Assembly (NCBI RefSeq): GCF_003334315.1
Contig: NZ_QOWR01000016.1
Length of the DNA stretch: 64,000 nucleotides
Direction: 5' to 3' (one strand)
Source: Escherichia coli
GTDB taxonomy: Bacteria > Pseudomonadota > Gammaproteobacteria > Enterobacterales > Enterobacteriaceae
In this document: positions 1-64,000 of the stretch, in pieces
Numbering within the stretch: position 1 is the stretch's first letter
Layout of the letters: each line of letters opens with the position of its first letter
Made by a program: the position numbers and the translations under genes
Notes under the pieces: generated by a model
Seen by the model: the letters and a program-made list of their open reading frames with translations, nothing else
The model's database searches: none
Told to the model about the DNA's origin: nothing

Positions 1-22994: not shown

Positions 22995-23981
22995 TTACAC
23001 TACGCCTGCACGCAGTAAATCATGCATATGTAACACACCGAGTAAATGGTCGCCATCGGCAACCATCACGGAGGTGATATGGCGGGACTGCATTAAGTTC
23101 AGTGCCTCAACGGCCAGAATGCCAGGGCGCACACGTATTCCCCCCGGCGTCATCACATCGGCAATACTTAACTGACGAACATCCACGCCCATATCGAAGA
23201 CACGGCGTAAATCACCGTCGGTAAAGATGCCTTCAATCATCATATTGTCATCGCAAATGACAGTCATACCAAGATTTTTGCGGGTAACTTCCAGCAACGC
23301 GTCACGCAGACTGGCCGTTTTCTTAACATGCGGGATCTCATCGCCCGTATGCATAATATCGTTTACGCGCAGCAGAAGTTTACGACCCAGTGCGCCGCCT
23401 GGGTGTGAGAGCGCAAAATCTTCAGCAGTAAAGCCGCGTGCTTTTAACAGCGCGACAGCGAGGGCATCGCCCATAACCAGCGTGGCGGTGGTGCTGCTGG
23501 TCGGTGCCAGCCCTAACGGACAGGCTTCTTTCGCTACTTTAACACACAGATGCACATCTGCGGCGCGCGCCATGCTGCTCTCCGGGCGACCGGTGATGCA
23601 GATTAACGGTACGTGAAGACGCTTAAGCACTGGAATTAAGGCCGTGATTTCGCTGGATTCACCAGAGTTAGAGATAGCAATCACCACATCCTGTGGGGTA
23701 ACCATGCCTAAATCACCATGCGCGGCTTCACCAGGATGGACGAAAAATGAAGGTGTACCGGTGCTGGCAAACGTTGCCGCCATTTTTCGCCCAATATGCC
23801 CCGATTTTCCCATCCCCATGACGACAACTTTCCCTTTACACCAGAACATCTTTTCACAGGCAAGCGTGAAATTCTGATTGATGTATTGATCAAGCTCCGC
23901 CAGGCATTCACGTTCAATCGCCAGGACTTCTTTACCTGCTTGCTGAAAGTCAAAACCCGGTTGTAACTCTACGTGCGACAT
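22995..23981 (-). CDS. kdsD: D-arabinose 5-phosphate isomerase (SIS plus tandem CBS domains)
   Basis: Track ORF to TTG 24002; ATG 23981 (MSHVELQPGFDFQQAG..., 328 aa) preferred. Confidence 0.92.
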   Translation of the reverse strand: MSHVELQPGFDFQQAGKEVLAIERECLAELDQYINQNFTLACEKMFWCKGKVVVMGMGKSGHIGRKMAATFASTGTPSFFVHPGEAAHGDLGMVTPQDVVIAISNSGESSEITALIPVLKRLHVPLICITGRPESSMARAADVHLCVKVAKEACPLGLAPTSSTTATLVMGDALAVALLKARGFTAEDFALSHPGGALGRKLLLRVNDIMHTGDEIPHVKKTASLRDALLEVTRKNLGMTVICDDNMMIEGIFTDGDLRRVFDMGVDVRQLSIADVMTPGGIRVRPGILAVEALNLMQSRHITSVMVADGDHLLGVLHMHDLLRAGVV

Positions 23982-23994
23982 AATGCGTTTCCAG

Positions 23995-24972
23995 TTATTC
24001 AACGAGTATTGGCGATAACCAGTACAACATCGCCAGCCATACGATAAATCCGCCAGTTAATAATACCCCTACACCACGGCCCGGTTGCGGGGAGCGCCGC
24101 CAGCACAGCAACGCAAAAATAATGCTCACCAGCAACATCACGCTGTAGTCACGACTGTACGCCAGTGGATCAATCTCTCCTGGCGTTATCAGCGCGGGTA
24201 AACCCAACACGATGACAATATTAAAAATGTTTGCGCCAATGATATTTCCGACAGCAATGTCGTTTTCACCTTTGCGAACCCCCGCTATTGCGGTTGCCAG
24301 TTCCGGCAGGCTGGTTCCGATAGCAATTGCCGTCAGACCCATCGTCAACTCGCTGATGGCAAAGTAATTCGCCAGCACCGTGGCGTTATCAACCACCATC
24401 CGCGTGGCCACTGGCATGATGATAAGCGCAATGCCGAGCCATAAAAACGTGACGGGCAATCCGCCGTCACGCGGCAGCTCTGCAAGCTGCTCTCTGGTCA
24501 GGCTGTCAGTCCCCTGACGTTCAGCCTGACGTGCAAGTTTAACAATGAACAGCAGCCATAGCACAGCCAGAAAGAGGAGAAAGATACCATCGCTGCGACT
24601 AAGTTGTCCGTCATAGAGTACGGAACCGGCCACCACGCTGACCAACAACATTAAGGGTAATTCACGGCGTAGAACATCAGAATGGACGGTAAAAGGACGA
24701 ACCAGCGCAGCCAGACCGAGGATCAGCAATATATTGATAATGTTTGAGCCGAGGGCTGTACCAACGGCTAAATCGCGTTGTTCGTGCAGAGACGCGGCAA
24801 GCGAGACGATGACTTCTGGTAACGATGTACCAATACTGACCACCGTCATGCCGATGATCAGCGGCGGGATGCCAAAGGTTCGGCAAAGAATAGACGCGGC
24901 AAAAACCAGGCGGTCGGCACTGTAAACGACCAAAAGTAAACCAACAATTAACAGTGCCGTAGCTAAAAGCAT
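23995..24972 (-). CDS. yrbG: CaCA-family cation antiporter (inner membrane)
   Basis: 325-aa polytopic ORF with duplicated GTSLPE alpha-repeat motifs; AAAGGA SD 7 nt upstream. Confidence 0.93.
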   Translation of the reverse strand: MLLATALLIVGLLLVVYSADRLVFAASILCRTFGIPPLIIGMTVVSIGTSLPEVIVSLAASLHEQRDLAVGTALGSNIINILLILGLAALVRPFTVHSDVLRRELPLMLLVSVVAGSVLYDGQLSRSDGIFLLFLAVLWLLFIVKLARQAERQGTDSLTREQLAELPRDGGLPVTFLWLGIALIIMPVATRMVVDNATVLANYFAISELTMGLTAIAIGTSLPELATAIAGVRKGENDIAVGNIIGANIFNIVIVLGLPALITPGEIDPLAYSRDYSVMLLVSIIFALLCWRRSPQPGRGVGVLLTGGFIVWLAMLYWLSPILVE

Positions 24973-25181
24973 CTAACGTCCTTTCTTCAGGTATACTCGC
25001 CGGTCCGCTGAAGATTTTCAGAAAGCCGTAACGGATGCTTAATTTTGACTTTATGCGGCTAAAAAGTAAAACAAATGCCAGCTTTCGCTAACCACGGCGG
25101 GTAATATTCTGTAAATATGTTGGGTTCAAGGTTAAATTGAGCGCCATGCTTAGAAAATCAACGCAAGACGAAGGGTGAATT

Positions 25182-26781
<1,600 letters not shown>

Positions 26782-26785
26782 GTTC

Positions 26786-27337
26786 ATGCAAACGAAAAAA
26801 AATGAAATTTGGGTGGGTATCTTTTTATTAGCAGCACTGCTGGCGGCGCTGTTTGTTTGCCTGAAGGCGGCGAACGTGACGTCCATACGTACTGAACCGA
26901 CCTACACGCTTTATGCGACGTTCGATAACATTGGCGGCCTGAAAGCGCGCTCTCCGGTCAGTATTGGTGGCGTTGTTGTGGGTCGGGTGGCGGATATTAC
27001 GCTGGACCCGAAAACCTATCTGCCGCGCGTAACGCTGGAAATTGAACAACGTTATAACCACATTCCAGATACCAGTTCGCTGAGCATTCGTACTTCCGGC
27101 CTGCTGGGGGAACAATATCTGGCATTAAACGTCGGTTTTGAAGACCCGGAACTGGGGACTGCTATCCTGAAGGATGGCGATACAATTCAGGACACTAAGT
27201 CTGCGATGGTGCTGGAAGATCTCATTGGTCAGTTCCTTTACGGTAGTAAAGGCGATGACAATAAGAATAGTGGCGATGCGCCAGCTGCTGCGCCAGGTAA
27301 TAATGAAACCACTGAACCTGTGGGTACAACGAAATAA
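26786..27337 (+). CDS. mlaD: MCE-domain protein MlaD
   Basis: Track ORF from TTG 26771; ATG 26786 (MQTKKNEIWVGIFLLAALLAALFV..., 183 aa) preferred; N-terminal TM anchor. Confidence 0.9.
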   Translation: MQTKKNEIWVGIFLLAALLAALFVCLKAANVTSIRTEPTYTLYATFDNIGGLKARSPVSIGGVVVGRVADITLDPKTYLPRVTLEIEQRYNHIPDTSSLSIRTSGLLGEQYLALNVGFEDPELGTAILKDGDTIQDTKSAMVLEDLIGQFLYGSKGDDNKNSGDAPAAAPGNNETTEPVGTTK

Positions 27338-27990
<653 letters not shown>

Positions 27991-27991
<1 letters not shown>

Positions 27992-28284
27992 TGAGCGAGT
28001 CACTGAGCTGGATGCAGACGGGTGACACGCTGGCGTTATCCGGAGAGCTGGATCAGGACGTTTTGCTACCGCTTTGGGAAATGCGTGAGGAAGCGGTGAA
28101 GGGGATTACCTGCATCGATCTTAGCCGTGTCTCCCGCGTGGATACGGGGGGACTGGCACTGCTGCTCCATCTTATCGATCTGGCGAAAAAGCAGGGCAAC
28201 AATGTGACGCTTCAGGGGGTAAACGACAAAGTGTATACCCTGGCGAAATTGTATAATTTGCCTGCTGATGTTCTGCCTCGTTAA
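27991..28284 (+). CDS. mlaB: STAS-domain protein MlaB
   Basis: Track ORF 27895..28284 overlaps mlaC; ATG 27991 overlapping mlaC stop (TAATG) gives 97-aa MSESLSWMQTGDTLAL... Confidence 0.88.
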
Positions 28285-28443
28285 ATTTTTTCAGGCCGGA
28301 TATGGCGTTAACCGCCTGTCCGGCAAACCTGCCTGCAAGTCGAGCCTTGTCTGATTTATCAGCGAGGCTTTTTGCTTATTTATGCCAGCGCAACTTTGCT
28401 CTAAGATGTTTCGCTGGTTTATTAACTGATGATTGAAGATCCC

Positions 28444-28698
28444 ATGGAAAATAATGAAATTCAGAGCGTGTTGATGAACGCTCTCTCCCTCCAGGAAGTC
28501 CACGTTTCCGGCGATGGCAGCCACTTTCAGGTTATTGCCGTGGGTGAGTTGTTTGACGGCATGAGTCGGGTTAAAAAACAGCAGACGGTCTATGGTCCGC
28601 TGATGGAATATATTGCGGATAACCGCATTCATGCTGTGTCGATCAAAGCGTATACCCCTGCGGAGTGGGCGCGCGATCGCAAACTGAACGGCTTTTGA
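28444..28698 (+). CDS. ibaG: BolA-family acid-stress protein IbaG
   Basis: Track ORF from 28429; ATG 28444 gives 84-aa [28 protein letters not shown]... Confidence 0.85.
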
Positions 28699-28752
28699 GC
28701 TATGGGCGATTCGCCGGTAGCGGATATGAATTGTTAACTGAGAACAAACTAA

Positions 28753-30012
<1,260 letters not shown>

Positions 30013-30028
30013 TCGTCTGAAAGCTGGC

Positions 30029-30046
30029 AGCCCCGTACGCGGGGCT
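30029..30046. terminator. GC hairpin between convergent murA and sfsB (possible shared terminator)
   Basis: agccccg tacg cggggct 7-bp stem; nearest T-run on plus strand is about 13 nt further, so not canonical. Confidence 0.3.
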
Positions 30047-30059
30047 ACCGCCAGACCAC

Positions 30060-30338
30060 TCATTTTTTCGGTTTAGTGTAGCTACGCATCAACTGCGTTC
30101 TGTCGATAAACTCATGGGTCTGCGGATCATGGTAGCGTGATGGCCAGATAACCCAGGGGTCAGTTCCCAGGGCCTTCGCAATAATCATCTCTCCTTTCGG
30201 CCATGGGCGCGATAATGCATTCGCCAGCGTTGAGGAACTCAAACCATTTCTGCGAGATTCCGCCGCCATTGACGTTCCCTTCTTGCGCAAACCCGCAATG
30301 ATGTCAGCGGGATGCCAGTCAATGAAATTACTTTCCAT
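30060..30338 (-). CDS. sfsB: Ner-like DNA-binding regulator SfsB (Nlp)
   Basis: 92-aa ORF; HTH-like segment GLSSSTLANALSRPWPKGE. Confidence 0.9.
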   Translation of the reverse strand: MESNFIDWHPADIIAGLRKKGTSMAAESRRNGLSSSTLANALSRPWPKGEMIIAKALGTDPWVIWPSRYHDPQTHEFIDRTQLMRSYTKPKK

Positions 30339-30566
30339 CTTTCCTCACTCCTTAAGTTAGTCGCTTTCATTCAGAACACTTCTTCTGTCGAGCATCACTA
30401 TACTCCTGATGGCCGATTGCTCTAAAAAGTTCCTGTAAAGAGTGTGAATATTCAGAATATATAAAGATGTATACACTGGTTTTTCAGTGCATTATTACGC
30501 TGAATAAGTATTCTTATGGAGTTTACTGGAATCATCCCGCGCACTGCGCGGGATGAGGGGAGGGGA

Positions 30567-31538
30567 TTAACGATCGCGTTGAACAGCGATGTGCGCGAGG
30601 CCGATGAGTGCTTCTCGCCAAGGGGTGTCCGGGAGCACCTGTAACGCTGCGATGGCTTTGTCTGCTTCTTCCTCGGCGCGCTGACGCGTCCATTCAAGAG
30701 ATCCACAAGCGTTCATTGCTTCCAGAACCGGTTCCAGAAGATGGCGACCGTTACCCTGTTCGATGGCGGTACGGATCATCTGTGCCTGTTCTGGTGTGCC
30801 ATGATGCATCGCATGCAGCAGCGGCAGCGTCGGTTTACCTTCGTTCAGATCGTCGCCGACGTTTTTACCTAACTGTTCGCCATCGGCATTGTAATCGAGT
30901 AAATCGTCGATCAACTGGAAAGCAGTGCCGAGATAGCGCCCATAATCCTGCAGGCCTTTCTCCTCCTCCGGCGTACAGCCAGCCAGAATTCCGGAACACT
31001 GCGCGGCAGCCTCAAACAGACGCGCGGTTTTGCTATAGATAACGCGCATGTAGTTTTCTTCAGTGATGTCCGGATCGTTAACATTCATCAGTTGCAGAAC
31101 TTCACCTTCTGCGATGACGTTTACGGCTTCTGACATGACTTCCAGCACTTTGAGTGAACCGAGGCTGGTCATCATCTGGAAAGCGCGGGTATAAATAAAA
31201 TCGCCTACCAGCACGCTGGCGGCATTGCCAAATGCGGCGTTGGCGGTAGCTTTACCCCTGCGCATATCTGATTCATCCACAACGTCGTCGTGCAGCAGAG
31301 TCGCCGTGTGGATAAACTCGATCAGGGCAGCAATGGTGACATGCGCATTTCCCTCATAGCCAACAGCTCGTGCAGCCAGTACAGCAATCATCGGACGAAT
31401 ACGTTTACCGCCGCCGCTGACGATGTAATAGCCTAACTGATTGATCAGTTGGACGTCGGAATTAAGCTGCTCAAGGATTGCCGCATTAACACCCGCCATA
31501 TCTTGCGCGGTTAACTCATTGATTTTTTCTAAATTCAT
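30567..31538 (-). CDS. ispB: octaprenyl diphosphate synthase
   Basis: 323-aa ORF; two Asp-rich prenyltransferase motifs (LLHDDVVD and IDDLLD). Confidence 0.95.
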   Translation of the reverse strand: MNLEKINELTAQDMAGVNAAILEQLNSDVQLINQLGYYIVSGGGKRIRPMIAVLAARAVGYEGNAHVTIAALIEFIHTATLLHDDVVDESDMRRGKATANAAFGNAASVLVGDFIYTRAFQMMTSLGSLKVLEVMSEAVNVIAEGEVLQLMNVNDPDITEENYMRVIYSKTARLFEAAAQCSGILAGCTPEEEKGLQDYGRYLGTAFQLIDDLLDYNADGEQLGKNVGDDLNEGKPTLPLLHAMHHGTPEQAQMIRTAIEQGNGRHLLEPVLEAMNACGSLEWTRQRAEEEADKAIAALQVLPDTPWREALIGLAHIAVQRDR

Positions 31539-31695
31539 CGCAAAAGCCGGGCTTTTCGCCCCGATTACCTTACTGTGAACAAAGGCAACTTAGGGTTTAT
31601 GGTTAGGAATATAGGGTGATTGTACTGAAAAAATGGCACAGATAAACGTTACCGTACAAGTTGTGTTTTTTTTCTTCGTGTATTGACTGTAGCAC

Positions 31696-31724
31696 TTGTC
31701 AAAGGCGTGCGTTTTGCGTAATAT
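31696..31724 (+). promoter_or_regulatory. candidate sigma70 promoter of rplU-rpmA (-35 TTGTCA, 17-bp spacer, -10 TAATAT, GC-rich discriminator)
   Basis: TTGTCA 31696-31701, TAATAT 31719-31724 followed by tcgcgccc; T-rich tract upstream. Confidence 0.45.
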
Positions 31725-31760
31725 TCGCGCCCTATTGTGAATATTTATAGCGCACTCTGA

Positions 31761-32386
<626 letters not shown>

Positions 32387-32411
32387 GTTTTTCGCGTCCC
32401 GGTAACGGATG

Positions 32412-32441
32412 AAAGCCCCGCAACACGTTGCGGGGCTTTTT
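32412..32441 (+). terminator. intrinsic terminator after rpmA
   Basis: agccccgcaac / gttgcggggct 11-bp stem followed by ttttt. Confidence 0.7.
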
Positions 32442-32512
32442 ACATTCGATAACCGGTAAAAATGCGCATGGTGCGACGTTAATCCGCAAATGCGCTTTGC
32501 AGGGAATACGGT

Positions 32513-33478
32513 ATGAAGCAGCAGGCAGGCATTGGCATTCTTTTGGCGCTCACCACAGCAATTTGCTGGGGGGCGTTGCCAATCGCAATGAAGCAGGTGC
32601 TGGAGGTGATGGAACCTCCGACAATCGTGTTTTACCGTTTCTTGATGGCGAGTATTGGCCTGGGTGCCATTCTTGCGGTGAAGAAGAGGTTGCCGCCATT
32701 ACGCGTGTTTCGTAAGCCACGCTGGTTGATTTTGTTGGCAGTGGCGACCGCCGGGCTGTTTGGGAACTTCATCCTGTTCAGCTCATCCTTGCAATACCTG
32801 AGTCCGACCGCTTCGCAGGTGATTGGGCAACTCTCGCCAGTTGGCATGATGGTTGCCAGCGTATTTATCCTGAAAGAGAAAATGCGCAGCACTCAGGTTG
32901 TAGGGGCATTGATGCTCCTGAGCGGCCTGGTGATGTTTTTTAACACCAGTCTGGTCGAGATATTTACAAAGCTCACCGATTACACCTGGGGAGTTATCTT
33001 TGGGGTCGGTGCTGCGACGGTTTGGGTGAGTTATGGCGTGGCGCAAAAGGTTTTATTGCGTCGGCTGGCCTCACCGCAGATCCTGTTTTTACTGTACACT
33101 TTATGTACAATTGCGCTCTTCCCTCTGGCAAAGCCTGGAGTGATAGCGCAGCTTAGCCACTGGCAGCTCGCATGTTTAATTTTTTGCGGACTGAATACAT
33201 TGGTAGGATATGGCGCCCTGGCGGAAGCGATGGCTCGCTGGCAGGCAGCGCAGGTGAGCGCGATCATCACGCTCACCCCACTGTTTACGCTGTTTTTTTC
33301 AGATCTTTTATCACTGGCCTGGCCCGATTTCTTCGCCAGACCGATGTTAAACCTTTTAGGTTATCTCGGTGCGTTTGTCGTGGTTGCGGGCGCGATGTAT
33401 TCCGCCATTGGTCATCGTATTTGGGGCGGATTACGTAAGCATACAACGGTGGTATCGCAACCCCGCGCAGGCGAATGA
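32513..33478 (+). CDS. yhbE: EamA-family (DMT) inner-membrane transporter
   Basis: 321-aa polytopic membrane ORF. Confidence 0.92.
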   Translation: MKQQAGIGILLALTTAICWGALPIAMKQVLEVMEPPTIVFYRFLMASIGLGAILAVKKRLPPLRVFRKPRWLILLAVATAGLFGNFILFSSSLQYLSPTASQVIGQLSPVGMMVASVFILKEKMRSTQVVGALMLLSGLVMFFNTSLVEIFTKLTDYTWGVIFGVGAATVWVSYGVAQKVLLRRLASPQILFLLYTLCTIALFPLAKPGVIAQLSHWQLACLIFCGLNTLVGYGALAEAMARWQAAQVSAIITLTPLFTLFFSDLLSLAWPDFFARPMLNLLGYLGAFVVVAGAMYSAIGHRIWGGLRKHTTVVSQPRAGE

Positions 33479-34666
<1,188 letters not shown>

Positions 34667-34690
34667 TCACTGATGATAAACGCCAAATCA

Positions 34691-34789
<99 letters not shown>

Positions 34790-34817
34790 TAAACAAAGCG
34801 CACTTTGTCAATAATCT

Positions 34818-34849
34818 GAAGCCCCGGCCATGTGCCGGGGTTTCTTTTT
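34818..34849 (+). terminator. intrinsic terminator (obgE direction; may act for dacB too)
   Basis: ccccggc catgt gccgggg stem followed by tttcttttt; ends 3 nt before dacB stop. Confidence 0.6.
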
Positions 34850-34851
34850 GA

Positions 34852-36285
34852 CTAATTGTTCTGATAAATATCTTTATACAAACGGCTTTCAAAACGCACT
34901 AACGGAATACGGCGATTACGCTGATCCGCAGGTTCTACTGCATAGCCAGAAAGATATTGCACAAACGCCATTCGTTGCCCGCTCGCTGTGGTAATGAATC
35001 CCGCCAGGTTATATACCCCCTGCAACGAACCGGTTTTCGCTGAGACTTTTCCATCCACGCCCGCCTGATGCAGACCTGCACGGTACTGCAAAGAGCCGTC
35101 ATAGCCCGCCAGCGGCAGCATGGAGATAAAGTTAAGTTCATTGTCGTGTTGGGCAATGTATTGCAGCACCTGCATCATGGTGGCGGGGGCAATCAGGTTA
35201 TGCCGCGAAAGCCCTGAACCATCGGCAATAATGGTGTTTCCAATATCGACACCGGCTTGCTGGCGCAGGATCTGACGCACGGCGTCCGACCCGGCCCGCC
35301 ATGTTCCAGGCACATTGAAGCGCGCATGGCCTATCATGCGGAAAACCGTATCGGCGATCATGTTGTCCGACTTTTTCAGCATAATCTTAAGCAGATCGTG
35401 CAGCGGGGCCGACTGTTTACTGGCAACTACCGTTCCAGGTTCGTTAACCTGAGTCTGGCGCAGCAGTGTTCCGCTCCAGGTGATACCCGCCTGTTTTAAC
35501 TCATCTTTCAGAATTGCACCGGCATAGCTGGCTCCATCCTGCACGGCAAAAGCCAACGGGAGCGGCTCAGAACGTTGTGGCAGGCATCCCGTCAGCGTAA
35601 AGCGGTTCAGGTCGCCTGGCACCACATCCAGTTCGCAGTATTGCGCTTCGGCAGAACCACGGGGGAGGGTGCGTACCTGGCTGAACATCGTAACGGGGTA
35701 ATAAGATGCCACGCGTATAAAAGCCATATCACCAGGCTTTGGGGCACTGTAGAGCGAGACGGAGAAACAGTTGCGGTCAACTATGGCGGCGGCAGGCGGA
35801 GCGCTAAAGCATTGTGTCATGTCATTCCATGGCCAGCCGGGGGCTTTATCGTGGCTGGCGAAAATGGAGGTATCTATCAACACATTGCCATCGATTTGGT
35901 TGACGCCAGATTTTTTCAAAGTCGCGACCATATTGCGAATTTCCTGACGTTTTAACGTCGGATCGGCACCAAATCGCGCCACTAAGTCACCCTTAAGTAC
36001 GCCGTTTTCCACATTGCCTTTGGTTTCAAGCGTCGTGGTAAAACGAAAATCGGGGCCGAGTTGAATCAACGCCGCCAGCGCAGTAATCACTTTCTGGGTA
36101 CTGGCAGGCAGCGCCATCTGCTGACTGTGGTAATCAATAGCGGGGGCCGACGCGCCGACTTTTTGCACCATCAGGGCAAGGTTGGCACCAGCGGGGAGTT
36201 GAGTAATGTACTCATCAACATTTGCGGCCTGAACACTGAACGCTATACAGCTGGTCAATCCGATGATAAATCTGGAAAATCGCAT
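34852..36285 (-). CDS. dacB: D-alanyl-D-alanine carboxypeptidase/endopeptidase PBP4
   Basis: 477-aa ORF; signal peptide; active-site motifs STQK, SDN, KTG. Confidence 0.97.
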   Translation of the reverse strand: MRFSRFIIGLTSCIAFSVQAANVDEYITQLPAGANLALMVQKVGASAPAIDYHSQQMALPASTQKVITALAALIQLGPDFRFTTTLETKGNVENGVLKGDLVARFGADPTLKRQEIRNMVATLKKSGVNQIDGNVLIDTSIFASHDKAPGWPWNDMTQCFSAPPAAAIVDRNCFSVSLYSAPKPGDMAFIRVASYYPVTMFSQVRTLPRGSAEAQYCELDVVPGDLNRFTLTGCLPQRSEPLPLAFAVQDGASYAGAILKDELKQAGITWSGTLLRQTQVNEPGTVVASKQSAPLHDLLKIMLKKSDNMIADTVFRMIGHARFNVPGTWRAGSDAVRQILRQQAGVDIGNTIIADGSGLSRHNLIAPATMMQVLQYIAQHDNELNFISMLPLAGYDGSLQYRAGLHQAGVDGKVSAKTGSLQGVYNLAGFITTASGQRMAFVQYLSGYAVEPADQRNRRIPLVRFESRLYKDIYQNN

Positions 36286-36361
36286 AATCTCGCGCTAACA
36301 ACCTGGAATCGAGCCGTCATACTACGGCGCAACGCCCTATAAAGTAAACGATGACCCTTCG

Positions 36362-36389
36362 GGAACTTCAGGGTAAAATGACTATCAAA
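36362..36389 (+). promoter_or_regulatory. sigmaE-type promoter upstream of greA (-35 GGAACTT, 16-bp spacer, -10 TCAAA)
   Basis: GGAACTT 36362-36368 and TCAAA 36385-36389 match sigma-E consensus GGAACTT-N16-TCAAA. Confidence 0.55.
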
Positions 36390-36404
36390 ATGTGAATTGT
36401 AGCT

Positions 36405-36438
36405 GACCTGGGACTTGTACCCGGGTCGGTATTTTTTT
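36405..36438 (+). terminator. greA leader terminator (3' end of short GraL-type leader transcript)
   Basis: 8-bp stem gacctggg / cccgggtc followed by ggtattttttt, about 15 nt downstream of the sigmaE -10 and 95 nt upstream of greA ATG. Confidence 0.45.
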
Positions 36439-36532
36439 GCTTCTGGTCCCGGTGAGGAGTTATGCCGGGCAGGCCGAACAGCCGGGGTGGGTGAAGACTT
36501 GCCCCATCAGGAATATTCAAGAGGTATAACAA

Positions 36533-37009
<477 letters not shown>

Positions 37010-37052
37010 GAATTACCCAATACTCAAGATGTTGATGTATTGTAAAGAAAGG

Positions 37053-37078
37053 AAAAAGGCCGCTATGCGGCCTTTTAT
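37053..37078. terminator. bidirectional intrinsic terminator between convergent greA and yhbY
   Basis: ggccgc tat gcggcc stem flanked by aaaaa upstream and tttt downstream. Confidence 0.7.
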
Positions 37079-37164
37079 CAACGAACAGAGCGTGGCATTT
37101 TGCTCTCCTGCCTGCGGAAAACCCCTCGTTTTACACAGCAAATGTGTGTAACTTTAGGATAATC

Positions 37165-37458
37165 TTAGCGTGGCAGCGAGATTTTACGTTCTTTAGTTGG
37201 GCGATAAAGCACCAGCGTTTTACCGATGACCTGTACATTACAGGCGCCGGTTTCGCGCACGATAGCTTCCACGATCAAGGTTTTAGTTTCGCGATCTTCG
37301 GTGGCGATTTTCACCTTGATGAGTTCATGGTGCTCTAACGCTTGTTCAATCTCGGCCAGCACCCCTTCGGTCAAACCATTACTGCCAAGCAGAACAACTG
37401 GCTTGAGCGGATGTGCCAGACCTTTCAGGTGCTGTTTTTGTTTAGTACTCAGATTCAT
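37165..37458 (-). CDS. yhbY: CRM-domain RNA-binding protein YhbY
   Basis: 97-aa ORF MNLSTKQKQHLKGLAHPLKPVVLLG... Confidence 0.93.
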   Translation of the reverse strand: MNLSTKQKQHLKGLAHPLKPVVLLGSNGLTEGVLAEIEQALEHHELIKVKIATEDRETKTLIVEAIVRETGACNVQVIGKTLVLYRPTKERKISLPR

Positions 37459-37481
37459 CGTATTTTTTGCTTACGTTGGGA

Positions 37482-37509
37482 TTGAAAACGGGTCATTCTA
37501 CCGCCATCT
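37482..37509 (+). promoter_or_regulatory. candidate sigma32 heat-shock promoter of rlmE-ftsH
   Basis: TTGAAA 37482-37487, 13-bp spacer, CCGCCATCT 37501-37509 (consensus TTGAAA-N13-15-CCCCATNT); alternative -10 CCCATAT at 37510-37516. Confidence 0.45.
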
Positions 37510-37583
37510 CCCATATATCACCAAATAGGCGCGTAAAAATTTACGCAATTGGTTACGATGAGTTATCCCCATGGGAAAGTTAA

Positions 37584-38213
37584 ATGACAGGTAAGAAGCG
37601 TTCTGCCAGCTCCAGCCGCTGGCTTCAGGAACACTTTAGCGATAAATATGTTCAACAGGCACAGAAAAAGGGGTTACGTTCCCGTGCCTGGTTTAAACTT
37701 GATGAAATACAGCAAAGTGACAAACTCTTTAAACCGGGAATGACGGTTGTCGACCTTGGTGCTGCTCCGGGTGGTTGGTCACAATATGTGGTCACCCAAA
37801 TTGGCGGCAAAGGCCGCATCATCGCTTGCGATCTTTTACCTATGGATCCTATCGTTGGTGTGGACTTTCTTCAGGGCGATTTTCGTGATGAACTGGTGAT
37901 GAAAGCACTGCTGGAGCGCGTTGGCGACAGCAAAGTCCAGGTTGTCATGTCCGATATGGCACCAAACATGAGCGGAACACCGGCGGTGGATATCCCCCGT
38001 GCCATGTATCTGGTGGAACTGGCGCTAGAAATGTGTCGTGATGTATTAGCGCCAGGTGGCAGTTTTGTAGTGAAGGTGTTCCAGGGCGAAGGTTTCGATG
38101 AGTATCTAAGGGAAATTCGCTCCCTGTTTACGAAGGTTAAAGTTCGTAAGCCGGACTCTTCTCGTGCACGTTCGCGGGAAGTGTATATTGTAGCGACCGG
38201 GCGTAAACCCTAA
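37584..38213 (+). CDS. rlmE: 23S rRNA (uridine2552-2'-O)-methyltransferase
   Basis: 209-aa ORF; SAM-binding motif [13 protein letters not shown]. Confidence 0.97.
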
Positions 38214-38312
38214 CCGGGAGATTTCAGACGAAAGTTTGAAAGATGCTGGATATAGAGTATCCTGACGCTGTTTTTAACACAGTTGTAATAAGAGGTTAAT
38301 CCCTTGAGTGAC

Positions 38313-40247
38313 ATGGCGAAAAACCTAATACTCTGGCTGGTCATTGCCGTTGTGCTGATGTCAGTATTCCAGAGCTTTGGGCCCAGCGAGTCTAATGGCC
38401 GTAAGGTGGATTACTCTACCTTCCTACAAGAGGTCAATAACGACCAGGTTCGTGAAGCGCGTATCAACGGACGTGAAATCAACGTTACCAAGAAAGATAG
38501 TAACCGTTATACCACTTACATTCCGGTTCAGGATCCGAAATTACTGGATAACCTGTTGACCAAGAACGTCAAGGTTGTCGGTGAACCGCCTGAAGAACCA
38601 AGCCTGCTGGCTTCTATCTTCATCTCCTGGTTCCCGATGCTGTTGCTGATTGGTGTCTGGATCTTCTTCATGCGTCAAATGCAGGGCGGCGGTGGCAAAG
38701 GTGCCATGTCGTTTGGTAAGAGCAAAGCGCGCATGTTGACGGAAGATCAGATCAAAACGACCTTTGCTGACGTTGCGGGCTGCGACGAAGCAAAAGAAGA
38801 AGTTGCTGAACTGGTTGAGTATCTGCGCGAGCCGAGCCGCTTCCAGAAACTCGGCGGTAAGATCCCGAAAGGCGTCCTGATGGTCGGTCCTCCGGGTACC
38901 GGTAAAACGCTGCTGGCGAAAGCGATTGCAGGCGAAGCGAAAGTTCCGTTCTTTACTATCTCCGGTTCTGACTTCGTAGAAATGTTCGTCGGTGTGGGTG
39001 CATCCCGTGTTCGTGACATGTTCGAACAGGCGAAGAAAGCGGCACCGTGCATCATCTTTATCGATGAAATCGACGCCGTAGGCCGCCAGCGTGGCGCTGG
39101 TCTGGGCGGTGGTCACGATGAACGTGAACAGACTCTGAACCAGATGCTGGTTGAGATGGATGGCTTCGAAGGTAACGAAGGTATCATCGTTATCGCCGCG
39201 ACTAACCGTCCGGACGTTCTCGACCCGGCCCTGCTGCGTCCTGGCCGTTTCGACCGTCAGGTTGTGGTTGGCTTGCCAGATGTTCGCGGTCGTGAGCAGA
39301 TCCTGAAAGTTCACATGCGTCGCGTACCATTGGCACCCGATATCGACGCGGCAATCATTGCCCGTGGTACTCCTGGTTTCTCCGGTGCTGACCTGGCGAA
39401 CCTGGTGAACGAAGCGGCACTGTTCGCTGCTCGTGGCAACAAACGCGTTGTGTCGATGGTTGAGTTCGAGAAAGCGAAAGACAAAATCATGATGGGTGCG
39501 GAACGTCGCTCCATGGTGATGACGGAAGCGCAGAAAGAATCAACGGCTTACCACGAAGCGGGTCATGCGATTATCGGTCGCCTGGTGCCGGAACACGATC
39601 CGGTGCACAAAGTGACGATTATCCCACGCGGTCGTGCGCTGGGTGTGACTTTCTTCTTGCCTGAGGGCGACGCAATCAGCGCCAGCCGTCAGAAACTGGA
39701 AAGCCAGATTTCTACGCTGTACGGTGGTCGTCTGGCAGAAGAGATCATCTACGGGCCGGAACATGTTTCTACCGGTGCGTCCAACGATATTAAAGTTGCG
39801 ACCAACCTGGCACGTAACATGGTGACTCAGTGGGGCTTCTCTGAGAAATTGGGTCCACTGCTGTACGCGGAAGAAGAAGGTGAAGTGTTCCTCGGCCGTA
39901 GCGTAGCGAAAGCGAAACATATGTCCGATGAAACTGCACGTATCATCGACCAGGAAGTGAAAGCACTGATTGAGCGTAACTATAATCGTGCGCGTCAGCT
40001 TCTGACCGACAATATGGATATTCTGCATGCGATGAAAGATGCTCTCATGAAATATGAGACTATCGACGCACCGCAGATTGATGACCTGATGGCACGTCGC
40101 GATGTACGTCCGCCAGCGGGCTGGGAAGAACCAGGCGCTTCTAACAATTCTGGCGACAATGGTAGTCCAAAGGCTCCTCGTCCGGTTGATGAACCGCGTA
40201 CGCCGAACCCGGGTAACACCATGTCAGAGCAGTTAGGCGACAAGTAA
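38313..40247 (+). CDS. ftsH: ATP-dependent zinc metalloprotease FtsH (AAA+)
   Basis: Track ORF starts TTG 38304 (MSDMAKNL); ATG 38313 gives 644 aa; Walker A GPPGTGKT, Walker B IIFIDEID, zinc motif HEAGH; AAGAGG SD is 9 nt from the TTG and 18 nt from the ATG, so start uncertain by 3 codons. Confidence 0.93.
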
Positions 40248-40281
40248 GTTCCCGCATCAGATGACTGTATTTGTACCGAAA

Positions 40282-40310
40282 ACCCCGGGGCGTGCTCCGG
40301 GGTTTTTTCT
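40282..40310 (+). terminator. intrinsic terminator after ftsH
   Basis: ccccgg ggcgtgct ccgggg stem followed by tttttt (40303-40308). Confidence 0.7.
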
Positions 40311-40336
40311 TATCAATTCATACCAGGGATAACATC

Positions 40337-41185
40337 ATGAAACTCTTTGCCCAGGGTACTTCACTGGACCTTAGCCATCCTCACGTAATGGGGATCCTCA
40401 ACGTCACGCCTGATTCCTTTTCGGATGGTGGCACGCATAACTCGCTGATAGATGCGGTGAAACATGCGAATCTGATGATCAACGCTGGCGCGACGATCAT
40501 TGACGTTGGTGGCGAGTCCACGCGCCCAGGGGCGGCGGAAGTTAGCGTTGAAGAAGAGTTGCAACGTGTTATTCCTGTGGTTGAGGCAATTGCTCAACGC
40601 TTCGAAGTCTGGATCTCGGTAGATACATCCAAACCAGAAGTCATCCGTGAGTCAGCGAAAGTTGGCGCTCACATTATTAATGATATCCGCTCCCTTTCCG
40701 AACCTGGCGCTCTGGAGGCGGCTGCAGAAACCGGTTTACCGGTTTGTCTGATGCATATGCAGGGAAATCCAAAAACCATGCAGGAAGCTCCGAAGTATGA
40801 CGATGTCTTTGCAGAAGTGAATCGCTACTTTATTGAGCAAATAGCACGTTGCGAGCAGGCGGGTATCGCAAAAGAGAAATTGTTGCTCGACCCCGGATTC
40901 GGTTTCGGTAAAAATCTCTCCCATAACTATTCATTACTGGCGCGCCTGGCTGAATTTCACCATTTCAACCTGCCGCTGTTGGTAGGTATGTCACGAAAAT
41001 CGATGATTGGGCAGCTGCTGAACGTGGGGCCGTCCGAGCGCCTGAGCGGTAGTCTGGCCTGTGCGGTCATTGCCGCAATGCAAGGCGCGCACATTATTCG
41101 TGTTCATGACGTCAAAGAAACCGTAGAAGCGATGCGGGTGGTGGAAGCCACTCTGTCTGCAAAGGAAAACAAACGCTATGAGTAA
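40337..41185 (+). CDS. folP: dihydropteroate synthase
   Basis: Track ORF 40271..41185 begins at a TTG inside the ftsH terminator; ATG 40337 ([32 protein letters not shown], 282 aa) with AGGGA 7 nt upstream. Confidence 0.93.
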
Positions 41186-42515
41186 TCGTAAATATTTCGG
41201 TACCGATGGGATTCGTGGTCGTGTAGGGGATGCGCCGATCACACCTGATTTTGTGCTTAAGCTGGGTTGGGCCGCGGGTAAAGTGCTGGCGCGCCACGGC
41301 TCCCGTAAGATCATTATTGGTAAAGACACGCGTATTTCTGGCTATATGCTGGAGTCAGCACTGGAAGCGGGTCTGGCGGCAGCGGGCCTTTCCGCACTCT
41401 TCACTGGCCCGATGCCAACACCGGCCGTGGCTTATCTGACGCGTACCTTCCGCGCAGAGGCCGGAATTGTGATATCTGCATCGCATAACCCGTTCTACGA
41501 TAATGGCATTAAATTCTTCTCTATCGACGGCACCAAACTGCCGGATGCGGTAGAAGAGGCCATCGAAGCGGAAATGGAAAAGGAGATCAGCTGCGTTGAT
41601 TCGGCAGAACTGGGTAAAGCCAGCCGTATCGTTGATGCCGCGGGTCGCTATATCGAGTTTTGCAAAGCCACGTTCCCGAACGAACTTAGCCTCAGTGAAC
41701 TGAAGATTGTGGTGGATTGTGCAAACGGTGCGACTTATCACATCGCGCCGAACGTGCTGCGCGAACTGGGGGCGAACGTTATCGCTATCGGTTGTGAGCC
41801 AAACGGTGTAAACATCAATGCCGAAGTGGGGGCTACCGACGTTCGCGCGCTCCAGGCTCGTGTGCTGGCTGAAAAAGCGGATCTCGGTATTGCCTTCGAC
41901 GGCGATGGCGATCGCGTGATTATGGTTGACCATGAAGGCAATAAAGTCGATGGCGATCAGATCATGTATATCATCGCGCGTGAAGGTCTTCGTCAGGGCC
42001 AGCTGCGTGGTGGCGCTGTGGGTACATTGATGAGCAACATGGGGCTTGAACTGGCGCTGAAACAGTTAGGAATTCCATTTGCGCGCGCGAAAGTGGGTGA
42101 CCGCTACGTACTGGAAAAAATGCAGGAGAAAGGCTGGCGTATCGGTGCAGAGAATTCCGGTCATGTGATCCTGCTGGATAAAACTACTACCGGTGACGGC
42201 ATCGTTGCTGGCTTGCAGGTGCTGGCGGCTATGGCACGTAACCATATGAGCCTGCACGACCTTTGCAGCGGCATGAAAATGTTCCCGCAGATTCTGGTTA
42301 ACGTACGTTACACCGCAGGTAGCGGCGATCCACTTGAGCATGAGTCAGTTAAAGCCGTGACCGCAGAGGTTGAAGCTGCGCTGGGCAACCGTGGACGCGT
42401 GTTGCTGCGTAAATCCGGCACCGAACCGTTAATTCGCGTGATGGTGGAAGGCGAAGACGAAGCGCAGGTGACTGAATTTGCACACCGCATCGCCGATGCA
42501 GTAAAAGCCGTTTAA
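41178..42515 (+). CDS. glmM: phosphoglucosamine mutase
   Basis: 445-aa ORF; phosphoserine loop ISASHNP; overlaps folP end by 8 nt. Confidence 0.97.
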
Positions 42516-42535
42516 AGCGTTAGATAACTGGCTAA

Positions 42536-42560
42536 AAAGGCGGCGATTGTCGCCTTTTTT
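42536..42560 (+). terminator. intrinsic terminator after glmM
   Basis: aaaaaggcggcgattgtcgcctttttt: GC stem flanked by A-run and T6. Confidence 0.6.
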
Positions 42561-42742
42561 CTCAGCGAACACATCGGTTTTGCTGTTTTTTTCCGCAGTT
42601 GATACAATGCGATAAAATTGCCCTTGCGAAGGTCATTCGCTTTGGTTAGTATTCACACCCGCTTCAGTGGGAAAGATTAAAAACTCCCGCTTTATTGGTT
42701 GAAGCATTGGTACGCGGCAACTCCGCAAGGAACAGGTTGATT

Positions 42743-43075
42743 ATGTACGAAGCTCTTTTAGTAGTTTTCCTTATTGTGGCAATTGGCCTTGTTGGTCTGA
42801 TCATGCTGCAGCAAGGTAAAGGCGCTGATATGGGAGCCTCCTTCGGAGCAGGCGCTTCCGCTACGCTGTTTGGTTCAAGTGGTTCTGGTAACTTCATGAC
42901 CCGCATGACGGCGCTGCTGGCAACGTTATTCTTCATCATCAGTCTGGTGCTGGGTAACATCAATAGCAACAAAACCAATAAAGGTAGCGAATGGGAAAAT
43001 CTGAGTGCACCGGTGAAAACCGAACAAACTCAACCAGCTGCTCCGGCTAAGCCGACCAGCGATATCCCGAACTAA
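42743..43075 (+). CDS. secG: protein translocase subunit SecG
   Basis: Track ORF from TTG 42695; ATG 42743 (MYEALLVVFLIVAIGLVGLIMLQQGKGAD..., 110 aa) with AAGGAACAGG SD. Confidence 0.93.
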   Translation: MYEALLVVFLIVAIGLVGLIMLQQGKGADMGASFGAGASATLFGSSGSGNFMTRMTALLATLFFIISLVLGNINSNKTNKGSEWENLSAPVKTEQTQPAAPAKPTSDIPN

Positions 43076-43089
43076 AAAGTAGTATCCGT

Positions 43090-43176
43090 GCCGAGGTGGT
43101 GGAATTGGTAGACACGCTACCTTGAGGTGGTAGTGCCCAATAGGGCTTACGGGTTCAAGTCCCGTCCTCGGTACCA
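43090..43176 (+). tRNA. leuU: tRNA-Leu (anticodon GAG)
   Basis: 87-nt GCCGAGGTGGTGGAATTGGTAGACACG...GGGTTCAAGTCCCGTCCTCGGTACCA with long variable arm and encoded CCA; 15 nt after secG stop. Confidence 0.95.
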
Positions 43177-43186
43177 AATTCCAGAA

Positions 43187-43218
43187 AAGAGACGCTGAAA
43201 AGCGTCTTTTTTCGTTTT
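43187..43218 (+). terminator. intrinsic terminator after leuU
   Basis: aagagacgct gaaa agcgtctttt stem with GAAA tetraloop, followed by T-rich run. Confidence 0.7.
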
Positions 43219-43634
43219 GGTCCTGGTCTGAGGAATGGTTGTCAGGTATCTGTATCTCGTCCAGTTGCTTTACTCGTAGCTGGTACCTTGAAACGATGGT
43301 GCCGGTACGCCTTAGTTATAAACTTTTCCCTTCTGCTGACATAATTGGCACTTTATTGTGTCAACTCCAGTTCCGGTACGAATACGGATATGTTTACTTC
43401 TCGATAAACCATCCTGCTCCTGTCAGTATAACTACTGATGGCTACGTTCTGCGTAATGTTTAGAGACGCATTGATAATGTTATTTAATTACTGAGAACGC
43501 AATGGCCGCATCATTTAAAAAGAAAAAACTAACAGTGTTTCGGTCTGATATGGATCAGAGTTGAAAAACATGTCTGATATAAAATTAAACATTGTTGATA
43601 ATTGTTTATATTGGTTGTGAACTTGGATTTCTGG

Positions 43635-45260
43635 ATGACAGTATTCAACAAATTTGCTAGAACTTTTAAATCTCATTGGTTGTTGTATCTTTGTGTTATT
43701 GTTTTTGGTATTACGAACTTAGTCGCTTCTTCCGGAGCGCATATGGTTCAGCGCTTGCTGTTCTTCGTTCTGACCATCCTGGTTGTAAAACGTATATCAT
43801 CCCTTCCGCTTCGCCTGCTTGTTGCCGCACCATTTGTGTTACTGACTGCGGCAGACATGAGTATTAGCCTCTATTCATGGTGTACCTTTGGTACAACTTT
43901 CAATGATGGATTTGCGATTAGTGTGCTCCAGAGTGATCCGGATGAAGTTGTCAAAATGCTGGGGATGTATATCCCTTATCTATGTGCCTTTGCTTTTTTA
44001 TCCCTTCTTTTTTTGGCAGTAATAATAAAATATGATGTTTCCTTGCCGACAAAAAAAGTGACAGGAATATTATTGCTGATTGTCATTTCGGGCAGTTTAT
44101 TTTCCGCTTGTCAATTTGCTTATAAAGATGCAAAAAATAAAAAAGCGTTCAGTCCATATATACTAGCGTCGCGATTTGCTACCTATACGCCGTTTTTCAA
44201 TCTCAACTATTTTGCTTTAGCAGCGAAAGAGCATCAAAGATTACTCTCAATTGCAAACACGGTGCCGTATTTTCAATTATCAGTCAGGGATACAGGTATT
44301 GATACCTACGTGTTGATTGTGGGGGAGTCTGTACGTGTCGACAATATGTCTTTGTATGGATATACACGCTCTACGACACCGCAAGTTGAAGCACAAAGAA
44401 AACAGATCAAACTGTTTAATCAAGCAATAAGCGGCGCACCTTACACTGCGCTGTCGGTTCCCCTTTCTTTAACTGCTGATTCTGTTTTGAGTCATGACAT
44501 TCATAATTACCCCGACAACATTATTAATATGGCTAATCAAGCAGGATTTCAGACTTTCTGGCTAAGCTCGCAATCCGCTTTTCGGCAGAATGGTACAGCA
44601 GTTACCAGTATCGCCATGCGCGCCATGGAAACAGTTTATGTCAGAGGATTTGATGAATTGTTGTTGCCGCATTTATCGCAAGCATTACAGCAAAATACGC
44701 AGCAAAAGAAACTGATTGTTCTTCATTTAAATGGAAGCCATGAACCGGCTTGTAGCGCCTATCCGCAATCCAGCGCCGTGTTTCAACCGCAGGACGATCA
44801 GGATGCCTGCTATGACAACTCCATTCATTACACAGATAGTTTGCTAGGTCAGGTTTTTGAATTATTAAAAGATCGCCGCGCCTCGGTCATGTATTTTGCC
44901 GACCACGGCCTGGAACGTGACCCTACGAAGAAGAACGTCTATTTTCATGGAGGCAGGGAGGCTAGCCAGCAGGCATATCATGTCCCGATGTTTATCTGGT
45001 ATAGCCCCGTTCTTGGGGATGGCGTGGATCGCACAACGGAAAACAACATCTTTTCGACAGCTTACAATAATTACCTTATTAATGCGTGGATGGGGGTAAC
45101 AAAGCCGGAACAGCCGCAAACGCTTGAGGAAGTGATTGCACACTATAAAGGAGACTCACGGGTTGTGGATGCAAACCATGATGTTTTCGATTATGTGATG
45201 CTCAGAAAGGAGTTTACAGAGGATAAGCAAGGTAACCCCACCCCTGAAGGGCAGGGTTGA
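43635..45260 (+). CDS. yhbX: inner-membrane sulfatase-family protein, putative phosphoethanolamine transferase (EptA/OpgE-like)
   Basis: Track ORF 43602..45260 from TTG; first ATG 43635 (MTVFNKFARTFKSHWLLYLCVIVFG..., 541 aa); N-terminal TM helices then hydrolase domain; visibly AT-rich. Confidence 0.85.
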   Translation: MTVFNKFARTFKSHWLLYLCVIVFGITNLVASSGAHMVQRLLFFVLTILVVKRISSLPLRLLVAAPFVLLTAADMSISLYSWCTFGTTFNDGFAISVLQSDPDEVVKMLGMYIPYLCAFAFLSLLFLAVIIKYDVSLPTKKVTGILLLIVISGSLFSACQFAYKDAKNKKAFSPYILASRFATYTPFFNLNYFALAAKEHQRLLSIANTVPYFQLSVRDTGIDTYVLIVGESVRVDNMSLYGYTRSTTPQVEAQRKQIKLFNQAISGAPYTALSVPLSLTADSVLSHDIHNYPDNIINMANQAGFQTFWLSSQSAFRQNGTAVTSIAMRAMETVYVRGFDELLLPHLSQALQQNTQQKKLIVLHLNGSHEPACSAYPQSSAVFQPQDDQDACYDNSIHYTDSLLGQVFELLKDRRASVMYFADHGLERDPTKKNVYFHGGREASQQAYHVPMFIWYSPVLGDGVDRTTENNIFSTAYNNYLINAWMGVTKPEQPQTLEEVIAHYKGDSRVVDANHDVFDYVMLRKEFTEDKQGNPTPEGQG

Positions 45261-45267
45261 TGTCGAA

Positions 45268-46626
<1,359 letters not shown>

Positions 46627-46662
46627 TTAATTAACTGATGATGAGCCTGGATTTCCGCTCTC

Positions 46663-46701
46663 ACTGAATTTTTATGCAAAATAAATGAGTTTTCATTTAA
46701 T
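46663..46701 (-). promoter_or_regulatory. ArgR operator: two ARG boxes separated by 3 bp, upstream of argG
   Basis: acTGAATttttATgCAaa (46663-46680) and aaTGAgTtttcATTtAat (46684-46701) versus consensus wnTGAATwwwwATTCAnw. Confidence 0.6.
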
Positions 46702-46836
46702 CATCTTTTATCGGAGACAGGAAGAGTTTAGTGTGTTTTTTGTAAAATAATGCGCTTAAGGGAGAGCAGGAGAAGGCAAAAGTATTCAACAAATGAAAGT
46801 GAACTGGATATTCATTCACATGATTAGCAATAAACG

Positions 46837-46866
46837 TTGACAAAATGTGGCGTGGATCACTATAAT
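46837..46866 (+). promoter_or_regulatory. sigma70 promoter upstream of metY (-35 TTGACA, 18-bp spacer, -10 TATAAT)
   Basis: Perfect consensus hexamers TTGACA 46837-46842 and TATAAT 46861-46866. Confidence 0.5.
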
Positions 46867-46914
46867 GCCTGCAGATTTTACGTCCCGTCTCGGTACACCA
46901 AATCCCAGCAGTAT

Positions 46915-46943
46915 TTGCATTTTTTACCCAAAACGAGTAGAAT
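46915..46943 (+). promoter_or_regulatory. proximal metY promoter (-35 TTGCAT, 17-bp spacer, -10 TAGAAT)
   Basis: TTGCAT 46915-46920, TAGAAT 46938-46943, about 15 nt before the mature tRNA 5' end. Confidence 0.5.
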
Positions 46944-46958
46944 TTGCCACGTTTCAGG

Positions 46959-47035
<77 letters not shown>

Positions 47036-47157
47036 CTTTCCCTTAGAGTCCTTTTTCAAATATACTGTGAAGACTTCGGCCTTCGTAGTGGGATTTGAAA
47101 AAATCCTTCTGGAAAGTGCTCCAGACCGCAGTTGCGGTTATAGGGTTCAGTTATATA

Positions 47158-47183
47158 AAGCCCCGATTTATCGGGGTTTTTTG
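47158..47183 (+). terminator. intrinsic terminator downstream of metY (before rimP-nusA-infB)
   Basis: agccccga ttta tcgggg stem followed by ttttttg. Confidence 0.65.
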
Positions 47184-47241
47184 TTATCTGACTACAGAAT
47201 AACTGGGCTTTAGGCCCTTTTTTTATGTCTTGGGGGTGGGC

Positions 47242-47694
47242 TTGTCCACATTAGAGCAAAAATTAACAGAGATGATTACTGCGCCAGTTGAGGCCCTGGG
47301 TTTTGAACTGGTTGGCATCGAATTTATTCGCGGTCGCACATCCACACTGCGCATCTATATTGATAGTGAAGATGGCATCAATGTTGATGATTGTGCTGAT
47401 GTGAGCCACCAGGTAAGTGCTGTGCTGGATGTTGAAGATCCCATCACCGTTGCTTATAACCTGGAAGTCTCCTCACCGGGTCTCGATCGCCCACTGTTCA
47501 CGGCTGAACACTACGCCCGTTTTGTCGGAGAAGAGGTGACTCTGGTTCTCCGTATGGCGGTACAAAACCGTCGTAAATGGCAGGGCGTTATCAAAGCGGT
47601 AGACGGTGAAATGATCACAGTTACCGTCGAAGGTAAAGATGAAGTGTTCGCGCTGAGTAATATCCAGAAGGCGAACCTGGTTCCCCACTTTTAA
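47242..47694 (+). CDS. rimP: ribosome maturation factor RimP
   Basis: Track ORF from TTG 47230; the RimP N-terminus [17 protein letters not shown] (150 aa) requires TTG 47242 as start; GGGGGTGGG purine run just upstream; no in-frame ATG available. Confidence 0.85.
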
Positions 47695-47721
47695 TAGTCT
47701 GGATGAGGTGAAAAGCCCGCG

Positions 47722-49209
<1,488 letters not shown>

Positions 49210-49233
49210 TAAACTGTAGCAGGAAGGAACAGC

Positions 49234-51906
49234 ATGACAGATGTAACGATTAAAACGCTGGCCGCAGAGCGACAGACCTCCGTGGAACGCCTGGTACAGC
49301 AATTTGCTGATGCAGGTATCCGGAAGTCTGCTGACGACTCTGTGTCTGCACAAGAGAAACAGACTTTGATTGACCACCTGAATCAGAAAAATTCAGGCCC
49401 GGACAAATTGACGCTGCAACGTAAAACACGCAGCACCCTTAACATTCCTGGTACCGGTGGAAAAAGCAAATCGGTACAAATCGAAGTCCGCAAGAAACGC
49501 ACCTTTGTGAAACGCGATCCGCAAGAGGCTGAACGCCTTGCAGCGGAAGAGCAAGCGCAGCGTGAAGCGGAAGAGCAAGCCCGTCGTGAGGCAGAAGAAT
49601 CGGCTAAACGCGAGGCGCAACAAAAAGCTGAACGTGAGGCCGCAGAACAAGCTAAGCGTGAAGCTGCTGAACAAGCGAAACGTGAAGCTGCGGAAAAAGA
49701 CAAAGTGAGCAATCAACAAGACGATATGACTAAAAACGCCCAGGCTGAAAAAGCCCGCCGTGAGCAGGAAGCTGCAGAGCTCAAGCGTAAAGCTGAAGAA
49801 GAAGCGCGTCGTAAACTCGAAGAAGAAGCACGTCGCGTTGCTGAAGAAGCACGTCGTATGGCGGAAGAAAACAAATGGACTGATAACGCGGAACCGACTG
49901 AAGATTCCAGCGATTATCACGTCACTACTTCTCAACATGCTCGCCAGGCAGAAGACGAAAGCGATCGTGAAGTCGAAGGCGGCCGTGGCCGTGGTCGTAA
50001 CGCGAAAGCAGCGCGTCCGAAGAAAGGCAACAAACACGCTGAATCAAAAGCTGATCGTGAAGAAGCACGCGCAGCAGTACGTGGCGGTAAAGGCGGAAAA
50101 CGTAAAGGTTCTTCGCTGCAGCAAGGCTTCCAGAAGCCTGCTCAGGCCGTTAACCGTGACGTTGTGATCGGCGAAACTATCACCGTTGGCGAACTGGCGA
50201 ACAAGATGGCGGTTAAAGGCTCTCAGGTCATCAAAGCGATGATGAAACTGGGCGCAATGGCAACCATCAACCAGGTTATCGATCAGGAAACCGCACAGCT
50301 GGTTGCTGAAGAGATGGGCCATAAAGTTATCCTGCGTCGTGAAAACGAGCTGGAAGAGGCGGTAATGAGCGACCGTGACACGGGTGCTGCGGCTGAACCG
50401 CGCGCGCCGGTTGTGACCATCATGGGTCACGTTGACCACGGTAAAACCTCTCTGCTGGACTACATTCGTTCAACGAAAGTGGCCTCTGGCGAAGCGGGCG
50501 GCATTACCCAGCACATTGGTGCATACCACGTTGAAACTGAAAACGGCATGATCACCTTCCTGGACACCCCGGGGCACGCCGCGTTTACTTCAATGCGTGC
50601 TCGTGGTGCGCAGGCAACGGACATCGTAGTCCTGGTTGTTGCTGCCGACGACGGTGTGATGCCGCAGACCATCGAAGCAATCCAGCACGCGAAAGCGGCG
50701 CAGGTACCGGTGGTGGTTGCAGTGAACAAGATCGATAAACCAGAAGCTGATCCGGATCGCGTTAAGAACGAACTCTCCCAGTACGGCATCCTGCCGGAAG
50801 AGTGGGGCGGTGAAAGCCAGTTCGTACACGTATCTGCGAAAGCGGGTACCGGTATCGATGAACTGCTGGACGCTATCCTGCTGCAGGCGGAAGTTCTGGA
50901 GCTGAAAGCGGTACGTAAAGGTATGGCGAGCGGTGCGGTTATCGAATCCTTCCTCGATAAAGGTCGTGGTCCGGTTGCTACCGTTCTGGTACGTGAAGGT
51001 ACTCTGCACAAGGGCGATATCGTTCTGTGTGGCTTCGAATACGGTCGTGTTCGTGCGATGCGTAACGAACTGGGTCAGGAAGTGCTGGAAGCGGGTCCGT
51101 CCATTCCGGTGGAAATCCTCGGCCTGTCCGGCGTACCGGCTGCGGGTGATGAAGTTACCGTTGTACGTGACGAGAAGAAAGCGCGTGAAGTTGCACTCTA
51201 TCGTCAGGGTAAATTCCGCGAAGTTAAACTGGCGCGTCAGCAGAAATCTAAACTCGAGAACATGTTCGCCAACATGACCGAAGGCGAAGTTCACGAAGTG
51301 AATATCGTCCTGAAGGCAGACGTACAGGGTTCTGTCGAAGCGATCTCCGACTCCTTGCTGAAACTGTCTACTGACGAAGTTAAAGTGAAGATCATCGGTT
51401 CTGGCGTAGGTGGTATCACCGAAACCGACGCCACCCTGGCTGCGGCGTCCAACGCCATCCTGGTTGGCTTTAACGTACGTGCTGATGCCTCTGCACGTAA
51501 AGTGATTGAAGCGGAAAGCCTGGATCTGCGTTACTACTCCGTCATCTATAACCTGATTGACGAAGTGAAAGCGGCGATGAGCGGTATGCTGTCTCCGGAA
51601 CTGAAACAGCAGATTATCGGTCTGGCGGAAGTTCGTGACGTGTTCAAATCGCCGAAATTTGGTGCCATCGCAGGCTGTATGGTTACCGAAGGTGTGGTTA
51701 AACGTCACAACCCGATCCGCGTTCTGCGTGACAACGTGGTTATCTACGAAGGCGAGCTGGAGTCCCTGCGCCGCTTCAAAGATGACGTTAACGAAGTCCG
51801 TAACGGTATGGAATGTGGTATCGGCGTTAAGAACTACAACGACGTCCGCACTGGCGATGTGATCGAAGTATTCGAAATCATCGAGATCCAACGTACCATT
51901 GCTTAA
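49234..51906 (+). CDS. infB: translation initiation factor IF-2
   Basis: 890-aa ORF; G-domain motifs [18 protein letters not shown]; AGGAAGGA SD; in-frame internal starts GTG 49705 and ATG 49726. Confidence 0.97.
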
Positions 51907-51923
51907 GGTTTTTAGGGTTCCAT

Positions 51924-51993
51924 GCGGGATAAGGCGTTTACGCTGCATCCGGCATGGATTGCCTGATGTGACGCTGGCGCGTCTTATCAGGTC
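51924..51993. repeat. REP/BIME pair between infB and rbfA
   Basis: gcgggataaggcgtttacgctgcatccggca (51924-51954) and gcctgatgtgacgctggcgcgtcttatcaggtc (51961-51993), REP palindromes in opposite orientation. Confidence 0.55.
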
Positions 51994-52027
51994 AACGTGA
52001 ACAGCCCTTCCACCTGAAATTAATTTT

Positions 52028-52053
52028 AAAAAGGGGCTAACAGCCCCTTTTTT
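52028..52053 (+). terminator. intrinsic terminator/attenuator between infB and rbfA
   Basis: aaaaa ggggct aaca agcccc tttttt. Confidence 0.6.

Positions 52054-64000: not shown

Follow-up and report, generated by a model that had tools for sequence, protein, structure and literature searches.

A perfect palindrome just past ispB in Escherichia coli is most likely a conserved stem-loop of the ispB 3′ untranslated region

A perfect palindrome found a few bases past the stop codon of ispB in Escherichia coli is most likely a stem-loop that closes the ispB message beyond its coding part, acting in the sense transcript and not as double-stranded DNA. The hairpin is real, conserved and functional-looking, and is an unremarkable member of a class already known. 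As for its role, we favour that of a protective 3′ stem-loop of the Rho-dependent type, which our comparisons make, on balance, probable and for which we infer the position of the 3′ end, the dependence on Rho and the trimming. The palindrome was studied in a 64,000-nt stretch of the E. coli chromosome (hereafter the window, meaning the whole stretch of DNA that was analysed), in which the spacer carrying it is 100% identical to that of E. coli strain 720632. The genes are arranged in the order murA (+, 28753-30012), sfsB (-, 30060-30338) and ispB (-; Table 1), followed by rplU-rpmA (+), and the gene order around ispB is identical in K-12. As ispB and sfsB are co-oriented, the palindrome, inside the 228-nt spacer that separates them, is 3′ of the former and 5′ of the latter. 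The product of IspB is the octaprenyl side chain of ubiquinone and menaquinone, and ispB is hence essential.

Table 1. Features of the ispB-sfsB spacer and its surroundings, in window coordinates.
Feature	Position	Strand	Basis
ispB coding sequence, 323 aa, octaprenyl-diphosphate synthase	30567..31538	-	ORF list; 100% identity to annotated ispB of strain 720632
ispB stop codon TAA	30569-30567	-	ORF list
Spacer from stop codon to hairpin, 10 nt, C-rich, G-free, UCCCCUCCCC	30557..30566	-	sequence
Perfect palindrome with 12-bp arms; 11-bp RNA stem, loop AGU, -21.1 kcal/mol	30532..30556	-	repeat search, folding
Candidate Rho-loading region, 80 nt past the hairpin, A/T-rich, 15 C vs 9 G	30452..30531	-	C/G skew; putative role
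Tandem YYCCA(R)TAA, period ~10: TTCCAGTAA (30523-30531), CTCCATAA (30514-30521)	30514..30531	-	intergenic alignment
sfsB sigma-70 promoter TTTAGA-18-TATAGT	30397..30426	-	promoter scan; conserved across genera

The two arms of the palindrome (30532-30543, TCATCCCGCGCA, and 30545-30556, TGCGCGGGATGA) are 12 nt each and 100% complementary, with 1 nt between them. A preliminary description of this DNA had reported a perfect 10-bp palindrome at 30533-30553; the palindrome is real, but the arms were drawn too short, and the string then given, ATCCCGCGCAcTGCGCGGGAT, matches 30534-30554, one base away. The same description placed it 14 nt past the ispB stop, a distance that is actually 12 nt for the version with 10-bp arms and 10 nt for that with 12-bp arms; its estimate of about 195 nt to sfsB was right, 195 nt separating the end of the palindrome from the sfsB ATG (30338). 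As RNA of the ispB strand, the palindrome forms an 11-bp, G+C-rich stem with a 3-nt loop, at -21.1 kcal/mol as compared to -9.2 +/- 2.4 kcal/mol for shuffled sequences (z = -5.0), and this hairpin dominates the fold in both 61-nt and 141-nt contexts.

Chance does not account for the palindrome. Its pattern, with up to three mismatches allowed, occurs once in the 64-kb window, as against 0.00 occurrences expected from 100 shuffles. Seven places in the 64 kb (15 nested entries) carry a perfect inverted repeat whose arms measure at least 10 bp and whose spacer is at most 8 nt, for an expectation of 0.5 in Markov simulations; arms of 12 bp are reached at two places, the ispB palindrome and the terminator that follows rpmA (32412-32439), where none is expected. 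At four of the other six perfect-repeat places, runs of A and T border the repeat, like those of classical bidirectional terminators; the ispB palindrome is not.

The element is not a dispersed repeat. A 51-nt piece around the hairpin is single-copy in 5425 of 5426 complete E. coli genomes, and a 262-nt piece that covers the spacer is single-copy in all 5426; moreover, a covariance model built from 22 orthologs recovers, in the 64 kb, the ispB site alone (on both strands, the sequence being palindromic) and one site per orthologous locus. REP and BIME elements resemble the ispB hairpin in being extragenic palindromes able to block exonucleases at mRNA 3′ ends, but they are multi-copy and share a consensus, whereas the ispB hairpin is found once per E. 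coli genome and once in the window; identity with these elements is ruled out by copy number. In the K-12 RefSeq record, the palindrome is not annotated as a repeat or as any other non-CDS feature, and an Rfam scan of positions 29900-31700 (E <= 10) returned no match covering 30532-30556.

A hairpin at this position is widespread. A scan with IspB, taking one genome per species, listed 80 Enterobacterales loci (Salmonella and Klebsiella are not among them), and in most of these, in a count that like our other cross-species counts ignores kinship (the species are not phylogenetically independent), a stable hairpin lies 2-60 nt past the ispB stop, typically at -12 to -26 kcal/mol; in a minority of the listed loci the hairpin found by the perfect-stem scan is weaker. 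A stem of 10-12 bp, with an energy of -16 to -20 kcal/mol, is retained in Escherichia (arms UCAUCCCGCGC/GCGCGGGAUGA in E. coli), Citrobacter (CAUCCCGUGC/GCACGGGAUG) and Enterobacter (CUCCCCGUGA/UCACGGGGAG). In Cedecea and Buttiauxella (UUUAGCGCGCC/GGCGCGCUAAA), Pantoea (GGGGCC/GGCCCC) and Serratia (CAGGCCCGC/GCGGGCCUG) the stems are unrelated in sequence.

What is conserved is the pairing. In a sequence-only MAFFT alignment of 22 Enterobacteriaceae, 89% of the cells are paired and 7 of the 11 pairs have changed on both sides; the covariation score was reached by none of 500 shuffles, and sliding the 3′ partner lowers the pairing to 30-55%. A 39-sequence MAFFT alignment gave the same picture of pairing and covariation; RNAalifold run on this raw alignment returned no structure, because indels in the loop put the rows out of register, and the structure was therefore specified and the pairs counted instead. 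The alignment made with the covariance model, in which the two strands are mixed, did not enter these counts. The strand on which the pairing matters is indicated by wobble pairs, the counts of which are small and ignore kinship, though all go in the same direction: among 82 unique orthologs, internal G·T combinations, which wobble in ispB sense RNA, number 17 against 6 for A·C, which wobbles only in antisense RNA; the sense strand gives the more stable fold in 44 orthologs against 32 (mean gain of 0.7 kcal/mol; Wilcoxon p = 0.025); and each of the three E. coli stem polymorphisms sampled, an A>G at the base of the stem (the K-12 type), an A>G opposite U and a C>U opposite G, results in U·G or G·U on the ispB strand. 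Changes on both sides with the pairing kept, together with the G·U bias on the ispB strand, are expected of an RNA structure and not of a protein operator, and point to selection on RNA pairing in the ispB transcript and not on a DNA half-site.

The preliminary description had considered a protein-binding palindrome, and had proposed conservation of the half-sites as a check; it is the half-sites that vary, complementarity alone being conserved. That the palindrome is DNA bound by a dimeric protein, for example as an operator or upstream site for sfsB, is thus highly improbable. Such a site would explain the perfect 12-bp dyad symmetry and the location in the ispB-sfsB spacer at the distance from the sfsB ATG given above, and the operators of dimeric transcription factors are likewise perfectly symmetrical, intergenic and upstream of a gene. 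In these operators, however, the sequence of the half-sites and the position relative to the promoter are fixed, whereas the site at ispB keeps only its complementarity and follows the upstream gene. Besides the double-sided changes and the entirely different stems of other genera, the polymorphisms that create G·U on one strand break the symmetry of the DNA, and neither the window nor the orthologous loci hold a second copy.

The sfsB side of the spacer also bears on this reading. The sfsB promoter (Table 1), whose hexamers are identical to those listed for the ispB>sfsB spacer in RpoD genomic SELEX (PMC3946193), is, across genera, better conserved than any other block of the spacer and lies about 106 nt 3′ of the hairpin; a protein bound at the palindrome would thus sit about 106 nt upstream of the -35 element. 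In 22 species sfsB is 580-1670 nt away from ispB, and a stable hairpin still adjoins the ispB stop; where the two genes are far apart, the best hairpin upstream of sfsB reaches just -2 to -9 kcal/mol. In E. coli isolate 12 (NZ_CM194533.1, locus 788-1485), an IS1 element lies about 20 nt 3′ of the intact hairpin and splits ispB from the sfsB promoter. That the palindrome could belong to the sfsB regulatory region, as had been suggested earlier, does not agree with the distance to the promoter or with the hairpin staying with ispB in the 22 species and in the IS1-bearing strain. Because the hairpin is kept beside ispB when sfsB is more than 500 nt off, the element is, as judged from its position across genomes, one of the ispB 3′ end and not of the sfsB control region. 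The promoter region of sfsB itself (30397-30460, -) contains a block strongly conserved across genera, TCTGAATAT...TTACAnGAACTTTTTAGA...TATAGT, which reaches well upstream of the -35 element; that it serves as an operator, perhaps one through which the Ner-like SfsB controls its own gene, is speculation.

The palindrome also folds as RNA of the + strand, at -25 kcal/mol in context, and could in principle serve there as a barrier to, or the 3′ end of, antisense transcripts reading through from murA across sfsB toward ispB. A bicyclomycin-sensitive Rho region, antisense to ispB/sfsB, was in fact mapped on that strand inside the spacer, at NC_000913.3 position 3334816 (-), which corresponds to about 30432 (+) in the window (Adams et al., 2021; PMC7815308), and this region probably stops the read-through from murA that runs antisense across sfsB. 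It is situated, however, about 100 nt before an antisense transcript would meet the hairpin. The wobble pattern, 17 to 6 in favour of the ispB sense strand, is at odds with an antisense role as well, as are all the sampled stem polymorphisms of E. coli and the position of the hairpin, which follows the ispB stop codon in all species, whatever comes downstream. Of the readings considered here, a role on the opposite strand has the slimmest chance of being correct.

If the hairpin acts in the ispB transcript, it could end transcription or protect the message. The E. coli tail that follows the stem reads UUCCAGUA; its two stem-proximal bases are U, and on the ispB strand the sequence after the palindrome (UUCCAGUAAA) has 3 U in its first 8 bases, as expected from its earlier description as non-U-rich. 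In most Enterobacteriaceae genera, 1-4 of the first 8 tail bases are U (UUCCAGUA, CUCCAGUA, AGUUCCAG); the Citrobacter tail is U-rich (UUCUUAUA, 5 U in 8). In Hafnia (UUCUUUUA), Edwardsiella (UUUGUUUUUU), Photorhabdus and several Pantoea/Erwinia (see also UUUUUCUG), the stem is followed by a U-run, and the hairpins of these species are, by their sequence features, canonical intrinsic terminators. A scan with a terminator consensus, which requires at least 5 T in 8, did not call the ispB hairpin. An A-tract upstream of the stem is absent, there being no A in the 8 nt concerned in E. coli and a mean of 1.7 across 87 loci; over the same 87 loci the spacers between stop codon and hairpin total 420 C and 160 G. 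Past the stem C again exceeds G, in 84 of the 87 orthologous loci (means of 21.6 C and 10.9 G), and in the strain analysed the 80 nt past the stem have a C/G skew of 0.25, which ranks at the 94th percentile among the 80-nt windows of the whole stretch; the absolute C content is modest (15 in 80 nt), which makes this a modest rut candidate. Orthologs with U-poor tails have the more stable stems, at -16.4 kcal/mol as compared to -13.8 kcal/mol for those with U-rich tails (p = 0.015, kinship ignored).

A leaky, non-canonical intrinsic terminator is a possibility that we take seriously, if tentatively: the strong hairpin and the two proximal U residues (UUCC) would release some of the polymerases, possibly with the help of NusA or NusG, and the rest would read on toward sfsB. 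Canonical intrinsic terminators are akin to the ispB hairpin in being G+C-rich hairpins just past a stop codon, and those predicted in Hafnia, Edwardsiella, Photorhabdus and several Pantoea/Erwinia occupy the same position and carry a true U-tract; the 5 U in 8 of the Citrobacter tails, the two U bases nearest the stem in E. coli, and a stem as strong as those of the canonical terminators of the window, for example that after rpmA, agree with such activity. Canonical terminators, however, combine a U-tract with an A-tract, and the ispB hairpin has neither. The 3 U in the first 8 tail bases of E. coli, with 1-3 in most Enterobacteriaceae genera, form a state that has been kept across many genera, and the absence of an upstream A-tract and of a call in the consensus scan weighs in the same direction, as does the absence of a Term-seq 3′ end called there by Adams et al. 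(2021). In addition, the stop codon and the stem are only 10 nt apart, and a ribosome terminating there would, as inferred from the size of its footprint, overlie some of the 5′ arm.

The U-tract versions in outgroup genera could also suggest that the E. coli hairpin has no function and is what remains of an ancestral intrinsic terminator, its U-tract having decayed and its stem now drifting neutrally. We regard this as very unlikely. A neutral stem would lose its pairing; instead, 10-12 bp and -16 to -20 kcal/mol are kept, through compensatory and wobble-only changes. The hairpin is also kept in 5425 of 5426 E. coli genomes, even though a patch 40 nt further on is hypervariable.

This patch, 30 nt in length (at about 30465-30497, -), is hypervariable within E. 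coli, the spacer being only 90-95% identical to that of the window in 4254 of 5426 genomes; it lies about 40 nt past the hairpin, and its flanks and both proteins are nearly invariant. Within it, the terminator scan flagged a downstream hairpin with a T-run (30492-30471), which as a candidate for the true ispB terminator is weak (8 pairs, of which 3 are G-C; -8.7 kcal/mol) and has no cross-genus conservation. A small open reading frame that starts at an ATG in the 3′ arm of the palindrome was likewise rejected, as its length of 27 codons here, 16 in K-12 and 3 in Citrobacter is not conserved.

The protective reading is favoured because the signature of the ispB hairpin matches that of a class of stem-loops described by Dar and Sorek (2018; PMC6061677), which mark where Rho-dependent transcripts of E. 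coli end at steady state and show low U after the stem, no A-tract and more C than G downstream. The explanation given for these stem-loops was that Rho terminates diffusely downstream, that PNPase and RNase II trim the RNA back to the stem and that the stem then protects the mRNA. Like the members of this class, the ispB hairpin is a stable stem-loop of terminator energy directly past a gene, with low U, no A-tract and C>G downstream, and, like 76% of that set, it is not a REP element. The class was defined experimentally, by a Term-seq 3′ end, bicyclomycin-sensitive read-through and trimming by PNPase/RNase II, whereas the ispB hairpin is compared with it by sequence and predicted fold. By analogy, the hairpin would most likely set where the mature ispB mRNA ends and shield that end. 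RNA polymerase would mostly pass the hairpin, since the tail UUCCAGUA has too few U residues to release it efficiently by the intrinsic route, and transcription would end further on, probably through the loading of Rho on the untranslated, weakly structured RNA with C>G between the hairpin and sfsB. PNPase and RNase II, working in the 3′-to-5′ direction, would then trim the tail to the base of the stem, which would be impassable for both. The outcome would be that the message of the essential, weakly expressed ispB is stabilised and that ispB transcription is kept out of the separately promoted sfsB. The preliminary description had preferred an RNA 3′ stability hairpin to an intrinsic terminator. 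The covariation, the wobble bias of the sense strand, the U-poor tail, the lack of an A-tract and the excess of C over G favour that statement, although the orthologs with U-tracts leave some room for a weak terminator role. A protective stem-loop and a leaky intrinsic terminator are not mutually exclusive.

The Term-seq tables and the tables with and without bicyclomycin of Adams et al. (2021; PMC7815308) hold no 3′ end and no Rho region on the ispB strand near K-12 positions 33346xx-33348xx, the hairpin itself spanning 3334692-3334716 of NC_000913.3 (+ strand). This absence is weak evidence, because the tables record strong signals only and because their 800-nt windows would take in the transcription of sfsB from its own promoter, which would mask read-through. 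The TERMITe supplements contain no match for ispB or sfsB, and full-text searches of the literature for ispB with terminator/Rho or with UTR/Hfq returned nothing relevant.

If the protective reading holds, the conserved stem-loop probably sets the stability of the ispB mRNA and separates ispB from sfsB, a separately promoted regulator gene. For the scanning of genomes, it follows that a perfect, G+C-rich palindrome a few bases past a stop codon is, even without a U-run, most simply taken as an mRNA 3′-end structure, and that compensatory changes and a strand bias of G·U in orthologs tell such a structure from a protein operator. The switching of one 3′-end position between hairpins with and without a U-tract across Enterobacterales would represent a turnover in the mode of termination, which is mildly interesting but unsurprising.

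The tandem YYCCA(R)TAA motif that adjoins the stem on its 3′ side (Table 1) is conserved in many Enterobacteriaceae genera although the sequence of the stem drifts. As a dispersed motif, YYCCARTAA was dismissed, its 3 matches in the window compared to 2.7 expected representing no enrichment. The tandem is loosely like the direct-repeat boxes of response regulators, such as GTAAA-N5-GTAAA. The hairpin and the repeats could together form a composite 3′-UTR/intergenic element, one that might be bound as RNA by a protein or an sRNA, or as DNA, through its direct repeats, by a response regulator; we consider this unlikely. Such an element, if it exists, might set how much of the transcription or decay of ispB reaches the sfsB promoter.

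Other hairpins were seen elsewhere in the window. A second perfect hairpin, AUUCGCCAGAC ugu GUCUGGCGAAU (4591-4615, -), is located 15 nt past the stop codon of a 472-aa ORF (4631-6049, -); its tail is U-poor too (CAAAUUACUG) and its architecture is that of the ispB hairpin. A perfect, spacerless palindrome of 22 bp, TGATGAAGATTAATCTTCATCA (17000-17021), overlaps the 3′ end of a 90-aa ORF (17009-17281, -). Finally, a hairpin between the convergent murA and sfsB genes, GCAGCCCCGTACGCGGGGCTACC (30024-30051), is the equivalent of a murA Term-seq 3′ end at K-12 positions 3335194-6 (Adams et al., 2021; PMC7815308) and is likely to be a bidirectional terminator shared by the two genes.

Follow-up and report, generated by a model that had tools for sequence, protein, structure and literature searches.

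Which RNA does the short stretch of DNA in front of greA give rise to in E. coli, and how does it bear on greA expression? We addressed this at one locus in a 64-kb stretch of E. coli DNA (the window, meaning the whole stretch that was analysed). The original prediction described a sigma-E promoter followed almost at once by an intrinsic terminator, and took the arrangement for a GraL-type greA leader. Our analysis leaves little room for doubt that the element is the E. coli greA promoter-leader region that produces the small RNA GraL. The positions of its parts are collected in Table 1.

The window carries the gene order of the E. coli chromosomal locus (obgE, dacB, greA, yhbY, rlmE, ftsH). 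Its GreA protein was 100% identical to MG1655 GreA, and 10 listed E. coli records name the gene greA. All 5426 complete E. coli genomes of the collection contained the 255-nt dacB-greA intergenic stretch at an identity of at least 95%, many of them at 100%. We observed that the 112-nt promoter-terminator segment (36341-36452) was exactly the MG1655 sequence, so the published experiments apply directly to the window. On the 3′ side of the terminator, two leader positions and one synonymous codon differed from MG1655. A GraL RNA gene was absent from the RefSeq feature table of MG1655. On the other side of greA, between the convergent greA and yhbY, positions 37054-37076 hold a perfect 10-bp hairpin (AAAAGGCCGC-TAT-GCGGCCTTTT) with A-runs and T-runs flanking it on both strands, as fits a bidirectional intrinsic terminator; weak, sub-threshold Rfam matches to STnc420 and STnc540 at these positions reflect the hairpin alone.

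The Rfam family RF01769 ("Enterobacteria greA leader") matched positions 36316-36437 on the plus strand with 127.5 bits (E = 1.3e-24; gathering score 60). The alignment was full-length, with model positions 1-124 corresponding to 36316-36437. The element belongs to this family by position, lying on the same strand directly 5′ of greA and divergent from dacB, and by its terminator, an 11-bp stem followed by AU7GCU2. The GraL assignment was thus confirmed by the family match and by two experimental descriptions. GraL is the name given to an array of short RNAs by Potrykus et al. 2010 (NAR 38:1636; PMC2836576), and Dylewski et al. 2019 (IJMS 20:5224; PMC6829880) provided the second description of the leader. 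A search for later GraL literature gave PMC6829880 and one paper citing it, and nothing further. The element is therefore a rediscovery and nothing new: published descriptions go back to 2010, and Rfam has a curated family for it. What is said here of its function comes from the published work on the identical sequence; the motifs, the hairpin, the conservation, the covariation and the RF01769 membership were computed here.

Table 1. Coordinates of the greA promoter-leader region and its flanking genes in the window.
Feature	Position	Strand	Details
dacB (PBP4)	34852-36285	-	divergent from greA; 247-bp intergenic region common to both
Conserved block 5′ of the promoters	36316-36350	+	first part of the RF01769 model; outside the P1 and P2 transcripts
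greA P1, sigma-70 promoter	36351-36379	+	-35 ATGACC 36351-36356; 17-nt spacer; -10 TAAAAT 36374-36379
P1 start	+1 = A36384	+	from PMC6829880 numbering (greA AUG +150, hairpin +19 to +48)
greA P2, sigma-E promoter	36362-36389	+	-35 GGAACTT 36362-36368; 16-nt spacer; -10 TCAAA 36385-36389
P2 start	+1 about A36395	+	11 bp 3′ of the P1 start, from published P1-P2 spacing
GraL RNA array	36384-36442	+	5′ ends 36384 (P1) or ~36395 (P2); 3′ ends ~36432-36442
Terminator hairpin	36402-36430	+	5′ arm 36402-36412; loop 36413-36419 (7 nt); 3′ arm 36420-36430; 11 bp
U-rich termination tract	36431-36442	+	A-T7-GC-TT; U7 run 36432-36438; matches published AU7GCU2
Read-through leader	36443-36532	+	predicted hairpins ~36448-36469 and 36484-36505; conserved Shine-Dalgarno AAGAGG 36519-36524
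greA CDS	36533-37009	+	158 aa; ATG at 36533

A terminator scan and folding gave the same stem, with arms GCUGACCUGGG and CCCGGGUCGGU joined by 7 G-C, 1 A-U and 3 G-U pairs. The isolated hairpin folded at -18.6 kcal/mol (z = -4.8), and 0/200 shuffled sequences folded as well; with the U-tract included, z-scores were -4.1 to -4.8. The minimum free energy (MFE) structure coincided with the centroid and had a frequency of 0.51-0.70, indicating a single dominant structure. Numbered from the P1 start, the published terminator has its hairpin at +19 to +48, its tail end at +59 and the greA AUG at +150 (PMC6829880). These values correspond to 36402-36431 for the hairpin and 36442 for the tail end in the window, in agreement with our independent fold. 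The 8-bp GC hairpin first proposed at 36405-36427 is the upper core of this stem, but the full stem has 11 bp, and the core includes one A-U and one G-U pair. The U7 end at 36438, the greA ATG at 36533 and the 95 nt between them agreed with what had been predicted.

Published transcription experiments show what this hairpin does. Both E-sigma70 and E-sigmaE made full-length RNA together with short chains of 50-60 nt from P1 or 40-50 nt from P2 (PMC2836576). The short chains were physically released and insensitive to Gre factors, and were thus terminated, not paused; their cause is the intrinsic terminator, with its 11-bp stem and AU7GCU2 tail. Termination was ~60% in vitro and 66% in vivo, and both clusters of short chains were visible on northern blots (PMC2836576). 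GraL chains measure 49-59 nt from P1 and 37-47 nt from P2 (PMC6829880, PMC2836576). From these published lengths we infer GraL 3′ ends at ~36432-36442 in the window. The expectation that most transcripts would stop as a ~40-nt RNA was right in that about two-thirds of them stop, but the 3′ ends spread over ~10 nt and do not form one species. This spread of termination makes the greA leader a textbook oddity.

The GreA protein acts on its own leader. The original prediction had stated that GreA influences read-through. This holds in vivo, where the GreA level controls GraL abundance and read-through (PMC6829880), but the statement missed both the direction of the effect, which is towards more termination, and the lack of an effect in vitro. 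Deletion of greA raised a leader-lacZ fusion ~3-3.5-fold and lowered GraL ~4-fold, and supplying GreA reversed both changes (PMC2836576, PMC6829880). The effect required the catalytic residue D41 and was independent of the promoter. It also needed native GraL, in the segment from +1 to +18 as well as in the arms of the hairpin, whereas the downstream leader, Hfq and Nus factors were dispensable (PMC2836576, PMC6829880). It was not reproduced by in vitro transcription with purified components (PMC2836576, PMC6829880), which points to an accessory factor or an indirect route behind the GreA-enhanced termination.

Taken with the coordinates above, these data give the following course of events. 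Transcription begins at either of two overlapping promoters, sigma-70 P1 at 36384 or sigma-E P2 at ~36395, with starts 11 bp apart. RNA polymerase then makes a short unstructured stretch, ~18 nt long from P1 and ~7 nt long from P2, followed by the 11-bp hairpin and A-U7-GCUU. About two-thirds of the complexes release GraL (37-59 nt) with 3′ ends over ~10 nt, and the remaining third read 90 nt more into greA. The leaky terminator thereby sets greA expression and is the point at which GreA exerts negative feedback on greA in vivo. More GreA means more GraL and less read-through, given D41 and the native GraL sequence in cis.

A simpler account would have the terminator as a constitutive 'dimmer' on greA, with GraL an inert by-product and the sigma-E motif a stress-inducible input to greA. 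Termination efficiency is indeed constant over growth (PMC2836576), GraL overproduced in trans leaves greA expression unchanged (PMC2836576, PMC6829880), folding predicted no antiterminator alternative, and the authors wrote in 2010 that a direct trans target 'remains elusive' (PMC2836576). However, GraL overexpression improved fitness and changed more than 100 transcripts, and a scrambled GraL did not have these effects (PMC2836576). A later study cited in PMC6829880 named nudE as the likeliest trans target of GraL. Autoregulation by GreA needs the GraL sequence and not just any terminator (PMC6829880), and the sequences of the stem and of the unpaired 5′ segment vary less than base pairing alone would demand. 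We consider the inert by-product unlikely, and favour a leader whose RNA sequence takes part in feedback by GreA.

Two promoters feed this leader. A promoter scan found the P1 hexamers with 9/12 matches. In unstressed cells P1 alone gave about the same reporter activity as P1 and P2 together (PMC2836576); sigma-E is therefore not the main driver of the greA leader. Conservation within the dacB-greA intergenic region was highest at 36316-36350, upstream of both promoters, and positions 36319-36356 were retained in Photorhabdus despite divergence of the rest of the region. The 5′ 'helices' of RF01769 fall among the ~68 of 124 model positions that correspond to 36316-36383. These positions lie upstream of the P1 start at 36384 and are thus promoter DNA, not RNA. 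Within the block, AAAGTAAA (36341-36348) may be an UP-like element for greA. Alternatively, the block could hold the divergent dacB promoter: the minus strand from 36348 to 36319 contains a weak sigma-70-like candidate, TTTACT-N18-TAGTAT (8/12 matches).

The sigma-E promoter P2 lies within P1. GGAACTT-N16-TCAAA (12/12 consensus) occurred once as an exact match in the 64-kb window, both strands included. The mean number of exact matches by chance was 0.01, and 1/100 dinucleotide-preserving shuffles had any match. With one mismatch allowed this was still the only site, against an expected 0.35. The prediction of an exact sigma-E-type promoter at 36362-36389 was therefore borne out. Under the motif definition of Rhodius et al. 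2006 (PMC1312014; GGAACTT, ~16 nt, TCAAA and a purine start ~6 nt downstream), the site agreed at 12/12 positions with a 16-nt spacer, and an invariant AA (36395-36396) lay 6-7 nt past TCAAA. The terminator had been placed within ~45 nt of the promoter, and we counted 44 nt from the P2 start at ~36395 to the end of U7. P2 was transcribed by E-sigmaE in vitro, with a start 11 bp 3′ of P1 and correspondingly shorter chains; P1 and P2 overlap, and both 5′ ends were mapped by primer extension (PMC2836576). Induction of sigma-E in vivo gave only a moderate rise of the native greA fusion (PMC6829880). Because of this moderate effect, and because P1 alone is about as active as P1 with P2, the sigma-E arm may be quantitatively minor. 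The original prediction was thus correct about P2, but it overlooked the overlapping sigma-70 P1 and the moderate in vivo effect of sigma-E.

We then assessed conservation of the promoters and the hairpin. A background sample, drawn from a species-level genome collection with a GreA coding motif, proved far too broad (6/120 stretches were from Enterobacterales); it also supplied the Vibrio and Pasteurellaceae loci described below. Among 100 greA upstream regions from across the bacteria, sigma-E motifs of at least 11/12 were found only in Escherichia (MG1655 and E. albertii, 12/12) and in Citrobacter and Enterobacter (11/12). These high-scoring motifs always stood at -171 or -172 from the greA ATG, and the other regions scored 6-10 at scattered positions. 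A second scan was seeded on the conserved block 5′ of the sigma-E motif, with the P1 -35 hexamer inside the seed, and produced 41 metagenomic loci. Pooled with the loci from genomes, they comprised 28 distinct leaders, whose GreA proteins were 86-100% identical to that of E. coli. The 28 leaders are conditioned on the upstream block and related by descent, and the counts that follow are not independent events. GAACT, TCAAA, the 16-nt spacer, TAAAAT, the P1 start A and the AA at the P2 start were invariant in 28/28 leaders. Positions between and beside the promoter motifs were 50-75% conserved. Rhodius et al. also place greA in the conserved core sigma-E regulon (PMC1312014), and conservation of the promoter in relatives, which defines that core, was seen here as an invariant motif and spacing in 28 distinct enterobacterial leaders.

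The hairpin was conserved as a structure. Across the 28 leaders 98.4% of stem cells were paired; when the 3′ partners were slid by 1-3 columns as a control, pairing was 17-57%. Compensatory changes occurred at the top pair, which switched between G-C and A-U in 12 sequences, and at the bottom pair, where G-U became C-G in two. In the tail, T36432 and T36435-36438 were invariant and A36431 was variable. A non-conserved tail A and a conserved bottom G-U pair are also mentioned in PMC2836576, matching our alignment. RF01769 was found in all 11 enterobacterial leaders tested: ten others scored 113-126 bits and Photorhabdus scored 79 bits. Photorhabdus caribbeanensis kept the upstream block, a sigma-70 -10 element (TAGAAT) and a hairpin with an interrupted U-tract, and had CCAAGTC...ATTAA where the sigma-E motif would stand. 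The sigma-E arm is therefore lineage-restricted and not universal within Enterobacterales.

The same data bear on whether the sigma-E match is incidental, its conservation reflecting P1 (spacer, discriminator or start site) or a transcription-factor site. The motif does sit inside the P1 spacer and start region; TCAAA and the latter overlap (A36384-TCAAA), and P1 could account for some of the invariance of TCAAA. The near-equal activity of P1 alone, the moderate sigma-E response in vivo and the presence of P1 and hairpin but not the motif in Photorhabdus would also fit such a reading. Against it, chance predicts 0.01 exact 12/12 matches per window, and GAACT, although placed in the P1 spacer, where sigma-70 makes no demand on sequence, does not vary in 28/28 leaders and keeps a fixed 16-nt spacing. 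E-sigmaE starts 11 bp 3′ of P1 in vitro and makes shorter chains, the P2 5′ end was detected by primer extension (PMC2836576), and greA is in the core regulon (PMC1312014). An incidental match is thus very improbable, and we read P2 as a genuine sigma-E promoter.

Transcripts that pass the terminator continue through the rest of the greA 5′ UTR. Deletion of this part (NDS) showed that it is not needed for GreA autoregulation (PMC6829880). Its predicted GC-rich hairpins recurred in most enterobacterial leaders despite strong sequence divergence, and are lineage-specific. Consensus folding recovered the second hairpin alone, with limited covariation, and single-sequence z-scores were mixed (-0.6 to -5.0; E. 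coli -1.1, not significant). The primer-extension 5′ ends 'P3/P4' were thought by the authors to be post-transcriptional, that is, processing sites (PMC2836576). We considered a 10-codon ORF at 36462-36494 (MPGRPNSRGG, with a GAGGAG Shine-Dalgarno) as a leader peptide and rejected it, as it is not conserved: in E. albertii GTG replaces the ATG, and Citrobacter and Enterobacter lack the ORF, which probably arose by chance from the hairpin sequence. Two mechanically called ORFs that overlap the leader, at 36368-36538 (minus strand, 56 aa) and 36415-36615 (plus strand, 66 aa, out of the greA frame), were unsupported and treated as spurious.

A classical attenuator or riboswitch, in which a ligand, a ribosome or a protein toggles terminator and antiterminator folds, would suit a terminator that sits in a 5′ UTR and whose regulated output, read-through, varies with GreA level in vivo (PMC6829880), but is hardly credible here. 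Just 7-18 nt precede the hairpin, no leader peptide or ORF stands 5′ of the terminator, and the downstream 10-codon ORF is not conserved. One fold dominates (MFE frequency 0.51-0.70, MFE and centroid structures coinciding), and folding gave no antiterminator or other alternative pairing of the kind that exclusive folds and a sensor call for. Rfam matches up to E = 1 included no riboswitch family. The effector promotes termination instead of relieving it, and the authors were unable to assign the element to either class (PMC6829880). A leaky terminator under feedback by GreA remains our reading of the leader.

Hairpins also stand before greA outside Enterobacterales. In Vibrio bivalvicida and V. 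mexicanus a hairpin and U-rich tract lay 41-71 nt 5′ of greA, and in Rodentibacter rarus and a Haemophilus sp. ~30-65 nt 5′ of it. These four leaders had their own unrelated 11-14-bp hairpins with U-rich tracts UUUUGUUUUG, UUUUCUUUUU or UUUUGUUUUU, placed 30-45 nt before the greA ATG, and fold z-scores of -2.0 to -5.1. The gene 5′ of greA was divergent in each family (an OmpU-like porin in Vibrio, dacB in Pasteurellaceae), and the hairpins are therefore not terminators of an upstream gene. An RF01769 search of these Vibrio and Pasteurellaceae greA leaders did not detect the hairpins. They are candidate functional analogues of the GraL terminator. Should they prove functional, RNAs of the GraL type and GreA feedback would span several gammaproteobacterial families; we hold only tentatively, and with more doubt than confidence, that termination-based feedback extends this far through analogous, non-alignable structures. 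In the Rodentibacter stretch, positions 773-854 (minus strand) matched Rfam RF02904 (Aggregatibacter sRNA 69) with 50.7 bits (gathering score 43). This match lies in the dacB-greA intergenic region on the greA strand, 89-170 nt 5′ of the greA ATG. An sRNA family defined by RNA-seq thus also maps 5′ of greA in Pasteurellaceae.

GreA acts globally as a transcription fidelity and anti-arrest factor, and it is through this leader that E. coli sets the GreA level and exerts feedback on it. Compared with GraL of E. coli K-12, the window element shows no material difference: it has the same locus, the same sequence over 36341-36452, the same P1/P2 overlap, the 11-bp stem, the AU7GCU2 tail and the greA AUG at +150 from P1. 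The RF01769 model differs in that it takes in ~68 nt of untranscribed promoter DNA as well. MicA, RybB and MicL are sigma-E-dependent sRNAs that depend on Hfq and repress outer-membrane protein or lpp mRNAs. Like them, GraL is a short RNA that runs from a consensus sigma-E promoter to an intrinsic terminator. Unlike them, it occupies the 5′ UTR of a protein-coding gene, has its terminator in common with the read-through greA mRNA and has a sigma-70 promoter as a second source; its autoregulatory role does not require Hfq (PMC6829880). The Listeria SreA riboswitch RNA (cited in PMC6829880) resembles GraL in that transcription stops early in a leader and leaves a stable short RNA with a reported role in trans. 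In contrast to SreA, GraL has neither a ligand-binding aptamer nor an antiterminator, and its effector, GreA with an implied accessory factor, promotes termination.

Follow-up and report, generated by a model that had tools for sequence, protein, structure and literature searches.

The sigma-32 promoter rlmEp2 of the Escherichia coli rlmE-ftsH operon: register of the -10 element, conservation in Enterobacterales, and DNA shared with a probable divergent promoter of yhbY

Results

The element at positions 37482–37517 of the E. coli DNA analyzed here (a stretch of 64,000 nucleotides, referred to as the window) is almost certainly rlmEp2, the sigma-32 (RpoH) heat-shock promoter of the rlmE(ftsJ/rrmJ)-ftsH(hflB) operon. 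This promoter is already catalogued and its recovery is an ordinary finding; it is part of a textbook heat-shock circuit, and its confirmation adds nothing new. What is added is comparative proof of the -10 register that is used, together with the description of a stretch of DNA that the promoter shares with a likely promoter of yhbY.

Locus and gene order

Window positions were converted to K-12 coordinates as NC_000913.3 position = 3365248 - window position. The stretch 37400–37640 is 100% identical to E. coli K-12 MG1655, and 37100–38400 is present at at least 99% identity in 5426 of 5426 complete E. coli genomes. The gene order is dacB (-), greA (+), yhbY (-), rlmE (+), ftsH (+), folP, glmM. 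The divergent yhbY/rlmE spacer runs from 37459 to 37583, in line with the 125 bp given for it in the preliminary description of this DNA.

Genes around the promoter:
36533–37009, + strand, greA
37165–37458, - strand, yhbY; start codon ends at 37458
37584–38213, + strand, rlmE (ftsJ/rrmJ), first gene of the operon; ATG at 37584
38313–40247, + strand, ftsH (hflB), second gene of the operon; transferred RefSeq annotation

The catalogued promoter and its start

A RegulonDB table, reprinted as supplementary material to PMC5493296, assigns rlmEp2 to RpoH and places it on the reverse strand, starting at 3325753; of its three evidence codes, direct promoter assay and transcription-initiation mapping are graded strong and human inference of position weak (PMC5493296). 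The coordinate must refer to U00096.2, because in NC_000913.3 the same position falls inside ftsH. The offset from U00096.2 to version.3 at this place we take to be +1978, from upstream insertions of 776, 1, 1199, and 2 bp; when checked on the sigma-32 promoter of yhdN (yhdNp), it gave a purine start and the A of CCCCAC at -11. The converted start of rlmEp2 is 3327731, equal to A37517 in the window, which is also the start predicted from the register of the promoter elements (see below); an error of 1 nt is possible. The K-12 promoter of RegulonDB, formerly the ftsJ/rrmJ promoter, is thus the same DNA, without any difference.

Binding of the sigma factor to this spacer has been recorded by several methods. 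In genomic SELEX with purified RpoH holoenzyme, the rrmJ/yhbY spacer gave a peak of intensity 14.1, the third highest (PMC5493296). In a sigma-32 ChIP-chip study, the target ftsJ is placed at 3325757, at about 37513 in the window. In the ChIP-chip data of Cho 2014, a sigma-32 region (SigH_324) and a sigma-70 region (SigD_1318) both cover the site; these regions are about 0.5–1.5 kb wide, hence individual promoters are not separable in them. In published papers, rrmJ-ftsH is described as a heat-shock operon of which both genes are heat-induced and co-expressed with chaperone genes. The preliminary description, in which the element was assigned to sigma-32 and linked to heat-shock control of rlmE(ftsJ)-ftsH, therefore matches RegulonDB rlmEp2, the RpoH SELEX peak and the sigma-32 ChIP-chip target. 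One ftsJ-hflB promoter was reportedly found to be sigma-32-dependent by Herman et al. in 1995, and the ftsJ-hflB promoter is said to have been placed in the sigma-32 regulon by Nonaka et al. in 2006.

Promoter elements and register

Elements of rlmEp2:
37482–37487, + strand, -35 element TTGAAA; 6/6 match to the sigma-32 -35 consensus; 98–100% conserved (64 distinct sequences)
37488–37501, + strand, 14-bp spacer from TTGAAA to CGCCAT; length 14 in 81/81 sequences
37501–37509, + strand, -10 region CCGCCATCT, -16 to -8; present in 75/81 loci, single substitutions elsewhere
37510–37516, + strand, CCCATAT, stretch between -10 and start, -7 to -1; 21–22 nt from the -35
37517, + strand, transcription start, A; RegulonDB 3325753 (U00096.2) converted; A in 64/64 distinct sequences

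The strings and coordinates of the preliminary description (TTGAAA, 13 nt, CCGCCATCT, CCCATAT) are right when read in place: exactly 13 nt, ACGGGTCATTCTA (37488–37500), separate TTGAAA from CCGCCATCT. The two -10 candidates, which had been said to overlap, actually abut, as CCGCCATCT ends at 37509 and CCCATAT begins at 37510.

The published sigma-32 consensus consists of CTTGAAA, 13–15 bp, and CCCCAT, with CCCCATWT as the -10; the 14-bp spacer of rlmEp2 falls inside this range. The base that precedes TTGAAA is A, as against C in the consensus, and the core CGCCATCT (37502–37509) agrees with CCCCATNT at 7 of 8 positions, with G for C at -14. Both this site and dnaK P1 have a TTGA-type -35, CCAT preceded by a C-rich extended -10, with the A of CCAT at -11, and a purine as the first transcribed base. 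The natural -35 of dnaK P1 is TTGATG, replaced by TTGAAG in the scaffold of the sigma-32 open-complex cryo-EM structure; in that scaffold CTTGAA spans -35 to -30 and the A of CCCCAT lies at -11. When this register (A of CCAT at -11) was applied to the rlmE site, the start was predicted at A37517. The two promoters differ in the spacer between the -35 hexamer and the CCCCAT position (14 in rlmEp2, 13 in dnaK P1), in the G for C at -14 (one of the two extended -10 positions), and in the A, not C, before the -35. The working register of rlmEp2 is TTGAAA-N14-CGCCATCT, with the A of CCAT at -11.

Of the 64 distinct sequences, 63 share the non-consensus base G37503 (-14; the extended -10 has C here), the role of which may be to adjust promoter strength or to serve a promoter on the opposite strand.

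Conservation across Enterobacterales

A scan of species-representative genomes based on RlmE gave 80 loci, from Enterobacteriaceae, Erwiniaceae, Pectobacteriaceae, Yersiniaceae, Hafniaceae, Budviciaceae, Morganellaceae, and Zophobihabitans; with the window, 81 sequences were compared, and conservation per column was computed over the 64 distinct ones. The layout TTGAAA-N14-CGCCATCT was found in all 80 other loci, 81–160 nt 5' of the rlmE ATG, two of them carrying one or two substitutions: Zophobihabitans (TTGTAA...CGCCATAT) and Candidatus Erwinia dacicola (CACCATCT), the only loci with substitutions in the element. The -10 core is conserved in 80 of the 81 sequences (CGCCATCT, n = 79; CACCATCT, n = 1), the remaining one being CGCCATAT.

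Conservation by column:
37492–37494, + strand, mid-spacer; 47–84% conserved
37495–37500, + strand, ATTCTA, 3' half of the spacer; 94–100% conserved
37501–37509, + strand, columns of CCGCCATCT; 94–100% conserved
37511–37515, + strand, between -10 and start; 38–69% conserved
37516–37518, + strand, TAT; 95–100% conserved, A37517 invariant
37521–37523, + strand, CCA; 98–100% conserved

CCCATAT is kept in only 12 of the 81 loci, and past about 37526 the leader is weakly conserved and differs in length between families. Constraint on the -35, the -10 and the start, as opposed to the variable remainder, is what a promoter should show and singles out the first of the two -10 candidates.

A wider search with the RlmE protein, aimed at Vibrio, Pseudomonas and others, returned only Enterobacterales among the best 120 matches, so that conservation outside the order rests on one published site of Shewanella. 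This site, in front of Shewanella oneidensis rrmJ (SO1196), is a weight-matrix prediction, GTTGAAA-AACCGCT-ATTCTA-CCCTTATATA, laid out as in rlmEp2, with ATTCTA likewise 7 nt from TTGAAA; its -10 is CCCTTATAT, compared with CCGCCATCT in rlmEp2.

Chance occurrence of the motif

The strict pattern TTGAAA-N13-15-CCCCATNT has no match in the 64-kb window, the rlmE site requiring the mismatch at -14. The degenerate pattern TTGAAA-N14-CNCCATNT has one match on both strands of the 64 kb, where dinucleotide shuffles give an expectation of 0.02. When the threshold is relaxed to at least 12 of the 13 specified bases with spacers of 13–15, the rlmE site is still the sole and top-scoring site of the window, for which first-order Markov simulations predict about 0.27 such sites. 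By itself the motif is thus only moderately improbable in 64 kb; it is more than a chance occurrence because of its position in the 125-bp spacer before rlmE and because of its conservation.

A candidate divergent promoter of yhbY

Elements of the putative yhbY promoter:
37495–37500, - strand, predicted sigma-70 -10 TAGAAT; 5/6 consensus match; embedded in the rlmEp2 spacer
37519–37524, - strand, predicted -35 TTGGTG, 18-bp spacer; overlaps the first transcribed bases of rlmEp2; takes in the 98–100% conserved CCA of 37521–37523

To our knowledge, sigma-32 promoters have no need for a fixed spacer sequence. The conserved ATTCTA in the spacer of rlmEp2 becomes TAGAAT when the opposite strand is read, and this hexamer probably serves as -10 for a divergent sigma-70 promoter of yhbY, as judged from its sequence and conservation. 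It is the only acceptable minus-strand -10 anywhere in the yhbY/rlmE spacer, and its variants among the 81 loci (TAGAAT in 77, TACAAT in three, TATAAT in one) change only position 3 of the hexamer. Position 3 is the least critical one of a -10. The candidate -35 (TTGGYG at 18 bp; other registers at 17 and 15 bp) matches the consensus at 3–4 of 6 positions in three registers. Since yhbY heads its unit and conservation is lacking elsewhere in the spacer, the yhbY promoter most likely lies in the conserved block, with its start near 37488.

The yhbY sigma-70 promoter and the rlmE sigma-32 promoter would then be interleaved back to back within about 45 bp, with the hexamers of each in the spacer or the transcribed region of the other, which would account for the frozen state of the whole block 37476–37525. 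In a further-reaching model, which we consider rather doubtful, only one polymerase could be accommodated at once, and heat shock would switch transcription from sigma-70-driven yhbY to sigma-32-driven rlmE-ftsH, in an arrangement fixed in Enterobacterales and apparently kept in Shewanella. If true, repression of the ribosome assembly factor yhbY would be coupled to induction of another ribosome-biogenesis gene; if confirmed, the locus would provide a compact case of sigma-factor competition between two divergent genes, each of them acting on the large ribosomal subunit.

Alternative readings of the conserved block

Three other readings of the site were considered. The first is that the 45-bp block is conserved mainly as the opposite-strand yhbY promoter and its leader, with the sigma-32-like hexamers not driving rlmE. 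It draws on TAGAAT (37500–37495) as the sole good minus-strand -10 of the spacer, and on the fact that TTGAAA would fall in the putative yhbY leader, conservation extending over the entire block as far as the yhbY ATG. We consider it very improbable: CCGCCATCT is 94–100% conserved although it would lie inside the spacer of the yhbY promoter, where sigma-70 constrains the sequence little; the sigma-32 binding data and the mapped start on the plus strand would still stand; and the two promoters jointly account for the conserved block better than either does singly.

According to the second reading, the element would be either a common sigma-70 promoter or no promoter, its resemblance to a sigma-32 site would be incidental, and the heat induction of the operon would come from elsewhere. 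TTGAAA does match 5/6 of the sigma-70 -35, the sigma-70 ChIP region SigD_1318 covers the site, and a sigma-70 start exists upstream at 37161/37162. Against this, the plus strand has no sigma-70 -10 (A at position 2, T at position 6, at least 4/6 matches) at 15–19 bp from TTGAAA, a separate promoter scan likewise gave none at that distance, and the sigma-70 reading of the plus-strand element was rejected for lack of a suitable -10 hexamer; without a TATAAT-like hexamer at that distance, the rlmEp2 element is unlikely to give much sigma-70 transcription. Purified RpoH holoenzyme selects the yhbY/rlmE spacer in vitro, the sigma-32 ChIP-chip signal is centered at about 37513, RegulonDB records RpoH dependence with mapping and direct-assay evidence, and the C-rich -10 is invariant throughout a bacterial order. 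With all this, the second reading has next to no probability left.

Equally hard to credit is the third reading, in which (T)CCCATAT (37509–37516) is the functional sigma-32 -10 and the start lies some 7–8 nt further 3', around 37524: TCCCATAT does fit 7/8 of CCCCATAT, as well as CGCCATCT does, but it lies 21 nt from TTGAAA (CCCATAT 22 nt), beyond the 13–15 bp range, no -35-like hexamer is found 13–15 nt 5' of it (the CGGGTC region), its CCCATAT recurs in 12/81 Enterobacterales sequences as against an essentially invariant CGCCATCT, and the catalogued start A37517 is directly 3' of it. Its poor conservation and its place directly before the catalogued start led us to reject this second -10 candidate. 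Which of the two is used, earlier held to be undecidable from sequence, can therefore be decided: CGCCATCT is separated from the -35 by 14 nt and conserved in 80/81 sequences, CCCATAT is separated from it by 21–22 nt and found in 12/81. We infer that CCCATAT just fills the interval from the -10 to the start and is no -10 element.

Proposed mode of action of rlmEp2

In the sigma-32 reading preferred here, RNA polymerase with sigma-32 would read TTGAAA (37482–37487) as the -35 and, over the 14-bp spacer, CCGCCATCT (37501–37509) as extended -10 plus -10; transcription would begin at A37517 and give a 67-nt leader. Heat or protein misfolding would raise sigma-32 and in this way yield more RlmE (a 23S rRNA methyltransferase) and more FtsH protease. 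FtsH degrades sigma-32, and the promoter belongs to the feedback loop that ends the heat-shock response; with more FtsH made from rlmEp2, this negative loop would be closed.

Leader, upstream starts and neighboring features

Further features on the rlmE side:
37517–37583, + strand, 5' untranslated leader of rlmE-ftsH, 67 nt; small hairpin at 37531–37546
37161–37162, + strand, sigma-70 starts (EHEC EDL933), about 420 nt upstream; mapped through the EDL933 record

The leader had no match in an Rfam search, and its fold is no better than that of shuffled sequence (z = -0.36). Its hairpin, GCGTAA-AAAT-TTACGC (37531–37546, +15 to +30), recurs in Kluyvera, Pluralibacter, Enterobacter, and Citrobacter. 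The Citrobacter version (GTGTA/TACAC) shows one compensatory pair, and in other families different small hairpins are found at about the same place in the leader. The hairpin may act as a 5' stabilizer.

The name rlmEp2 implies that at least one further promoter is catalogued. By Cappable-seq of EHEC EDL933 under non-stress conditions, starts were found at 4158211 and 4158212 (PMC9927249), which map to A37162 and A37161 of the window, just beyond the yhbY stop codon; RT-PCR gave read-through, antisense to yhbY, into rlmE-ftsH (PMC9927249). Basal, non-stress expression of rlmE-ftsH is probably driven mainly from this separate sigma-70 start at 37161/37162. The promoter region of these starts (37120–37165, + strand) contains TTTACA and the inverted repeat ACACA-N6-TGTGT (37133–37148), of which the arms are conserved and the center is variable in core Enterobacteriaceae genera; the region is absent from other families.

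An ORF of 100 codons (37226–37528, + strand), antisense to yhbY, corresponds to 'oloz4542', an overlapping gene claimed for EHEC EDL933 (PMC9927249); in full length it is confined to Escherichia and Shigella (PMC9927249). The sigma-32 promoter lies inside the last 47 nt of this ORF.

On the far side of yhbY, a GC-rich hairpin AAAAGGCCGC-NNN-GCGGCCTTTT (37054–37076, both strands) with A and T runs at its flanks is kept across families; it looks like a bidirectional terminator common to greA and yhbY, and its Rfam matches, to STnc540 and STnc420, are below threshold only. An RpoS-holoenzyme SELEX peak at 3326238 (U00096.2), at about 37032 in the window, falls in the spacer 3' of both greA and yhbY (PMC5493296). 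The RegulonDB tables further contain two sigma-E promoters: greAp2, a mapped promoter at 3326875 (U00096.2; about 36395 in the window, + strand), and ftsHp1, which is purely computational and lies inside rlmE at 3325124 (about 38146 in the window, + strand).

The rlmE-ftsH spacer holds, in the region 38214–38263 (+ strand), an insert of about 55 nt that is shared by most sampled Enterobacteriaceae and by two Erwiniaceae; where other families were sampled, the conserved ftsH leader directly follows the rlmE stop. Within the insert there is a sigma-70-like TTGAAA-16-TATCCT (38236–38263), the -10 of which is one arm of the hairpin GGATA-TAGAG-TATCC (38248–38262). The ftsH ORF extends from a TTG at 38304, 8 nt past GAGG (38292–38295), while the annotated ATG at 38313 lies 17 nt from GAGG; the stretch 38304–38318 hardly varies between families, even at third codon positions, and the annotated ATG may not be the true start codon of ftsH.

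Follow-up and report, generated by a model that had tools for sequence, protein, structure and literature searches.

The closest described system to the locus analyzed here is ftsH (hflB, mrsC) itself, for which initiating ribosomes have been mapped with the use of tetracycline (TetRP) by Nakahigashi et al. 2016 (PMC4909307). Specifically, TetRP depth was 138, 157 and 143 at an in-frame TTG as compared with 1.1, 1.8 and 5.2 at the annotated ATG, a ratio of 47–129 that puts the signal at the ATG at about 1–2% of that at the TTG (PMC4909307). In the same study, ftsH is entered with a new start, a TTG at −9, and a product beginning MSDMAKNL (PMC4909307, Table S2), is classed as a 'new site' rather than as 'multiple', and is given as confirmed by a lacZ fusion; mutating the TTG reduces β-galactosidase more than mutating the ATG, a comparison that the text gives without values. 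The UUG start is credited there to two earlier reports (Wang et al. 1998, J Bacteriol 180:1929; Akiyama 1999, Biochemistry 38:11693), and the literature as cited does not report an N-terminus of MAKNLILW, the observation that the first-pass annotation of this DNA had named as counting against the TTG. The initiation-site profiling which that annotation had proposed was already in print, with its signal at the TTG (PMC4909307), and an N-terminal FtsH peptide is absent from the TRAINSPOTTER supplements and from the N-terminal peptide table of PMC4909307. Trypsin would release (M)SDMAK from the longer form or (M)AK from the shorter one; peptides of this size escape shotgun detection, which probably accounts for their absence from proteomic data.

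With respect to other genes, potA, rfaQ and yedI share with ftsH a database AUG, a nearby UUG or GUG, and reporter results that favor the non-AUG codon (PMC4909307). What sets ftsH apart from these three is that its start was reported approximately 17 years before the profiling study and has still not been adopted. The pnp and rimP genes also have UUG starts led by a Shine–Dalgarno (SD) sequence but, unlike ftsH, are already annotated from TTG in RefSeq. Both are found in the same E. coli region (rimP, L083 29920; pnp, L083 36758), so the annotation pipeline does accept UUG starts there. As compared to the published ftsH UUG start, the locus in our window, which is the whole 64,000-nucleotide stretch of E. 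coli DNA that was analyzed, shows no biological difference: the codon is the same, it lies 9 nt upstream of the ATG, and the product is the same 647-residue protein. What is added here is comparative evidence together with an observation on the NCBIfam model NF008004. We consider it almost certain that ftsH translation starts at UUG 38304, within an ordinary SD-led initiation region, and gives the 647-residue product. The motifs, pairing energies, spacing, conservation and homologue register described below come from our own analysis, and ribosome occupancy and reporter activity are taken from the literature.

The window carries greA, yhbY, rlmE, ftsH, folP and glmM, and its plus strand at the ftsH start reads GTAATAAGAGGTTAATCCCTTGAGTGACATGGCG (Table 1). 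Direct read-out of the sequence places the TTG at 38304–38306 and the ATG at 38313–38315, exactly where the first-pass annotation had put them, and translation likewise returns the lengths that it gave, 647 residues (MSDMAKNL...) from the TTG and 644 from the ATG. Its location for the AAGAGG motif, on the other hand, needs a small correction. The span 38289–38294 to which the motif had been assigned reads TAAGAG, and the hexamer, which has a single local occurrence, occupies 38290–38295. Since it sits one base to the right of the claimed position, the gaps are 8 nt to the TTG and 17 nt to the ATG rather than 9 and 18 nt. In the ORF listing, the first start codon to follow the upstream stop is TTG 38304, and no further stop intervenes in frame. 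A start still further upstream was considered and ruled out by the in-frame TAA (38289–38291) five codons before the TTG, which leaves no room for an ftsH start further 5′. The 647-residue product scores 1509.6 bits against NF008004, an FtsH equivalog model (cut-off 1008), and 892.5 bits against TIGR01241 (cut-off 600), and its residues 4–129 are identical to PDB 7vhp_A. The masses that we computed for FtsH were 71,041, 70,909 or 70,707 Da; a value of about 70,996 Da reported for the Wang 1998 protein equals none of them and was not used as evidence.

Table 1. Coordinates of features at the ftsH start and of the full coding sequence, in window positions
Feature	Position	Strand	Basis or remark
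In-frame TAA stop	38289..38291	+	Closes the ftsH frame upstream; sequence and ORF listing
SD, AAGAGGU	38290..38296	+	GAGGU core at 38292–38296 pairs with the 16S rRNA 3′ end
Spacer UAAUCCC, 7 nt	38297..38303	+	Length kept, sequence not; entropy ~1.0–1.6 bits per position
UUG initiation codon, fMet1 of 647-residue FtsH	38304..38306	+	Invariant in 77 sequences; TetRP and lacZ (PMC4909307)
Codons 2–3, AGT Ser and GAC Asp	38307..38312	+	Coding; absent from the database protein
ATG, database-annotated start; internal Met4	38313..38315	+	RefSeq CDS; homologue register
Full ftsH CDS including stop, 647 codons; AAA+/M41 zinc metalloprotease	38304..40247	+	ORF and NF008004/TIGR01241

In terms of ribosome binding, pairing with the 16S rRNA 3′ end (ACCUCCUUA) was scored in a sliding window of 8 nt. 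The GAGGU at 38292–38296 (−6.5 kcal/mol) was the sole strong match to the anti-SD over the 40 upstream nucleotides, and it lies 7 nt from the TTG and 16 nt from the ATG (6 and 15 by the script's own measure). The spacing was calibrated with the same script on 39 neighboring annotated genes, 31 of which have an SD at least as strong as −4 kcal/mol. The gaps of these 31 fall mostly at 5–10 nt and just one exceeds 14, values against which the 6 nt of the TTG and the 15 nt of the ATG can be set directly. The earlier suggestion that SD spacing is better for the TTG than for the ATG is thus borne out both by pairing energy and by the calibration. The AAGAGG hexamer itself is frequent, with 15 and 9 occurrences on the two strands of the window, so the informative signal is its fixed distance to the TTG, seen in all 77 TTG-bearing sequences described below, and not its mere presence. 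An AAGAGGT-type SD like that of ftsH also precedes greA, at a spacing equal to that between the ftsH SD and TTG.

These measurements bear on the proposal that initiation occurs solely at ATG 38313, giving 644 residues, with the upstream TTG and SD being coincidental. ATG is generally the stronger start codon, RefSeq, UniProt, PDB and NCBIfam all carry the 644-residue form, and a GAG formed within the TTG-AGT codons lies 4 nt before the ATG; pairing of that GAG amounts to only −2.2 kcal/mol, and the distance of 16–17 nt from the strong SD to the ATG is beyond the usual range. Predicted folding of the mRNA over 38250–38350 revealed no significant structure (−21.5 kcal/mol, z = −0.74) and distinguished neither codon.

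To place the start in a comparative context, we scanned one genome per species, which yielded 80 loci, from Enterobacterales, Vibrionales, Aeromonadales, Alteromonadales, Succinivibrionaceae and Methylophaga, and, with the window, 81 sequences from about 40 named genera. The pattern TTG-AGY/AAY-GAY-ATG was present in 77 of the 81 aligned sequences, with both the TTG and the ATG (Met4) invariant in those 77. Upstream of the TTG, GAGG is 83–99% conserved among the TTG-bearing sequences, and the best SD falls 6–7 nt before the TTG (script measure) in every one of the 77, at a median of −6.3 kcal/mol. The distance stays constant although the sequence of the 8 nt separating GAGG from TTG varies freely. 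In 70 of the 77, moreover, the interval from the upstream stop to the ATG contains no in-frame start codon other than the TTG.

The positional entropies, calculated over the 71 distinct TTG-bearing sequences, fall from 1.40 bits at −10 to 0 at each base of the TTG and then follow the codons, with values of 0, 0.25 and 0.92 for codon 2 and of 0, 0 and 0.95 for codon 3, a third-position pattern that runs on into the gene. Nearly all of the changes in codons 2 and 3 are indeed at third positions (AGT/AGC, GAC/GAT), the exceptions being three Ser-to-Asn codons. Substitution of the three-periodic, coding type therefore begins at the TTG, 9 nt upstream of the ATG, which weighs against initiation at the ATG alone. 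A few positions downstream, internal Leu codons make use of all six synonyms and the TTG never varies, which indicates that it acts as a start codon rather than as a codon for Leu. The same data bear on whether the TTGAGYGAY block might be a non-coding regulatory RNA or DNA element of the 5′ untranslated region, for which its high conservation and its location directly upstream of the annotated start could be cited. Variation that is nearly confined to third positions, with three exceptions that turn Ser into Asn, is not what such an element would lead one to expect, and it also has to face the lack of significant predicted RNA structure noted above and distant homologues that hold the amino acid register while their DNA differs. 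We regard it as vanishingly unlikely.

The four sequences lacking the TTG all come from Succinivibrionaceae. In three of these the best SD precedes the ATG by 3 nt; in the fourth, a GGAG precedes it by approximately 10 nt. Judged from their sequences, these loci are a natural control for the TTG start.

Beyond this group, the N-terminal 167 residues served as the query of an exhaustive search. It returned 150 representatives, roughly 40–60% identical, and the motif [K/R]-N-x-x-x-W was recognizable in 98 of them. Among these motif-bearing proteins, 51 are in the register of MSDMAKNL and 23 in that of MAKNLILW. The longer register takes the form M-[N/S]-[D/N]-x-x-K-N, with N or S at position 2, and position 4 is Met in 16 of the 51 same-register homologues. 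The other 35 have F, L, V, I, N, Q, R, S or H there, most of which cannot be start codons. Because gene callers choose starts by their own models, called N-termini were not relied on alone; we used cases in which position 4 cannot start and checked the DNA at seven loci. Five of these (L086, L087, L088, L089 and L090) carry ATG, GTG or TTG as the codon that corresponds to the TTG of E. coli. A sixth (L085, GCA_004352575.1) reads TTG-AAC-GAC-ATG at 392–403, yet its gene is called from the ATG. The remaining lineage (L084) has a true MAKNL start, which is preceded by a GGAGG of its own and, shortly before it, by a stop in the same frame. By this alignment, the three-residue N-terminal extension is the common form in the homologue sample and Met4 of the E. 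coli protein is internal.

The residues at position 4 that cannot initiate are, in turn, difficult to reconcile with a start at the ATG only. Considered alongside the TetRP signal at that codon and the concurring lacZ fusions (PMC4909307), they leave exclusive use of ATG 38313 extremely unlikely. The SD, the conservation, the homologue register and the published profiling and lacZ fusions all agree on the TTG as the true start of ftsH, which was the preference expressed in the first-pass annotation.

A further possibility is that there are two isoforms, a major one of 647 residues from the UUG and a physiologically relevant one of 644 residues from the AUG. Both codons are invariant in the 77 sequences, TetRP depth at the ATG (1.1–5.2) is low but above zero, and the lacZ fusions are described as showing a 'greater effect' when the TTG is mutated, which is not the same as zero initiation at the ATG (PMC4909307). 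In addition, an M4A substitution lowers FtsH expression, although the authors of that study explain this by instability (PMC13039401). Set against these points are the 47- to 129-fold TTG:ATG ratio and the classification as a single new site (PMC4909307), the lack of an adequate SD for the ATG, and the occurrence of Leu, Phe, Val, Gln or other residues at position 4 in most distant homologues; the replacement of Met4 in these indicates that a second start is not a feature of the family. A dual-start gene of the infB type (IF2 alpha and beta) would have substantial initiation at both codons, and the ftsH ribosome signal and SD argue against such an arrangement here. A physiologically relevant second isoform therefore seems very unlikely to us. 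A small amount of initiation at AUG-4 is another matter and may occur, since the TetRP signal there is small but greater than zero and lacZ values are absent from the text. The invariance of the ATG in the 77 sequences and the weak GAG 4 nt before it are likewise compatible with such minor use.

Returning to the preferred UUG start, the 3′ end of 16S rRNA in the 30S subunit would pair with GAGGU 38292–38296, and this pairing would set UUG 38304, 7 nt downstream, in the P site. Initiator tRNA would then decode the UUG as fMet to give the 647-residue FtsH, in which the ATG at 38313 would specify an internal residue, Met4, where the first transmembrane helix begins, with initiation there being marginal if it happens at all. 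Met1 is probably removed from the protein, as residue 2 is Ser.

Residue numbering in specialist work on FtsH follows the longer form. A 2026 study of FtsH (PMC13039401), the source of the M4A result, numbers residues as in Wang et al. and describes H417Y. Only in the 647-residue numbering does the first His of HEAGH fall at 417; in the 644-residue scheme it is 414. In Akiyama's 1999 work, FtsH is said to cleave itself between Met-640 and Ser-641. These residue numbers fit the sequence ...NTM|SEQLGDK, again in the 647-residue numbering only. Specialists on FtsH use the 647-residue numbering, which agrees with a native N-terminus encoded at the UUG, and the UUG start was already known, having been settled experimentally in 1998–99, according to the reports as credited in the profiling study, and again in 2016.

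The databases present a different picture. RefSeq starts ftsH at the ATG (WP_001107467.1), the 644-residue sequence carries the UniRef representative FTSH_ECOLI, and the full-length PDB chains 7vhp, 7wi3, 9cz2 and 7wi4 have 644 residues. The region is present in all 5,426 complete E. coli genomes at an identity of at least 98.8%, and the two E. coli records that we inspected both annotate a 644-residue FtsH. The annotated length is 644 residues in Klebsiella and Salmonella as well as in E. coli, as opposed to 647 in NCBI for Hafnia (P0005). With respect to how the shorter form persists, the 644 positions of NF008004 align to residues 4–647 of the TTG product, and a model of this length probably leads automated pipelines to call the start at the ATG, spreading the short form to new E. 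coli genomes. The 644-residue FtsH of RefSeq, UniProt (P0AAI3) and PDB is a self-propagating annotation convention and an error. Because this database protein is three residues short, two numbering schemes coexist in the literature (for example, H414 versus H417 and K198 versus K201), and constructs, N-terminal tags and structural models based on the ATG omit native residues as well as the native start context. The biological change is small, as the protease, which is essential and well studied, gains three residues on its short N-terminal tail in the cytoplasm, and the practical value of the correction lies in database curation rather than in new biology.

One could go further and ask whether the UUG is a tuned feature, that is, a weak start selected to cap or condition FtsH synthesis, with the AUG of codon 4 as a minor back-up. 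The basis for this reading is that the UUG has not changed to AUG or GUG in any of the 77 sequences, from about 40 genera, even as neighboring synonymous sites have changed often. Such tuning might act, for instance, via discrimination by IF3 or during heat shock. The infC gene, which encodes IF3, has a conserved non-AUG start (AUU) that is used for autoregulation. Like the UUG of ftsH, it is a weak non-AUG start kept over long evolutionary distances. Fixation of the ftsH UUG is seen in the Enterobacterales–Vibrionales–Alteromonadales–Aeromonadales clade together with Methylophaga, whereas more distant relatives have ATG, GTG or TTG at the homologous start. A regulatory role for the UUG akin to that of infC would be speculative, and we judge the tuned reading as a whole to be rather unlikely.

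Several observations were also made on the genes around ftsH. E. coli O121 strain GTVSS-020 (L002, NZ_CP176678.1) is the only one of the 5,426 complete E. coli genomes with less than 99% identity over 38100–38500. It lacks four nucleotides (CGAC, window positions 38194–38197) toward the 3′ end of rlmE, and the resulting frameshift lengthens the RlmE gene (WP_409518448.1) to 678 nt from 630. The frameshift may be genuine or may stem from an error in the assembly.

The rlmE gene of the E. coli window ends in ...GRKP-TAA and is separated from ftsH by 90 nt (38214–38303). In the aligned sequences from outside Enterobacteriaceae (L012, L021, L032, L035 and others), rlmE ends instead in ...GRKL-TAG some 45–50 nt before the ftsH TTG, which makes the E. 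coli intergenic region approximately 40–45 nt longer. Within this region lies a promoter-like TTGAAA-16 nt-TATCCT (window 38236–38263), approximately 40 nt upstream of the TTG, and its TATCCT hexamer lines up with TACCCT, a conserved block that directly follows the stop codon of rlmE in many other genera. The element could be a candidate ftsH-proximal promoter; one promoter-like site was found in the intergenic region as against 1.1 expected from shuffled sequences, a number that is not above chance.

Among the members of the FtsH protein clusters built at 90% identity (those for 38304–40244 and 38313–40244) are RlmE, FolP and GlmM, the products of neighboring genes, which looks like a clustering artefact rather than biology, perhaps arising from fused or read-through ORFs. 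Downstream of ftsH, the first start in the folP ORF is a TTG at 40271 (304 residues, 40271–41185), as compared with a RefSeq ATG at about 40337 (282 residues), and glmM (41178–42515) overlaps the end of folP by 8 nt.

Follow-up and report, generated by a model that had tools for sequence, protein, structure and literature searches.

How yhbX came to lie between leuU and argG in Escherichia coli, and what its product may do there, are the questions raised by this locus, which we examined within a window of 64,000 nucleotides from contig NZ_QOWR01000016.1. The analysis makes it very likely that yhbX was acquired horizontally, in a recombination-prone slot bounded by leuU and its terminator on one side and by argG on the other, and the same degree of confidence applies to the explanation developed below as a whole.

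The left flank of the variable slot is leuU, a conserved tRNA-Leu(GAG) gene on the plus strand (43090..43176; ARAGORN, and 52.8 bits with the Rfam tRNA model) whose E. fergusonii sequence is identical. The following 42 bp (43177..43218, plus strand), in which a terminator scan located an intrinsic terminator (hairpin 43184-43213), are the last sequence common to all cargo haplotypes and place the left junction at 43218/43219; matching past leuU is limited to those 42 bp among the haplotypes that carry the yhbX of the window, an XRE-family regulator gene or an E. fergusonii-type allele. Beyond this junction come an AT-rich region restricted to the E. coli-type haplotype (43219..43634, plus strand; 38.9% GC by base count), presumed to contain the promoter and regulatory region of yhbX, and then yhbX itself (43635..45260, plus strand), which starts with ATG at 43635 and stops at 45258-45260, in agreement with the RefSeq annotation. 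The gene encodes a 541-aa inner-membrane enzyme of the phosphoethanolamine-transferase superfamily (RefSeq annotation and Pfam). The conserved argG (45268..46611, minus strand; ORF list and RefSeq annotation) forms the right flank, and the sequence bears out the earlier observation that only 7 bp separate the yhbX stop (45260) from the convergent argG stop (45268). The right cargo junction lies within this spacer, tgtcgaa (45261..45267), or in the last argG codon. None of the Rfam families matched in the segment 43219-45267.

The DNA between the leuU terminator and the yhbX stop had been described as more AT-rich than its neighbours, and the composition of the segment agrees, with a GC content of 0.422 (0.389 for the non-coding part upstream of yhbX) against 0.517 and 0.519 in the 10 kb on each side. 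Equally AT-rich windows of 2049 bp make up 1.9% of all those in the 64 kb, the others lying at about 1150-4000. The windowed GC and codon-adaptation check proposed in the preliminary description likewise separates yhbX from the surrounding genes: among 44 ORFs, its GC3 (0.421, z = -2.2) is the third lowest, its CAI (0.365, for a mean of 0.547) the second lowest and its Karlin codon-bias distance the second highest. yhbX is hence among the two or three most extreme ORFs for the AT-rich composition and atypical codon use that mark horizontally acquired genes. The lack of a convincing Shine-Dalgarno sequence noted earlier is real, as GGA alone is found at -12 to -10, yet the anti-SD duplex energy of -5.6 kcal/mol, a crude and position-blind measure, equals in effect the median for the ORFs of the window (-5.8), so the feature is not distinctive and translation of yhbX is not obviously impaired.

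The distribution of yhbX is patchy and at odds with vertical descent. YhbX is absent from between argG and leuU in the 13 syntenic Enterobacteriaceae species among the matches listed, and at least eight of these have a gap of just 108-300 bp, leuU thus nearly abutting argG. The gene is not universal at this position, to which it is foreign, as had been proposed. In Kluyvera, Pluralibacter and 'Escherichia sp. ESNIH1', the slot holds unrelated cargo of 1.7-3.6 kb. Within E. coli, yhbX is present in 5167 of 5426 genomes, while in 237 of them the slot contains an AT-rich XRE-family gene together with an argG terminator. The XRE protein has 317 aa, and searches with PADLOC and PHROGs returned nothing informative apart from its HTH domain. 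An AT-rich XRE-family gene, again accompanied by the argG terminator, occupies the slot in Salmonella enterica, Citrobacter koseri and E. marmotae as well, with the same orientation as in the XRE-bearing E. coli, the S. enterica gene being collinear over 1046 bp at 70.6% nucleotide identity.

Could yhbX nevertheless be ancestral and vertically inherited in Escherichia, its AT-richness reflecting low expression and membrane-protein composition, and the other states of the slot being secondary losses or replacements? E. coli and E. fergusonii both carry a yhbX-type gene, with identical left junctions and right junctions within a few bp of each other; moreover, yhbX and the flanks have similar dS within E. 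coli (0.05-0.10 for yhbX), so that the gene predates the diversification of the phylogroups. Between the two species, however, YhbX is only 69.5% identical at the protein level and synonymous sites are saturated (pS 0.75), whereas the flanking ftsH, folP, glmM, secG, argG and nusA share 99-100% identity at a dS of 0.07-0.33, and the region upstream of yhbX is dissimilar to that of both the E. fergusonii and the plasmid copies. The next-nearest homologues, at 41-48% identity, are scattered taxonomically over Buttiauxella, Pectobacterium, Mixta and the betaproteobacterium Microvirgula. The empty or differently filled slot of the 13 taxa among the matches listed, with the XRE gene in Salmonella, C. 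koseri and E. marmotae, also speaks against common vertical descent, as does the binding of the locus by H-NS, which is typical of foreign DNA. An ancestral yhbX is therefore improbable. An initial homologue search had returned near-identical E. coli sequences only and was uninformative as to origin.

The mobility of yhbX-type genes was previously thought to be long decayed, a view that the data contradict: an E. fergusonii-type allele occurs in nine E. coli genomes at 99.1% nucleotide identity, and a 64.5% identical paralogue is carried by plasmid CP057032.1 and by islands of 455 E. coli genomes, beside integrase and IS remnants. A relic of 100 bp lies in the selC island. IS1 and IS3 insertions occur in some strains. 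Nucleotide diversity over ten haplotypes is 0.005 in the leuU-yhbX spacer versus 0.004-0.010 in yhbX; a strong conservation of this spacer among three genomes vanished with this larger set.

The position of yhbX next to a tRNA gene also suggests a different route of entry, in which leuU was the target of an integrase-bearing element that later lost its integrase and att repeats through decay and left yhbX behind. The segment does adjoin leuU, and YhbX paralogues travel in integrase-bearing islands, one of them at tRNA-Sec. Against this route, yhbX is the sole long ORF of the segment 43219-45267, which contains neither an integrase-sized ORF nor an integrase relic, and no recombinase was matched with Pfam or NCBIfam. 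No significant direct repeats or tRNA fragments occur in the segment, and the tRNA 3' end is not repeated; the spacer stretch most similar to leuU is equalled in 17.6% of shuffles (p about 0.18), and a 20-nt leuU similarity at 43284-43303 was for the same reason discarded as a tRNA relic. The ORF list and the repeat and shuffle tests thus concur with the earlier report that integrase and direct repeats are missing. In other words, yhbX displays neither of the hallmarks of tRNA-targeted islands, namely an integrase or its relic and an insertion at the tRNA 3' end with a far direct repeat. Of the initial suggestion of insertion at a tRNA hotspot, the adjacency stands and the role of the tRNA as att site does not: the variable DNA begins 42 bp past the tRNA, and leuU is not the integration site because the junction lies beyond its terminator. 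Three types of cargo, unrelated to one another or deeply diverged, have this left junction in common, and this, with the 42-bp offset, identifies leuU as a conserved flank and no demonstrated att site. Furthermore, variability of the slot extends to species with wholly different cargo and no integrase, and recombination in the flanks accounts for the exchange of alleles. Entry through leuU is in consequence quite improbable.

Horizontal acquisition with exchange through the flanks is also consistent with the polymorphism of argG. The yhbX and XRE haplotypes differ at 15-17 positions per 456 bp in the 3' third of this gene versus 1-2 in the 5' third, and nucleotide diversity is 0.0149 in the 3' half versus 0.0033 in the 5' half; the raised diversity of the 3' half is thus linked to the cargo polymorphism. 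We considered and rejected an import of the XRE haplotype from outside E. coli, as its argG 3' end falls inside the E. coli range, with 12 differences from a B2 strain when B2 and the window haplotype differ by 19. The ancestral argG terminator, GGCCGC-N4-GCGGCC-T(n), is present in 9 of the 13 species examined and in the XRE-haplotype E. coli; it is missing in the window, where a terminator scan of the 7-bp argG-yhbX spacer revealed no terminator-like site. Concomitantly, ArgG ends with KGQ before its stop codon in the window and with K elsewhere. The end of argG and the lost terminator may share a microhomology, AAAGGCC, which is too short for interpretation. The gene pair resembles convergent-gene excludons in that the two stops are separated by 7 bp devoid of a terminator, so that the transcripts must overlap, and that ExcludonFinder lists the pair (PMC12288877). 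It departs from them in that mutual repression of argG and yhbX is only predicted, and in that the yhbX partner would already be silenced by H-NS.

Occupancy by H-NS, which had been suspected from the composition, is documented in K-12, where published ChIP-chip peaks at 3318000-3320779 and 3318628-3320878 (U00096.2) span yhbX (3318010-3319635) and its upstream region (PMC3688515 Table S3). Mapped onto the window with an offset of 1978, verified on metY and leuU (PMC3688515 Table S5) and on the RefSeq annotation, and assuming collinearity with K-12 (99.8% identical, no gaps), the aerobic enriched region covers 42491..45270 and the anaerobic peak about 42392-44642, at a resolution of a few hundred bp and for K-12 rather than the strain of the window. 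The sigma70 ChIP-seq peak upstream of yhbX is weak, at 405 compared with 20010 at the secG promoter (PMC3688515). In a delta-hns/delta-stpA background, an FNR peak at yhbX is unmasked (0.42 to 0.70; PMC3688515 Table S7), and an O2-dependent change of yhbX expression is confined to this background (PMC3688515 Table S11). In K-12, H-NS thus coats the whole segment while sigma70 polymerase binds it only weakly, and yhbX is probably largely silent during laboratory growth. An FNR/CRP-like palindrome, CTGATATGGATCAG, is found at 43545-43558 with a motif match at chance level; motif scans yielded about as many FNR boxes and H-NS high-affinity sites (TCGATAAATT) as chance would give and have no weight by themselves.

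YhbX matches the Pfam Sulfatase model PF00884 over residues 224-467 (E = 3e-56), and its PDB matches are the catalytic domains of EptA, EptC and MCR-1. The alignment to N. meningitidis EptA (5fgn) covers residues 41-459 and pairs E231, T271, H369, D423, H424 and H438 of YhbX with E240, T280, H383, D452, H453 and H465 of NmEptA; we take the roles of these residues, as catalytic Thr nucleophile and Zn ligands, to be established from the EptA and MCR-1 structures. Five hydrophobic 19-mers are found at about 16-34, 41-59, 61-79, 113-131 and 144-162. With a sulfatase-fold domain, about five TM helices and the catalytic and metal-binding residues, YhbX belongs to the YhbX/YhjW/YijP/YjdB superfamily (EptA/MCR type). 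Its whole-protein scores are nonetheless below the curated NCBIfam cutoffs of all the EptA, EptB, CptA and MCR equivalogs: 94.5 and 122.1 bits with the EptA models (cutoffs 660 and 561), 105.1 with EptB (493), 142.3 with CptA, the second-best match (404), and 32-71 with the MCR models (1075 or more). The Pfam EptA_B_N model of the EptA N-terminal domain gave no match in YhbX. The preliminary designation as an EptA-like enzyme modifying lipid A or glucans consequently went too far, only membership in the superfamily being upheld.

YhbX thus shares with the lipid A transferases EptA (PmrC) and MCR-1, including NmEptA, five N-terminal TM segments, a periplasmic sulfatase-fold domain, the Thr nucleophile and the Glu/Asp/His zinc ligands, but nothing ties it to lipid A or polymyxin resistance. 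With CptA/EptC (acting on heptose-I phosphate), EptB (Kdo) and OpgE/YbiP (periplasmic glucans), it has in common the superfamily and the presumed donor, phosphatidylethanolamine. Unlike these paralogues, whose genes belong to the core genome, have a normal GC content and act on known acceptors, YhbX varies between strains and species, and its similarity to OpgE is limited to about 29% identity over residues 198-519. The gene is under purifying selection and would encode an intact enzyme, with a catalytic domain facing the periplasm, that probably moves phosphoethanolamine from phosphatidylethanolamine, via a Thr271 intermediate, to an acceptor in the envelope. That yhbX is instead a functionless, decaying and silent remnant, retained since its deletion would harm the argG 3' end, fits with H-NS binding, very low sigma70 occupancy, the IS1 and IS3 insertions, the 4.5% of E. 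coli genomes that lack the window-type allele and the absence of a clear knockout phenotype in the searchable literature, but is very improbable given a dN/dS of 0.09-0.13, a full-length ORF in about 95% of the 5426 genomes and six intact catalytic and metal-binding residues out of six.

Taken together with a horizontal origin, these data suggest the following history. In the E. coli lineage, an AT-rich segment of ~2.05 kb (43219 to about 45267), comprising yhbX and its own upstream region, would have replaced an older occupant of the slot made of the XRE-family regulator gene and the argG terminator. We infer that the XRE gene with the terminator was probably the earlier occupant and yhbX the replacement, by parsimony over a few lineages that exclude E. 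albertii and other cryptic clades; both cargo types may also be old alternatives, given the yhbX-type allele of the early-branching E. fergusonii. The alleles of the slot most likely pass from strain to strain and between species through homologous recombination in its flanks, not through a tRNA-targeted integrase. With the argG terminator lost in the replacement, transcripts of argG probably continue antisense into yhbX, which could add a second layer of repression to that by H-NS. A bolder version would make the leuU-argG slot a long-lived, trans-species either/or polymorphism, with at least three deeply diverged alleles (E. coli-type yhbX, E. fergusonii-type yhbX and the XRE regulator) shuffled by flank recombination across Escherichia and Salmonella and maintained by balancing selection on envelope modification, for example of a phage receptor or antimicrobial-peptide target, and in which the loss of the argG terminator could couple yhbX inversely to arginine biosynthesis; we regard this version as unlikely.

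The locus is of a well-known and ordinary kind, a xenogeneic islet within a recombination hotspot, and had been annotated before. Like other H-NS-silenced islets of this type, it is AT-rich and occupied by H-NS, has sharp junctions at conserved flanks, accommodates alternative cargos and is accompanied by raised diversity in a flanking core gene. It is unlike them in its very small size, of a single gene, in the either/or of two recurring cargo types, phosphoethanolamine transferase or XRE regulator, and in a junction that removed the terminator and last codon of the neighbouring argG. It offers a compact textbook example of a hotspot for horizontal transfer, without any new principle. There is a practical side as well, since the argG-yhbX spacer and the leuU-yhbX region serve as 'neutral' insertion sites in engineering, and users of these sites are working in an H-NS-bound region devoid of a terminator.

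As of PMC4013655, no function was established for YhbX in the searchable literature, and among the five phosphoethanolamine-transferase paralogues of E. coli it is the last without a reported acceptor in the literature searched. An unrelated regulator gene stands in for it in 4% of strains. The lack of a clear knockout phenotype would be explained by yhbX being foreign, H-NS-coated and nearly silent in laboratory culture, and replaceable, and its function should therefore be sought under de-silenced or overexpression conditions.

The stretch between leuU with its terminator and argG, hereafter the slot, is multi-allelic in E. coli. Among 5426 complete E. coli genomes, 5167 carry the yhbX segment found in the window, 237 carry instead a 1.2-kb segment of 37% GC in which the argG strand encodes a 317-amino-acid XRE-family helix-turn-helix protein and then bears the ancestral argG terminator, and nine harbor a third, fergusonii-type allele.

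Over this region the window matches K-12 at 99.8% identity and strain L6-21 at 100%; its genes run ftsH-folP-glmM-secG-leuU-yhbX, convergent argG, then metY-rimP-nusA. The tRNA-Leu(GAG) gene leuU (43090-43176) and its hairpin terminator (43184-43213) precede yhbX, which encodes 541 amino acids from an ATG at 43635 to a stop at 45258-45260, in agreement with RefSeq, while argG occupies 45268-46611 on the opposite strand. The two stop codons are separated by the seven bases that the preliminary description had counted (45261-45267). The tRNA-Met gene metY (46959-47035) and the rimP leader RNA (47124-47224; Rfam RF01770, 102 bits), upstream of rimP-nusA-infB, are ordinary known features. Published strain engineering treats the non-coding stretches 43219-43634 (leuU-cat-yhbX) and 45261-45267 (the EASY-edit argG-yhbX platform) as neutral insertion sites; H-NS binding covers both, and the argG-yhbX site has no native terminator.

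Windowed GC and codon-adaptation calculations bore out the reported AT-richness of these 2 kb. The segment 43219-45267 has a GC content of 42.2% (38.9% in its non-coding upstream part) vs 51.7% and 51.9% in the 10-kb flanks, and only 1.9% of equally long windows within the 64 kb are as AT-rich, the others lying near 1150-4000. Among the 44 long ORFs of the window, yhbX ranks third from the bottom for GC3 (0.421, z = -2.2) and second from the bottom for CAI (0.365 vs an average of 0.547), and only one ORF exceeds its codon-usage distance. The sole other stretch as AT-rich, 1150-4100 (minus-strand ORFs 2461-3135 and 3307-4071; GC 0.40-0.45, GC3 0.35-0.39, lowest CAI), lies next to large ORFs (4631-10630) and probably represents a further foreign or H-NS-type region. 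An ORF scan, repeat searches and shuffle tests agreed with the earlier reading that the yhbX segment contains neither an integrase-sized ORF nor a significant direct repeat; a 20-nt leuU-like stretch in the spacer was rejected, being matched as well by 17.6% of shuffles. The Shine-Dalgarno sequence of yhbX is indeed weak (GGA alone, at -12 to -10), yet this says little because its duplex energy, a crude measure, equals the window median (-5.6 vs -5.8 kcal/mol).

The slot was then compared across genera via an ArgG scan of species-representative genomes, which gave, among the matches listed, 13 Enterobacteriaceae loci with argG, leuU and secG adjacent. None of these 13 harbors YhbX in the slot, so that the gene is not universal at this position in Enterobacterales, the finding that would have counted against the earlier reading. 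The argG-leuU gap is just 108-300 bp in eight of them (three Citrobacter, Phytobacter, three Enterobacter and one MAG) and 478-565 bp in Pseudocitrobacter and Superficieibacter. Unrelated cargo fills the slot in Kluyvera (1.7 kb, L009:8345-10083; an AraC-like regulator and a carboxymuconolactone-decarboxylase-like ORF), Pluralibacter (2.8 kb, L007:8342-11127; OmpA-like and lipoprotein ORFs) and ‘Escherichia sp. ESNIH1’ (3.6 kb, L013:8342-11920; acid phosphatase, HxlR, SDR and PrpA-like phosphatase). At the P. gergoviae locus (L006), leuU was not found within 7 kb of argG.

The XRE gene (L088:6509-7462 in an E. coli locus) is found in the same slot and orientation in Salmonella enterica (L096:5001-5960; 71% amino acid identity, 70.6% collinear nucleotide identity over 1046 bp), Citrobacter koseri (L098:5001-5960; 73% amino acid identity) and Escherichia marmotae (L100:4001-4954; 89%), and is by parsimony the older occupant. 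Its product (317-319 amino acids) combines a short N-terminal XRE-type HTH with a C-terminal region of approximately 270 residues, and has no match beyond the HTH in Pfam, NCBIfam, PADLOC or PHROGs; homologs with 52-57% identity occur in Pseudomonas, Photorhabdus, Serratia, Acinetobacter and even Oryzomonas. The gene is frameshifted in strain UTAK-1.

The haplotypes share only 42 bp past leuU, so that the left junction falls at 43218/43219, outside both tRNA and terminator; leuU is thus a conserved flank and did not emerge as the integration site it had been taken for. On the other side, 15-17 of 456 sites differ between yhbX and XRE haplotypes in the 3′ third of argG, vs 1-2 in the 5′ third. 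Across ten E. coli haplotypes no part of the locus is as diverse as the argG 3′ half (45268-45939), whose nucleotide diversity (0.0149) is 4-5 times that of the 5′ half or of glmM, consistent with a footprint of exchange by flank recombination. IS1 or IS3-family elements were observed in yhbX of two strains (NZ_CP123963.1 and NZ_CP027307.1) and in the XRE gene of another (NZ_LR883965.1), fitting the report that H-NS-bound DNA attracts transposition (PMC11335895).

In 9 of 13 relative species examined, a GGCCGC-N4-GCGGCC hairpin with a T run lies approximately 10-30 bp past argG. This terminator is missing in the window, where ArgG ends in KGQ, vs lysine in relatives; the yhbX segment would have replaced both it and the XRE gene. 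As a scan of the argG strand up to the leuU hairpin found no terminator-like site, argG transcripts probably extend antisense into yhbX. ExcludonFinder includes argG-yhbX among its excludons (PMC12288877).

H-NS occupancy of the segment is documented by two ChIP-chip peaks (Myers et al. 2013, PMC3688515; U00096.2 coordinates), the aerobic one at 3318000-3320779 and the anaerobic one at 3318628-3320878. After a 1978-bp offset to current numbering, verified on metY and leuU, yhbX corresponds to 3318010-3319635, and the aerobic peak spans its stop, the gene and its upstream region up to secG (approximately 42491-45270 in the window). The silencing proposed earlier is only indirectly supported as regards de-repression on H-NS loss, since an FNR peak at yhbX and an oxygen-dependent expression change were both seen only in an hns/stpA double mutant; the sigma70 signal is 405 at the yhbX 5′ end vs 20010 at the secG promoter (PMC3688515). 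The FNR/CRP-like palindrome CTGATATGGATCAG (43545-43558, approximately 80 bp ahead of the yhbX ATG; two mismatches to TTGAT-N4-ATCAA) may be the site behind this peak, although such matches occur at near-chance frequency in the window.

YhbX displays five hydrophobic segments within its first 162 residues and a Pfam Sulfatase domain at residues 224-467 (E = 3e-56), and aligns with full-length Neisseria meningitidis EptA (5fgn) and with the EptC and MCR-1 catalytic domains. YhbX keeps every residue corresponding to the nucleophile and metal ligands of EptA (E231, T271, H369, D423, H424 and H438), and dN/dS within E. coli is 0.09-0.13, which suggests from sequence that YhbX is probably an active phosphoethanolamine transferase. 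The assignment to lipid A or glucan modification found no support, as scores fall far under all curated cutoffs for the EptA, EptB, CptA and MCR families; no YhbX function is stated in the searchable literature.

Outside Escherichia/Shigella, the closest full-length relatives are scattered at 41-48% identity (Buttiauxella, a Pectobacterium, Mixta gaviniae and the betaproteobacterium Microvirgula; Providencia 36%), and the Buttiauxella-type copy, on a metagenomic contig, is not adjacent to argG. A paralog with 64.5% protein identity (43.7% GC) resides on the 62-kb E. coli plasmid CP057032.1 (L102:438-2099; further loci L103:9001-10674 and L104:4898-5128), as well as in chromosomal islands of 455 of the 5426 E. 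coli genomes, beside integrase and IS remnants and flanked by a small 65-amino-acid ORF and a TPR gene. Approximately 1450 further genomes retain only its 100-bp 3′ relic, which in E. coli B adjoins the TPR gene and an integrase at tRNA-Sec. These copies and scattered relatives identify the YhbX family as mobile cargo.

Such horizontal-transfer hotspots are familiar, yhbX is annotated and the H-NS data are published, so that the interest of the locus is modest. The core of the preliminary description holds: by its composition and its absence from the syntenic relatives listed, yhbX is foreign, and it is H-NS-bound, without integrase or repeats. An insertion whose mobility had long decayed gives way to a probable replacement in a still-active exchange slot. 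E. fergusonii carries a yhbX-type gene there, with an identical left junction, a right junction within a few bases and nothing in common upstream past the 42 bp. The two YhbX proteins share 69.5% identity with saturated synonymous sites (pS 0.75) vs 99-100% identity (dS 0.07-0.33) for ftsH, folP, glmM, secG, argG and nusA, making the alleles far older than the species split, and the 99.1% DNA identity of the fergusonii-type allele in nine E. coli genomes indicates that alleles still cross species boundaries.

Follow-up and report, generated by a model that had tools for sequence, protein, structure and literature searches.

The locus examined here lies within a 64,000-nucleotide stretch of E. 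coli chromosomal DNA (the window) and raises the question of whether two ARG-box-like sequences found upstream of the argG gene constitute the ArgR operator of that gene. At a coverage of at least 80%, the 701 bases surrounding the box pair were matched in 5,422 complete E. coli genomes, many of them being 100% identical, and the annotation beneath these matches was that of argG (argininosuccinate synthase) and tRNA-Met. The ATG of argG was located at position 46611 on the minus strand. The divergent metY gene is followed by rimP, nusA, and infB according to the transferred RefSeq annotation, and a rimP leader (Rfam RF01770, 102 bits) was seen between metY and rimP at 47124–47224. The argG–metY intergenic region (349 bp) is the same as that of K-12 MG1655 at every base, and therefore the findings made in K-12 apply directly here; positions 46701–46663 of the window are 3318689–3318727 in MG1655. 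The argR gene is outside the window; the K-12 annotation puts it at 3384703–3385173. The features of the control region are collected in Table 1.

Table 1. Features of the argG–metY region. Positions are those of the window; mismatches of the ARG boxes are counted against the consensus WNTGAATWWWWATTCANW.
Feature	Position	Strand	Sequence	Remarks
argG, argininosuccinate synthase (regulated gene)	45268–46611	minus		ORF list and RefSeq annotation, 100% identical DNA
Promoter-proximal ARG box	46663–46680	minus	TTTGCATAAAAATTCAGT (argG sense)	−69 to −52 from ATG; 1 mismatch to consensus
Predicted −10 hexamer	46668–46673	minus	AAAAAT	17-bp spacer to ATGAAA
Spacer of 3 bp	46681–46683	minus	tat (argG sense)	Direct reading
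Promoter-distal ARG box	46684–46701	minus	ATTAAATGAAAACTCATT (argG sense)	−90 to −73 from ATG; 3 mismatches
Predicted −35 hexamer	46691–46696	minus	ATGAAA	Part of the top-scoring sigma-70-like candidate within 230 nt 5' of argG
Conserved non-ARG block	46702–46726	minus	CTCTTCCTGTC-N6-AAAAGATG	Adjoins the distal box on its upstream side
Third, isolated ARG box	46803–46820		ACTGGATATTCATTCACA	2 mismatches; third-ranking position of the window, at 16.2 bits
metY promoter	46837–46866	+	TTGACA-18-TATAAT	12/12 consensus matches
CRP-like site	46846–46861		TGTGGCGTGGATCACT	2 mismatches to TGTGA-N6-TCACA; in the spacer of the metY promoter
metY, initiator tRNA-fMet2, divergent from argG	46959–47035	+		ARAGORN, Rfam, and transferred annotation

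The plus strand at positions 46663–46701 was read directly as ACTGAATTTTTATGCAAA ata AATGAGTTTTCATTTAAT. A preliminary description of this DNA had proposed two 18-bp ARG-box-like sequences, separated by 3 bp and lying 50–90 nt from the argG ATG. Both the boxes and their placement were borne out: the pair occupies the control region of an arginine-biosynthesis gene, 52–90 nt 5' of the ATG, and the centres of its boxes are 21 bp apart. According to the literature, the canonical ArgR operator consists of two 18-bp semi-palindromes spaced by 3 bp (2 bp in argR), the centres of which are two helical turns apart, and one arginine-loaded ArgR hexamer binds such a pair of boxes, 3 bp apart, cooperatively and on one face of the helix.

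For the scoring of the pair, we constructed a symmetrised weight matrix from nine other ArgR operators of MG1655 (carAB, argF, argI, argA, argD, argECBH, argR, artJ, and artP), with no argG information included. A scan of this kind had been suggested in the preliminary description, and in it the two boxes did not both fall below threshold: the proximal box scored 20.1 bits and the distal one 13.6 bits, ranking 1 and 4, respectively, among the ~64,000 positions of the window. Taken together at the 3-bp spacing, the boxes reached 33.7 bits and ranked 1 in the window, the runner-up pair having 25.6 bits. The nine reference operators scored 22.1–37.4 bits when each was left out of the matrix in turn, which places the argG pair within their range and in its upper half.

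The conservation of the pair was examined in species-representative genomes, which were scanned with a degenerate back-translation of a 12-residue ArgG motif. At least 120 loci were obtained in this way; the argG start of each was set from the conserved M(T/S)(T/N)IL sequence, and the DNA 5' of this start was then scanned with the matrix. In an alignment of eight Enterobacteriaceae, 74% of the positions of the pair were invariant (90% with one exception allowed) versus 13–22% in the flanks, the values for the proximal and distal boxes being 67% and 83%. In Citrobacter, Kluyvera, three Enterobacter lineages, Superficieibacter, and Pluralibacter, pairs with the 3-bp spacer scored 28–36 bits and occupied −120 to −49. 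Pairs farther from argG, also with the 3-bp spacer, were seen in Pectobacterium (−309), Tolumonas (−268), and Brenneria (−185). In Haemophilus and Rodentibacter, the pair was located at −63 to −24 and scored 34–39 bits; its letters are unlike those of E. coli, yet the consensus positions and the 3-bp spacing are kept. Of the other Enterobacterales among the matches listed, 10 of 12 had the pair, as did Tolumonas and, among the Pasteurellaceae whose upstream sequence was usable, 4 of 10; again among the matches listed, the 3-bp spacer was kept in all 14 of the other pair-bearing loci.

The matrix scan gave no scorable pair 5' of argG in Yersinia artesiana, Acerihabitans, and six Pasteurellaceae. 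No pair was detected, among the matches listed, in 94 control argG loci from beta- and alpha-proteobacteria, Acinetobacter, and Neisseria, where the maximum score was 14.3 bits and the median −13.4. Divergent E. coli strains showed a single substitution in the pair, at position 2 of the proximal box, which is a degenerate position. Part of this conservation could come from promoter elements instead of the operator. In Pectobacterium, Brenneria, and Tolumonas, the pair was seen 147–309 nt 5' of the argG ATG, and a pair so far out points to long leaders in these genera, or to further promoters downstream of it.

Single ARG-like boxes were also observed. E. coli has a weak one at 46739–46756 (9.9 bits), and Kluyvera has a strong one, TTTGAATAAAAATGCATG, at −135 to −118 (17.5 bits), which lies ~10 nt from the E. 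coli box in the alignment. Judging from these sequences, extra single ARG boxes seem to come and go among genera.

The promoter of argG was sought with a graded hexamer score using consensus frequencies, because a standard consensus promoter scan at a stricter threshold gave no promoter on the argG strand. The best candidate, ATGAAA-17-AAAAAT, is weak (7.8 bits) and lies wholly within the two ARG boxes. A candidate at the same place relative to the boxes ranked among the top four in all but one of the seven other genera. The exception is Kluyvera, where ATTAAA occupies the place of the −35 hexamer and the top candidate combines TTAAAA, located two bases farther downstream, with an identical −10 (AAAAAT). 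A promoter of this kind would start transcription near position 46661 and give a leader of ~50 nt. We rejected TGnTTAAAT (46703–46695) as an extended −10, since the essential A at −11 is absent, and TATTTT (46683–46678) as an alternative −10, since its −35 partners are all poor.

The literature describes ArgR as a poor roadblock. Operators of the biosynthetic genes are described as overlapping the −35 and/or −10 hexamers, and the binding of ArgR and of RNA polymerase as mutually exclusive. Going by the predicted promoter, the argG operator would likewise cover both hexamers, and since every alternative −10 considered falls within the boxes, promoter occlusion would hold for any choice of −10. 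When arginine is plentiful, ArgR bound over the −35 and −10 hexamers would exclude RNA polymerase, and the synthesis of argininosuccinate synthase would stop; when arginine falls, ArgR would leave and the transcription of argG would resume. With ArgR binding itself taken from the literature, we conclude with high confidence that the pair serves the E. coli argG promoter as its ArgR operator. The operator architecture proposed in the preliminary description is supported by the canonical design of the pair, its operator-like score, the presence of argG downstream, and the conservation of the pair across genera.

Other explanations of the boxes were weighed against this conclusion. They could be a functionless product of chance in AT-rich DNA, as the intergenic region has a G+C content of 37.5% and a consensus search allowing up to three mismatches gave 12 matches in the window against 6.5 expected, a count reached in 5 of 100 shuffles. 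The distal box alone is also within the range of shuffled sequence, its 13.6 bits being unremarkable beside the average of 14.2 bits for the best single box in the window shuffles. The pair, however, was not equalled by any shuffle. The best pairs in 200 dinucleotide-preserving shuffles of the whole window had a mean of 11.4 bits and a maximum of 19.1 bits, and the maximum in 20,000 composition-matched shuffles of the AT-rich intergenic region was 26.3 bits, so that 33.7 bits was reached in 0 of 200 and 0 of 20,000 cases. The significance of the pair thus comes from the combination of a strong proximal box with the exact 3-bp register. Moreover, both the pair and the distance between its boxes persist from genus to genus and from family to family, in DNA whose flanks diverge. 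The shuffles and the conservation together refute the origin by chance, to which we give practically no credence. Alternatively, the sequence could be conserved mainly as the core promoter of argG (−35, −10, and UP-like A/T tracts) or for recognition by another AT-binding protein (IHF, Lrp, or H-NS), the resemblance to ARG boxes being secondary. In favour of this, the predicted −35 and −10 are inside the boxes, and the spacer tat as well as AAAAGATG and CTCTTCCTGTC are also conserved, none of them being part of an ARG box. In spite of this, the boxes of Pasteurellaceae differ in sequence and keep the palindromic consensus positions and the 3-bp spacing, scoring 34–39 bits and thus above E. coli, a pattern that promoter conservation alone would not yield. 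Besides, the two roles are compatible, as overlap with the promoter is the normal design of ArgR operators, and we regard conservation for another role as very unlikely to be the main explanation.

It could also be proposed that the pair acts chiefly on the divergent metY–rimP–nusA–infB operon and not on argG, because the intergenic region is common to both and ArgR has been reported to affect metY. The pair, however, ends 52 nt from the argG ATG versus 136 bp from the −35 of metY, and it is the third, isolated box that lies near the metY promoter. Furthermore, the pair tracks argG in Pectobacterium, Brenneria, Haemophilus, and Rodentibacter, and a scan of 700 nt upstream detected no tRNA-fMet in these genera; the Tolumonas locus also carries the pair, and the upstream scan there covered 281 nt. 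Hence metY as the chief target is about as improbable as an origin by chance, and we retain the pair as the operator of argG.

The pair had also been offered in the preliminary description as a check on the orientation and start of argG. This is true only in a weak sense: the boxes are palindromic and directionless, and argG has the region in common with the divergent metY, so the pair says little about the start. The distance from the pair to the ATG is typical, yet it ranges from −24 to −309 across genera among the matches listed. Stronger support for the argG start comes from the RefSeq annotation, from the N-terminus M(T/S)(T/N)IL of ArgG, which is conserved in at least 120 homologues, and from the AAGCAGGG Shine-Dalgarno block, which is conserved in the alignment of Enterobacteriaceae.

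The third ARG box was overlooked in the preliminary description, in which two boxes had been seen. It is situated 119 bp from the distal box, centre to centre, and 17 bp from the −35 of metY, and the matrix scan gave no partner for it at 2–3 bp. In the alignment of eight Enterobacteriaceae, this box is specific to E. coli, with 0% of its positions invariant against the seven other genera, and some E. coli strains carry an A>G substitution at 46820. It is an E. coli-specific addition and probably connects ArgR with the control of metY. In E. coli strain VTB97074v, an IS21-family element was found inserted at ~46829, between the third box and the metY promoter; the insertion leaves argG and the box pair intact. 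A second promoter-like site, TTTGCA-18-TAGAAT, was noticed at 46914–46943, ending ~16 nt before the metY tRNA.

The argG gene is reportedly activated by CAP. A CRP-like site was found between the −35 and −10 hexamers of metY, a position that would fit the reported repression of metY by CAP. Since the CRP consensus is not enriched in the window (15 matches versus 28 expected), this site is put forward on its position and the literature only; it is not conserved in the other genera of the alignment. In PMC3017606, metY is described, with reference to Krin 2003, as down-regulated by cAMP-CAP and by ArgR. The arrangement of the third box and the CRP-like site fits the work of Krin et al. 2003 as cited there.

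The non-ARG block directly upstream of the distal box keeps a constant distance to it in genera from Escherichia to Pectobacterium and Brenneria, and the surrounding DNA diverges. The block was considered as a third adjacent ARG box and rejected, because the weight matrix gave it less than 4 bits. It may act as an UP-like element or bind another factor. A more speculative proposal, which we consider rather doubtful, is that the block is the site of an argG co-regulator or a contact for a third, otherwise unoccupied ArgR dimer and, separately, that the third ARG box loops to the pair and couples argG with metY. We know of no such co-regulator of argG. If this were true, the conserved control unit of argG would be larger than two ARG boxes.

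The argG operator is already known as a classical site of the arginine regulon that was mapped experimentally decades ago. The operator of K-12 is reportedly bound by ArgR, with repression of argG (Charlier et al. 1992, J Mol Biol 226:367; Krin et al. 2003, J Bacteriol 185:3139). Charlier et al. 1992 and the compilation of Maas 1994 reportedly list the pair as ATTAAATGAAAACTCATT tat TTTGCATAAAAATTCAGT together with a third box TGTGAATGAATATCCAGT. Our own literature searches on the argG promoter or operator and on the third ARG box returned nothing on E. coli. According to Cho 2015, ChIP-exo covered each of the 15 ArgR regions characterised earlier, in a passage that does not name argG. At the same locus and with the same intergenic sequence, there is no detectable difference between the operator described here and that of MG1655. 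The window carries an intact, K-12-identical argG control region, and the value of this lies mainly in annotation quality.

The runner-up pair in the window served for a further comparison. It reads TATGCATGAAATTTCGGT aat TTTGATTGATTATGCAGT, has 25.6 bits, and lies at 11061–11099, 5' of gltB. Upstream of this gene, an ArgR footprint at −361 to −318 was mapped by Paul et al. 2007 (PMC1784095), and the position of the pair suits this footprint if the transcription of gltB starts near 10737. A start there is suggested by the hexamers TTGACC and ATAAGT and by a CRP-like site. Because it is located where ArgR was footprinted, the gltB pair became an unplanned internal positive control, and a simple weight-matrix scan thus recovered both known ArgR operators of the 64-kb window, those of argG and gltB, as the top two. 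Like argG, the gltBDF site has two ARG boxes with a 3-bp spacer. Unlike that of argG, it is located ~320–360 bp 5' of the point where gltB transcription starts and gives only ~2-fold repression by interference with activation and not by promoter occlusion (PMC1784095). The argG pair also resembles the operators of argF, argI, carAB P2, argA, argD, argECBH, artJ, and artP, which likewise consist of two 18-bp imperfect palindromes with a 3-bp spacer and have comparable scores. Canonical operators overlap the promoter, as that of argG would according to its predicted promoter. The argG operator differs from them in its distal box, to which the best boxes of argF and argI are superior in strength, and in that an additional isolated third box lies 119 bp upstream.

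Follow-up and report, generated by a model that had tools for sequence, protein, structure and literature searches.

The window, a 64,000-nt stretch of Escherichia coli DNA, carries infB, the gene for translation initiation factor IF2, with the two known internal start codons of the isoforms IF2-2 and IF2-3, repeat tracts in the N-terminal part of the protein, rare in-frame changes of repeat number and a constraint on repeat length. We put the probability of this reading as a whole at about 95%. The internal starts and the isoforms are already known biology; what is new is minor, namely the rare length alleles.

The infB coding sequence runs from 49234 to 51906 on the plus strand, stop codon included, and its translation in the ORF list gives a protein of 890 amino acids; full-length IF2-1 (alpha) starts on the same strand at ATG 49234. 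The gene is 100% identical to infB of K-12-type genomes across 967 nt, is 100% identical to the annotated infB that encodes protein WP_000133044.1, and as a query has matches in 5,426/5,426 complete E. coli genomes. As judged by comparison of the sequences, the infB in the window is the reference allele itself, with no difference from E. coli K-12. The TIGR00487 equivalog model for IF-2 matches residues 306–889 with 987.9 bits (cut-off 424.4), and this score, together with the K-12-type identity, bears out the assignment to infB made in the first-pass annotation. The Pfam architecture is the IF2 pattern (IF2_N, IF2_assoc, GTP_EFTU, EF-G_D2, IF-2 and the C-terminal barrel, with matches at residues 1–50, 56–94, 314–364, 393–549, 565–644, 665–779 and 810–877), and residues 95–313 lie outside any domain found by the Pfam search of the protein. 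From the order of the ORFs in the window and the annotation of the identical K-12-type locus, the operon is metY-rimP-nusA-infB-rbfA-truB-rpsO-pnp, and an Rfam search of the window found the rimP leader, a tRNA and the S15 leader. At the N terminus, Pfam places the compact N1 sub-domain (IF2_N, residues 1–50) and the IF2_assoc β-hairpin (residues 56–94) at 49234..49515 on the plus strand (residues 1–94). This part, which is present in IF2-1 only, is modeled by AF2 with pLDDT of 82–92, PDB entry 1ND9 covers residues 2–50 of it, and NusA binding has been reported for it (PMC12297416).

Both internal starts are in frame with ATG 49234 on the plus strand. The GTG at 49705..49707 (49234 + 3 × 157 = 49705) is codon 158 and the start of IF2-2 (beta), and the ATG at 49726..49728 (49234 + 3 × 164 = 49726) is codon 165 and the start of IF2-3 (beta-prime/gamma), a spacing of 21 nt. 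These are the codons hit by the published mutations g474c (gug→guc) and t494c (aug→acg), which abolish IF2-2 and IF2-3 (PMC3334882), the published nucleotides 474 and 494 being 49707 and 49727 of the window. The same codons are named as the internal infB starts "GUG158 and AUG165" in an N-terminomics study that lists infB among the genes whose N-terminal peptides support two or three starts in one frame (PMC13245402), and a Ribo-RET preprint reports peaks of initiating, retapamulin-arrested ribosomes at the known infB internal site in E. coli K-12 and B. The claim that GTG 49705 and ATG 49726 are established isoform starts is thus upheld by published mutagenesis, Ribo-RET and N-terminomics. 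A single infB mRNA would be read from three in-frame starts (AUG1, GUG158 and AUG165), with IF2-1 of 890, IF2-2 of 733 and IF2-3 of 726 amino acids as the expected products.

The surroundings of these codons carry a mark of their own. In an alignment of 81 sequences (the window and 80 fetched loci from Enterobacteriaceae species), codon 158 is GTG in 81/81 and codon 165 is ATG in 75/81. Synonymous diversity across codons 151–161 (GAAGCTGCGGAAAAAGACAAAGTGAGCAATCAA; 49684..49716, plus strand), which synonymous conservation and predicted accessibility delimit as the internal translation initiation region, is 0.034 against a mean of 0.295, the minimum among all 11-codon windows of codons 1–250. 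Codons 153, 154, 155, 157, 158, 159 and 161 each use one codon only in the sequences with the majority residue. Because codon 158 is GTG throughout the set and the synonymous sites on either side of it are all but fixed, a pattern that protein coding alone does not explain, the alignment argues that the start region is under selection beyond protein coding. The region is A-rich, with a Shine-Dalgarno-like GGA 10 nt 5′ of the GTG; this element and its 10-nt spacing make a weak signal upstream of GTG158. The mRNA around the internal starts is predicted to be unstructured, with a mean unpaired probability of 0.61 and 0.65 near the two starts against 0.46 overall (the 92nd and 97th percentiles of the first 1 kb of infB). 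Rfam models gave no RNA element within 49234–51906, no σ70-like promoter was predicted inside infB, and terminator-like matches were at chance level (four against 3.3 expected). An RNA element, a promoter or an antisense gene was accordingly rejected as an explanation of the region, where the Rfam and promoter searches were empty, and the antisense ORFs at 49383–49712 and 49393–50037 were set aside as lacking support.

The internal starts lie between two repeat tracts on the plus strand, both defined by Tandem Repeats Finder and by shuffles. Tract 1 (49519..49699) consists of about seven imperfect 24-nt (8-aa) units of the form E-E/A-Q/K-A-x-R-E-A, in period-24 arrays at 49542–49598 and 49585–49699, and tract 2 (49786..49869) of 24/21-nt units (KAEEEARR / KLEEEARR / VAEEARR / MAEE), in arrays of period 24/21. 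A repeat search recovered eight in-register copies at 24-nt spacing, 60–72% identical to the reference copy over 57 nt. The lag-24 nucleotide match of tract 1 is 0.698, against 0.378 ± 0.038 in codon shuffles (z = 8.3; 0/5000 shuffles reach 0.698), and tract 2 stands out from its codon shuffles with z = 3.8 at lag 24 and z = 3.3 at lag 21. The repeats are imperfect, with units about 60–85% identical and longest exact direct repeats of 15 nt (lag 24, at 49542) and 14 nt (lag 21, at 49822). The period-24 arrays and the shuffle statistics confirm the repeated DNA units of the first-pass annotation, and both of the near-tandem peptides that it quoted are found at residues 106–154; its coordinates were right except that tract 1 begins at 49519, about 20 nt 5′ of the 49540 given there. 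The two tracts encode E/A/R/K/Q-rich units of eight or seven residues that flank the internal starts. Tract 1 lies 5′ of these starts and is therefore present in IF2-1 only, and tract 2 lies 3′ of them and is therefore present in all three isoforms.

Length differences between strains were counted in 5,426 complete E. coli genomes with 256 junction-specific probes (10,096 nt), which gave 0 matches on the wild-type sequence and of which 247/256 were recovered on simulated alleles; the low-complexity filter removed nine probes, in the GAAGAAGAAG stretch. The resulting count is a minimum, as these nine are missing and the probes are based on K-12, cover in-frame changes only and need at least 4–5 nt of shared sequence. 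The probes match 32 genomes, and every match lies inside infB. Two of the matches (H91 and H92) are false positives of wild-type length, in which a synonymous SNP probably seeds the probe, and a third (H121; Nissle 1917, NZ_CP007799.1) is a partial nusA′-infB′ pseudogene copy in an odd old assembly; H106 and H108 are one strain deposited twice. In-frame gains and losses of units, from −32 to +16 amino acids, are present in at least 29 of the 5,426 genomes (∼0.5%), with at least 13 distinct junctions and 4–15 nt shared between the units at the junctions. The suggestion that repeat slippage or recombination makes the length polymorphic between strains, for which a comparison of infB repeat number had been proposed and was run here, therefore proved true, and the polymorphism rare. 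Neither an absence of initiation peaks at the internal sites nor an invariant tract was found: the Ribo-RET peaks are published, and the tract varies.

We fetched and translated 16 of these loci, and the remaining alleles are inferred from 100% probe matches. Among the translated loci, tract 1 alleles of +8, −8, +16 and −32 amino acids were found; tract 2 alleles are +7 and −7 amino acids (VAEEARR). Strains with such alleles are BS74R-D (+8), OkiPb01695 (+16), M15 (+16, by two events), N68 (−32), N18-04097 (−8), AR_0149 (−7) and CMZE046 (+7). The protein with three copies of EQAKREAA (WP_000133053.1) is reached by three different DNA junctions, and the allele has therefore arisen recurrently, and a duplication of EEQAQREA is found in an isolate from a Swiss human and in one from a bovine. 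The 48-nt internal start region is intact in 16/16 of the fetched alleles, and PGAP calls intact infB coding sequences of 882, 883, 897, 898 and 906 amino acids. About 99% of strains have the canonical tract length, and between genera tract 1 is 64 amino acids long in most and 72 in a group of Phytobacter, Siccibacter and Mangrovibacter. Replication slippage or unequal recombination at short homologies may occasionally add or remove whole units, since the units are similar but non-identical at the DNA level. Given that ∼99% of strains and most genera share one length, and that the protein is otherwise almost invariant, tract length is probably under stabilizing selection. A literature search for earlier accounts of strains that differ in infB repeat length, or of indels in the repeats during evolution experiments, found none; it brought up an IS10 element inserted between infB and rbfA, a K717E substitution and generic mentions.

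Other explanations were weighed for the short isoforms and for the length variants. The short forms might be proteolytic fragments of full-length IF2, or products of an internal transcript of their own, with the GTG and ATG as ordinary Val and Met codons, and the weakness of the Shine-Dalgarno-like element, a GGA 10 nt from the GTG, would fit such an origin. However, point mutations in precisely GTG158 and ATG165 abolish the short forms (PMC3334882), the Ribo-RET preprint has peaks at the internal site, N-terminal peptides place infB among the multi-start genes (PMC13245402), the Val codon is GTG in all of the aligned sequences with its synonymous neighbors frozen, and a promoter-like site for an internal transcript is absent inside infB. 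This origin has already been refuted by the cited experiments, and the likelihood that we leave to it is negligible. It is also very unlikely that natural strains show practically no variation in the tract and that the length variants are assembly or sequencing artifacts. The rarity of the variants (about 0.5%), the pseudogene copy in the odd Nissle 1917 assembly and the two SNP-generated probe matches would agree with artifacts, and the infB N-terminal region of 10 clinical isolates was reportedly fully conserved in a 1997 study. However, the indels measure 21–96 nt, well within single reads and unlike homopolymer-type errors, identical alleles turn up in complete genomes that have no laboratory, host or country in common, the three junctions behind WP_000133053.1 differ at the DNA level, and intact coding sequences are annotated by PGAP at the variant lengths.

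The tract could also be a contingency (phase- or size-variable) locus, a hypermutable repeat kept by selection for frequent adaptive length variants of IF2-1, which we hold to be highly improbable. Recurrent, independent gains and losses of units at several junctions, the preservation of the frame and of the internal starts in the variants, and the condition-dependent roles of the N-terminal part (cold, DNA repair and NusA binding) would all suit such a locus, and the likeness to contingency loci and VNTRs lies in a coding tandem repeat whose copy number differs between strains, probably via short-homology slippage. However, classical contingency loci have long perfect repeats, and in place of long near-perfect units infB has imperfect ones (60–72% over 57 nt, ∼60–85% between units, and an exact repeat of at most 15 nt). 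Frequent differences in copy number were likewise not found, with variants in 29/5,426 genomes (∼0.5%, a lower bound), the canonical length in about 99% of the genomes and an equal tract length in most Enterobacteriaceae genera. All changes are in frame, and units whose length is divisible by 3 make on/off switching impossible. The preferred reading is that of a repeat tract with rare unit changes and constrained length.

The AF2 model suggests how the tracts and the starts might be arranged in the protein. In this single model (mean pLDDT 74.7, pTM 0.27), one helix spans residues 96–160 (tract 1; pLDDT about 82–90) and another residues 167–216, including tract 2, with a pLDDT of about 76–90 for the two together and a low-confidence break at residues 160–164. 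The internal starts are thus predicted to lie in a short non-helical hinge between two long helices, and IF2-2 and IF2-3 would therefore lack the N1 domain, the β-hairpin and helix 1 and keep helix 2. The repeat region is 27% E, 24% A, 14% R, 10% K and 10% Q (E+R+K 51%), and opposite charges are paired at i/i+4 at 38/116 positions as a raw count. The charged composition, the 7–8-residue units and the two long isolated helices of the prediction resemble charged, ER/K-type single α-helix spacers. Unlike designed ER/K helices, the tract has more Ala and Gln, and the literature regards the IF2 repeat region as intrinsically disordered for the most part, although partly helical; a literature search for IF2 as a single α-helix protein found nothing specific. 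Going by the AF2 model and the composition, helix 1 may be a spacer that keeps the N1 domain, which binds NusA, at a distance from the part of IF2-1 that binds the ribosome; for the portion specific to IF2-1, the literature describes NusA binding and cold-induced condensation. We think it rather doubtful that the tract 1 units form a stiff charged helix, present in IF2-1 only, that sets the reach from N1 (NusA) to the ribosome-bound body, with the rare alleles non-neutral and tuning function. If this were true, the natural alleles (−32, −8, +8 and +16 amino acids), in which each unit changes the reach by about 1.2 nm, would tune the coupling of transcription to translation, cold-induced condensation of IF2 or DNA repair, and the rare alleles would be ready-made natural mutants to test the recently proposed roles of the IF2 N terminus.

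The closest known system is the tandem translation of E. coli K-12 infB itself (AUG1, GUG158 and AUG165), with the same sequence, codon numbers, operon and mutated nucleotides. In clpB and mrcB, too, a single ORF yields the full-length protein and one shortened at the N terminus, the latter from an internal start seen by Ribo-RET. Unlike these genes, infB has two close internal starts 21 nt apart, whose predicted place is the hinge that separates the helices encoded by the two repeat tracts, and its start region shows synonymous-site conservation throughout the family. As infB was among the earliest examples of internal translation initiation to be described in bacteria, its re-identification adds nothing to IF2 isoform biology. 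Across the Enterobacteriaceae, synonymous-site conservation clearly marks the internal start region. For E. coli, the direct count indicates a repeat tract that is mutable yet held at one length, and infB lengths of 858–906 amino acids are real alleles and no frameshift errors, which calls for caution in annotation. The strains with IF2-1-specific alleles (−32 to +16 amino acids) may serve as natural variants for work on NusA bridging, cold condensates and replication restart.

The infB gene lies on the plus strand at 49234..51906 and translates to the 890 residues of translation initiation factor IF2. The 967 nt at its 5' end are 100% identical to K-12-type E. coli infB, and the 5' query found a match in 5,426/5,426 complete E. 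coli genomes, with at least 99% identity in 5,301 and a more divergent 5' region (95-99% identity) in ∼125-128; in the one divergent allele read, from strain 1532MA, 8 of 987 nt differ, each of them a third codon position, and the encoded protein has the K-12 accession. Against the NCBIfam IF-2 equivalog the window's protein reaches 987.9 bits (cut-off 424.4), and it has the Pfam architecture typical of IF2: IF2_N (1-50), IF2_assoc (56-94), a second IF2_N (314-364), GTP_EFTU (393-549), EF-G_D2 (565-644), IF-2 (665-779) and GTP_EFTU_D2 (810-877). An identical genome is annotated with the gene order argG/tRNA-Met (metY)-rimP-nusA-infB-rbfA-truB-rpsO-pnp, within which Rfam places the metY tRNA (46959-47032, +), the rimP leader (47124-47224, +), the S15 leader (53506-53620, +) and the antisense SraG sRNA between rpsO and pnp (53850-54021, -). 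The infB-rbfA spacer matches naRNA4, a nucleoid-associated RNA family (51923-51993, +; 68.1 bits, gathering score 59.5), and is also the published site of an IS10 insertion in a heat-evolved strain. The infB tandem translation encoded in the window is the reference case, rather than a relative of it, and is already known.

The repeat peptides quoted in the first-pass annotation are present in the infB translation, and the repeated DNA units it described were borne out by tandem-repeat calls and a codon-shuffle test. Tandem Repeats Finder called a 24-nt period at 49542-49699 and a 24/21-nt array at 49786-49869; a repeat search placed eight in-register copies at 24-nt spacing, the first at 49519, so that the upstream tract (tract 1) spans 49519-49699 and the downstream one (tract 2) 49786-49869. 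The periodicity is far above chance, with a lag-24 match in tract 1 of 0.698, where codon shuffles gave 0.378 ± 0.038 (z = 8.3, reached in 0/5000), and z = 3.8 and 3.3 at lags 24 and 21 in tract 2. The units are imperfect, the longest exact repeat being 15 nt. At 49647-49694, two EQAKREAA units stand side by side in E. coli, whereas in most other genera the second of the pair reads D/E-KAKREAA; the E. coli pair differs at four synonymous sites, and the likeness is therefore at the protein level.

No Pfam domain covers residues 95-313, and residues 96-215 are composed largely of Glu (27%), Ala (24%), Arg (14%), Gln (10%) and Lys (10%). An AlphaFold2 model built from a 32-sequence alignment (mean pLDDT 74.7) predicts the compact N-terminal sub-domain N1, a β-hairpin (58-92) and two helices, 96-160 (pLDDT ∼82-90) and 167-216 (pLDDT ∼76-85), separated by a low-confidence break at 160-164. 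From their positions the predicted helices thus correspond to tracts 1 and 2, which would put the internal starts in the hinge between them; of these four elements, IF2-2 and IF2-3 would thus retain helix 2 and lack the other three.

Both internal starts, GTG 49705 and ATG 49726, are in frame as codons 158 (49234 + 471) and 165 (49234 + 492). Their earlier identification as the known sites for shorter IF2 isoforms holds, because the infB nucleotides whose published mutation (g474c and t494c) abolishes IF2-2 and IF2-3 (PMC3334882) correspond to 49707 and 49727 and fall inside the two codons. PMC13245402 likewise gives GUG158 and AUG165 as the internal starts and counts infB among the genes for which N-terminal peptides support two or three in-frame start sites. 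In a Ribo-RET preprint, initiating ribosomes form well-defined peaks at the known internal site of infB, and the initiation-site profiling suggested by the first-pass annotation has therefore already been published, with a positive outcome. Inside infB, no σ70-like promoter was predicted and Rfam found no RNA family. A further in-frame ATG, codon 209 (49858-49860), lies within tract 2 (CGTCGTATGGCGGAAGAA); Met-209 is invariant in the 32-sequence alignment, predicted accessibility there is moderate (0.51), and this ATG has no published report as a start.

We compared the window with infB loci from 80 Enterobacteriaceae species (81 sequences). At the position of codon 158, Val is encoded by GTG in 81/81; codon 165 is ATG in 75/81, the remaining six loci (three Mangrovibacter, two Trabulsiella and one Shimwellia) having CAA, AAA or GTA instead. 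As ATG165 is replaced in these loci while GTG158 stays constant, IF2-3 appears, from sequence, to be dispensable in some genera. At positions 153, 154, 155, 157, 158, 159 and 161, all sequences with the majority residue share one codon, and the synonymous diversity of codons 151-161 (0.034 versus a mean of 0.295) is the lowest of all 11-codon windows across codons 1-250. By local folding prediction, few parts of the first infB kilobase are less paired than the internal start stretch (92nd and 97th percentiles), and 5,298/5,426 E. coli genomes share an identical 71-nt internal start region.

A query with the wild-type tract had by chance revealed two expanded alleles, in BS74R-D (+24 nt, infB of 898 aa) and OkiPb01695 (+48 nt, 906 aa). 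For a census we used 256 short probes, each crossing a junction that an in-frame deletion or duplication within 49480-49920 would create; lags were ≤150 nt, a minimum of 4-5 nt had to be shared at the junction, and no 28-mer of the probes is present in the wild-type gene. Locally, these gave 0 matches to wild type and recovered 247/256 simulated alleles; in the database they matched 32/5,426 genomes, in every case within infB, and both positive controls were among these. Alleles were assigned by mapping matches to probes and reading 16 fetched loci. Two matched genomes (H91 and H92) proved to be of wild-type length, the probe seed there probably stemming from a synonymous SNP, and a match in the 2014 Nissle 1917 assembly was set aside as a second, partial nusA'-infB' pseudogene copy (NZ_CP007799.1, 5112166-5113402); its repeat tract differs from every other allele seen, and the copy is probably an assembly artefact.

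There remained 29 records (28 strains, ∼0.5%), a lower bound given the K-12-based probes, the restriction to in-frame lags, the shared sequence required and the loss of nine probes in the GAAGAAGAAG stretch to low-complexity filtering. Length polymorphism between strains, as earlier proposed, is thus real, if at low frequency, and the literature searched held no earlier report of infB length alleles. In tract 1, EQAKREAA is present in three copies instead of two (+8 aa, 7 records), in one (-8 aa, 6) or in four (+16 aa, 1); EEQAQREA is duplicated alone (+8 aa, 4) or with an extra EQAKREAA (+16 aa, 2); the first unit is lost (-8 aa, 2), REAQQKAE is duplicated (+8 aa, 1), and one record has a 96-nt deletion (-32 aa). 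In tract 2, VAEEARR is lost (-7 aa, 4 records from 3 strains) or duplicated (+7 aa, 1). Three different DNA junctions lead to the protein with three EQAKREAA copies (WP_000133053.1), and the events therefore recur independently. The 48-nt internal start region is unchanged in 16/16 fetched alleles.

Although the tract can gain or lose whole units, a single length prevails. Between genera, tract 1 has 64 aa in most and 72 aa, one extra unit, in the Phytobacter/Siccibacter/Mangrovibacter group. Such changeability might be that of a contingency locus, a reading that fits less well since those loci have long perfect repeats and frequent variation, whereas the infB tract has imperfect units and ∼0.5% length variants. 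Stabilizing selection on tract length fits better. In 10 clinical isolates studied in 1997, the IF2 N-terminal region was reportedly invariant, which agrees with the 99% canonical frequency.

The IF2-1-specific part is reported to bind NusA via N1 and the next β-strands, on a flexible linker (PMC12297416), and the wider N-terminal region has been tied to phase separation induced by cold, to fitness in the cold and to DNA-damage recovery (PMC3334882). We infer that helix 1 acts as a spacer. It is conceivable, if rather unlikely, that the number of units in this helix, specific to IF2-1, tunes the bridging of NusA and ribosome or condensation in the cold, in which case the natural length alleles would be functional variants.
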